This document shows positions 1 to 64,000 of a stretch of 64,000 bases of DNA, piece by piece. This DNA is from Eledone cirrhosa. Its lineage: Eukaryota. Each line of letters begins with the position of its first letter. The first letter of the stretch is position 1. The stretch spans positions 200,384,001 through 200,448,000 of the forward strand of contig OZ024742.1 in NCBI GenBank assembly GCA_964016885.1, written 5' to 3'. The position numbers and the translations under genes were made by a program. The notes below the pieces were generated by a model that had not been told where the DNA came from, did not search any database, and saw only the letters and a list, made by a program, of their open reading frames with translations.

Positions 1-112
1 TGTAAGGATAAAAGACAAAGTTAATTTTGGCAGGATTTGAACATAGAACATAAAGGGCCATGACTCTATGCTGCAAAACAGGGCGGCTGATGCTCTACCG
101 ATACTGCTAATC
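1..112 (-). mobile_element. tRNA-derived SINE family 1, partial copy
   Basis: Degenerate match to the SINE copies at 39458-39647 and 50590-50782 (aaggat-aaag-caaagttaa...ggatttgaac...ctctaccgatactgc). Confidence 0.75.
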
Positions 113-765
113 CCCCCCCCCCACTAATATATTTATGAATAATAACCATTCCTAAGTTTTGCTCATAAACATTCATAAGTCTTGCTTATAAGCATTCATA
201 AGTCTTGCTTTGGGTATTTTTGCTTCAATAACCAAAGTGTAACTGACATGATCACAGCCTAAAATACCTACAGTGAGACTTATATATGTTTATTATACAT
301 AAACATATTGTATATGAAAATTAGTATTAGTACTCCAACATAGCATTAAACACATATATATACGTGTTGTATTTCGGATAATATAGAGGGCGTTTATGAA
401 AAACTTTTGACAGCCATCTGCCATGAATTTTTAAGGTTGTGACCACTGTTGTACATCCTTAGGCTCAGCAATAACAAGGGGAAGTAACTGACAACGTTGT
501 TTCTCACTTGTTTGCAGTTGTTAAAGCTACATATCCACCTAGTTTTTGCTGATACAAAAATTAGCTAAACTCTAATAGATTTCTCGTTTATGTATATGAA
601 CTGACGAAGCTCATTTGCATCTGAAGCAATTGGAGTTCGAAATGACAGCTGTAGAAATCAAGCCAAAATACAAATTCTGACTTGTCTCATAATGTGACAA
701 CCCATCTAAACCATACAAGTGTGGAAAAATAGACATTAAATGGTGATGATGATATATTTATATAT

Positions 766-915
766 GGCGAATTGACAGTTATTAGGATGTCGGATAGAAT
801 GTTTTGGGGGTATTCGTTCCAACTCTGTGCTGTTCAAATTTGGCCAAGGTCAACTTTACTTTTCATCCTATTCGAGGTCAATAAAAAAGTACGAGTCTAG
901 TACTGGGGTCGATTA
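766..915 (+). mobile_element. Degenerate SINE family 1 copy
   Basis: B-box remnant gttcaaatt, then core caactttacttttcatcctattcgaggtcaataaaaaagtac. Confidence 0.6.
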
Positions 916-1128
916 TTCCTTTATGTCCTTTTCTCAATTCCTCTCTATCACTCTTTCTCTCTGGAAGAAATCAGCTATGTTCAGATCTGGAGAGGAGATG
1001 GGCTTTGTCAGGTTTTAAAATCAATGGCCAAGAAACTCTACTGAATATCATCAGTTGTTTAGGATCTATTTTTCATTACATGCCACAATGCGATCAAGAA
1101 ATGGCCTGTTTTTGTTGTGCATAAAAGG

Positions 1129-1268
1129 GGTTAACGTATGTTGATGCCCTAAGGACAGACACTGGTCTGTTGGAGATGCGGGACATGGCAGCGATAATGA
1201 GGGACAGAGACCGCTGGAGAGAACTCGTCCATGGATCTCGGGAATTTTACCCGCCTTAGATAGATAGA
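1129..1268 (+). mobile_element. 3' end of an RTE-like LINE (same family as 7035-7662)
   Basis: Near identity to 7531-7662; ends in a short (TAGA)n tail. Confidence 0.8.
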
Positions 1269-1289
1269 AAAGGGGTGAAAGAGCAGACA

Positions 1290-1550
1290 TAATAACAGCA
1301 ATTTATCTGGTTTACGTTTAATTCGTGTAGCACACATTTTTCAAGCTGCTTCGACTTTCCAATTCGGTTCAAATGTTCAGAAATTGTATCTAGCACTCCT
1401 GCAAGTCTTGAACAGTTGTGTGAGGATTTGCTTCCACCAAAGTCTTCAATTAATTGTCGTTAATGGCAGAAGGACGTCCACAATGTTTCTCATCTTCAAA
1501 GGTGAATTCACCACAGCAGAATTTTTTAAATCAATGTTACACTGGGTAGA
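1290..1550 (-). pseudogene. Mariner transposase N-terminal (HTH) relic
   Basis: Minus strand reads FKKFCCGEFTFEDEKHCGRPSAIND.*LKTLVEANPHTTVQDL, matching mariner WF.RF..G..sLEDE.RSGRP...LK.LVEA.P..T. Confidence 0.7.
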
Positions 1551-2204
1551 ATATTTTCATACACACACACACACACAAAGTATACAAGCACATGCATACA
1601 TATATGGTACAAACAATGTCATTTTACCTGTACAAGTTAATATAAAGATAACTTTTCACATAAATTTTATTAAGATAAATTTTATTACAGTCATACATGA
1701 TCAGGTTTTAGAAAGGTCAGGGGAATCCACCGAATAGAAATAGAACCGAATTATATTTTAACTTAGGGAATGTTTTAAGCTATGGTCTATTTACAAGGTT
1801 CAAGTAAATCCCTTGCTGGAATGTTGCACATATAACTGCTATACCAAAAATTATTAGTTAGTTTTACCATAAAAGGCACTCAATACATGGGTAGAAGTGA
1901 TGTCCGAATGAGTATCTTCCATTACCAACTAACTTACACTCTGCCCCTGGGTACCGGCTGACAGGGTGGATAATGCATTGCCCATTTGATATTACCAGAT
2001 GATCAAAGAATCAATTATTGAATGTATAAGTTAACTTGCATGAAATGTAGAGTGCAAGTGATCCTAAGAGTGTAGCTGGGATGCCATTTTAAAGAGAGGT
2101 TTCAAAGAAAATAGTGTTACTGTTACAGTTAGAAAGGAAAGCAATATATGTGGAGGTCTGGAAGGCTTCAAAAAGGAGCTACATGCCATGTACTTATCTT
2201 TAAT

Positions 2205-2285
2205 GAATAAATTCTCATTCCAGCAAGACGGAGCAAGCCTTCACATCTCTAATGAGTCACGAGAATGGCTGAAAAATAACTGTTA
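2205..2285 (+). pseudogene. Tc1/mariner transposase catalytic-domain relic
   Basis: FSFQQDGASLHISNESREWLKNN (FQQD.A..H motif). Confidence 0.55.
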
Positions 2286-2705
2286 TAAATGAGTAATGTA
2301 GACAAAAACAAAAATGGAGTCAGTTTTGTCTGAGTTACACTGTAATACTTCATGCAGGGAAAACCCTGAAGGATCACCATGAAGGATCACCATGGATTAA
2401 ACGGAAATCTAACATTTCTTTCGAGGTTGGTTTGCGCATGAGCGAAACGGCGAGGACCAGCAACACTATTGGTCTCTAAATCTTGAATAAAATGAAAACC
2501 TTATTCACAAAGATTAGCGGCAGCTTCTATTTTTATATACCCCCACCACACACATACACGCATATATGTATATATACATATATATATATATAATGTGTGT
2601 GTGTGAGTGCGTATGTATGTATGTATGTATGTATGTATGTATAGAGGTATTTTCGAATATTACTTCCATTGGGCTTTTTAGTTTATTATATGTGTGTGTG
2701 TGTGA

Positions 2706-2780
2706 ATGCGCTTGGCTTAGTGGTTAGAGAGTTGGATTTAGAATTATGAGGTTGTGAGTTCGATTCCTGGTCCGGGAGAT
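2706..2780 (+). mobile_element. tRNA-derived SINE family 2 head (Pol III A/B boxes)
   Basis: A box TGGCTTAGTGG, B box GAGTTCGATTCC; homologous to 47900-48020 and 31090-31258. Confidence 0.75.
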
Positions 2781-4939
2781 GAGGACTGAACCACCTAATG
2801 GAGGAGAAGAAGATCAGGTGCGACGTGTTAGGGCTGTGCGAGACCCGCCAGAAGAAGGAGGCGAGTTCGCGATGGCAAGATGAATGGGCTTCGGGGGTCG
2901 CTTCTTGCCAGTTCATATCGTCACGGATTGGTGTACTGAACGTGAACCTCTCAGGGAAGGCCACCCTCAAGATCGTCCAGACCTACGCTCCCACAAGTGC
3001 CGGCGACGACGGTGGGGTGGAAGAATTCTATCGCCAGCGAGACAAAGTGCTAGCTGTGAAGTCCACTTACACCGTCGTGATGGGAGACTTCGGCGCAAAG
3101 GTCGGACAGAGACGGCAAGGGGAAGAGTGTGTCGGAATATTCGGCCTAGGAGAGTGAAATGAGAGAGGAGAGCGTCTGGTCACCATGGCGGAGGCGAGAC
3201 GACTCTACATCGGAAACAGTCTATTCAGGACGAAGAAGGAGAAGAGATGGACCTGGGTATCGCCAAATTCTGAGCACCGAAACGAGATCGACTACATCTT
3301 GGTCAACAAGCGACGCATACTGCAGGACGTCTCCGTCATAACGCCATTCAACACTGACAGTGATCATCGTCTGGTGAGGGCGGGGGTCGTCATCGACCGG
3401 ACGGGGGAGAAGAGGGCGCTGCATTTGGCGTCGAGGGGAGAGCGCGTCCGGGTCTTCGGCGGGGCGCAGCTGCGGGAAGCCATTGTGCAGGAGGGGTGGC
3501 GTCAGGGAGACGGCGTGGACGCTGGCTACGACTCACTGATAAGGAAACTTGAGGAGGGCTAAGGGTGTGTACCTGAGCGAGCGGAAGGGAAGAGTCTCGG
3601 AGGAAACTATGAAGTTGCTTGAGAAGAGGACACCTGAAGATCACCTCGAATATTCCCTTCTCACCAGAGTGATACGTCAACAACTGAAGAGAGACTTCGA
3701 GGCATACCGGATGGAGAAGCTCCTGAAGGCCGCAAAGGAAAAGAAGAGCCTCAAGAAATGCGAGAGGGACATGACAGTGTACAGATCGGAGGTGACGACC
3801 CTGGAAAACACGGCTGGAATACCGGTCAGCGACAAGAGTGAGGTGGAAAGGGTTTGCGAAGACTTCTACACCAAGCTCTTCAAGTATGCCGGGAATGTGC
3901 AGCCGTTGCCGTCACTCCAACAGGAGGAGAATGTGCCACCCATCCTTGTCGGTGAGGTCGAAAGAGCCGTCGGCTTGATGAAAAGCGGAAAGGCGCCAGG
4001 GAAAGACGGCATAACATCGGAGGTGTTGAAGTCAGGCGGAGAGCAGCTCTGGAAAATCCTCGCCGAGCGATTCACACACTATCTGAGCGAGGGAAGAGTG
4101 CCCTCTCAGTGGAGGGAGTCGAGTGCCATCCTGCTATACAGGAAGGGCGATGGGGAAGGTCTGAAGAACTGCCGACCCATACGCCTGCTGTCTCACGTGT
4201 ACAAGCTGTTCACGAGGATAGTCCTGAACAGGTTGTCACGTCATCTGGGCGGACAGCGACCGGGGGAGCGGCCGCTTCTGGAGGGGCTACAGCACGGTGG
4301 ACCACATATTTACTCTGACACAACTGCTTGAGTGAGCAAAAGAGTACAAGATACCTCTTTGCATCGCGTTCGTAGACTACGAGAAGGCCTTCGACAGCGT
4401 CGAAATCAACGCAGTGCTGAACTCGCTGCAGAGGTGAGGAGTCGAGGCACAATACGTTCAACTGCTCAGGGAGGCGAGTTCCGGATGCACCACTGACATA
4501 GCTCTGCTGTCATTACCCGTACGAGTGCCGGTCGAGAAGGGAGTGAAGCAAGGAGATACGATTTCTTCAAAACTTTTCACCGCGTGTCTCGAGCAGATCA
4601 TCAGAGGCATTGACTGGCAAGGCGGTGTCAACATCAACGGCGAGATACTTACCCACCTCCGTTTCGCTGATGACATCGTACTCATCGTTGAAACCACGGA
4701 TCAGCTTCAGACCATGCTGACGGAGCTCGACATCAAAAGCTCTGCAGTGGGCCCCAAGATGAACCGCATGAAAACGAAGTTCATGCGGTCCGACAACGTA
4801 CCAACAGGTCGAATGGTGGTTGGCGGGGATGAGATAGAGGAGGTGGAGGAATACCTCTACCTAGGACAAGAAGTGAACATGCGCTGAGACATTGAGAGGG
4901 AGATCTCGCGGAGAGTAAGGGCCGGATGGAAGGCGTTCA

Positions 4940-4947
<8 letters not shown>
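2781..4947 (+). mobile_element. RTE-clade LINE copy 1 (APE endonuclease + RT), inactive, truncated at both ends
   Basis: EN motifs DVLGLCETR, YAPTS, MGDF(G)AKVG, NEIDYIL, SDHRLV; RT motifs KAPGKDG, FVDYEKAFDSV, GVKQGDTIS, LRFADDIVL; stops and frameshifts; colinear with 42709-44829. Confidence 0.95.
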
Positions 4948-4975
<28 letters not shown>

Positions 4976-4981
4976 CATATA

Positions 4982-5572
4982 TGGTGGCTACCAACTCGTT
5001 TTCGAGTACGGCCACTACTTTATATCCATGTAGGAGAACCCCTACCGATGCGCTGAACAAGTGTGATTTTTTAGTCCAGCCAGCGACTTGAAAACTCTGG
5101 TACAAACACTACACTTGTGACAATTATTGACACATAGTGCTGGGCCCATGGCACCATGTGATGACAAGTGCAGAGAGATCTCCAGATATAAAGCAATGCC
5201 TGTGCCGTGAAGCTTTTATAGTGAGCAAAGGCACTGCAGAAAGCCAGTATCACTCTCTTAACCAAGATGATATTTACTAAAAAGAAGAATAAGTCAACAT
5301 CATTGGATACCATCAGGGTTGCAGGTGTTATATCAGAGTTTTCCTTCTCCTAGAATTCTGCCTTGACAAAGGCTAAGGGGTCATCTCTCCAGGTGATTTT
5401 GGATGGCCATTGACTCTTAAGAGCTCCTTTGCCCTTTGACAGGTTTTGTTTTCAGTCCTGCAGGATGTCCAAAGTCACCCTCCTCACCAAGAAACCTTGG
5501 TGGGGTTGCCAGTTTAGTTGCCAGCGACCCGACCATGGGACAGGTTGTACTGGGATACATGTTACCAGTAGT
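4982..5572 (-). repeat. Dispersed ~0.55 kb repeat, unclassified (inverse copy at 22446-22957)
   Basis: Near-identical reverse complement of 22446-22957; both copies flanked by microsatellite. Confidence 0.85.
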
Positions 5573-5675
5573 ACATATATATATGTAATACATACATATA
5601 TATATATTCATACATACATATATATATACATACATATATATTCACATATATATATATACATATATATATACATAC

Positions 5676-5730
<55 letters not shown>

Positions 5731-5756
5731 CTTATATATATATAAGCGAAAGTATG

Positions 5757-5953
5757 TCCCCGACGGCAGAGCTCAAGCCGTTTCAGCGGCTATTTCTCGA
5801 CTAAAGTGACTTTAGTCCAGAAATAGCCGTCGAAACGGCTTGAGCTCTGCCGTCGGGGTCATACTTTCTCCTATTACCCACTCTACTACCCTAAGTATTG
5901 AGTACTCTGGTGCGTTATGGACCATCTGGTTCCTTACCACAACACCTCCGTTA
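5757..5953. mobile_element. Foldback fragment of the Penelope-like element pseudo-LTR
   Basis: ccccgacggcagagctcaagccgttt followed by its inverse and ccactctactaccctaagtattgag; matches 35898-36397. Confidence 0.85.
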
Positions 5954-5994
5954 TATATATATATATATACATTACTATATGAAAATATATATAT

Positions 5995-6980
5995 AAGTAT
6001 GTACACGTACATACATATATGTATACAGACGTACAGTAGTATGCATATATATATACATACATGCACACATATATATATATGTACGTATGGATTCACCGAA
6101 CATTTATTATAATGCTCGGTGTGTTTGTAAACAAACATCCCCCGCCGATTAACTCACTCGATATGCAAATTAGGCTGCTCAGTCGTTAATATGCATAAGG
6201 AAAGTATATACTTTCAGACGTTCAACCATCTGGCAGGAAGGTATACGTTGCTGACGATAGCTAATAAGCTTAAAACTATTACAGCGTTCCTTTGTCAGTG
6301 TTGAACAAATGAGCAACGATGGTTGCTAGACACTGTACGGCTTAATTCGGGATGTTTGTTTACAAACACACCGAGCATTATAATAAATGTTCGGTGAATC
6401 CATACGTACATATATATATGTGTGCATGTATGTATATATGTATACATACTACCGTACGTCTGTATACATATATGTATGTACGTGTATATACTTATATTTA
6501 AGTAACAGCCGTACTAAGAGTGAGAAATGAAATTTCGTTTCATTTTTTTCCGTTTATCGTTTTCGGTACCCCGGCCGATCAACTCACACGATATGCAAAT
6601 TAGGCTGCTCGGCCGTTAATATGCATAAGGAAAGTATATACTTTCAGACGTTCAACCATCTGGCAGGAAGGTATACGTTGCTGACGATAGCTAATAAGCT
6701 TGAAACTATTACATCGTTCCTTTGTCAGTGTTGAACAAATGAGCAACGATGGTTGCTAGACACTGTACGGCTTAATTCGGGATGTTTGTTTACAAACACA
6801 CCGAGCATTATAATAAATGTTCGGTGAATCCATACGTACATATATATATGTGTGCATGTATGTATATATGTATACATACTACTGTACGTCTGTATACATA
6901 TATGTATGTACGTGTACATACTTATATTTAAGTAACAGCCGTACTAAGAGTGATAAATGAAATTTCGTTTCATTTTTTCC

Positions 6981-6985
<5 letters not shown>
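5995..6985 (+). mobile_element. Hammerhead-bearing small element: inverted part plus two tandem 430-bp units
   Basis: 6141-6560 repeated at 6571-6985; 5995-6140 is the inverse of ~6350-6495; cores CTGACGA at 6251 and 6681 with stem II AGCT/AGCT, then AAAA (unit 1) or GAAA (unit 2). Confidence 0.75.
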
Positions 6986-7022
<37 letters not shown>

Positions 7023-7034
7023 GTATATATATAT

Positions 7035-7662
7035 GAGACTAAAACAAAATGTCTGGTAGAGAATGTTGAGAAGCCAGAGGGGATCACTAATGTAGGCGGG
7101 AAGCCGCTAGAATTGGTTGAGGACTTCCTGTATTTGGGAGAAAAGATTGGGAATATGGAAGATGATGTGGTTGAGAGGAAGAGCAAAGCCTGGGTGGCGT
7201 GCCACAGCTTGAGATCGGTGTGGAAGTCGGACCTTCGTAAAACCTGAAAATCCGCCTCTTCATTGCTGTAGTGGAATCTGTGCTGCTGTACAGGTCTGAG
7301 ACTTGGACACTGACCAAGAAACTCACTCAGATGGTGGATGGGTGCTACACGAGAATGCTGAGGATGGCTCTGAACATTAATCAGTATACACTGAGGATGA
7401 AAAAACTCAGAGCAAAAGTGACACAGAGGAGACTGAAGTTAGCTGGACATGCTCAACGAATCCAGAATTGACATTGCACTCAGTGCTCCTGTGGGAGCCC
7501 CTACATTGACACACTGGAAGAGGAAGACCAAGGTTAACGTATGTTGATGCCCTAAGGACAGGCAATGGTCTGTTGGAGACGCAGGACATGGCAGCGATAA
7601 TGAGGGACAGTGACCGCTGGAGAGAACTCGTCCATGGATCTCGGGAGTTTTACCCGCCCTAG
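7035..7662 (+). mobile_element. RTE-like LINE 3' fragment
   Basis: [53 protein letters not shown]. Confidence 0.85.
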
Positions 7663-7705
7663 AATATATATATATATACATACATATATATATATATACA
7701 TACAC

Positions 7706-7736
<31 letters not shown>

Positions 7737-7889
7737 CATACACATATATATATATATATATACATATATATATTTACATACATATATATATATACATATA
7801 TATATACAAACATATATATATAAGTATATACATACATATATATATATATATACATACATATATATATATACATACATATATATATATAT

Positions 7890-7922
<33 letters not shown>

Positions 7923-7981
7923 CATACATATATATATACATACATACATATATATATACATACATATATATATATACATAC

Positions 7982-8022
<41 letters not shown>

Positions 8023-8027
8023 TATAC

Positions 8028-8058
<31 letters not shown>

Positions 8059-8077
8059 CATACATATATATATATAA

Positions 8078-8157
<80 letters not shown>
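7663..8157. repeat. (TA)n/(TACA)n compound microsatellite
   Basis: Direct inspection. Confidence 0.95.
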
Positions 8158-8160
<3 letters not shown>

Positions 8161-8368
8161 GGAGGTGAGTTTTATTGTAGCAACAATAAAGCAATGCAAA
8201 CATCGGATAAGTAGCACTCCACAGCTCACAAGTGTTTTTTAAACTTCATATCATGTTTCCCTATTTTATCTGTTGAGAACGCAAATATCATCCCATGATG
8301 ATATTTGTTTTTGAAATGCGTATAATAAAATACTTGGAACTCTTTTAACCATCTTTTGATCTTATATT
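8158..8368 (+). mobile_element. Hammerhead-bearing small element (family also at 49527-49758 and 62881-63100)
   Basis: TTTTAT-CTGTTGA(mutated core)-stem II caaatatcatc/gatgatatttg-GAAA-tgcgta-TA-ATAAAA; 8158-8225 is an inverted terminal piece. Confidence 0.7.
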
Positions 8369-8379
8369 ATATATATATA

Positions 8380-11300
8380 CTAACATTAAAGCCCGGCGTT
8401 GCTCGGGGTCAGTAAGTTACCAAAGTTAGGTTGCACCACCCATTTTATGGCAGCACTTTTTTGTCTGCCAGGCACTGGTTGAATGAATTGCAAACCTGCA
8501 CTGCCGAAGCAGGAGCTGCGCCAGCAGTGACAATTGTAGTTTCGCCTATTGATATTATCTCTGTGCAAAGAAGTGTTCAAATTTATTGTTTCACAGTACT
8601 TGCGCAACACGCGCATAGACGATGCCAGCCGAACAACAGAGCTGCGATGGAGTTGTTCTGCATGACATCTTTTAACGGGGGAGGGGTGGATTGAGGGAAC
8701 CACAAACAGGGGCCTGAAAACATTGTCGAATTATGACAACCAAAAAAGAGGAAGAGGGGTCATTGTATGGTTGGTGCATCATGTACGTCGGACGTAGAAG
8801 ATGAGCCTGCTGCTGTGCCGACGGAGGGAGTGAAATAGAGTTGAGCGGAGGCCAGGTGTTGGTGAAGTGGGAAGTAATTGCAGGGAACCGCCTAAAAATG
8901 TAAATCCCGTCATTAAAGCATTGTTGACCCTTTGAGAGTCGTACGGAGGTGAAATACTAACCTGTCCACGGTCCTCCGAGGCCCACCAAACGGGGGTTGG
9001 TGAGGAGCAACAGCTGATATTTGGGTAGGGTCGGAGTTGCAATGAAGCTTTGTAACGCCGCGAGAATCAGCCTTTGTACGGCAGATGGTGGGGAGTGTCC
9101 AGTGCACTGCAGTGAAGGTTAACCCTAGAAAGTACTCACGAAAAGGCAAAAAATAAAAAAATAAAAAAGTTATAAAATTAGGAATCGAGGTAATCCTATA
9201 AAACCTCCTTGTACACAATGTTTTTTGTTTTTCCTTGCGGAACGAACGCGAAATCATCACTCTTGCTGCCGACACGCGAGCAGCCAACGTAAAGCTGACC
9301 GTGAGAGAAACACGGCTCCCCTAAATGTATTCCCGCGTCAGACAGTGTTTGCTCCTGCGCTTTGTTAATTGACATTGCGAAGCATGGCCTGACCGGGAAC
9401 TGGGACCTCCGAAATGTGAAAGGTAGGTCTGCTCCTGATGGGAAAAGATGCATCCTCGGTATGAACACAACCTTGCCCCGACCGCACCTTGTGATTATCG
9501 TGGCCTCAATCAGATTGGGAGCTAAGGACTTAACGACCAAACGTGTGCCATTGCATTGTTTCGGCGGAACCAAATTTCGAATGAGCATTATAGGGGCACC
9601 AACTTTAAGTTTCAAAATGTGTGGGGGTAATCCGGGGGGCTCAAAGGAATTTAGTACCTCTATTGGATAGTTGATGACGTCCTCGGGGTCAGGAGTTCTA
9701 TCGATAGACTTATATACGTAGCCATCCCCAGGAATGAGTTTTAGCATTTGATCATTAATATGGTTAACAGTTTTATTCCTCGGGGCCAGAATAGCCCTTT
9801 GGACAAGCCAATCCATATTCTGATAATTTGCTTGGAGATCTGGGAACACTGCATCCCTGAGATCAGAAGGCGTACTAACAACAGTACAAAATGAGTCGAT
9901 GGCAATATTAACCTTTTCATCCCCGGGCGTTTTGCCTTCGCCAAGTGCAAGGAGGGTGTGAGAAAATGCTGCTGATGCGATATCACCTCGCATATGAGCA
10001 CACATGTTAGTGTGAAGTTTCAGAGTCTTCACCAGGGGCCACAATGCGGATGACTTAAGACACGCACGTACTGCATCGGCTCTAGTCCCCTTGGGAATAA
10101 CGGGAAGCGTTTGCCTGAAGTCCCCTGAAAGAAGAAGTGTTATGCCTCCCATGGGAGCCGTAGAGTCTTTGATGTCTCTCAGAGTTCTATCGAGCGCCTC
10201 AAGAGCACCTCTGTAGGCCATCGTACATTCGTCCCAAACTATAAGCTTGCATCGTCTGAGCACTTCTGCCTGATCGGAGCTCTTACTGATGTTGCAAATG
10301 GGTGTCTCAGTCTTCGCTAAGTCAAGCGGGAGCTTGAAATAGGAGTGAGCTGTCCTGCCGCCCGGCAACAAAGTAGCCCCAATTCCAGATGAGGCAACAG
10401 CTAAGGCAATTAATTTGGTGACAAAAGTTTTCTCAGTCCCCCCAGCTTTGCCCCGGACAGAATTAACAACGGAGTTGTAAGCGAATTTCTGTTCTGGAAG
10501 GAGCTTTGGCTCATTCTCCACTATGTACTGGGCAAGCTTGTCAACATTATAAGATGTCTCACGCAGCAAATCCTAAGACAGAGTGTTGCGCCTTCCCGGT
10601 TTGTTGAAGGTAGGCCATACACAGCCAACGCACTACCGCCCATATCGAGAACAGTATCTTCGATTTCAAGCAGCTCCCTGTTGTAAATGAAGTCCCTGTA
10701 CGCGACCTCCACCGATGGGTTTAGCAACTGAGCGTGACGCAGGAAATCTTCAGACATGTAATCTTTGTAGCTAAGCCATAAAGAGGCCGGATCACCCAAG
10801 TCGTACCATAGGAGTAGAATAGCGAAAAGCGATCTTAGTCTTTTAGGAGATTTCAACAAAACGCCCTCTGCCATAGTGGCGCCCCATTGTGAATCATCCT
10901 CCAAAAGGCCACGCCTAAAGCAGGCTTCCCGGAAAGTATCACATAATTCACCGTCAACAGTTCTTATGTCTCGAAAGCTTTGTGGGCCAAAAACCTCACG
11001 GAGGAGAAGGCGCAGGTGAAAACACTCATGCTGGTTGGGAGGTACAGTGTACACTCTTCCTAGACAACTGTCAAACTTGACACCAGGATGTCCTTCAACA
11101 TCCTGACCTGACTTCCTACGCACCCAAGTGTTGTTTGACCACACGTAGTAGGACGGGACCTGAGGGTATGAAAGTGTTTTTGCAAATGTGTCAAGTTGGC
11201 AAAGCGTAAAAAAACCAGTCAAAGTTGTTTCTTTTGGATTGGCCGCCAAATGAGCAGCAATCTGTTCAGTAAAGTAAGCCCGCTGGCCGTTTATCAAATG

Positions 11301-14300
11301 AACCGCTGCTGATATATCGACCTGCCAAGTACTCTGAGACCTCGTCCCTGCTATTGTCGTTTTGAAGGCCGAACATGGCAGCGTCGGAACCCTTGTTAGC
11401 ATATTTACACATGTACTTTATCGACTTCACTGAATGACAGAACTCCACATTTATATGAGCGTTGAACGTTTTCATCAGAAATGGACAGTACGGGACCACC
11501 CACCTATTATCAACTTGATGACCCCGTAACGTCATAGTGAATCCACCGTTCTCAGGCCGCCTTCGTCTGTACAGTGGGTATCCGTCGCCGCCGGTCTGGG
11601 TCTCCTCAACAAACCTCTTTGGGTATCGTTTAGTGCACACATGGTCCTTGTGGCATGAAGAGAACTCTTGAAAACCGGGACCGCACGGACTGTGCACCAT
11701 GTGTGCCTTCACAATGTCGTACAGCTGCCGGTCAACAACGGGGTCCGGTATTTCCGCTGCGATGACGTCATCTAGAATGTAGGGTCTATTTTGGTGACCA
11801 ACCAAACCAAAATGTGCGCGTGTGGCAACCCTCTCTTTTGCCACTCAACAGTATACATGTGGCACCTAACAGGCCCGAAAACCTTCCCTCTTTTTATTAG
11901 ATCAATTAGCTTAGCCAACTTCTGCCTGAAAACCCTGGCAATAATATCATGCCGATGGCAGTGCTGCTGCCATGGGATAAGTTCCCGCGTAACCTCAACC
12001 CACTTGGGGTTACACGTAAACGTGATGAATAAATCGGGGCGCCCATAATGCCGAACGAACGTCATAGCGTCCTGTGTTCGCTCGTGCATGTGCCCCCCCC
12101 CCGTATATGTTGAGGGGAGAATGCACATTTTGCTGATGTTCCTGGGGTCAGTGTCATTCCTGATGCCGTCACGCAAATGGATGTAGGAGTCTGAGCGCAG
12201 CTGCTTCTGATTCAATTTTATGAAGCACAGTCTCTCCGACTCCATCTTTGCAGTCATGTCAACTGCAAACTGGTGAAACAGTTCCCGTGACCTGTGCAGG
12301 GTGCTGAAATCGTTAGGCCTCGTCATGAAGCGGTAGGAGTATAAAGCCATGCATGAAACAGTTTTAGATGTCGCAGTAGTGGGCTCGTTTGGTTTGCGCT
12401 GAGGAATGCCGAAATGGTACCCGTCTTCTCCGTATGCAAAAAGAAGGGGATACTGCAGGGCGTCGTATGAACGATGCGTCTCATTAATACGTCGAAGACC
12501 ACTGTCACGACTTTGAAGAACTATGTCTCGCTTATTGTGCTGTTCACCATGGATAACTACGGCCACTTCATTGCACGAAGGAGCGTTATAACAGCGTGTG
12601 TGCTCCCCAGAAGGTCTTTTGTCAGCATCGATGACAATGGTGAAGTTTGGTGAAGGATTTGTTTCCAATGCGTATTTGAAGCTGCGAATATAACTGTTGT
12701 GCATGTTTTGAAGACCGAGCAGCACGTCCCTTTCAAAAGTGTCAGCGTCAGTGTTTGCAGGTGTTGGAATAACGCCGAACCGTGAATCAACTTGCCTACT
12801 GTAGTTAGAAATGAAGTAAATTTGAAGAAACGAAGGCTTGCAATTTTGTAGTGGCTGGAGCGACCCAATAAGATGGTACACCTGCCCCTGGACCTTGAAA
12901 GTAGGCATCCAACCACTTTCTCTGACAACGTTAGCCCCGAAAAAGTCATTTGAAACGCACAATTGTACTTCCTGATGAGTTGAAGGAATTTGGATGACCT
13001 TGAGGTAGAACCAGTAAGTAGTTCCTTCAAAGGCTCTGGTGGTTCACCAAGAGGGGGCAAGCTGACCTTACCGTTTAAGCAGCACAATGCAGGTGGCTCC
13101 CCAGCCCACTTTTTAGCATTGCAGAATTTGCAATTGAAGCGCATTTCCTCTATATTTATGTCGGCACGCATCGAGTAGTTAACGTTGGGCTCATACTTGA
13201 AAGCCCGTAGGTGCCAGTATGGGCTGTTGGGGCTCGTCACACCGCGGGCAGCTTCTTGTCGTCGACTGTTCCGCTCCAACGTAGAATGTTGCTCCTGTGG
13301 GTCGTGGGAAGCTCTCGCAGCAGTAGCAGAAGCCACCCTTACAATCCTAATGGAGCGCCCGTCTGCATCTTCAGAAGCCATGGAAGCAGTCATAGCCGCA
13401 GCGTTCCTAGCATGGCGATTCGTCCGCTGTTCCAAACCTTCCAAAGCCCTGGAAGCAGCAGTAGCAGCAGCGTTTCTATTCAGGCGAGTCGACCTTTGTT
13501 CCGGGCCCTCTGAAGCCCTGGAAGTAGCAGTAGAAGCCTTTTATTTGGAATGACGTATCGCCCGCTCTGAATCGCACATCGCAGCACGTCTCGAGGCGTC
13601 GTATGAAGCCAACTTGGCTAGGCGTGCGGTGCGTTGTTGAAAACTTTCAGCAGCTCTGCATTCCGCTGAACGGAAGGCGCTCTGTGAAAGTCTTAAAGCA
13701 GTTTCCTCGGAGGCTCGTTTGCTGTAATCGCCCTCTGCGCCGCCGCTGACGCGGTATGGCGACCGAGGCGACTTCTCTTTTTAGGTGGCATTTTATGTGA
13801 AAAAGAAAGGGTGAAAGTTACTTCTACAGCAAAATTGCCTTTGAAAGTATAATGCTGAAAACTGTCTGCGTTCCGCAGGGGAAAAATGGGAGAACGAACG
13901 GCAAATAAATAACTCAGTTTGTTGAAAGCGCGCTTCTGTCAGCAATTTGAAGTTGTTTGGCCAAAAATCCCGATGTGGTTTTTTTTTTCACTCAATAAAC
14001 GTGTAAATATGTTATACACAAAATGTAATTGTGTGTGAGTTGAATGATAGATGTTTTAAAAAAAGATTTTAAGCGTATAAGCGTAATAAGAGATTGTTGA
14101 ATACATTTCTGTTGCTTTTGAATAATTGTAGTTTGGTATAAAATGTAAGCGTCATGTATTTAACGTTTGTCTCTGTCTCTCACTCTCTAGCTCACTCCTT
14201 TATTTTTTTCTCTCTCTCTCTCTAAAGGAAATTAGTAAGGAGTGGGTAGGTTCCAGCATGTATTTTTTTTTTTTTCGAATTTTAAGGCGTTAGGCAGAGT

Positions 14301-14496
14301 AATCAGAAGGTATTAGAGGGGGTAAAGCGTCACGTATTTCCGTAATTGTGGGTGAGTTTGAATGAAATAAATAGTCGTTGGTCTAAGTTAGACGATTTAC
14401 AACATTCTTACAGACTTTGAGTCGAATCGGTTTGAAATTGTGCAAATATATAAACATGGAACATGCACACACACACAACAACCTGCCTTTTATAGA
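8380..14496 (-). mobile_element. Full-length Helitron (rolling-circle transposon), degenerate
   Basis: On minus strand: 5' A|TCTATAAAAGGC at 14496; 3' hairpin CCCGAGCAACGCCGGG then TTAG|T at 8380 (CTAG variant); RepHel coding region inside. Confidence 0.9.
9196..13791 (-). pseudogene. Helitron Rep-helicase (HUH Rep + PIF1-family helicase), frameshifted
   Basis: Start MPPKKRSRLGR at 13791; C..C.AKKW..E....CC.NGKV zinc motif; Rep motifs FITFTCNPKW, VEWQKRGLPHAHIL, KYMCKYANKG; PIF1 motifs ASSGIGATLL.GGRTAHS.F, IVWDEC.M, GDFRQTLPV, CNGTRL, FAMSINKAQ, FSHGQLYV..SRV; Walker A partly deleted (GGTEKT). Confidence 0.95.
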
Positions 14497-14680
14497 TAAT
14501 TGTTTCTACTTTAGGCACAAGGCCAGCAATTACCCAGTACATTACTGGTACTTTATTTTATTGACCCCGTAAGGATGAAAGGCAAAGTTAACCTCGGCGG
14601 GATTTGAACTCAGACTGTAAAGGGATGTAACTATGTTAGAAAGCATGGCGTCCAACCCTCTACCGATACTGTCAATTCAC
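14497..14680 (-). mobile_element. SINE family 1
   Basis: Reverse complement has A box, GAGTTCAAATCC B box, core GCCTTTCATCCTTACGGGGTC and tail GGCCTTGTGCCTAAAGTAGAAACAATTAT. Confidence 0.85.
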
Positions 14681-14730
14681 AATGATATATATATATACAT
14701 ATGTATATATATACATACATATATATATAT

Positions 14731-15495
14731 GAAAGACGTAAAATAAGAAAATTTTAAAAATTAAAAATTAACTTACTAAAATTTTCACTCCTACTAATTA
14801 GTTTCTGTAAGGGAATAAATATAGTTACGCAAATCAACTATAGAGAAGTCCTTACGTCATCAGTGAGTCTATTCTCAGCTAAGTTCCCAGGCAATGCGCG
14901 GACACTAGGAACTCATATAAAAATAATAATTCAGTGGATGGAATAAAGCTAGCGGGGACTAAATTCCAGGGCACTGAAAAAATTCACTGCCTACTTGGTC
15001 AGTGGCAAATTCTAAAGAATCAATCACGTGACACTGAGGTTAATCAGTGAGGAGTGGGGTGGTATTATGACAAGAGCCTAACTACTACCACGAACCATAG
15101 CAGTAAATTTTGGCAAGTTTCGCTCAACAAATAATTTGGAGATAAATATAGAGAATTAGTATATCTACCAACATCTGAATTATTATTTTTATATGGGTTC
15201 CTAGTGTCCGCGCATTGCCTGGGAACTTATCTGAGAATAGACTCCCTGATGACGTAAGGACTTCTCTATAGTTGCATTGCGTAACTATATTTATTCCCTT
15301 ACAGAAACTAATTAGTAGGAGTGAAAATTTTAGTAAGTTAATTTTTAATTTTTAAAATTTTCTTATTTTACGTCTTTCATATAATTGTTCTGCACCCCCC
15401 CTGCATAGAACCACAAAGGTACTAAGACATAACATATATATTTGATAGCATGGGTATGCATCTGTATACATATGTTGGTAGATATACTAATTCTC
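14731..15495 (+). mobile_element. Foldback small element with hammerhead ribozyme (arms 14731-14933 and 15175-15380)
   Basis: ~200-bp inverted arms around a ~240-bp spacer; partial copies at 31877-32058 and 62175-62245. Confidence 0.8.
15241..15322 (+). ncRNA. Type I hammerhead ribozyme motif
   Basis: Stem I ACTCC/GGAGT, core CTGATGA, stem II GTAAGG/CCTTAC, GAAA, palindromic stem III ACTAATTAGT, GUA cleavage triplet. Confidence 0.85.
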
Positions 15496-15559
15496 TACAT
15501 ATATATATATATACATATACATATATATATATATACATATATATATACACATATATATA

Positions 15560-15600
<41 letters not shown>

Positions 15601-15693
15601 TATACATATATATACATATATATATATATATATACATATATATACATATATATATATATATATACATACATATATATATATACATATATATAT

Positions 15694-18387
15694 GTAATAT
15701 TATGGGGAGTACTCAACGTAGTGCATTTCACCCGTCTTCGTTTGTGTAGTTGGTGGTGCTAATACGGAGTTAATTATTACAAATAAAATAACAGGAGGAT
15801 GGACTGGTGTAAATCTTTGAAAAGTTTATTATACTATGATCATTTCAATGACCGGGTTCCGTATGAATCCGGTGATATCATCAGGTATTCGAAATATAAC
15901 AAAGGAATATATAAAATCCATGGGTCCGAAAATCAGAGAGGACGACTGACGAACTAGCTGCTTTCACCTCGGTCAGTCGCCCTCAAGTGATGGCAACTCG
16001 GTCTACTAATGACCATCTGGTGAAGGGGCGAAGGCTTATAATGTACTACCACCTCTCCGTCAGAGAATAAAAAAAGAAAGAAAGAATGAAAAGTCAGCGT
16101 AAGGGTCACACTAGTCATGCTAGAGGACGACGCTGCGAAAAATGTTATTCCATAGAACCCATATTTTAACAAAGGCATATATATGGGTGTCTGTATGGTC
16201 TAATGTGTGAACAGAAAATTGGAACGTTAACTTGTTAAGAGTTATAGGATGAAATTACATTATTAGAAAATTAAAGGTTTGTGTTTCTAGATTTATTTAA
16301 TGAAATTACAGAGAGAGTCTTATATGAAAGTTTAAGTGTATTCTAGGGAATCTCGATAAGTTATCAAGGTGGGATATAGAGTAAAGCCTTCGATTGTAAA
16401 CCCAGCCAGCACCTTCTAACCACGTGTCAGCCAGTTTCGAGTGGTATCGTCGAGAGAAATAAATGGAAATTAATTTTTCCGAGTACTCTAGGAACGTAGC
16501 TGCGATAGGCTCCGGGTGTGTTAGCAGGAAGTCAACCAGCTTCTACAGGCCATCGTCTATACCAAACCAATACTATTAATTGACACAGGAGGGGTTTATT
16601 TACGTGCCAGCAGAGGAAGGCATGACACAGCTAACAGTTATGCCTAAGCCTAGAGTCTATAGGTATGAGTTTAATGTGGCGGTCAAAACAGGCGGTGCGG
16701 CGGGTCCCGGGGCAAATCGATCCGCTCCGGGTAGTTTCGTTTACCGAAAGAGGGGAAAATTTATTTTTCCAAGCACTCATGGAAGGCTGAACTTTCCGAG
16801 CGCCCGGCGCACAGCCGGGAAATCCACCACATCAGTCGAAAGTGGTAAAACCCAATGAAAAGTGCCAATAGACTATAATTATTTTTAAGTCCCAGTTAGT
16901 CCGAGTTATAAGTAGTGTGGTTCTTTGGTGGGTAGGGAGATATGAATGGTGCATAATGACCTGAGTAAGGAATAATAAGCAGAAAATAACAAATAAATAA
17001 AAGCAGGATACAAAGTTAAAAATACAAAGATAAAAAATAAATAATAAATAATAAAAAATAAATAAAAATACATTAATAAAAATACATTAATAAGGTAAAA
17101 AGTAAAAAGTAAAAATACATAAATAAAACGCCGTCATAGCTAGGGAAGTGATGTAGTAAGACGGATATATAAAAGAACATATCGGAGGAATCAAAGTAAG
17201 GGGAATACAAAATAGATCAAGTTGCAGTAAGATAATGCAAGGTTGTACATATAGATATAGAGGATGGAAGAGAAGGAATGGTATCAGGTGGTACCTAGTG
17301 TAAAGTTCGGGTCTCCGAATTCAGTGTGAGTCACAACAAAGTCCTGAGGTATAGAGTAGATAATTCAGTCAATACAATACATGCTGAAGTATAATACGTA
17401 GAATTTGGTCGAAATCCGAATATTCCCGACAAGGAAGCAGCATTGGATAGGGTGGGCGGTAGATAAAGCACAGAGCAGCCAAAATCCGAATGGTAAGTAG
17501 ATCAGTTAATCCCATGCTGGCAATAGCTGTACACTGAAGTCAGTGCCGCTGTTCAATATTACATCTGGAAGTGCTCAACATTATCGGAGCATTATTTATT
17601 TAGGTTTGTTGGTTCACCACTGGATAGAATTGGTCATTCCGTATGGTCAATCTTGGTGTAATATTATGGAGAGTACTCAACGTAGTGCATTTTACCCGTC
17701 TTCGTTTGTGTAGTTGGTGGTGCTAATACGGAGTTAATTATTACAAATAAAATAACAGGATGGTGGACTGGTGTAAATCCTTGAAAAGTTTATTATACTA
17801 TGATCATTTCAATGACCGGGTTCCGTATGAAGCCGGTGATATCATCAGATATTCGAAATATAACAAAGGAATATATAATATTAATTTTCTAATAATTTAA
17901 TTTCATCCTATAACTCTAAACATAAGTTAACGTTCTAATTTTCTGTTCACACATTAGACCATACAGACACCCATATATATATGCCTTTGTTAAAATATGG
18001 GTTCTTTGGAATAACATTTTTCGCGGCGTCCTCTAGCATGACTGTAGTGTGACCCTTACGCTGACTTTTCTTCTTTCTTTCTTTCTTTTTTTATTCTCTG
18101 ACGGAGAGGTGGTAGTACATTATAAGCCTTCGCCCCCTCACCAGATCGTCATTAGTAGACAGAGTTGCCATCACTTGAGGGCGACTGACCGAGGTGAAGG
18201 CAGCTAGTTGGTCAGTCGTCCTCTCTGTCTCTGATTTTCGGACCCATGGATTTTATATATTCCTTTGTTATATTTCGAATATCTGATGATATCACCGGCT
18301 TCATACGGAACCCGGTCATTGAAATGATCATAGTATAATAAACTTTCCAAGGATTTACACCAGTCCATCCTCCTGTTATTTTATTTG

Positions 18388-18392
<5 letters not shown>
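15694..18392 (-). mobile_element. Penelope/retrozyme-like element: ~220-bp direct repeats 1964 bp apart plus inverted terminal copy
   Basis: 15694-15912 repeated at 17658-17876; 17881-18392 is the inverse of ~15776-16274; hammerheads at 15831-15888 (-), 17795-17852 (-) and 18279-18336 (+). Confidence 0.75.
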
Positions 18393-18430
<38 letters not shown>

Positions 18431-18432
<2 letters not shown>

Positions 18433-18868
18433 GATATATTAACAAATGGAAACTATATATTTATAAAACCATATTTATTTCATTATACATATTTCAAGGA
18501 CACGCTTTCATCAGATAAAATATAATATAGATCAGTTTTATAAATAAATATTGACATACCGTTAAAGAATGTGACCATTTCTGTTGGAAGCTTCCAGATA
18601 GTGGGGTTATTAAATTTATTTATTAAATATATTTATTTATTTATTTATTTATAAAACTGATCTATATTATATTTTATCTGATGAAAGCGCACCATAATTT
18701 GACTTGGTGTCCTTGAAATATGTATAATGAAATAAATATGATTTTATATATATATAGTTTCCATTTGTTAATATATCGTATTTTTACTCCAATAATTTGT
18801 TGAGTGCTTTATATCAGTTATAAAAATATTTGCTTGCTGTATCCCAACAATTTAAATATAACTTCTAC
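18431..18868 (+). mobile_element. Foldback small element with hammerhead motif (18670-18734); related copy at 60935-61130
   Basis: TATTTTAT-CTGATGA...GAAA-tatgta-TA-ATGAAATA; arms 18431-18550 and 18645-18780. Confidence 0.75.
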
Positions 18869-18890
18869 ATATATATATATATATATAATT

Positions 18891-18955
<65 letters not shown>

Positions 18956-19036
18956 CATATATATATATATATATATAATTACAAATAAAATAACAGGAGG
19001 CTGGACTGGTGTAAATCCTTGAAAAGTGTGTGTGTG

Positions 19037-19184
<148 letters not shown>

Positions 19185-19188
19185 TATA

Positions 19189-19244
<56 letters not shown>

Positions 19245-19729
19245 TATATATATATATATGTGTGTATATAAATATATATATATATACACACACACACATA
19301 TATATATATATATGTATATACGCATATATACATGTACACGCACACACACATATATATATATACGTATACATACATTATGTATACGTATATATATAAAGTA
19401 TCTTTATGTGAACATGATTATAATCCGAGTGTGTGTTTATGTGACTGGGTGTGCATGCACCCCCCCCCCCCCCCTCTCTCCGTGATGCAAGAACTTACCC
19501 ATCACCTCATATTCGAACCAAACTAATTTTCCGCATCAAATGCTGAATGAATAGTTCAATAATATTTGGACGTAGTTTGTGTAATTAAGTTGTATGAACT
19601 GAAGAGCGTAATTCGAAGAGGTGGTGCAGAAATTCACTCGCGTATCACATTCAACACCCTTAGGCAAGTTTTTCCACAATCTATTCATGACTTTAATGTT
19701 TGCTTGTTTTTGCTGTCAGGTAAATGCTG

Positions 19730-20850
19730 ATGATCAGCCATGTTTGTTACTGTTCTTTTCTTTAGCGTCAAGCAAATTTTTGTGATCAAAGATGTTCTAT
19801 GTTGTCTTTGTTGTTTTTATTGTTGTTCAAATTTGATTGAGAAAATGTTTGAGGTTCAAACTCATTCCAGACATGACAGTCACCACTGTTGTTTTAGAAC
19901 CAGTTGATACTTGATCAAGCAACAATTTTGACGATCAAATATATTCCAGGACTGCTCTCCCCGTTTATTGTTGATGATGGAGATTTGACGCCAGCTCAAA
20001 TTTTATTGAGAAACATTTTAATGATAAAAAGCAATTTCCAGCCGTGACCACCCTGTCTGCTATTGTTGTTTTTTAGCATTAGTTGACACTTGATTCAGAA
20101 AAAATTTGATGATAAAAAAAGTATTTTGTCATGACAATCCCATGCTATGGTGTTTTTTTTAGCATCATATGAAACTTTCTTCTTCTTCTTCTTCTTCTTC
20201 TTCTTCTTCTTCTTCTTCTTCTTCTTCTTCTTCTTCTTCTTCTTCTTCTTCTTCTTGAAAGGATCAGGAGGCAGAGAGACTTCAAACACTCCTTCCAGAG
20301 GGTCATGTCAGAAGCAACCGTCTCCAACTGATCCGGCTGGACCCCCAAGTGAGACCAGCCAACCTCCTGGATGTTATCCAACCATCTTGCTCGGGGTCTA
20401 AACCTGGGTCTCTTGCCAGTTGGTTTTGCCCACAAAATCTGTCCAGTGATTCTTTCTTGAGACATTCTAACCACATGTTCATAGTATCGGAGCTGTGATC
20501 TCTCAATTCGGAGAAGTAGCGGCTCTACCTGGAGTAACTCTCTGTTCTCCGAGTTACACACTCCATCGGGTAGCGTTATTCCAAAGACCCTTCGGAGGAA
20601 CCCCATTTTGTGATTGTATTCTTTCGGTCATTACCCAAGATTCATGACCATAGGTAAGGGTTGGCACGAATACCAAATTCAAACCTGACTGAGGAAAAAA
20701 TTTAGTAACTCAAGTATTTCTAGCCGTGACCACCCCGTCGGCTTTTGTTGTGGTTGGACACTCTAGTGCTAGCTCAAACTTGATTGTGTAAAGTTTTTGA
20801 AGATTAAAAATATTCCAGTTATTACCATTTCAACTGTTAATTTTGTTATT
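19730..20850. repeat. Degenerate ~70-90 bp tandem repeat interrupted by a LINE fragment
   Basis: Recurring ttgat..ga.aaa.tttga.gat.aaa...attccagccgtgacc-like units on both sides of 20177-20685. Confidence 0.55.
20177..20685 (-). mobile_element. RTE LINE 3' fragment with (GAA)n tail
   Basis: MGFLRRVFGITL, VEPLLLRIERSQLRY..HVVRM, GKRPR.RPRARWLD; (TTC)n at 20177-20256. Confidence 0.85.
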
Positions 20851-20859
20851 GTGGCAGTT

Positions 20860-21475
20860 TGATATATTTGGGGGGCAGTGGCGATGGTAGTGGTGGTGGT
20901 ATTCATGGTAATGGTGGTGTTGTGGATGGTGATACTGTAGGTGGTGATGGTAGTGGTGTTCATGGTAATGGAGTGGATGGGGATGTTAGTGGTGTTGATG
21001 GTTGTGGCGGTGGTGTTGTAGGTGGTGATGGTAGTGGAGGTAATGTTCATGGTAATGGTGGTGTTGTGGGTGGTGATGGTTGTAGTGGCAGTGGTGGAGG
21101 GGGAAGGTGATAGTGGTGGTAGTATTGGTAATTTTGGCGGTGGTGGTGTTATTGGTGGTGTTTTCAGTCGGGATTGCGGTTAGGATGCTGCTGGTGGTGG
21201 CGTCGTTGGTAGTTGAGGTGATAGTGGAGATGGTGTTGGTGGTGAAGCTGGTAGTGGTGGTGATGATGGTAGTTGTTGCGATGGTGGTGGTGCTGGGGAT
21301 AATGGTGGCAGTGCTCGGGGAGGTTTTGTTAGTGGTGGGGATTATAGGATTATAGCAGGCGTGTTGGTGGCGAAGCTGGTAGTGGTGGAGATAGTAGTTG
21401 TAGTGGTGGTGTTGGAGATGACGGCAGCAGTGCTAAAGGTAGTACTGGTAATGGTGGGGGTGTTGGTGGTGAAGT
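20860..21475. repeat. (GGT/GTG)n low-complexity tract
   Basis: Direct inspection. Confidence 0.85.
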
Positions 21476-21896
21476 GCTGCTCAACTTGAATTCCTTAAGG
21501 CAGGAACCGTTGGACAAATCTGGCAACGCGGCAAGATTTTCAAATATGTTATGTCTATGTTAATAATGGTTTCTTTCTTACTTGGGAACTGAGCCAAATG
21601 TTGTGAAGGTTGGATGAGTGTGTGTGTGTGTGTTGGTGCGAGGTGGTCTTGTGATACACTAAATTAAGGAACACCCCCCCCCCCCCCCAATATATTACTG
21701 CTACTAGGTGGCATCGAATCACAGCAAGATGTAAGGTAAAACCACCACGAGATTATAGTAAAGCCACACACGGATCTATATGTAGATACATACATACTTG
21801 CACACACACACACGTATGTATGTATGTATGTATGTATGTATGTATGTATGTATGTATGTATGTATGTATGTATGTATGTATGTATGTATGTATGTA

Positions 21897-22365
21897 TGGA
21901 GAGCTCCAAATGGGAAAAAGGAACGCGAGCAAACCCAAGATGCGTTTTAAGGACTGCATCAAGGGGGCGCTTAAGAAAAGTAACATCCCTTGTGAGCACT
22001 GGGAAGCATGCGCTAGCGACCGAACGCATTGGAGGAAAGCAGTGGCTAGTGGTAAGAGTCTATTTGAGGAAACAAGAAGAAGGCACGCGACACTAAAAAG
22101 AGATGTCCGGAAAGGAATCCATGTTGGCCTTCCCGAAGGCACTGACAGACGGCCTGACCTGACATGTGAGACCTGTAATAGGGTTTGTCTGAGCATGGCA
22201 GGTCTAAAGAGTCACCTGAGAGTGCACAATGACAGGGAAGCAGGCACCTTTGGAGCTATAAGTGTTCATCAGTCGACGACATGTAATGTTTGTGGAAGGG
22301 TATGCAGGTCGAGTAGTGATCTCACACGACACCTTGGGTCTCATGGTACCATGGGCCCAGCACTA
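21897..22365 (+). mobile_element. RTE LINE 3' fragment with two C2H2 zinc fingers
   Basis: YGEL..GKR...KPK.RFKD, WEACASDR..WR, CETCNRVC.S..GL.SHLRVH, CNVCGRVC.S...L.RHL.SH. Confidence 0.8.
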
Positions 22366-22445
22366 TACATACATGTATGTATGTATGTATGTATGTATGT
22401 ATGTATGTATGTATGTATGTATGTATGTATGTATGTATGTATGTA

Positions 22446-22957
22446 TGGTTTCTTGGTGAGGAGGGTGACTTTGGACATCCTAAAGGACTAAAACAAAACC
22501 TGTCAAAGTCAAAGCGCAAAGGAGCTCAATGGCCATCCAAAATCACCGGTAGAGATGACCCCTTAGCCTTTGTCAAGGCAGAATTCTAGGAGAAGGAAAA
22601 CTCTGATATAACACCTGCAACCCTGATGGTATCCAATGATGTTGACTTGTTATTCTTTTTGGTAAATATCATCTTGGTTAAGGGAGTGGGACTGGCTTTG
22701 TGCAGTGCCTTTGCTCACTATAAAAGCTTCACGGCACAGGCATTGCTTTATATCTGGAGATCTATCTGCAATTGTCGTCACATGGTGCCATGGGCCCAGC
22801 ACTATGTGTCAATAATTGTCACAAGTGTAGTGTTTGTACCAGAGTTTTCAAGTCGCTGGCTGGACTAAAAAATCACACTCGTTCAGCGCATCGGTGGGGG
22901 TTCTCCTACATGGATATAAAGTAGTGGCCGTACTCGAAAACGAGTTGGCAGCCACCA
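22446..22957 (+). repeat. Dispersed ~0.5 kb repeat, unclassified (inverse of 4982-5500)
   Basis: Near identity to the 4982-5572 element. Confidence 0.85.
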
Positions 22958-23218
22958 TGTATGTATGTATGCAAAAACCAAACAGAAATAACAAAGCAAA
23001 CGACACAGTACAATGAAGAAATATATTATTAGTTTTATGCTTGATGTAGTAGGAAAAGAGTCTTAACGTTCTTCATAAGAAAATAGAACTAGAAATTAAA
23101 GAAAAAAATTGAAAGATTGAGGAGACGAGCATTGGCGGAAACGAAATTTTTTAGAGAAAAAAAAACAAGCCAAGACAGGTCTACTCATGTCACCATATCT
23201 ATATGTATATAATATAAT

Positions 23219-23411
23219 ATAATTGTTTCTACTTTTGGCACAAGGCCAGCAATTATTCCAGTGTATTACTGGTACTTTATTTTATCGACCCCGTAATGAT
23301 AAATGGCAAAGTTAACCTCGGCGGGATTTGAACTCAGACCATAAAGGGCCGTAACTCTTTGCTGCAAAGCATCGCGTCCGACCCTCTACCGATACTGCCA
23401 ATCCACCACCC
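23219..23411 (-). mobile_element. SINE family 1
   Basis: Full head, core and tail match. Confidence 0.85.
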
Positions 23412-23732
23412 TATAATATAATATAATATTTTTTCGTTATGAATAAATTATAACCAACCAAGTTCGCACTATATGCATATGTGCATTTCAAGACGATGTT
23501 TTTTATTTGCTATATATAAATGAGGGTCTCCAACAAATGCTCATCACTCAAAATCTATAGAGATTCTAGTCTATTTTCATGTCACTACCGTTTGAGTGGT
23601 GAATGTCACTGATGGGAGATTGAAACAGGGCTGCGAGGCATTTTCGATATCTATTGTGATATCTAAGACATGTTCACAGAACAAAAGAGAGAAAAATAAG
23701 TTTTTTCATAATGAAAAAACTTATTTTTTCTT

Positions 23733-23844
<112 letters not shown>

Positions 23845-23940
23845 ATAATAATAAAATTGAAGACTAAAATCCAAAGAGGGCTCGATAAGGAAAATATATA
23901 TCAAATATATAAGAACCGTAGAGCAAATATTTATTTTTAA

Positions 23941-23977
<37 letters not shown>

Positions 23978-23990
23978 ATATGTGTATATG

Positions 23991-24096
<106 letters not shown>

Positions 24097-24945
24097 CATA
24101 CACAGACACGCACACACGCATATATATTTATATATATATACATATATATGTGTGCGCGCGCCTGCGTATATATATACATTCATTAATATATTTTATGTTA
24201 TTTACTCTCCCACTTTATTTCAATATACTGTATATGTATGCAGATGTGGATCAACGTATAATAGAGTGATTAGGAACTTGACTTATCTCCCTTTAACCAT
24301 CCATTACATTTCCTATTATTTCATTATATATAAAGTACTTGTAATGCACTGGGATAATTGCTGGCCTTGTGCCAAAAAGTAGAAACAATTATTTCATTAT
24401 ATATACGAGAGCAGTGCTTTTGAAGACTCGTTAAAGCATTGGACAAATTCTTAGCTTTATTTGTTCTGCGACTCATCACCCCAATATCAATAAAATAAAG
24501 TAACAGTCAAATATTGGAGTCAACATTTTATTTATTTATTTATTTGCGTCCCAGCCGAGGGGCTGAGACCATGCTGGGGCACCACCCCACCCCACCCCGA
24601 AAAATTGCTGGCCTGAATTAGAAACCATTAAAAAAATATATATACTTCTCCTCTTGTATAAGAATGAGCTGCTTTACTCCACCTTAACATCACAGCAACG
24701 AGTGGTTTGTAGTAACGCTCGTCTATTATTTTGTTTGATGTGTTGTTGCACATCTTTCGCCAGACAAGCTTTTCAAAGATCCAATTAATACACGTATCCG
24801 TTGAAACCCGGGTTTTCAGCTAGTTTTGGTTATTGTTGACCAAATGTAATACATTATTTACAATTTATCCCGGGTTTTGAGAATTCTTTCTAGCACTCGA
24901 TATGTAAATAATTCGATATGTAAATATAGAATGTAAATAATGTAT

Positions 24946-24979
<34 letters not shown>

Positions 24980-24982
<3 letters not shown>

Positions 24983-25262
24983 AGTATGTATACGTACATA
25001 CATATATGTATACAGACGTACAGTAGCATGTACGGCGTAAATCAGGCTGTTCGTTTGTTTGCAAACGAACAAAGCGAACATTATAATAAATGTTCGGTAA
25101 ACTGATACGTGCATATATATATGTGTGCCTGTATGTATATATATATATATATATATACATGCTACTGTACGTCTGTATACATATATGTATGTACGTATAC
25201 ATACATACTTACATTTAAGTAAGTGCCGTACTAAGAGTGAGAAATGAAATTTCGTTTCATTC
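24980..25262. mobile_element. Foldback fragment of the 5995-6985 family
   Basis: gtatacagacgtacagtag/ctactgtacgtctgtatac inverse pair and gccgtactaagagtgagaaatgaaatttcg. Confidence 0.75.
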
Positions 25263-25263
25263 T

Positions 25264-25294
<31 letters not shown>

Positions 25295-25629
25295 CGAGGC
25301 CTCTTTGGATTTTACTCTTCAAATTTATTATTATTACTATATATATATATATATAGGCATACGTCAAAACGGCCGGTCGCAAAAGTGAAACTAATTTTTG
25401 ACAGTTACGTACGTCATTACTTTCAATTTGGATTGTGAATTTGTTTGCTTTTTTACAACAGGTCTCACATATATATATATATGTAAATATAATGTACAAA
25501 TGATAAAGTTTATTTACATATAAACAATTTCTATAATAAATATGATTTGCGAAAGAAACAAATTTATCAAAAAAGGAATGAATACAAATCTCCTTCTGAC
25601 GTTATATATATATATATATATATATATAT

Positions 25630-25765
25630 AGGAACAAGTAAGACCCCGACGGCTGAGCTCAAGCCGTTTCGACGGCTAATTCTGGACTGTTACCACTCTA
25701 CTACCCTAAGTATTGAGTACTTTGGTGCGTTCTGGTCCACCTGGTTCCTTACCACATTTCCTTCG

Positions 25766-25770
<5 letters not shown>
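25630..25770. mobile_element. Penelope pseudo-LTR foldback fragment
   Basis: gaccccgacggctgagctcaagccgtttcgacggctaattctggac joined to ccactctactaccctaagtattg. Confidence 0.8.
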
Positions 25771-25817
<47 letters not shown>

Positions 25818-25825
<8 letters not shown>

Positions 25826-26368
25826 ATACTTTGGGAGGGTCATGTTGCCAATAAGAAACACACGCACCAGTTGCTTTCACTTCAATTTATTATATATTTA
25901 TAAATTTATAAATTTACAAATCTACAAATCTACAAACTTATAAATTTCTGGTTGGTTGGTTGGTTCCACAACCAGATAGTTGTTTATATATATAGTCATA
26001 GTCCTTTTGTCACACACTCTGTGACCTCTTCAGTGACTGGCGATTCCTTTCTTCGTTTCTGTGCCTTTCCTTTCTTCTATCCTACGCCAAACAAAATGGC
26101 GTAGGATAGAAGAAAGGAAAGGCACAGAAACGAAGAAAGGAATCGCCAGTCACTGAAGAGGTCACAGAGTGTGTGACAAAAGGACTATGACTATATATAT
26201 AAACAACTATCTGGTTGTGGAACCAACCAACCAACCAGAAATTTATAAGTTTGTAGATTTGTAGATTTGTAAATTTATAAATTTATAAATATATAATAAA
26301 TTGAAGTGAAAGCAACTGGTGCATGTGTTTCTTATTGGCAACATGACCCTCCCAAAGTATAACAATAT
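25818..26368. repeat. Near-perfect inverted repeat (272-bp arms, 7-bp spacer) with hammerhead-like motif at 26148-26192
   Basis: Arms 25818-26089 and 26097-26368; AGTCA-CTGAAGA-GTCAC/GTGAC-AAAA-ggac-TA-TGACT. Confidence 0.9.
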
Positions 26369-26422
26369 CGGTTTCAACACACGATTTCAGATAAAGAATC
26401 TTGCTAAACAAATTCAGAAACG

Positions 26423-26511
<89 letters not shown>

Positions 26512-26634
26512 TATATATATATTTTAATATATATATATATATATATTTACACACATGTATAAATGTATTCGGGGATTCACATTCTCTCTGCTTATATACA
26601 TAAATGTATATGGGGGAGGGTACACATACCCCTT

Positions 26635-26667
<33 letters not shown>

Positions 26668-26952
26668 GCACTCCCTCTATACGAACATAAACCGAGACAC
26701 ATGTACCCTATGTGTGGGCGCATGCAAACACACACACGCATATATATATATATACAAATCTATAGGGCACAGCTGTAAAGTCAGTGCTCCATCTTAGTCA
26801 TAGTCAAAGAACACACGTAAACATTTCTATAGATAGACGCATACATATAGATGTATTTATGTTTATATATATGTTATGTCCAGTTTGGTTGTAGTAAAGT
26901 TAAAATTCATTTGAATTGACAATATGCATACATACGTTTGTATGCAGGCTTA

Positions 26953-26998
<46 letters not shown>

Positions 26999-27182
26999 AA
27001 CGAGTAGGACCCCGACGGCTGAGCTCAAGCCGTTTCGATATATATATATATATTGACGTACGTAACAGTCAAAAATTAGTTTCACTTTTGCGACCGGCCG
27101 TTTTGACGTATGCCATATATATATATATATATATTCCTTCCATATACTGTACCAATTCTGTTGCTTTTTCTGTTTACCTTTT

Positions 27183-27219
<37 letters not shown>

Positions 27220-27283
27220 AATATATATATATATATTCCTTCCATATACTGTTACAATTATGTTGCTATTTCTGTTTACCTTT

Positions 27284-27395
<112 letters not shown>

Positions 27396-27578
27396 CATAT
27401 ATATATATGCATACACACACACACACACATATATATATATATGATATTTATACAAATACTCCGTTTTACATCATCTAGCCGTTCCCATAAATGGAATTGG
27501 AAATATACAAAAGCGTGGAGAAGTTAATATTGCTAAGAAAAGTTTATTGGACCGTATGACACAACCAATAATACACCT

Positions 27579-27737
<159 letters not shown>

Positions 27738-27743
27738 GATATA

Positions 27744-27774
<31 letters not shown>

Positions 27775-27871
27775 GATATGTATATATATACTCTCCTTAC
27801 TATCATGCTTTCATATTTCTCCTTGCTCCCCTTTTCTCATTGTATTTGTATATAAATAAGTACATAGATAC

Positions 27872-28068
27872 AAGGAGAGAGGGAGAGCAAGGAGAGTAAG
27901 GAGAAAATGAGAGCAATGAGAAAAGGAGAGCAAGGAGTGCAATGAGAAAAGGAGAGCAAGGAGAGGAAGGAGAGCAATGGGAAAAGGAGAGCAAGGAGAA
28001 AAGGAGATCAAGGAGAGCAATGGGAAAAGGAGAGCAATGAGAAACGGAGAGCAAAGAGAGCAAGGTGA
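27872..28068. repeat. GA-rich minisatellite (aaggagagcaa units)
   Basis: Direct inspection. Confidence 0.85.
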
Positions 28069-28451
28069 GGTTAAGGCACATATTACTCAAGTTATGCTGG
28101 AAGCAGACAAAGGTGAAAAAATCCACTGAAGAGGTACATTCTGCACCAAAATGACTTTTCTTCCTTCACAAACATCGAGTTTTCGTCTTTTGTAACTCCT
28201 GGTACAAAAACTTTCTTCACAAGATTTTCTATCAGCACCGACCCTTCAACATGGAGGATGATCCTGGTTACAAAAGTGGACTTTAAAAACTTGAGAAGAC
28301 AGTTGTTGCAGAAAAAAGTGTCAAACTCATTTAGGATTACAATAACATTCTCACAAAAGATGAAACTGAGAAACAATTTGTTTTACAGATCGTAAAAACA
28401 TAAACACCGTAAAACATACGCTACTGCCACTAAATCCTCTCTTATGCAAAA

Positions 28452-28822
28452 ATAATTGTTTCAACTTTTGGCACAAGGCCAGCAATTATCCCTGGTACTT
28501 TATTTTATCGACCCGGTAAGTATGTAAGGCAAAGTTAACCTCGGCGGGATTTGAACTCAGATCATAAAGGACCGTAACTCTATGCTGCAAAGCATGGTGT
28601 CTGACCCTTCATCGATACTGCCAATGCAAAAATAATGGTTTCTACTTTTGACACAAGGCTAGCAATTATGCTAGTACATTACTGGTACTTAATTTTATCG
28701 ACCCCGTAAGGATGAAAGGCAAAGTTAACCTCGGCGGGATTTGAACTCAGAATGATAAGGGCCGTAACTCTATGCGTCAAAGCATGGCGTCCGACCCTCT
28801 ACCGTTACTGCCAATCCACCGC
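28452..28822 (-). mobile_element. Two tandem SINE family 1 copies
   Basis: Units 28452-28625 and 28632-28822; motif (t)gcaaaaataat recurs at the junctions. Confidence 0.85.
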
Positions 28823-29297
28823 CAATGCAAAAATAATGTTCAATATTCAGTGTTCACATTATGTTTTTGATTCTATAGAAATTATTGTTGTAAATAAAAA
28901 TGCGTTTCTCCTATAGAAGTTGTGTGCTTTATTAAGAAAACCTAATATTTCTGAAGTTTTTCATGTTATTTATTTGAGGAATTTTTCAAATTAACTATTG
29001 TTAAATTTGATTCAGAACGTTTTTAAACATTTGCTGGGGTTGCCTGGGTGTGTCCACATAAATCTCTCTGAGAAGAAAAAAGAAAATGGTTGAGATAGGG
29101 AACAGTATACTGCTTTTGAACAGAATTAATCGTTGAGTATACTATGTTCCAACTTCAAGGCGTTTGAGGGTAGCCAAACACTTGTCTGATTGAGTTAAAA
29201 TTTTGCACATCCCGTGATTTTGTTAATTGAAACAGGATTAGTGGGTGGGAGCATCAACATTCAACTTTCGGAAAATTACCTATTGCTAAGGGCCACC

Positions 29298-29368
<71 letters not shown>

Positions 29369-29573
29369 TTGTGTAATAAAAAACATAAGATAATTATTTC
29401 ATTTACCAAAGGTTTCACGAAGACAGACGAGCCTGACACAGACGTCTGACGACCGAAGTCAGACGTCTATACGAAGTCAGACGAAATTATCTTATGTTGT
29501 TTATTACATAACTAAAAACCTCTGTAGCCTACATAGAGCACTCTCTTTACCTTTACCTTTCCTACGGAAACAC

Positions 29574-29653
<80 letters not shown>

Positions 29654-29947
29654 AAGATTTACATATACACAAATTAGACAAAGTCATATGTATATATATA
29701 TATATATGTTTTTGGCAACCATTCACGATGTGGCTCAATGACGAATTAATTAATTAAATAATCAACAATCAGAGCAATATACAATAAAGTATGTCCATAG
29801 AATCATTTGATATGATATATACACCATCTCCTCTCCCAATCAGCATAATCTACCACACGTTTATTTATCTATTATTTCTTCATAGGTGCCTTTTAATCTT
29901 ATAGCCTGGTTTAATTGTTTTTTTTGTGTGGTTGATTATGCTGCTTT

Positions 29948-30013
<66 letters not shown>

Positions 30014-30017
30014 TATA

Positions 30018-30897
30018 CAGGGTGTTCGGGATAAATTTGACAGTTTCATCAGGAAAAAGAAAAAGTGCTTGGTATCTACAAAATTTATTTGGTTTAAAAT
30101 TACACTATTGTCAAAGAGTTTTACTCAAAATAACCTCCATTAGCGTCTATTACAGCCTCAATCCGGGCCCGGAACCTAGAGCAAGCTGATTTTACACTTT
30201 GCCTGGGAAGGCCCTCAAAAACTACTTTAATTCTGTCGATTAACTGGGCTTTTGTAGTACTGGCACGGCGATTGGTGTCTTTCTCTACAGCGCCCCATAC
30301 ATAATAGTCCATCGGGTTAAGATCAGGGGAGTTCGGAGGCCAAACATTGGGACTGGTGTAGTGGTAAAACTTGGCTGACAACCATTTTTGACTTTTCCCC
30401 GAGGTGTGGCAGGGGGCCGAATCCAGCTGCCATACATACGGCCTATTATTGGCTACCCTTGTTATCCAGGGCTTCAATTCATGCGACAAAGACCGAATTC
30501 CGATGCCAGGGTCCTCCAACACTTTTTTCTGCAGATTTTCGAGGAATTCTGCTGTGCGAGTGCAATCAGATCTTCTGTTATGTTTCTTTCTTCTAGCCAC
30601 AGCCTCGCAGTCTCCATTGCAATTCTCCAGTTCATGCCGGATTGTTTTTACAGTGTTCAGGGAGCATTGAGCAGCGACCATAATCTCCTTATTTTGATGG
30701 CCGGCGCGAATCATCATAATACAAGTTATTCTCTTCCATGATTCAGGTGGCTCCCAGTCATCCATTCTCGTTGTCATCACATATATGAATGAAGGAGGGT
30801 TTAAACTTTCAAATAAAGCCTAGTGGGCATGAATGAATTTAAAACATCTGAAAAAACAACCAAATATTCTTCTGTCAAATTTATCCCGAACACCATG
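30018..30897 (-). mobile_element. Tc1/mariner DD37D (maT) transposon, internally deleted
   Basis: TIRs CAGGGTGTTCGGGATAAATTTGACAG / CTGTCAAATTTATCCCGAACACCATG with TA flanks; ORF 30121-30780 with WQLDSAPCH...WPPNSPDLNPMD, 37 residues between the last two Asp. Confidence 0.92.
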
Positions 30898-30900
30898 TAT

Positions 30901-30987
<87 letters not shown>

Positions 30988-31089
30988 TTTATTAAAAAAG
31001 GAAGGGAGATAGGAGAGAAGTCAAAAGTGAGGTAACAATTTCCGTCTCACTTCCACCGGCATAGGTTAAACAAATATATATATATGCCT

Positions 31090-31258
31090 TATTGCTTAGA
31101 GTGTTGGGCTTGCAATAGAGAGGTTATGAGTTCAATTCTCAGACCGGGTGATGTGTTGTATCCTTGAGCAAGGTAGTTTATTTCACGTTGCTCCAGTTTA
31201 CTCAGCGGAAGAAATGTGTTAGTGCCAAGCTGCATGGACCATTTCCTTTCCCATTGAC
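31090..31258 (+). mobile_element. SINE family 2
   Basis: gagttcaattctc B box; tgtatccttgagcaag..tttatttcacgttgctcc core. Confidence 0.7.
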
Positions 31259-31301
31259 AACACACACACACACACACACACATACACGCAGACACACACA
31301 C

Positions 31302-31337
<36 letters not shown>

Positions 31338-31362
31338 GCAGACACACACACACACGCACACA

Positions 31363-31454
<92 letters not shown>

Positions 31455-31772
31455 GAGTATATATAGTGGCAATAACTGGGTAGATATATCAAAAGTAGAG
31501 GACAACACGAGTCTTTAGGGCGAGTTTTATTATAATTATTAAGGCCAGTTACTACACTAGATCTATACCAAGAACGTACTTTTCGTTGGCCTGGAGTACC
31601 AACTTTTTCAACCTGAGCCGGTGGAAGTAAACCGGAAATTGTTTATGAAAAAGAAAGGGAGATTGGAGAGTGGTCAAAAGTGAGGTAACAATTTCCGTCT
31701 CACTTCCACCGGCGTAGGTTCAAAACGTTGCTCCGCCATATATATATATATATACACACACACATATATATA

Positions 31773-31880
<108 letters not shown>

Positions 31881-32056
31881 GACGTAAAATAAGAAAATTT
31901 TAAAAATTAAAAATTAATTTACTTACTATTTAAAATTTTCTTTCATATAATTGTTCTGCATCCCCCTGCATAGAACCACAAAGGTACTAAGACATAACAT
32001 ATATATTTGCTAGCATGAGTATACATCTGTATACATATGTTGGTAGATATACTAAT

Positions 32057-32090
<34 letters not shown>

Positions 32091-32140
32091 TATATACACA
32101 CATATATATATATGTATATATATATATACATATATATGTA

Positions 32141-32223
<83 letters not shown>

Positions 32224-32227
32224 TATG

Positions 32228-32295
<68 letters not shown>

Positions 32296-32296
<1 letters not shown>

Positions 32297-32577
32297 TTGT
32301 ATATGTATAATAAAGCCAAAATGATGCAGGTATGGACATAGAATAAAGAATGCAAATGCAAAAGATATTGTTGACAATTAGTCTTTTACATTAGATTTAT
32401 TTAAATGTCCTTAATTTTCGAGATAATATCTCTTCTTCGGAGGGAAGTAAAGCGGTTAAACCAGTGTTCTAAATAGCTTGCCAAGTCATGCTAATTGTCA
32501 ACAATATCTTTTGCATTTGCATTCTTTATTCTATGTCCATACCTGCATTGTTTTGGCTTTATTATACATATACAAAC
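32296..32577 (-). mobile_element. Foldback element with central hammerhead motif (32408-32444, -)
   Basis: ~85-bp inverted arms; minus strand CCT-CCGAAGA-GAGAT/ATCTC-GAAA-at-TA-AGG. Confidence 0.7.
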
Positions 32578-32622
32578 GTTTATACCTCATTACACAATGC
32601 TTCAAGTGAACTATAACCTCCT

Positions 32623-33140
<518 letters not shown>

Positions 33141-33499
33141 TCTATACACTATAATCTAATGATATTTATGTATAATTACGTATTTGTGTGTATGTATATA
33201 TGTATATTCATATATGGAAAGCTGTGAAGAACAAGGGGATTTGTCGAATAGACCCAGAAGTGGAAGACTGCGAACTAAATGACCTCCTATTCTCATTAAA
33301 GCCGTTCTTGAAAGGTTACACACACATATTTGGATACATATATATATGTATACAAATATGCATATCGAGTATAGCCATTGCACGATAATCCCCCCCCCCC
33401 CCCACACATATATATTAATAATTAACAGTGCTGCGATTGAATGTGGTTTTTTAGCCCAGCCAATGATCTAAAATGTCTTGCACAGAGTTAGCAACCATG

Positions 33500-33830
33500 A
33501 TAAAATCCTTCATTGGCAATAGCCGGCTGTGGTTGGACTTCATGTACTTTTACATGTCGTTTGAGCCCTCCTGCTGATTTATACTCTTTCCACATGTTTG
33601 ACAGGTATGATGAGTAGTATCTCCGACAACAGCCTGGTAGTCAACCACTGGTCTCACTTTATGACTGCGAAGATGACCTTTGAGTTCAGCTTTGCTGAGA
33701 CAGTCTTGCACAGACGCTGCATGTCGGCGCCATAGGAGGACCTTTGCTGTCTGGAAATGTAACAGCAATGCCTTTCCTGACATCCCTTTTTACTTTCTCG
33801 TATGCGATTCAAAATGCTTCAAAAGCAACT
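33500..33830 (-). mobile_element. Degenerate RTE 3' fragment with zinc-finger remnants
   Basis: CLSKAELKGHLRSH...TCQTCGK, similar to 21897-22365. Confidence 0.6.
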
Positions 33831-33909
33831 TTCATACACACACACACACACACACACGTACACACACGTACACACACGCAGACACACACGCAGACACACA
33901 CGCAGACAC

Positions 33910-34048
<139 letters not shown>

Positions 34049-34662
34049 ATAAATATCAAAAGAGATGGCTATATAATATAACGATCATGCGGCTCTATGA
34101 TCGTTCAGTGAGAGATTTGAAATAAAAAATCCAAGACCTATTATATTAATGTGTAGTGGAAAGATCTCTCTATATAATGAAAAAAAGCTGTTTTATTATA
34201 ATTCATACACGTAATGTTTATTAAACTATCTTAGGTTTCAAGGCTTAGGCGCGGAAATCATCTGCAGGCTGTACACGACAGTGCAGAATGCTCTTGAGGG
34301 TTGTTTACACTTCGAGAGGTATTTACTTACATTCATTAGGGAAAAACTACGGCCCGGATATTTAGTCATTACAAACAGAAGTGCTACATCCACCATCATT
34401 TGTCAATATTAATACTTTGCACTTCATGACATCTTTATTTTTTTTACACACTTTACAACATACTAACAATTGACCCAACTTACAAACAATCGAGCACATA
34501 AACACACTCACATTTATGCCATATTTCAGCATATCGCATTACTATCTCTTCAAGAATACACAAAAGTCGCTTCCACTTGACAATTGATTAACATATTCTT
34601 GTGATTATGTCCACTTTTCATGCAGGATCTCACCCAGAAATCTCGTTCAGATATCTTGCATC

Positions 34663-34770
34663 TACGCCTGATAAAAGGCCAATATCGTGGGTCTGCTTTA
34701 TGCCTTCTGTTCGTCGTGTATTGTCTACAGATTATTTTTACACCTATAACTTGAAACCTAAGGTAGCGTA
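34663..34770 (+). ncRNA. Hammerhead-like motif (core variant)
   Basis: Stem I TACGC/GCGTA, CTGATAA (G8 changed), GAAA, stem III ACCTAAGGT, GUA triplet. Confidence 0.55.
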
Positions 34771-34789
34771 ATAGATGTTACGTGTATGA

Positions 34790-35063
<274 letters not shown>

Positions 35064-35748
35064 TGTATGTATGTATGTATGTATGTATGTATGTATGTAT
35101 GTATGTATGCATGCATGTTTGCATGTATGTATAAAACAGATTGTAAACACGCAGTCACAGACAGACAAACACACACGCACCCAAATACACACACGACTTA
35201 ATTCCTCGCTCGTCGCCGCAACAATATTCGACCGAAAGCAACACCATCTGTTGACGGATTAATAACTGCAGATTAGTGATATCCGCTGTAGACATTAATA
35301 GAAGGCGGTATCGGATTTCATTAGAATCATCTAGAAACTTCAAAGATTGCATATAGCTTCTCTTCAAATGTCTGATTAAAGAGATTACAACGTCGTATTA
35401 ATAGCAACTCTAATTAGCTGATCAAAGTCCATGTATCATTAATTTTTCTGCTCTGTCCACCTTACCACTGTCCTTTTCCCCATTCTCTATTGCCTCCACG
35501 CCGCGTAGTCTGTCTGTATTATGTATTACATATTTACCCACCACTCAGTTTTATCTCTCTTTGTGTGTGTGTGTCTGTGTGTGAATCTTTTACGAGGGGG
35601 CTTAATAAGGATTAAGGCGCCACATACACTGCACATTATACTACACAAAAACGAGCTTAAGTTTATACATATTCATACAGACTCACATACAAACATATGC
35701 ACTACACTTTACCACCCCAGTCGGGACCCCGACGACCAAGCTTTTGTC

Positions 35749-35820
<72 letters not shown>

Positions 35821-35897
35821 CAACTAGTCTCAGATTCAGTCTGGAACTAGCTGTTGAAAGGGTAAGAGCCGTCAGGATACCGGCTCCTTATAATATA

Positions 35898-38640
35898 TAT
35901 AACGAAGGAAATGTGGCAAGGAACCAGATGGACCATAACGCACCAAAGTACTCAATACTTAGGGTAGTAGAGTGGGTAATAGGAACAAGTATGACCCCGA
36001 TGGCAGAGCTCAAGCCGTTTCGACGGCTAATTCTGGACTAAATAAGAATTTTTAGCCTGGTAAATAAATAGCCGAACTTCTCAGGAGGTAATTCCATATA
36101 TGGGAAGATAGTAATAGTCAAAAGGATTGGCAAAAAATTTGTTGTAAAGACACACAAATCTTTGACCAATTCTTTTGACTATTACTATCTTCCCATATAT
36201 GGAATTACCCCCTGAGAAGTTCGGCTATTTATTTACCAGGCTAAAAATTCTTATTTAGTCCAGAATTAGCCGTCGAAACGGCTTGAGCTCTGCCATCGGG
36301 GTCATACTTGTTCCTATTACCCACTCTACTACCCTAAGTATTGAATACTTTTGTGCGTTATGATCCATCTGGTTCCTTACCACATTTCCTTCGTTATCTA
36401 GCTCCTATTTCCGTAGTAGAGCACTTTCCGACCCTACCACGCCGTATCCAGACTTTTCCGCTAAGCTCAAGTTCTTTCACCCGCACCATGCGAAAACACA
36501 ACATCGACTTCTCCACCAAGAACATCCCAGTTCCACCGAGAAAACTTTACCTTCGGATGCTCACACAAAAAATCGACCCCTTTGCGAAAAGACTAAGATG
36601 GAGAACTTTTTTCTACGACCGATATTGCGACAATCCGGACTTCGATACCAAGGAGAGATTCGGATTTAATACCTACAAATCTCCCCCTCCGAACCCTATG
36701 CTCTCACCCTTCGAGAATGACCTTTTCCAACTGGTCAAGAGCATTAAATTCAAACCCAGACACCACAGATTCCTACAAAAACTCCGTAGCAAATTAACAG
36801 AGTATGAAAACACCAACGACGTCATGGTGCACTCGGATAAAACTGGTAACCTCTACTTCGTCAACCCCGACAGATACCACACACTGATCAGGAGCAGCCT
36901 AAACTCCACCTATAAAAAGGCTAACCATTCAAGTATCGAGGACATAAATCGAGATGGACAACAAATTACCTCCAGCCTCGGGGTCGCCGACCGCACTGAA
37001 CCCCTAGACCCACGGACTCCCTACTTCACACTGAAGGACCACAAATCCGACTTCGACCGTAAACCATCCACCAGGTTTATAAACCCAATAAAGTCCGACA
37101 TAGGGAGAATCAGTAAAAAAAATCCTAGACCGCGTTATACCAAAAGTTAAGCAAAACGCGAGACTTAGCCTATGGGTCAGCACCCAGGAGGGTAATCTCA
37201 TGGTTCAGCAATATGGAGGACAAACGAGACACAAAATTCATCCAGTTTGACATAGAGAGTTACTATGCTTCAATTACCTTACCACTCCTTGGACTTTGCC
37301 GAAACACTCACGTCCATCACCGACCAGGAAAGAAATATCATCCTCCACGCCAGGAAGACAGTCCTACTTTTCGACAACTCCAAATGGATAAAGAGAGCTC
37401 CCGACTCCCCCTTCGACGTCAGTATGGGCGCGACGGATTCGGCTGAGGTCACAGATCTTATAGGATTATTCCTACTATTTAAATTCACCGAAATGTTTCC
37501 TGCATTCGGCGGTGGATTGTACCGTGATGATGGGCTCCTTACCCTGAAAGGGTACAACCCCAGTAGTACAGACTGGGTCCGTAAACAATTAATCAGCTTC
37601 TTCCGCGACTGGGGATTTAAAATAACCCTACAAACGTCCCTAACCCGAGTAAACTTCCTGGAGATTACCCTTAACCTCGATAATGATCTGTACTACCCAT
37701 ACAGGAAACCAAACGACAACCTGCATTACATCCACCGCCGGTCGAACCATCCTAGAAACATCACCAATAACCTGGTTAAAAACATCTCCCTCCGCATATC
37801 TCGTTTGTCCGCTAATGAGCAGATATTCGATGAACATGCGCCTTATTACAACCAGGCCCTCAAGCGGAGTGGCTTCCGGGAGGAAATATCCTATTATCCA
37901 GCTTCCATTAGCGGAACCAGCAGGCGACACCGCCGCTCACGCAACGTAACGTGGTCCAATCCTCCTCACAATGCCGAGGTGACAACACCTATCGGGAAAA
38001 TCTTCTTTAGGCTCATCGAAAAACACTCCCCACTACAACACCGCTACCACAACATAATCAACAAAAACGCCATCAAACTCTCCTACAGCACCACACCTAA
38101 CTTTGCACAAAACATCCTCTCCTCTAACAACAAAAAACTCAACCCATATGGAAGAAATAACCTAGACAGCAGTGGAGAGCCGACCAGGAGGTGTAACTGT
38201 CCTGATACATCCCTTTGCCGCCTCAACAACAGATGCCGAGATCGTAATGTGATCTACCAGTGCAACGTGAGGACAGACATCTCCAACAAAGCTTATATAG
38301 GATTAACCGCTTGTGACTTCAAGACCCGGCTCTACCTACACGGACATACTTTCCGAAACCCGGCCCGGCGTCACGCCACTAAACTTTCGGGCTACATCTG
38401 GGACCGCAAAGATAATAATATAACCTACAATCTTACTTGGAGCTTACTGTCCAGAGCTAACACTTACACGGGAGGATGCCGTCCGTGTAACTTATGCTCG
38501 GAGGAAACATTACAAATTCTGTTTTCGAAGAACCAACTCCTAAACAAGAAAGACGAACTGGTAACTGCATGCAAACACAGATTGCGTAGGACTTACCTCG
38601 CCCTCAAACCCCATAATGACTCGGGGAGGGGGTAGACAAG
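35898..38640 (+). mobile_element. Penelope-like retroelement (RT + C-terminal GIY-YIG endonuclease) with 5' inverted pseudo-LTR
   Basis: ~250-bp-arm palindrome 35898-36397 containing a hammerhead-like motif (36204-36305), directly upstream of the ORF. Confidence 0.9.
36488..38635 (+). pseudogene. Penelope-like polyprotein, about 3 frameshifts
   Basis: FSTKNIPVP, SDKTGNLY, YFTLKDHK, FIQFDIESYY.SI, VSMGATDSAEV, YRDDGL, VNFLEITL, YIH..SNHP, CNC...C.L...C, VIY....YIGLT..FK.R..H, C.LC.EE, LLNK..EL. Confidence 0.92.
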
Positions 38641-38930
38641 GGCTGAAACACCCCACTTGCTGACTTTGTAAGGAGTAACCCCTGCTTTCAAAGGGCATAT
38701 TTACCTTAGGCATACCAAAGGGCATATTTACCTTACGAGTAAGGTAAATATGCCCTTTGGCAGCCATCTTGTTACCCATAGGCAGATCTCACACAATGCA
38801 GTCTCGACAGATGAATACTGCTTGATTATGGCTGACAGCTGATGCAACCAAGACACCATAGTATAAATCAATATATGGAACATTATATTATGTAACATTA
38901 TCCCATTATTTTAATTTATATTCCTTTGAA

Positions 38931-39050
38931 GTTCCGATGAGCCATTCTGTTTTTTAAATATGTTAATTATTTTCAACTGAACCAGATCAATTATGATATA
39001 TAGTCATCTGATCCAGAAATATTATATGGAGTAGCGAAACAATTGTAAAC
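38931..39050 (+). ncRNA. Hammerhead-like motif with long stem II insert
   Basis: GTT-CCGATGA-gc...gc-GAAA-CAATTG-TA-AAC; palindromic stem III ACAATTGT. Confidence 0.55.
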
Positions 39051-39358
39051 GGACATTATTATTATTAATATTATTATTATTATTCTCTACATTCCTTAGA
39101 TCAAACTAAAATATGTTGACAATCTTTTAATAATGTCTTCCTTGTGAAATTTGTGGTCTTGTTTTGCTTAACTAATGAATATTTCCAGCTCTGCGCACCT
39201 AACTTCTGCATGAAACCAGCCACCTAGCTGCTTTCTACTGCATATTGCACATTGAGCACATGCCTTTACGCTTCGGCTTCTAACTAACTCACCAATCTCT
39301 CCTCTCATATCTCCTCTACTATCTCAATCTCTCTCTTTAAGATTGGTTACTCTTGAAC

Positions 39359-39409
<51 letters not shown>

Positions 39410-39457
39410 CGAATAAGGAAAAGCAAAGTAGTTTCAGATGTTCAAGTCCTTTAATAA

Positions 39458-39647
39458 TAATTGTTTCTACTTTAGGCACAAGGCCAGCAATTATCCAGTA
39501 CATTACTGGTACTTTATTTTATCGACCCCGTAAGGATGAAAGGCAAAGTCAACCTCGGCGGGATTTGAACTCAGATCGTAAAGGGACGTAACTATGCTGG
39601 AAAGCATGGCGTCCGACCCTCTACCGATACTGCCAATCCACCGCCCA
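39458..39647 (-). mobile_element. SINE family 1, well preserved
   Basis: Reverse complement GGGCGGTGGATTGGCAGTATCGGTAGAG...GAGTTCAAATCCCGCCGAGGTTGACTTTGCCTTTCATCC...GTAGAAACAATTATTATT. Confidence 0.9.
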
Positions 39648-39664
39648 AGTCCTTTAATAATAAT

Positions 39665-39738
39665 GCTGTGATATATATTTCAATGGCGACACTGGTCACA
39701 CTGTTCTGTGTGCGAGTGTCGTGACATCATCAGACAGC
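39665..39738 (-). ncRNA. Type I hammerhead ribozyme motif
   Basis: Stem I GCTGT/ACAGC, CTGATGA, stem II CGACACT/AGTGTCG, GAAA, stem III ATATATAT, AUC triplet. Confidence 0.85.
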
Positions 39739-39828
39739 TTGTTACATAATAAGGTTATGTTTCCGAGGCAATCCAAATTGAATCGACATGGGAACGGATG
39801 AAATGCGTGCTTTTGGGTTTCTCACCCG

Positions 39829-39867
<39 letters not shown>

Positions 39868-40016
39868 TTATTTATGTGTATATATGCATATCTGTGTGTG
39901 TATATATATATATATTTATTTTCCCATATCTTACGTTAAATATTTTTCATCTTGACGTAATAGTCACTTATATGTCTGAATTACTGTTGGCTTCTTGCTT
40001 ACATTAATTTCTCTAT

Positions 40017-40141
<125 letters not shown>

Positions 40142-40759
40142 ATGATGTCTCGTGATGTGGTTTTGACAACACTCCAATATAGAACACCTGGGGAACAGTG
40201 ACTGCTCTCTTCTATATTATATCTCCCAAGGTGACGAAACTACGAAAGTGGTGGTATTTCACTGACACAAATTCGTATGACACCCAAATAGATGCAGCAA
40301 TAGGTCCATTGTCGACATGACACCAAAAAGTTTGAGTACCGGTATTTATTGGCCGGAGAGATAGAATGACAGACGAGAAGATCGCAAAGGAGACATCTGT
40401 ACATCATAGATTATAGAGAGTTTGTACAACACGAGTACCACTTTCTACGTCACAATGATTATTATCTAATGACAAACATAAGAAAGGTGAATAGTAATTA
40501 TGTAAAATGCAGGTTTCACTTCAGAGCTCGCCCCTCTTAGAAGAATGCTGTCATAACAGCTCGGGTTTTTCACACCCAGTGAATTTACTATGCGCCCAGA
40601 CTCCAACACCAAAAGGATTTCTGAGTTCCCGTGCATAGATGGGTTGTCATTTTGGTGACTATAGAGTCTCACAACTACTTCAGTTACCGCATGAAAACGC
40701 CAAATATTATAGTATTTATAACGTTTACTCATTCGGTGCAAAGAGGCTCAAGTTAATAC

Positions 40760-40847
40760 AAAGCTTTCAGTCGAACCACTGAACAACAGAGCTTCTAATC
40801 AGCGCCTGTCTCTGTGGTGAGTCACCTTAACAACATGGAACACTGGC

Positions 40848-40919
<72 letters not shown>

Positions 40920-41190
40920 TCCCTCTCCAGTGGCTCTAGTGATGCCTGTCTCTTTTTGTCCTGTCCGAATTCCCTCCGAACAGCTGCTGGTCGCTGTAGA
41001 GCCAACCTTCAGAAATGGGGATATGCCGCCGATGATGATTCCAACTGCCACGGCGGACAATTACAAATTATGTAGCACCTTCTAGTTTGCTACAATCTTG
41101 AAGATTCATGCACACTCAACGACCTTGAAAACTTAACACCCCAGGCAAGGCTCTGTACGCAACACTGGATGAGTCTGGTGTAGAAGAAGA
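40760..41190 (+). mobile_element. Non-LTR retrotransposon C-terminal relic (cysteine motif), split by (CT)n
   Basis: LSVEPL.....QRLSLW ... NSLRTAAGRCRANLQKWGY....C.GGQ.Q...HLLVC......CTLNDL. Confidence 0.65.
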
Positions 41191-41319
41191 CTCGATACAG
41201 GAGCAGAAGAGCCAAACATATTGCACCTGCTTCCATAAACAACTTTTGAATCAAGCTGTGTTAGTGCTACTGCTATAAATACACGTAGTAAGTATGTACT
41301 TACATGGTTGGGATGTGTC

Positions 41320-42143
41320 TCTCGTTGTCTCGTCAATATTTGCAAGTTCTTATGTTCACATGAATCATTGACTTGATTTTCTCATTTTTTCCTCCCTTTA
41401 CGTTGCCTCACCATTCATGTTTGTTTACCTGTCTCTCTTTCTCCACCCAATTCTTTTTATCCCAATAACTTATTTTAGTTATTGTTCGCGCTAGGCTGAG
41501 GTATCTGGTCTTTAATAAGAAATATATATGATGGCTAGTAGATCACTGATGCTGGATAGTCCTATTTCTAATTCTTCATTTTAATTTTGATATCAAATTT
41601 GCAACAACACAGCACTCCTATTTTCATTCCTATATGCTTTCCTTTTCGCTGTGACCTGTCTTTTTCTCTTCCCTTACTTCTATCCTCTTTCTCTCTCGCC
41701 TTTCTCTCTTACTTTCATTAACCCCCTCTGCTAGTCACCCTCTCTCGGCTAGCCTCTTCCTCACACTTTCACTCACTCACTCTCTGCTACTCAGCCTCTC
41801 TCTCACTTCATCCATCGTCCCACACCGTGCGTAATTCTTTCCTCGCTTACTTTCGCATGGTTGGGAAGAGTCTCTCGTCTTCTCGTCAATATTTGCAAGT
41901 TCTTATGTTCAAATGAATCATTAACTTGATTTTCTCAATTGTCCACTCTTTACGTTGCCTCACCATTCATGTTTGTTTACCTGTCTCTCTTTCTCCACCC
42001 AATTCTTTTTATCCCAATAACTTATTTTCGTCATTGTTCGCGCTAGCCTGAGGTATCTGGTCTTTAGTGCGAAGAAATATCTATGATGGTTAGTAGATCA
42101 CTGATGATGGATAGTCCTATTTCTAATTCTTCATTTTAATTTG
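41320..42143. repeat. Direct duplication (~270 bp, 41320-41590 and 41875-42143)
   Basis: tctcgtcaatatttgcaagttcttatgttca...gatagtcctatttctaattcttcattttaattt occurs twice. Confidence 0.85.
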
Positions 42144-42155
42144 TATATATATATT

Positions 42156-42186
<31 letters not shown>

Positions 42187-42314
42187 TGGCCAGTAACTAC
42201 AAGGACGCCATACCAGGTACGTATGTTTCATCGGCATTGTTTGTGCAAGTTGGTCCTCAGGGCTAACGAAACGTACGTACATGGTATGGCACCGTTGTAG
42301 TAACTGGCCTTATT

Positions 42315-42456
42315 AATTGGCAGTATCGGTAGAGAGTTGGACGCCATGCTTTCTAGCATAGTTACGTCCCTTTACGGTTTGAGTTCAAATCCCGTCGAGG
42401 CTAACTTTGCCTTTCATCCTTACGGGGTCGATAAAATAAAGTACCAGTAATGTACC

Positions 42457-42460
<4 letters not shown>
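42315..42460 (+). mobile_element. SINE family 1
   Basis: TTGGCAGTATCGGTAGAG...GAGTTCAAATCC...core. Confidence 0.85.
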
Positions 42461-42529
<69 letters not shown>

Positions 42530-42708
42530 AGTGGCGCAGCGGTGACTCTGGCTGTCTGATAGCTATGGTAGCGGGACTCAATGTTCTGGCAGGTTTTACC
42601 ATGCTACACAGGTATCAGACTATTGGTCCTAGAGATGATTGATCATCTTCTAGAGTTCAAAAGCTAGCTAAACTGAAGAGGTACTGGCCAGCCCGCCCAG
42701 CCAGTGGG

Positions 42709-45333
42709 GTGGCCGTGAGACTCAGGAAAGCAGAGGGTGCCAGATCGGTCGGAGGTATAGGGTTCATCGTAAACAAGGAATGGGCTTCGAAGGTCGCTTC
42801 TTGCCAGTTCATATCGTCACGGATTGGTGTACTGAACGTGAACCTCTCAGGGAAGGCCACCCTCAAGATCGTCCAGACCTACTCTCCCACAAGTGCCGGC
42901 GACGACGGTGGGGTGGAAGAATTCTATCGCCAGCGAGACAAAGTGCTAGCTGTGAAGTCTACTTACACCGTCGTGATGGGAGACTTCGGCGCAAAGGTCG
43001 GACAGGGACGGCAAGGGGAAGAGTATGTCGGAATATTCGGCCTAGGAGAGTGAAATGAGAGAGGAGAGCCTCTGGTCACCATGGCGGAGGCGAGACGACT
43101 CTACATGGGAAACAGCCTATTCAGGAAGAAGGAGAAGAGATGGATCTGGGTATCGCCAAATTCTGAGCACCGAAACGAGATCGACTACATCCTGGTCAAC
43201 AAGCGACGCATACTGCAGGACGTCTCCGTCATAACGCCATTCAGCACTGGCGGCGATCATCGTCTGGTGAGGGCGGGGGTCGTCATCGACCGGACGAGGG
43301 AGAAGAAGGTGCTGCATTTGGCGCCGAAGGGAGAATGCGTCCGGGTCTTCAACGAGGCGCAGCTACAGGAAGCCACCATCCAGGAAAACTGGCGTCAAGG
43401 AGACGGCATAGACGCTGACTACGACTCACTGATAAGGAAACTGAAGGAGTGCTTGAGGAAGGCTAAGGGTGTGTGCCCGAGGGAGCGGAAGGGAAGAGTC
43501 TCGGAGGAAACTATGAAGTTGCTTGAGAAGAGGAAGAATAGGAAGAGGACACCTGAAGATCACCTAGAATATTCACTTCTCACCAGAGTGATACGTCAAC
43601 AACTAAAGAGAGACTTCGAGGCATACCGGATAGAGAAGCTCCTGAAGGCCGCAGAATTGCGAGAAGGACATGGCAATTTACAGATCGGAGGTGACGGCCC
43701 TGAAGAACACAACTGGAGTACCAGTCAGCGACAAGAGTGAGGTGTAAAAAGTTTGCGAAGACTTCTACCCCAAGCTCTTCAAGTCTGCCGGGAATGTGCA
43801 ACCATTGCCGTCACTCCAACAGGAGGAGAATGTGCCACCCATCCTTGTCGGTGAGGTCGAAAGAGCCGTCGGCTTGATGAAAAGCGGAAAGGCGCCAGGG
43901 AAAGACGGCATAACATCGGAGGTGTTGAAGTCAGGCGGAGAGCAGCTCTGGAAAATCCTCGCCGAGTGATTCACACACTATCTGGACGAGGGAAGAATAC
44001 CCTCGCAGTGGAAAGAGTCGAATACCAAGAAGGGCGATAGAGAAGATCTGAAGAACTACCAACCCATATGCCTGCTGTCTCACGTGTACAAACTGTTCAC
44101 GAAGATAATCCTGAACAGGTTATCACGTCATCTGGACAAACAGCAACCAAGAGAGCAAGCCGGCTTCCGGAAAAACTACAGCACGATGGACCACATATTT
44201 ACTCTGACACAACTGCTTGAGTGAGCGAAAGAGTACAAAATGCCTCTTTGCGTCGCGTTCGTAGACTACGAGAAGGCCTTCGACAGCGTTGAAATCAACG
44301 CAGTGCTGAACTTGCTGCAGAGGCAAGGTGTCGAGGCACAATACGTTCAACTGCTCAAGGAGGCGAATTCCGGATGCACCACCGACATAGCTCTGCTGTC
44401 ATCACCCGTACGAGTGCCGGTCGAGAAGGGAGTGAAGCAAGGAGATACGATCTCTCCAAAACTTTTCACCGCATGTCTCGAGCAGATCATCAGAGGCATT
44501 GACTGGCAAGGCGGTGTCAACATCAACGGCGAGATACTTACCCACCTCTGTTTCGCTGATGACATCGTACTCATCGCTGAAACCACGGATCAGCTTCAGA
44601 CCATGCTGACGGAGCTCGACATCAAAAGCTCTGCAGTAGGTCTCAAAATGAACCGCATGAAAACGAAGTTCATGCGGTCCGACAACGTACCAACAGGTCG
44701 AATGGTGGTTGGCGGTTACGAAATAAAGGAGGTGGAGGAATACGTCTACCTAGGACAAGAAGTGAACATGCGCCGAAACATTGAGAGGGAGATCTCGCGG
44801 AGAGAAAGGGCCGGATGGAAGGCGTTCAACGGCATAAGGGATGTGTCTAAGGGGAGGTTGGACAAGACCACCCGCGCCAACCTCTTCAATAGCACAGTTT
44901 TACCTGCAATGTTATATGGCAGTGAAACTTGGGCTACAACGAAGAGAGAAGAGCAGAGGCAGGTAACAGCCCAAAGAGCCACGGAGAGATCAATGCTAGG
45001 AATCTCGTTGAGAGAGCACATCAGGAGCGAAGTCATCAGACAGAAGTTCGGCGTGATGGACGTCATCACGGAATATATGCGTAGCAAGTTCAGATGGGCT
45101 GGACACGTCGCCCGGTTCACCGATAATCGGTGGACCCGCGCAGTTGCCGAGTGGTACCCGTGCGAGCGGAAACGACCACTCGGAAGGCCTCCACGAAGGT
45201 GGAGTTACGATTTTAGAAATATGATTGGGACTACATGGATGAGGAAAGCACGATCCAGAGAGGAATGGACGGCGTGCTGTGACCAGCGGCGCCGAATGGA
45301 CGCCCGACAGACTGGTCGGTCAAGGTGATCAAG

Positions 45334-45337
<4 letters not shown>
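42709..45337 (+). mobile_element. RTE-clade LINE copy 2, 5'-truncated, intact 3' end
   Basis: EN GGIGFIV, RIGVL, EIDYIL; RT and C-terminus DYEKAFDS, GVKQGD, FADD, YGSETW, RWAGHVAR, KRPLGRPP.RW; 3' tandem tail (TCAAGGTGA)2. Confidence 0.95.
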
Positions 45338-45376
<39 letters not shown>

Positions 45377-45829
45377 ACGACGCGTTTTTGTACACTTTTT
45401 CCGACTCTATGGTTATGTTACCTGATTTTCTTTGCTGTTATTTATAGCGATCGACTGTTATTACAGTTAATGTTTGCGTTCGGCATTCTCACATTTTGAA
45501 ACACACGCATACACACATACACACAAACACACACATATATATACACACACACATACATACACCCCACACCATATGTCTGTGTAATATATATTATTTAGAG
45601 ACCGTTAGCCCACTCCCAATGAAAAAGAAAAAGAAAAAGCAAATGTTATTCTTTAGCTTGTGAGACCCCATACTGAGCCTGAAGTACTAAAGATCAGATT
45701 TGCATCGAAATGAGAATGTCTTATTCTGAAGATAAAATATACCAGTCGATATGCTCACACACACGAATAGAGACTATCTGATAAGAAAGGAAGATAAGTA
45801 AGGATAGGCCTTCGAGATAATGCTACACA

Positions 45830-45945
<116 letters not shown>

Positions 45946-46296
45946 CAAAACAAAATTGCACCCAGAAAAATACATGAAACACGTGGGACGAACGAACAAA
46001 CTATATATATATATATATATATATACAAATGAATATATGATAAACACTAATACAAGTATAAAAGTGTTTTATTGATTTATTATTTTAAATCGAGACAGGC
46101 AAACTGTATTAATTTAATTAGTATTTTTCAATCTAGCTAACTTGGTCATTTGCAATACAAACACTTTTATACTTGTATTAGTGTTTATCATATATTCATT
46201 TGTATTTCACGGCTCAGAAATATTTCTTTGAGCTATTTAATTGTAAAAGACTGTTTGAGTTTATAACTCTCTATATAGTATATATATATATATATA

Positions 46297-46457
46297 GGAA
46301 CGAGTAGGACCCCAACGGCTGAGCTCAAGCCGTTTCGACGGCTAATTCTGGACTAAAAGTCCAGAATTAGCCGTCTATTACCCACTTTACTACACTAAGT
46401 ATTGAGTACTTTGGTACGTTATGTTCCACCTGGTTCCTTACCACATTTCCTTCGTTA
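46297..46457. mobile_element. Penelope pseudo-LTR foldback fragment
   Basis: Matches 35980-36040 and 36258-36396; (TA)n on both sides. Confidence 0.85.
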
Positions 46458-46676
46458 TATATATATATATATATATATATATAAGCGATTTACAAGTCAG
46501 CTTAGCCACACATTTCTCTTGATTTTGAAAATCATGAAACTTGTGAAACCGGTAAAGGCATAAATGATTATAAATAACCCTTCTGAAAGACTCCAATTGC
46601 ATTTTCAAATTGTTTTCCCTTTATTTTTACCCGTGTAGGGCATATTGAAAAACCTTGCCTTATATACATATATACA

Positions 46677-46760
<84 letters not shown>

Positions 46761-46940
46761 GATGGCTCCATCTCGTTTTTGAGAATTATTATTACTTCAT
46801 CCCTCTCTCAAACATGGGTTGCACGACCATGGCCTTTTTAGTCCTGTCAGAGTTTTATATTCCTTTCTCCATATGCTGCAGCAATGCACGTTGTTCCGCT
46901 TTAGTGTCGGTATATATTTATATATATATATATATATAAT

Positions 46941-47380
46941 TTCAATTCATAGCTGGGCTTTCAAAATGTTTATTTATTAAACATACCGTATATCTTTAGA
47001 TATACGAAATACACTTTCATATATGTACACAGCTATGCCGAAGCTACATTTTAATTCTGCTTTTAACTTGAGCCAAGTTATAAAGCTTCATATGCAAATG
47101 AGGCTAATCAGCCCAACTACACATGCGAAAAAGCTATATATTGCCGCCTGTTTCAAGTTCCAGCAGAGAGCAAGGGGAAGCACTGTCCTGATGATACCCA
47201 GAGCTCAAAATGCATCCACTGCTTCTGCTGGAACCCACTAGACGGCGCTGGGCGTCAGCTTTTCAAGTCATAGCTGGGCTTTCAAAACGTCTATTTATTA
47301 ATCATACCGCATATCTTTAAATATACGAAATTCACATACATGCATGTATACAGCTCTGCAGAAGCAAAATTTTAATACAC
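46941..47380 (+). mobile_element. Hammerhead-bearing small element, 321-bp unit with ~120-bp terminal redundancy
   Basis: 46941-47070 repeated at 47262-47380; octamer at 47092; CTGATGA at 47188; divergent inverse copy at 48752-49110. Confidence 0.7.
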
Positions 47381-47899
47381 ACACACACACATATATATAT
47401 ATGTATTTATATGTATGTGTGTTTAGGTTTTGTAACTAAGCGGTTCGACGAATAGATATTGGAAACATGGTTACCATCCGAAATATTTACTGAGGTTGAT
47501 TTTATCTACTAAAATACAAGTGGATAATACTGCCCTGACATGACTGCCGTTTAATGACTGACACAATATCTGGTGCTAACATTCTTAAAAATGAATGTAA
47601 TTGAGGATAGCAAAATGAAAAAGAAAAAGAAAGACTAAACAAACAAAAAGCAATGGCAAAAAAAAGCTCGGATATGAAAAAATCTCACAAGTCACTGATT
47701 TTCAACAAATGTAAGTTGAAAAAGTACACCATATATTTTCTGACACTTCATCCATTCATCTAAGCATGGGCTCCGAACTCAGGATAGGGTCATAGGGGCG
47801 CCGTTTTAGAATCCTGGTGGAGGTTCTTTCTCTCCAGGCTTGAACACAACCGAGTACTTTCAATGATAAAAGTTTACCATAATTGTATCTCTATTGGCG

Positions 47900-48020
47900 A
47901 AGGCGCATGGCTGAATGGTTAGAGAATTGAATTCGCAATCGTGAGGTTGTGAGTTCGATTCCCGGACCAGGCGATGCGTTATGTCCTTGGGCAAGACACT
48001 TTATTTCACGTTGCTCCGTC
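47900..48020 (+). mobile_element. SINE family 2
   Basis: GGCGCATGGCTGAATGG, GAGTTCGATTCC, CORE-like TGTCCTTGGGCAAGACACTTTA. Confidence 0.8.
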
Positions 48021-48751
48021 TACCTGGAGTTACAACCGATAGATAGTATAAGCAATTGGAAAAACCAATGGAAACATTGTTTCCTCCGTCCGGTTTGACG
48101 AAAGTCGATCGACTGACGCCGTCGTCTGTTGAAGTCCTTGTGATATCTATCATTTATGGAAAAATAAAAATAGATGAAGTTTAAGCCATCTATGGTAATA
48201 AAGGTGCAGGCATTAAAGCTATAAACTATCTCTTGCAGTAATCTTTACGCTTGGAAACAGTAGTACTTGTCATATATAGTATTTCATCTATAAAACCACT
48301 ATTTAGAAATGCTTCGTTATAATAATCAGAAGCAGTAATGAATGCGGCCCTATATGAAGATAAGGAGGATATATATTTATCAAAGCTTAGGGCTAGTTTC
48401 ATTAGAATAGTGTTAACTGGCTTTGAATTCTTATTTATATAAAATGTTTGTTATTATGAGTTTTTCCATAAGGGTAGAATTTATTCGACTCTAGATTTAA
48501 TTACCGATAAGATTAGAAACACTAAGATTATCTACAGAGAATTATAATTTATTTCTCCATATAACTTTACGAAGTATTTTCTAAATCTATCTAGTTTGTG
48601 ACCGTTCTTGTTAATTAAGACTATAATCCCATCTTCTCTGAATAAACACCCTTGTGAGGTGGAAAATTCTTCTCATCAGTCGGCTGCTAGGGATATGTTA
48701 TTTCAGTGCTTTAAATACGTATTTAAACACACATACACACAAATATATATA

Positions 48752-49110
48752 TTTAGAATTTAGCTTCGACATAGCTGTATACAAATATGTATGTGAATTT
48801 CGTATATCTAAAGATATACGGTATGTTTATAAATAGACATTTTGAAAGCCACAGTTATGAATAGAACACTGGCTGTCAGCGCCACCGAGCGGTGTCCAGC
48901 AGAAGCAAGGAGAAATAACCGTCGATGCATTTCGAACTTAATTGTTCTCATCGGGACAATGCTTCCCTCTCGTTACTGCTGGACTTTGAAATAGGCGAAA
49001 ATATATAGTTTTTTTCGTCTGTGTAAATGAGCTGATTAGCCTCATTTGCATACGAAACTGTATAATTGGCTAAACTTCAAATATAATTAGAATTTAGCTT
49101 CGACATAGAT
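48752..49110 (-). mobile_element. Hammerhead-bearing small element (same family as 46941-47380)
   Basis: Minus strand TGTC-CCGATGA-GAAC/GTTC-GAAA-TGCA-TC-GACG (48920-48958); terminal redundancy agaatttagcttcgacatag. Confidence 0.7.
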
Positions 49111-49231
49111 TATAAGCAGACTGATTCAACTGGAATCCCAAACGAGATAAGCCAAGCTCATGGATGTTATCCAACAATCTTGCTCAGGGTCTACCCCTGG
49201 GTCTTGATTTTATTATGACTAAATAGTGTAT

Positions 49232-49279
49232 CTTGTTACTCTGAAGTTTCACCTGCTACCCACAGGGTCATCAGACAAA
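49232..49279 (-). ncRNA. Type I hammerhead ribozyme motif
   Basis: TTTGT-CTGATGA-CCTG/CAGG-GAAA-CTTCAGAG-TA-ACAAG. Confidence 0.7.
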
Positions 49280-49415
49280 ATGAAACTCCAGAGTATCAAA
49301 ACTCACTAATTAGCTCAATAAAATGACTATTTAAATTCTAATTCGGTATTGAGTAGCCCCTTCTATTTATAAATATATAAACATGATATTTTGACACCTC
49401 GTTGTTCGTACTACT

Positions 49416-49481
<66 letters not shown>

Positions 49482-49526
49482 TGTATATATATATATATAT
49501 GATATGTTGATTTAAAACTTCACTAT

Positions 49527-49754
49527 TCACAAGTGTTGTTTAACCTTCATATCATGTCTCCCTATTTTATCTGACGAAAACGCAAATGTTATTGCATGAT
49601 GATATTTGTTTTTGAAATGCGCATAATAACATACATGGAACTCTTTTAACCATCTTTTGATCTTATATATTATTTATACTCCAGTCCTACAAACTGCAGA
49701 GTGCTACTTATCCGATATCTGCATTGCTTTATTGTACTACAATAAAACTCACCT

Positions 49755-49758
<4 letters not shown>
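49527..49758 (+). mobile_element. Hammerhead-bearing small element (family of 8158-8368)
   Basis: TTTTAT-CTGACGA...GAAA-TGCGCA-TA-ATAA. Confidence 0.75.
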
Positions 49759-49837
<79 letters not shown>

Positions 49838-49923
49838 GAATAAATGAACAGAGAACAAAAAACAGAGAGGCAGTACAAATGGTATGGTTTTTAGTTTCAC
49901 GCTTGAGAGTGGGGGTGGGTGAG

Positions 49924-49965
<42 letters not shown>

Positions 49966-50096
49966 AACAAGAGAGACGACTTTATTATACTAAAACTCTT
50001 TACGGGGAAAATCCCAAGGAACAAAAACCATGGAGTGCTTCACATCTGTTTATAAATAAGTCGGCAGATTTTTGATCAACCAACTTTCTTCAATTG

Positions 50097-50156
<60 letters not shown>

Positions 50157-50189
50157 ATATAATAATAAAGGGGGTATATATATATATAT

Positions 50190-50376
50190 AGGAACGAGTA
50201 GGACCCCGACGGCTGAGCTCAAGCCGTTCCGACGAATTAGCCGTCGAAACGGCTTGAGCTCAGCCGTCGTGGTCTAACTCGTTCCTATTATCCTATTACC
50301 CACTCTACTACCCTAAGTATTGAGTACTTTGGTGCGTTATGGTCCACCTGGTTCCTTACCACATTTCCTTCGTTAT
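50190..50376. mobile_element. Penelope pseudo-LTR foldback fragment
   Basis: gaccccgacggctgagctcaagccg... followed by its inverse. Confidence 0.85.
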
Positions 50377-50380
50377 ACAT

Positions 50381-50467
<87 letters not shown>

Positions 50468-50589
50468 TATATATATATATATATATTTATTAAAATAACA
50501 GATTAAAGTTTAAGCAAAGAATCGCTGCTTTCACCCTTAACGGGATCTTCTGATATATATACACCCCCTTTATTATTATATTTTCATAA

Positions 50590-50782
50590 TGGGCGGTGGA
50601 TTGGCAGTATCGGTAGATGGTCGGACGCCATGCTTTGACGCATAGAGTTACGGCCCTTGCCATTCTGAGTTCGAAACCCGCCGAGGTTAACTTTGCCTTT
50701 CATCCTTACGGGGTCGATAAAATAAAGTACCAGTAATGCACTGGGTAATTGCTGGCCTTGTGCCAAAAGTAGAAACAATTAT
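50590..50782 (+). mobile_element. SINE family 1, full length
   Basis: A box TGGCAGTATCGG, B box GAGTTCGAAACC, core and tail. Confidence 0.9.
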
Positions 50783-51269
50783 TAGATTTTCATAATACTA
50801 CTTCTGTTTCCTATAATATTTTTTCCTTTGATATAATATATACTTTTCATTCAATACCTATCTTAATTGATTATAAAGCAGCATAGAGACGGAATAACAG
50901 TCCATTTTTTTTTTTACCAATCTAATTACGCTATATTTTAGATAATTTATGATACGTTTAAATGATTTCTCTCAGTCATCTAACCCCCTATGTGTTGATT
51001 TTTTTCTAGTCATATGCTTGGAGGTCACCAATCTGTCCAGCTCGTTTGTCTACGAGTATATCATGAAAAAAATTATACATCTCCTATCTATTTTGTCTGA
51101 AGAGGACATGTTTTACTTTATGTTATACATCATCGAAATATATATATAATAAAATAGAGAGGATATAAAGTATATATCTTTCGTTTATTACTATTATATA
51201 TATTTTTATCTAAAGACATGTTTTCCAATTCCACCCCGCCCGTCCCTTCAATCTATCTTATTTCTCATT

Positions 51270-51395
51270 TTTTCTTCTGATGAAGGACTAGCGTCCGAAA
51301 CGTTAATACCCTCTTCCTGCTATTTCAAGTGTTAACCTAATATATTCCTTCCATATACTGTACTGATTGTGTTGTTATTTCCGTTTACCTTTTAC
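51270..51395 (+). ncRNA. Minimal hammerhead motif of a Penelope-type repeat
   Basis: CTGATGA-GGAC/GTCC-GAAA-CGTTA; stem I weak; downstream sequence recurs at 27133-27290. Confidence 0.55.
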
Positions 51396-51634
51396 ACACA
51401 CACACACACACTCCCCCTTCTCTCTCTCACACACACACACATATAAAGTTAGTTCCACAACATATTAGCTAACCATCTTCGAGGACAGATTGAAAACCCG
51501 CTAGGTGGAACACGCGTCTTCGAGTATGGTTTGCTAATATGTTGTGGAACTAACTTTATAGCGAACTGGTCACATGGATTGTGTGCTCTACTTACTACGG
51601 ATATAACCTCCCAGTGTTCTACTACTACTACTAC

Positions 51635-51729
<95 letters not shown>

Positions 51730-51740
51730 TTACGCCCAAA

Positions 51741-51837
<97 letters not shown>

Positions 51838-52190
51838 ATAATAAAAGGAATTCCAACTTTGTCTGATTTACTCGTTTTATTTACAATCCTTTAAAATTAT
51901 AATGGTATTATAATGAAATAGTATGGTAGAATGTTAAATGTTAATTGAACAGGTACTTTCATGCTTTCGCAGTCTTCAGGTTCATATTCAATGGTGACAG
52001 TCAAGTTTGTAATTTTCAACTGTTCAAAATTGCAAACTTGATTGTCACCACTGAATATGAACCTGAAGATTGCGAAAACATCAAAGTACTTGTTCAATTA
52101 ACATTTAACATTTAATATTCTACCATTATAATTTTAAAGGATTGTAAATAAAACGAGTAAATCAGACAAAGTTGGCATTCCTTTTATTAA
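51838..52190. repeat. Foldback element (~175-bp arms) with minimal hammerhead-like core at 52058-52097
   Basis: TGAAC-CTGAAGA-ttgc-GAAA...GTTCA; arms inverted about ~52020. Confidence 0.7.
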
Positions 52191-52229
52191 TATAATCTTC
52201 TATACACAATCATACACACCCGTGTATAT

Positions 52230-52318
<89 letters not shown>

Positions 52319-52559
52319 AGCGAGAATCGCATTTCGGCGGGTAGAAATTAGCGAAACGCAACTTCAATAATGTGCAGACAAGTGCTCCATGGATATGAAG
52401 AGGATTGCAGAGCTATAAACATAAGTTAAAATGGTCATACACGCTGAGAGGATGGTTAAGAAGCGATAGCCACCATAGCCAAATAGCGAACAAGCTAAAC
52501 GGGTCAAACAAAATGAGATATGATTGAAATAGTTATATATATATATATATATACGCGCC

Positions 52560-52603
<44 letters not shown>

Positions 52604-52744
52604 TGCCTGTGTGTATAGATACATGAATATAAGTATGTGTACGGGTGTTTGTGGATCTGAAAGACAGACAGACAACGGCAGGGAACTAGGGAGAAAAATT
52701 GTGAGAGAAAGAGGAAAGAGATAAAAGAAAGCGCTCAACAACAC

Positions 52745-52791
<47 letters not shown>

Positions 52792-52806
52792 TCTCTCTCT
52801 TTCACT

Positions 52807-52877
<71 letters not shown>

Positions 52878-53217
52878 AATATATAAATATATGTCTGTGT
52901 GTATGTGTATATATATGTATGTGTGTATATATATGATGGTTGGAAGATCACTGATGAAGGACTAACTTTATTCATATGTAACCCATTTGCAACCACGCAG
53001 CACGTTTGTTTATATATATATATATATATATATGGGTGTGTGTGTAAGTGTGAGTGTCTGTTTGTATATTTGAAGGTTTCTTTTTTTGCGACGGTGTGTT
53101 TGTGTGTCTGTCATTGCATCTGTGCCTTCAGTCACATTAACACACCACTCATACTCATAAACCAACACACGCACACACAGGCACACACTGACACACACAC
53201 ACACACACAAACACACA

Positions 53218-53353
<136 letters not shown>

Positions 53354-53499
53354 GTCTCTCTCTCGCTCTCTCTTTTCTTCCCCATTTCTCTCTCATATAC
53401 ACACAGCTGTATGTAAACAACTTTAGCGGATCACACAACACACGCTTCTATCGCTCTTCTTTAAAATACTCCAAGACTTTTGGTGAACAAGAAAAAACA

Positions 53500-54400
<901 letters not shown>

Positions 54401-55297
54401 TGTCGATATTTCTTTCTAGCTGTCTGCCCTTTTCTCCCCCCCCCCCTCTCTCTCTCTATATATATATACACAATAGTGACTATCACCATCATCAACAACA
54501 ACGTGCCGCCGACGACCTGCCACCACCACTACACAACATTAGCAAGTTTACAACACAACCAGCTCCATCACTCCTACCATCACTATTACAACCACAACAA
54601 CAATCTCATTGCCACCACACCACCATCACTACCACCACATCAAGTGTAGCAAAGTTATCCTCCCTCCCACAACTACTACTACTTCTACTATTACTACTAC
54701 TACCACCACTACCACCACCACCGCCACTACTACTACTACTACTACTACAATGCAATGCCAACCCAAATATCATCATCGGCAGCAACAACATAAGTGAAGA
54801 CAAGGGATCTAATGTTTAAGGAGTTAGCGTGTATAAAGTTGTGGGTTCGATTTTGGGTCCCATCGAAGCGTTGTATTCTTTAACAAGATCTTTCATTCTA
54901 TGTTTCTTTTCGTAATAACATGGTAGAGGGAGACCCTATTATTAAACCACACAAGGCACCTCTTATGAGATGCAACCTCGATGGAGGCCAGCTAAATCTG
55001 CATAAGTGTGAGCTGTAAATTAAAAAAAACAAAAACAACACGAAATAACTCCCACTCCAGCACTCCTACCTCTACCACCACAGCCACCACAACCAGCCCC
55101 AAACAGCACCACAACAACAACACCAAGCCCGTTACATCTAAACCATCCATACATACCTCACAACACCTATATTCCAGATAACTTGTCACAACTCCTCCTT
55201 CTTCACCTCCTCCGCCTTCCTTTTTTGGTTGTTTGTTTTATTCTCACCTTCTCTCTCTCTCTCTCTCCCCCTCTCTCTCTCCCTCTCTCTATTTCTG

Positions 55298-55367
<70 letters not shown>

Positions 55368-55784
55368 ACTCTCTCTCTCTTTATCTATCATCTATCTCTC
55401 TCTTTCTCTCTCTCTATCTCTGTCTTTATCTATCTATCTATCTGTCTATCTTTCCTTCTTTTTCTCTTTCTTTTTTCCTTCATTCTTTCTTTCTTTCTTT
55501 CTTTCTTTCCTTCATTCTTTCTATTCTCAACCGTTCTCTTTCATAAACACCACCACTACCACCACCCTCATCGTAACCATCATTACCACTACCACTACCA
55601 CCAACACCACCACTACCACCATCATAGTATTCACCACCACCACCACCACCACCATCTCCTCACCACCACCACCACCTTTTCATACGTCCATTCATTAAAA
55701 AATAACAAACAAAAAATAAGAGCAAAAAAAAAAAAAAAGAAAGAAAGAAAACTACAACAACAAACAGCACAGAAAATCGTGACA

Positions 55785-55988
55785 ATGGCGCGACTTTCGT
55801 TCGCCCTCGGTGTGGGCGCCTCGTTTCTCTGGGCCCTTCTTCTAGGGGTCACAGCCAGTCCCAATGCATTGAGGGTGTTTAACTATATCATGACAACTAA
55901 GGAGTACAACAAGCTCATCAGACCGTCCGGAGAAAACAACATACTTGTTGTCCGGCTAGGACTAAGGATATCACAACTAATACGAGTT
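55785..55988 (+). CDS. First coding exon of a nicotinic acetylcholine receptor-like (Cys-loop ligand-gated ion channel) subunit; gene continues beyond the window
   Basis: ATG in acaATGG context; signal peptide MARLSFALGVGASFLWALLLGVTA; then SPNALRVFNYIMTTKEYNKLIRPSGENNILVVRLGLRISQLIRV (nAChR YN..IRP and GL.lSQLI.V motifs); phase-0 donor GTAAGT at 55989, at the conserved QLIDV|DE intron position. Confidence 0.9.
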
Positions 55989-56592
55989 GTAAGTATTTAC
56001 TTATGCTTACACATACACACACACATACACACACACATACACACACATACACACACACATGCACACACATACATGCAGATACACACTCACGCACATACAC
56101 ACACACACTCATGCACACACACACTCATGCACACACATACACACACAGACGAACTAATATGTATGTATACATATGTATACCATACCATATATATGTACAC
56201 ACACACACAACACACACACACATACACACACACACACACACATATATATATATGAAGGATTCGGGACCATTAAAACATAGTATCATTAACTGAATGAGAA
56301 CTCAATACTTGTAAACTGAGTGTAAATTATATTTTCGGTTGAGAAAAGTGGCAGTGAGTTCGAAGTTCCAGCGTGGCTGCTTCGTTTACTCGTTACAAAT
56401 ATGTAACCCGTACATTATAGAACCGTATATAAAAAAAAGTATATATAATGTGTATATGTATAATAAACATATATGACACTCCGATACTTGTGTATGTTTA
56501 TTATACACACACGTATAGAATGTTTTCATATGGACCTCTATTATGAAATACGCTGTGGTAGTATTACTACTAATACACACGGTAATACACGC

Positions 56593-56644
<52 letters not shown>

Positions 56645-57309
56645 TTGTTTTGCTAGGTTTTGATATGAAATCGTGTGTTGAAACAAATATTGTTTGACCC
56701 TCCCCAAATATAACAATAAGTATATATATATATATAGGAAAAAAGTAAGGACCCCGATGGCTGAGCTCCGGCCGTTTCGCAGCTAGATCCGAACTATATA
56801 TACATACCAGTGCCGGATTATATATATATATATATATATATATACATGCATATATATCCATATACATGCCAGTGCCGGATGAACCTAGTAGCAAGGGTAA
56901 TATTTAATACAAACCCCGTATTTTCAGGGTACCCTACACTAATGGCTTTATAGTACGATACAAACTCTATCATATTAAAAAAAAAAAATAATAGATTCCC
57001 TTTACAGTATATGCTAGAGGGCTCACTGTAATCTAATCCAGTAGTGATGCACACACGTGTGTATATATAGGTTATTTGTTGTTATTTTCTCTCCGAACTT
57101 TACATGTGTTTGTCTTCTGTCCACAGCCGTGTATTAATCGAATTATTAGTTGTCACTCCCAGACATCGAACTCATTTTATGTATCATTATGTGTTGATCG
57201 GGTTAAATCCGATATATTGACTCGTATTTCATTCGTGTAACAACACACACACTCACATATAAATATACGAATATATATATACATACATATATATATATAT
57301 ATATATAAA

Positions 57310-57540
57310 GGCTGTTTAAAATTAGGGTGCGTCCTCGAAGACGAAGCGTCTTCGGCACCGGGAAATATATATACTGTATTTCCCGGCGCCGAAGACGCTT
57401 CGTCCTCGAGGACGTACCCTAATTTTGATAACCAAAAAAAAAAAAAAAAATAATAATAAACAGCCTTCGGCCTCCAGGACTCGTGGTAGATTTTTGAGAC
57501 TTATTTTAGGAAAGAAGTAGCGTCTTCGGGAAATACGGTA
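57310..57540. mobile_element. Tc2/pogo-type MITE (57372-57540) plus adjacent inverted partial copy
   Basis: TIR TACTGTATTTCCCG / CGGGAAATACGGTA; 57319-57368 is the inverse of 57376-57424. Confidence 0.65.
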
Positions 57541-57965
57541 AATACGGTAAATATATACAATATATGTGTGACGATGATTACAACCTTAACAAATTAAGCG
57601 AAAAGCCTTCAAATGTTTTTCAAAAACATCCCGTATATTATCTAATATACAATACATACATTCATATATATATACCCATATATATACATCTAACTTCGAT
57701 TAAACTCCAAATTTATATATACTCCGCACCCCCACACACACATACGTACACACACACACACATATATATATATGTACATACATATGCCCATATAAATATA
57801 TGCGCATACAGACATATCCCAGGTGATACGAGACCCGTATATATATATATATATATATACACACACGCACATATGTATATACACAAGCAAATATATATAG
57901 GTATATGTGTGTATGTATATAGATTTATGTGCACCTGTCTGTATATATATTATATACATACACAC

Positions 57966-58000
<35 letters not shown>

Positions 58001-58075
58001 TACAAACATGCATGTTTGAATTCATGCATTCATCGATCCATCCATACAAACACGTTATATTCTGTTTACATTGCG

Positions 58076-58106
<31 letters not shown>

Positions 58107-58749
58107 GTTTGTCTGCTGTCTGTCTGTCTAACTCTCTCTATATATCCATACACATATATTTATAGATATATTTGTATGTGTGTGCGTAAGTGTGTATATA
58201 TATATATATATACAAACACACACACACTCATATTTACTCTACGGTTTTTATATATTTGATATATATTTATCCTTATCGAGCCCTCTTTGGATTTTAGTCT
58301 TCAAATGTATTATTATTACTATATATATATATATATATATATATATGATATGATATATTTGTGTATATAATCATTTCGTTTTTTTGCTCCCATAAATAAT
58401 ACACAAGGGTCCGATCAAATATTCAGCCATGTGCCCCATGCAAATATAACTCGCCCAAAACAAAGTTGTATAAAACCGAGAGTAGAAGTAAGGACGTTAT
58501 ACGATAGACAGATAAAATTTGATAAAACTTGAAATATTCTCTATTCTGTCCACCAGCGCGTGGGTCCCTATTTGTTTATAATAGTGAGAGATGGGACGAG
58601 GGAGGGATACTGAGGCAGTGACAATGGGAATTTGATTCTATTATGTTCAGTCCTTCATAAATAAACTATTATAAAACACATAATAACATAAATATCACAA
58701 ACGATTTTGTCCGATAGTCTAACGATTCTGTCAAGTGGGGTCCTTGAGA

Positions 58750-60117
58750 GGTACTTTATTTTATCAGTTCCTGACTGACTGGTGAAGGCAAAGTTGACCC
58801 CGGCGGAATTTGAAATCAGAACTATAAGGTAGTTGAACAAATCGAACAAAGCAATTTCTCCGACACTCTAACTATTCAGTCAATCCTCATTTCATTAGTC
58901 ATGAATTGGCAATATCGGTAGGGGGGTCGGACGCCATGCTTTCCAGCATAGTTACGTCCCTTTATAGGTTAACTTTGCCTTTCATCCTTACGGGGTTGAT
59001 AAAATAAAGTACCAGTAATGTACTGGGTATTTGCTGGCCTGGTGCCAAAAGTAGAAACAATTATTAGTCATAAGGAGGGCGGCGGATTGGCAGTATCGGT
59101 AGAGGGTCGCACACCATGCTTCACGATATAGAATTACGATCCTGTATTTTTTGAGTTCAAATCCCGCTGAGGTTAGCTTTGCCTTTCGTCCTTATGTGGG
59201 GCGATAAAATAAAGCACCAGTAACGTACTGGGGGTCGATTTAATCGACTTTCCCCTCTCCCCAAATTTTTGGCCTTGTGCCTAAATCAGAAACCATTATT
59301 ATCCACCAGGTCCCCATATAGAATACAATAAACATTATAAACATAGGGATTAGAATCAGAAACAGATTAGGGTGAATGTCTGATTAGTCTGTATGTAAGT
59401 ACTTTACGTTCTGATTTCAAATTACCCTTTGGACAACTTTCCTTTCATACTACCGGGAATCGATAAAACCCAGTACCATTTATACCTCCACCTCACTCCC
59501 AAATTGCTGTGATTACCAGTAATGCACTCTGGGTAATTGCTGGCCTTGTGCCTAAAGTAGAAGCAATTATTATTAAAGGGGCGGTGAATTGGCAGTATCG
59601 GTAGAGGGTCGGACGCCATGCTTTGACGCATAGAGTTAAGGCCCTTGCCATTCTGAGTTCAAATCCCGTCGAGGTTAACTTTGCCTTTCTTCCTTACGGG
59701 GTCGATAAAATAAAGTACCAGTAATGTCCTGGATAATTGCTGGCCTTGTGCCAATAGTAGAAACAATTATTATTAATATGGCAGAAACAATAGGATACCG
59801 GACAACATGCTTTGCGCTATTTAGTTACATTTCTTTACGATCTGAGTTCAAATCCCGCCGAGGTTAGCTTTGCCTTTCATCCTTAAGGAGGTTGATAAAA
59901 TAAAGTACCAGTAACGCACTGGGGTCGATTTAATCGACTTTCCCCTCCCCCCAAAATTGCTGGCCTTGTGCCAAATGTAGAAACCATTATTATTATTATG
60001 AAATCCCGCCGAGGTTGACTTTGCCTTTCATCCTTACGGGGTCGATAAAATATAGTACCAGTAATGCACTGGGTTAATTGCTGGCCTTGTGCCTAAAGTA
60101 GAAACAATTATTATTAT
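58750..60117. mobile_element. Cluster of about 7 SINE family 1 copies (one minus, the rest plus, head-to-tail)
   Basis: Copies at ~58750-58886 (-), 58903-59065, 59077-59300, 59430-59575, 59578-59772, 59778-59998, 60000-60115 (+). Confidence 0.85.
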
Positions 60118-60624
60118 GAAATAAGCCGGTGTTACAATTAACGGCAGCACGGCACCAATTTTATGGTCGGTATATAAACCATTCTATTAATTTCTTTCTC
60201 ACATTTTTACTCTCTATATCTATATCTCTGTGCGTACCTTTCTGTGTCTATGTGTGTGTGTGTGTTTAGGTGTTGATAACGTGTAACTGTCTGTCTGTCA
60301 GTCAGTTTGTCTGTCTGTCTGTCTGCTTGTCTGTCTGTTAATATCTCGCACGCTTAATCTCTCTGTCTATCTCTCTTCCGCTATTATGAAACTGAAATAA
60401 GACACATACATTATATATATATATATATATAATATACTCACATACATATATACATACACACATACATATATACAGAAACACATACATATATACAATACAT
60501 TAACGCAGAAACGCACACACACATGAATATTCAAAAACACATATATACATCGTTACATATGACTGCACAGAGGAATTCTCTGTTTTGAGTTTGAGTGTGT
60601 GTATGCATATTTGTGCCTCTGTCA

Positions 60625-60673
<49 letters not shown>

Positions 60674-60729
60674 TCTGATGCTCTACCGACTGAGCCATAT
60701 ATATATAAATCTGATGCTCTACCGACTGA

Positions 60730-60769
<40 letters not shown>

Positions 60770-60934
60770 TTCTCTCTCTCCGTCTTTTTTTCTTTCTCTC
60801 CGTCTTTATCTAATTGTCCTTAACACTAAGACTTATTAAAATAATATAAACAATTCACTATCCAGATGGCTTCCAAAAATAATGGTCGCATTTTAAAAGG
60901 GTACGTCAAAGCTTATTTGTAAAACTGTTATATA

Positions 60935-61130
60935 TTGTATTTTGTCTGATGAAGGCATACGATAATTTAATTTGGTATCCCTGAAATATGTATAATGAAA
61001 TAAATATGGTTTTATAAATATAGTTTCCATTTGTTAATATCGTATATCTACTCCAAATACTTGTCGAGTGCTTTATATCAGTTATAAAAATATTTACTTG
61101 TTGTATCCCAACAATTTAAATAGAACTTTT
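60935..61130 (+). mobile_element. Hammerhead-bearing small element (family of 18431-18868)
   Basis: TTTTGT-CTGATGA-AGG...CCT-GAAA-tatgta-TA-ATGAAA. Confidence 0.75.
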
Positions 61131-61335
61131 GCATATATATATATATATATATGTAGTAATAATAATAAATTAGAAGACTAAAATATATATATATATATGG
61201 CTCAGTCGGTAGAGCATCAGACTTATATATATATATATACTGACAGAGGCACAAATATGCATATCAGTTCGACGTCGAAACGACTTGAGCTCTGCCGTTG
61301 GGGTCATACTTTTTCCTATATATATATATATATAT

Positions 61336-61395
<60 letters not shown>

Positions 61396-61396
<1 letters not shown>

Positions 61397-61695
61397 TAAT
61401 TCAAAATATTAACAAAAATAGACATTCGTGTGATCAAGTATATTTTATTAGACATATTTCAGAGGTACTGAGCTAACTTCAACAGTACGTCCTCATCAGA
61501 TAAAATAAGATGATGGTAGTCACTACCATGACTGAATCTTAACCATCTACTATGTCAGGGTATGTCATGCATCATCTTATTTTATCTGATGAGGACCTAC
61601 TGTTGAAGTTAGCTCAGTACCTCTGAAATGTGTATAATAAAATATATTTGATCACACGAATGTCTATTTTTGTTAATATTGTGAATTAATATTAA
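61396..61695 (+). mobile_element. Foldback element with hammerhead motif (61578-61644)
   Basis: ~120-bp inverted arms; TATTTTAT-CTGATGA-gg..tactg/cagta.cc-GAAA-tgtgta-TA-ATAAAATA. Confidence 0.8.
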
Positions 61696-61769
61696 TAACT
61701 CGGGAAAACCAAACTTGTTGAGTGCTTCCAATCTATTGTAAAACTCATTGAACCTTGTTTAACCTTTAA

Positions 61770-62880
<1,111 letters not shown>

Positions 62881-63100
62881 TGTAGGAGGTGAGTAATATT
62901 GTAGAATAATAAAACTATGCATATATCAGATAAGTAGCACTCAACAGTTGGTAGAACTGGAGTATATATTAAAGAAAAAATTAAAAGATGGTTCCATATA
63001 TTTTATTATGCGCATTTCGAAAACAACTTCATCCTGGGACAAAAATTGTGTTCTCATCAGATAAAATAAGGTAACATGATATGAGGCCTAAAAAGACTTG
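62881..63100 (-). mobile_element. Hammerhead-bearing small element; ribozyme motif at 63001-63066
   Basis: Minus strand TTTTAT-CTGATGA-GAAC../..TTTC-GAAA-TGCGCA-TA-ATAAAA. Confidence 0.8.
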
Positions 63101-63684
63101 TGAACAAGAAAGTGTCTAGTCTACATATCACAAAAATATAAGAGTAAGAGAAAAATAGGAAAAATGAAGAAAAGGAAAGAAGAAGGATATAATATATATA
63201 TATATAATATATATATATTATATGCATGCAATAGTGGCCCCGTAGTTTCGAGGGAGTCATATGGGCGCCGTATCGACATACGTGTAAAAATATATACACA
63301 TATCTAATATGTAGACATATAAACTTGCCAGAAAATACGAATTTACCTGTAATCCGAAAAGAAAAAAAAACCGCTTTTCGGATCTAACTCGACCCCGCAT
63401 CAGAAGGCGTACATTAATCCAACCAACCACAAAGGAATATTTTTTTATGGATATATATACCCATTCGCTCTTAGTATTTTTCTGAAATAGGCGTACTAAT
63501 TTGCATATTATTAACGCTCGTGTGGGTAATTAACTAATATATATATATTTAAATTTTTTTTCTCTCCAAACACTTCCTTTTCCTCCGGTTACTCTACCTC
63601 GCCCACACCTTTTTTAAAACTAATTTGTTTTTAATGTCTTTCCACCACTCCCCCCCACACCCTCGGAACTCTCTTCCTGCCCAA

Positions 63685-63815
63685 TTTTCTCCTGATGAAG
63701 GGCTTATGCCCAAAACGTCGTCCCCCCCCACCCCCACTCTCCTCAAACGTGAAACTAATAATAACTTTTGTACAGCCTCTTCGCTTCCACGTTTATTTAT
63801 TTTCTGTTCACCGTC
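63685..63815 (+). mobile_element. Penelope-type repeat with decayed minimal hammerhead
   Basis: CTGATGA-GGGC/GCCC-AAAA(from GAAA)-CGTC; downstream part recurs inverted at 49850-49925. Confidence 0.55.
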
Positions 63816-63886
63816 GCAACTTTAAATATATATATATATATACATATAAATATATGTGTGTGTGTGTGTGTGTATATATATATGTA

Positions 63887-63924
<38 letters not shown>

Positions 63925-64000
63925 ATAAATTTCATTTCAAAATGGCTTCTTCAGTACTAGAACTGTTTTATTCGAAGGAAATCATCAGGAAAGACATTTC

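What the first reader, a model, noticed from the sequence alone, without database searches (positions are those of the whole stretch)
3404..4300. Clustered A-to-G hypermutation in an RTE copy: a possible genomic fossil of ADAR hyper-editing
Seen: RTE copy 1 and copy 2 (42709-45337) are essentially identical over ~3910-4065 and differ only sparsely over 4310-4940. Two blocks are very different. By my hand count, 3404-3560 has about 18 A(copy 2)-to-G(copy 1) differences and no G-to-A, and 4085-4300 has about 30 A-to-G against 1 G-to-A. Conserved RTE motifs give the direction: copy 2 keeps WKES, KKGD, DLKNY, FTKII, QQPREQAGFR and STMDH, while copy 1 reads WRES, RKGD, GLKNC, FTRIV, GGQRPGER and STVDH. 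Established: ADAR deaminates clusters of A to I in dsRNA, RT reads I as G, and coleoid cephalopods edit RNA extensively. Inference: a hyper-edited sense transcript was retrotransposed, fixing RNA edits in DNA. ADAR would then act as a heritable mutator or restriction factor of LINEs, analogous to APOBEC G-to-A editing of retroelements.
Basis: partly seen in the sequence, partly recalled or inferred. Interest (0 to 1): 0.9.

Follow-up and report, generated by a model that had tools for sequence, protein, structure and literature searches.

The report
RNA-editing scar in a LINE copy
One dead jumping-gene copy carries two dense, one-stranded bursts of A-to-G changes (40 of 103 adenosines) that about 200 sister copies lack, most likely because the RNA-editing enzyme ADAR altered its RNA before the RNA was copied back into inherited DNA.

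Summary
Against 197 other non-redundant family copies, copy 1 (2782-4947) carries 60 derived A>G versus 2 T>C (background 1% per A; P about 5e-39). Forty sit in two blocks, 3404-3525 (16 of 34 As) and 4087-4297 (24 of 69), with no A>C or A>T. About a quarter of the copy-1/copy-2 differences are really G>A in copy 2. No G-rich sister subfamily was found, and one public-run contig reproduces 141 nt of block 2 exactly (possibly the assembly's own sample). Two other copies (L248, L081) show weaker sense-strand A>G clusters. Best reading (0.7): ADAR-edited sense RNA, reverse transcribed and fixed in the germline. Weak points: the neighbour motif fits only partly (5' A/T favoured; 5' G not depleted in block 2; 3' A lowest), no double-stranded partner was found, no RNA data were available, and copy 1 lacks its 3' end. 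'Restriction factor' is not shown: such copies are 1-3 of 196. Nine literature searches found no germline LINE precedent; avian retroviruses and APOBEC-edited LTR elements are the closest. This scan noted the same phenomenon many times on other DNA, including this genome (unchecked AI notes).

The parts
2700..2781 (+). Head of a tRNA-like SINE, joined directly to the 5' end of RTE copy 1; the rest of the SINE is absent
   Evidence: Similar heads elsewhere in the window and loci; reads of other SINE copies continue differently behind 2781 (table 7); 'tRNA-like' is read by eye from A/B-box-like motifs
2782..4947 (+). RTE-type LINE copy 1: 5'-truncated, about 57-nt internal deletion near 2885, lacks the last about 540 nt; 60 derived A>G, 2 T>C, 12 G>A, 13 C>T, 10 transversions
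3002..3384 (+). Rare A>G alleles shared with copy 2 (3002, 3012, 3015, 3092, 3093, 3383), plus shared non-A>G alleles and a shared stop at 3155
3404..3525 (+). A>G block 1: 16 of 34 family-A sites are G; no other derived change at well-conserved columns
3906..4067 (+). Stretch identical between copies 1 and 2; holds two A>G alleles (3926, 3929) shared with L081 and L092
4087..4297 (+). A>G block 2: 24 of 69 family-A sites are G; start of the RT domain
   Evidence: 4186-4326 reproduced with 0 differences by a contig of run X1
4948..4982 (+). (TA)n microsatellite at the 3' break of copy 1; no element tail and no target-site duplication recognisable
42625..45338 (+). RTE-type LINE copy 2: 5' UTR start, about 300-nt deletion, body and 3' tail with a short tandem repeat followed by (TA)n; ordinary spectrum (11 A>G, 7 T>C, 25 G>A, 17 C>T)

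Best explanation
Copy 1 is a dead RTE-type LINE insertion whose sense strand carries clustered A-to-G changes, likely made by ADAR deaminating adenosines in a double-stranded stretch of the element's RNA before that RNA was reverse transcribed and fixed in the germline. Shown: the Gs are derived, sense-strand only, clustered, pure (no A>C or A>T), blind to codon position, and old (1.8% ordinary decay on top). Inferred: ADAR as the enzyme; a duplex formed with an inverted RTE piece in the same read-through transcript or with antisense RNA (partner not found); and copying by the family's own RT. The event is rare in this family (1 strong and 2 weak of 196 copies), so it acts as an occasional heritable mutator, not a demonstrated restriction system.
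For: 60 A>G vs 2 T>C in 2082 informative sites; the next-highest 200-nt cluster among 196 copies is 9, and T>C clusters never exceed 4. P=5e-39 against a background of 1.01%. Blocks edited at 47% and 35% of As with 0 A>C or A>T. 5' A/T favoured over C/G: 23/40 vs 17/63, p=0.003; pooled with L248, OR 3.5, p=4e-5, and GAA 1/44. This agrees with the ADAR 5' preference U~A>C=G and U>A>C>G (PMC3113232, passages and section 9). Edits fall evenly on codon positions (12/34, 19/47, 9/22) and 33 of 40 are non-synonymous, so they did not pass through selection in an active lineage. No close sister of block 2 among 40 scored of 180 candidates (best other 86%), nor of 2990-3560 among 40 of 164. Run X1 holds a 141-nt contig identical to 4186-4326, depth 9.5, spanning 12 edited sites (a 13th listed there, 4284, is a polymorphic column). 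Independent sense-strand A>G clusters in L248 (22 vs 2 T>C, P=4e-8) and L081 (window p=2e-6 before correction). Four repeat pairs elsewhere in the window, one directly behind copy 1, show no A>G excess. The genome holds A_deamin-domain genes at four places. 68 of 198 copies have pieces on both strands, a possible source of dsRNA.
Against: 5' G is not depleted in block 2 (8/25 edited), and for both blocks together p=0.15, whereas strong upstream-G depletion is reported across Metazoa (PMC5625713, passages). 3' A is the least edited class here (10/72 pooled), while that paper reports 3' A enrichment for the invertebrate cluster. No dsRNA partner: the two blocks do not pair better than random window pairs (rank 69 of 111); an unedited copy shows no unusual folding (z -0.02 and -0.51) and edited As are no more paired than unedited ones; there is no antisense RTE piece in the window, 40 kb upstream or 20 kb downstream. 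Sense/antisense duplexes are rarely edited according to PMC13445718 (abstract). Copy 1 has no 3' tail or TSD, so insertion by TPRT is not directly visible. ADAR1 restricts human L1 without editing it (PMC5224506, passages). Run X1 may be the assembly's own sample, and block 1 is not among the contigs listed.
Confidence: 0.7

Rival explanations
1. A burst of polymerase errors during insertion: the RT, or second-strand synthesis, put dG opposite template T (or dC opposite rA) under a nucleotide-pool imbalance, giving sense-strand A>G without any deaminase.
For: Also predicts a strand-specific, single-type burst confined to retroelements. Needs no dsRNA partner, and none was found. Tolerates edited GA sites (8/25 in block 2) and a mild 3' G lean (OR 1.7, p=0.09). 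dNTP-imbalance hypermutagenesis by RT is recalled knowledge, not read here.
Against: 35-47% of As in sharp blocks, with a 160-nt stretch between them free of private changes, is far above known RT error rates (recalled). 5' A/T preference and GAA 1/44 fit ADAR better. No matching bursts of other types: G>A max 10 per 200 nt on a 3% CpG-driven background, T>C max 4.
Confidence: 0.12
2. The edits entered an already inserted copy at the DNA level: either by gene conversion from cDNA of an edited family RNA (still ADAR, but patching two tracts), or by an error-prone repair polymerase such as Pol eta (A>G at WA).
For: Copy 1 is a mosaic: its 5' part shares rare alleles with copy 2 and its 3' part with L092, and it lacks the deletions that copy 2 and L092 share, one of them inside block 2. 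Two separate blocks fit conversion tracts. A 5' A/T preference also fits Pol eta (recalled).
Against: Pol eta would also give A>T and A>C (0 in the blocks), and at a much lower density (recalled). All three enriched copies are hit on the sense strand. Template switching during insertion explains the mosaic equally well in a family where 68 of 198 copies are rearranged.
Confidence: 0.1
3. The blocks come from recombination with a G-rich RTE subfamily.
For: Only 210 loci were examined; a 3' motif alone has 243 exact matches, and the searches score only the best 40 candidates.
Against: No copy above 86% to block 2. Most edited alleles are carried by 0-2 other copies. 33 of 40 changes are non-synonymous, including conserved RT motifs. 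The blocks carry almost no other differences from the family majority.
Confidence: 0.04
4. Assembly or base-calling artefact.
For: The assembly's read type is unknown to me; block 1 is not verified in reads; run X1 may be the same sample.
Against: An exact 141-nt contig at single-copy-like depth spans 12 edited sites and the 2-nt deletion. Flanking repeats show no such skew. The errors would have to follow the element's sense strand and one substitution type.
Confidence: 0.04

Closest known systems
ADAR-linked A-to-G hyperediting of avian retroviruses RAV-1 (Felder 1994) and avian leukosis virus (Hajjar and Linial 1995), as cited in PMC8586724 (passages; originals not read, PMC189466 not held)
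   Same: Clustered sense-strand A>G in a reverse-transcribing element, read out as DNA and attributed to ADAR acting on the RNA
   Different: Exogenous LTR retroviruses in culture or infection; here an endogenous non-LTR element fixed in a germline genome and aged by about 1.8% decay
APOBEC DNA-edited LTR retroelements in vertebrate genomes (Knisbacher and Levanon, PMC4866542, passages; Zaranek et al., PMC2873906, passages)
   Same: A deaminase burst fossilised in individual genomic copies, detected as strand-biased, one-directional clusters polarised by the family majority
   Different: G>A from C>U on cDNA in vertebrates; that screen selected G>A clusters in LTR elements and found invertebrates at noise level. 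Here it is A>G on the RNA strand of a LINE, and A>G cannot create stop codons from sense codons
ADAR hyper-editing of repeat-derived dsRNA (Porath et al., PMC5625713, passages; coleoid repeat editing, Albertin et al., PMC9068888, passages)
   Same: Dense A>G clusters in repeats; octopus has the strongest hyper-editing signal in that survey
   Different: Seen in RNA only, with strong upstream-G depletion and 3' A enrichment in invertebrates; here it is in DNA with a weaker, partly different motif
ADAR1 restriction of human LINE-1 (Orecchini et al., PMC5224506, passages)
   Same: ADAR acting on a LINE
   Different: Editing-independent; no edits found in more than 2.5 kb of L1 RNA

Membership tests
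RTE-clade non-LTR retrotransposon | Single ORF with AP endonuclease followed by reverse transcriptase | tested here: met
   Natural copy L023: Exo_endo_phos/_2 and RVT_1 in one frame, broken by stops. The best full-length homologues are about 890-1000 aa with the same domains.
RTE-clade non-LTR retrotransposon | About 3-kb element, short UTRs, 3' end of short tandem repeats rather than poly(A) | tested here: met
   Element about 3.1 kb; copy 2 ends in a short tandem repeat followed by (TA)n. The feature list itself is recalled.
RTE-clade non-LTR retrotransposon | RT phylogeny groups with named RTE elements | not tested
No tree built; no listed homologue is named RTE by its source.
ADAR hyper-edited RNA fixed as DNA | Clustered, one-directional A>G on the transcribed strand, without other substitution types | tested here: met
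ADAR hyper-edited RNA fixed as DNA | 5' neighbour preference U/A over C/G with strong G depletion | tested here: inconclusive
   A/T over C/G p=0.003; 5' G vs rest p=0.017 in block 1, 1.0 in block 2, 0.15 for both, 0.024 pooled with L248
ADAR hyper-edited RNA fixed as DNA | A double-stranded RNA substrate covering the edited stretch | tested here: inconclusive
   No intrinsic hairpin, no antisense piece near copy 1, and no examined hairpin locus matches both blocks. The source locus is unknown, so its structure could not be tested.
ADAR hyper-edited RNA fixed as DNA | Edited reads of the family in RNA-seq of the species | not testable with these tools
   No run on record as RNA was offered
ADAR hyper-edited RNA fixed as DNA | Host encodes ADAR | tested here: inconclusive
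   PF02137 matches over cut-off at four places; not sorted into ADAR, ADAD or ADAT
ADAR hyper-edited RNA fixed as DNA | Absent from DNA transposons | tested here: inconclusive
   0 of 30 Helitron copies with a pure cluster (A>G 0.50%, T>C 0.47%; the clusters of 7 and 6 are mixed-type misaligned patches). With 1-3 of 196 expected, 30 top-scoring of 763 candidates has no power.
TPRT insertion | Intact 3' tail and target-site duplication | tested here: not met
   Copy 1 ends about 540 nt short of the family 3' end at a (TA)n run; 161 of 198 copies reach the 3' end. Later deletion is the likely cause but is not shown.
APOBEC-edited retroelement | Sense-strand G>A clusters | tested here: not met
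   Copy 1 has 12 G>A, max 3 per 200 nt

The most novel reading that the evidence does not exclude
ADAR edits are not only fixed once but inherited along a retrotransposon lineage. An earlier editing round in a source element left A>G alleles shared by copy 1, copy 2 and L092 (8 of 11 and 4 of 7 rare shared alleles are A>G, against about 9% of family changes). A second round then hyper-edited the RNA that became copy 1. RNA editing would be a serial, heritable mutator of LINE lineages in an animal germline.
Probability: 0.3. Interest if true: 0.78.

Novelty: new variant of a known kind. Interest (0 to 1): 0.6.

Why it matters
If true, normally transient RNA edits are written into heritable DNA through LINE retrotransposition in an invertebrate germline. 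This is the RNA-side counterpart of APOBEC-edited retroelements. Such copies are a dated fossil record of germline ADAR activity and sequence preference. They show which retrotransposon RNAs were double-stranded when mobilised. They make testable, from genomes alone, the standing suggestion that repeat editing in coleoids opposes transposons (PMC9068888, passages). They also matter practically: genomic A>G copies can be mistaken for RNA hyper-editing when reads are mapped to repeats. In this family the effect is rare, so the quantitative impact looks small.

Tried and rejected
(1) CpG decay in copy 2 as the whole explanation: rejected; it accounts for at most 21 of 74 differences. (2) A family-wide low-level editing signal: A>G exceeds T>C overall (0.99% vs 0.70%, OR 1.42), but singletons are symmetric (219 observed vs 204 expected) and show no ADAR neighbour bias. 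Not claimed; the excess lies in shared alleles and is unexplained. (3) Apparent T>C clusters in L039 and L102 were in the microsatellite tail. Those in L005 and L241 are 5 sites in 300 nt, mixed with other types, and in L005 all five are shared alleles. Not counted. (4) Block 1 pairing with block 2, or an intrinsic hairpin: no support. (5) An antisense RTE piece near copy 1: none in the window or in 60 kb of flank. (6) L248's own inverted duplication as its editing substrate: its arms are not enriched; the cluster lies in the 5' part. (7) The maT/mariner at 1400-2300 as a control: only 77-85% matches of up to about 190 nt, unusable, loci not analysed. (8) No RNA holder listed. The RAD-seq run X8 gave almost no depth over the blocks. 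(9) Rows dropped before counts: 6 flank loci; 259 loci merged to 210 places; 12 near-identical duplicates removed; 2 copies under 150 informative sites; columns under 85% agreement, gap-adjacent columns and HSP ends. (10) PMC5974252, PMC4189041, PMC4384741 and PMC9115989 (passages) gave no usable numbers or precedent. (11) A look-up of earlier notes by sequence found nothing.

Full report
Observation. The window holds two same-strand copies of one LINE, 2882-4947 and 42778-44836, 90.7% alike. A natural family member carries an AP endonuclease and an RT in one frame, the best full-length homologues are single proteins of about 890-1000 aa with those domains, and copy 2 ends in a short tandem repeat. 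My calls did not test the host's identity.

Direction. With 29 other copies as outgroup, 53 of 74 A/G differences are derived Gs in copy 1; 21 are G>A in copy 2 or polymorphic columns. I then gathered 259 loci from three DNA searches and three 19-letter motif searches. They merged to 210 places, 198 non-redundant, 196 with at least 150 informative sites. The family is larger: the 3' motif alone has 243 matches and only the first 100 places are listed, so the sample leans to the big contigs. Copy 1 has 60 A>G, 2 T>C, 12 G>A, 13 C>T and 10 transversions. Its densest 200 nt holds 22 A>G; the next copies hold 9, 6 and 6, and T>C never exceeds 4. Background is 1.01% per A, so 60 of 609 has P=5e-39. 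The edits cluster (0 of 2000 permutations reach 22) in 3404-3525 (16 of 34 As) and 4087-4297 (24 of 69), with no A>C or A>T. Outside the blocks A>G is still raised (19 of 488). Ordinary decay on copy 1 is 1.78% against a family median of 2.87% among 127 long copies, so it is an old, inherited insertion.

Not a subfamily, probably not an artefact. Searching with block 2 gave no other place above 86% (40 scored of 180 candidates); searching with 2990-3560 gave copy 2 at 93% as the best other (40 of 164). The edits ignore codon position and 33 of 40 change amino acids. In public data, run X1 holds a 141-nt contig at depth 9.5 that is identical to 4186-4326, spanning 12 edited sites. X1's type is not on record and it may be the assembly's own sample; only 8 records per run are listed, and none covers block 1, which stays unverified. 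Four other repeat pairs in the window, one directly behind copy 1, show no A>G skew.

Recurrence. L248 (G000:C7, 32.76 Mb) has 22 A>G vs 2 T>C in its 5' part (P=4e-8), 17 of them in 580 nt; L081 (C2, 230.06 Mb) has 11 in 410 nt. Both are sense-strand. L081 shares five A>G sites with copy 1, so it may not be independent. Thirty Helitron copies show symmetric A>G and T>C (0.50% and 0.47%) and no pure cluster, but this control has little power and was chosen by top score.

Neighbour motif. In copy 1's blocks, As after A or T are hit more often than As after C or G (23/40 vs 17/63, p=0.003). Pooled with L248: 5' A 26/71, T 8/27, G 17/118, C 6/57; 3' G 26/97, T 11/46, C 10/58, A 10/72; GAA 1/44 but GAG 10/43. 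This follows the in vitro ADAR order in outline (PMC3113232). But 5' G is clearly depleted only in block 1, and the 3' A preference reported for invertebrate hyper-edited reads (PMC5625713) is absent. The motif therefore supports ADAR moderately, not decisively.

Substrate. ADAR needs dsRNA. The two blocks do not pair with each other (rank 69 of 111 window pairs), an unedited copy folds like its shuffles, and there is no antisense RTE piece in the window or 60 kb of flank. Inverted pieces are common in the family (68 of 198 copies; 7 loci with overlapping inverted arms), so a read-through transcript from a rearranged source is plausible but unidentified. Simple sense/antisense duplexes are reported to be rarely edited (PMC13445718, abstract).

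Lineage. Copy 1 shares 11 rare alleles with copy 2 (8 A>G) and 7 with L092, 4.3 Mb away (4 A>G); copy 2 and L092 share two deletions that copy 1 lacks. About 9% of family changes are A>G. Either a common, already lightly edited source gave rise to all three with template switching, or gene conversion spread pieces of copy 1 to its neighbours. The data do not separate these. The shared stop at 3155 means editing need not be what killed this lineage.

Mechanism and rivals. Most likely (0.7) an RTE RNA was hyper-edited by ADAR over two duplex stretches, reverse transcribed with I read as G, inserted into a SINE, and later lost its 3' end. The editing enzyme, duplex and insertion route are inferred. 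Rivals are polymerase error under nucleotide imbalance (0.12), later patching by edited cDNA or an error-prone repair polymerase (0.10), an unseen subfamily (0.04) and artefact (0.04). The genome has adenosine-deaminase-domain genes at four places, not sorted by type.

Known kinds and novelty. The closest precedents are ADAR-linked A>G hyperediting of avian retroviruses (as cited in PMC8586724) and APOBEC G>A editing fossilised in vertebrate LTR elements (PMC4866542, PMC2873906). ADAR1 restricts human L1 without editing it (PMC5224506). Nine full-text searches listed no paper whose title or abstract start describes germline-fixed A>G-hyperedited LINE copies; subscription papers are mostly outside the library and supplements were not read, so this is not proof of absence. 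I rate it a new variant of a known kind. Earlier notes of this scan report the same pattern in CR1, L1, RTE, Penelope and SINE copies in this and other genomes. They are unchecked AI notes and are not counted as evidence.

Verdict. A real and striking feature with a likely but unproven ADAR origin. This example has a weaker motif than ideal and no identified duplex; its special interest is the possible inheritance of edited alleles among three related copies. Interest 0.6.

Noticed in passing
L248 (G000:C7:32762500-32767500), 516-1102: Second RTE copy with a sense-strand A>G cluster (17 of 170 As); it also carries a 674-nt inverted duplication whose arms are not edited
   Followed up: yes
L081/L167 (G000:C2:230.06 Mb), family positions 1403-1807: Weak A>G cluster (11 in 410 nt); five A>G sites shared with copy 1
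   Followed up: partly
L092/L168 (G000:C3:204.69 Mb): Copy with a 5' inversion and a 3' end displaced by about 1.9 kb; shares deletions with copy 2 and point alleles with copy 1 (three-way mosaic)
   Followed up: partly
family-wide, 198 copies: 68 copies have pieces on both strands, a high rate of internal inversion; shared (non-singleton) A>G alleles exceed mirrored T>C (603 vs 428 expected) while singletons do not
   Followed up: partly
G000:C20:3.5-5.2 Mb, C19:35-40 Mb, C27:13-15 Mb: The same RTE motif recurs every 100-200 kb on C20, and near-identical copies recur on C19 and C27: probably large tandem or segmental duplications
   Followed up: no
window 2700-2781: SINE head fused to the 5' end of copy 1 with the SINE body missing: insertion into a SINE plus later deletion, or a template-switch chimera
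   Followed up: partly
window 9196-13540 (-): Helitron (Helitron_like_N, PIF1, STPR repeats), a large family with 763 candidates and copies 96-98% alike
   Followed up: partly
L295, Helitron positions 1546-1597: About 50-nt patch where most bases read G (a run of C or G in the assembly): local replacement or assembly fault
   Followed up: no
window 21655-22491 (+) and 30121-30819 (-): C2H2 zinc-finger-like ORF; DDE_3 transposase fragment just under cut-off
   Followed up: no
window 6139-6986: About 430-nt direct tandem duplication, 97% alike
   Followed up: no
window 36338-38635 (+): Two long C-rich open frames (270 and 459 aa) without a Pfam match
   Followed up: no
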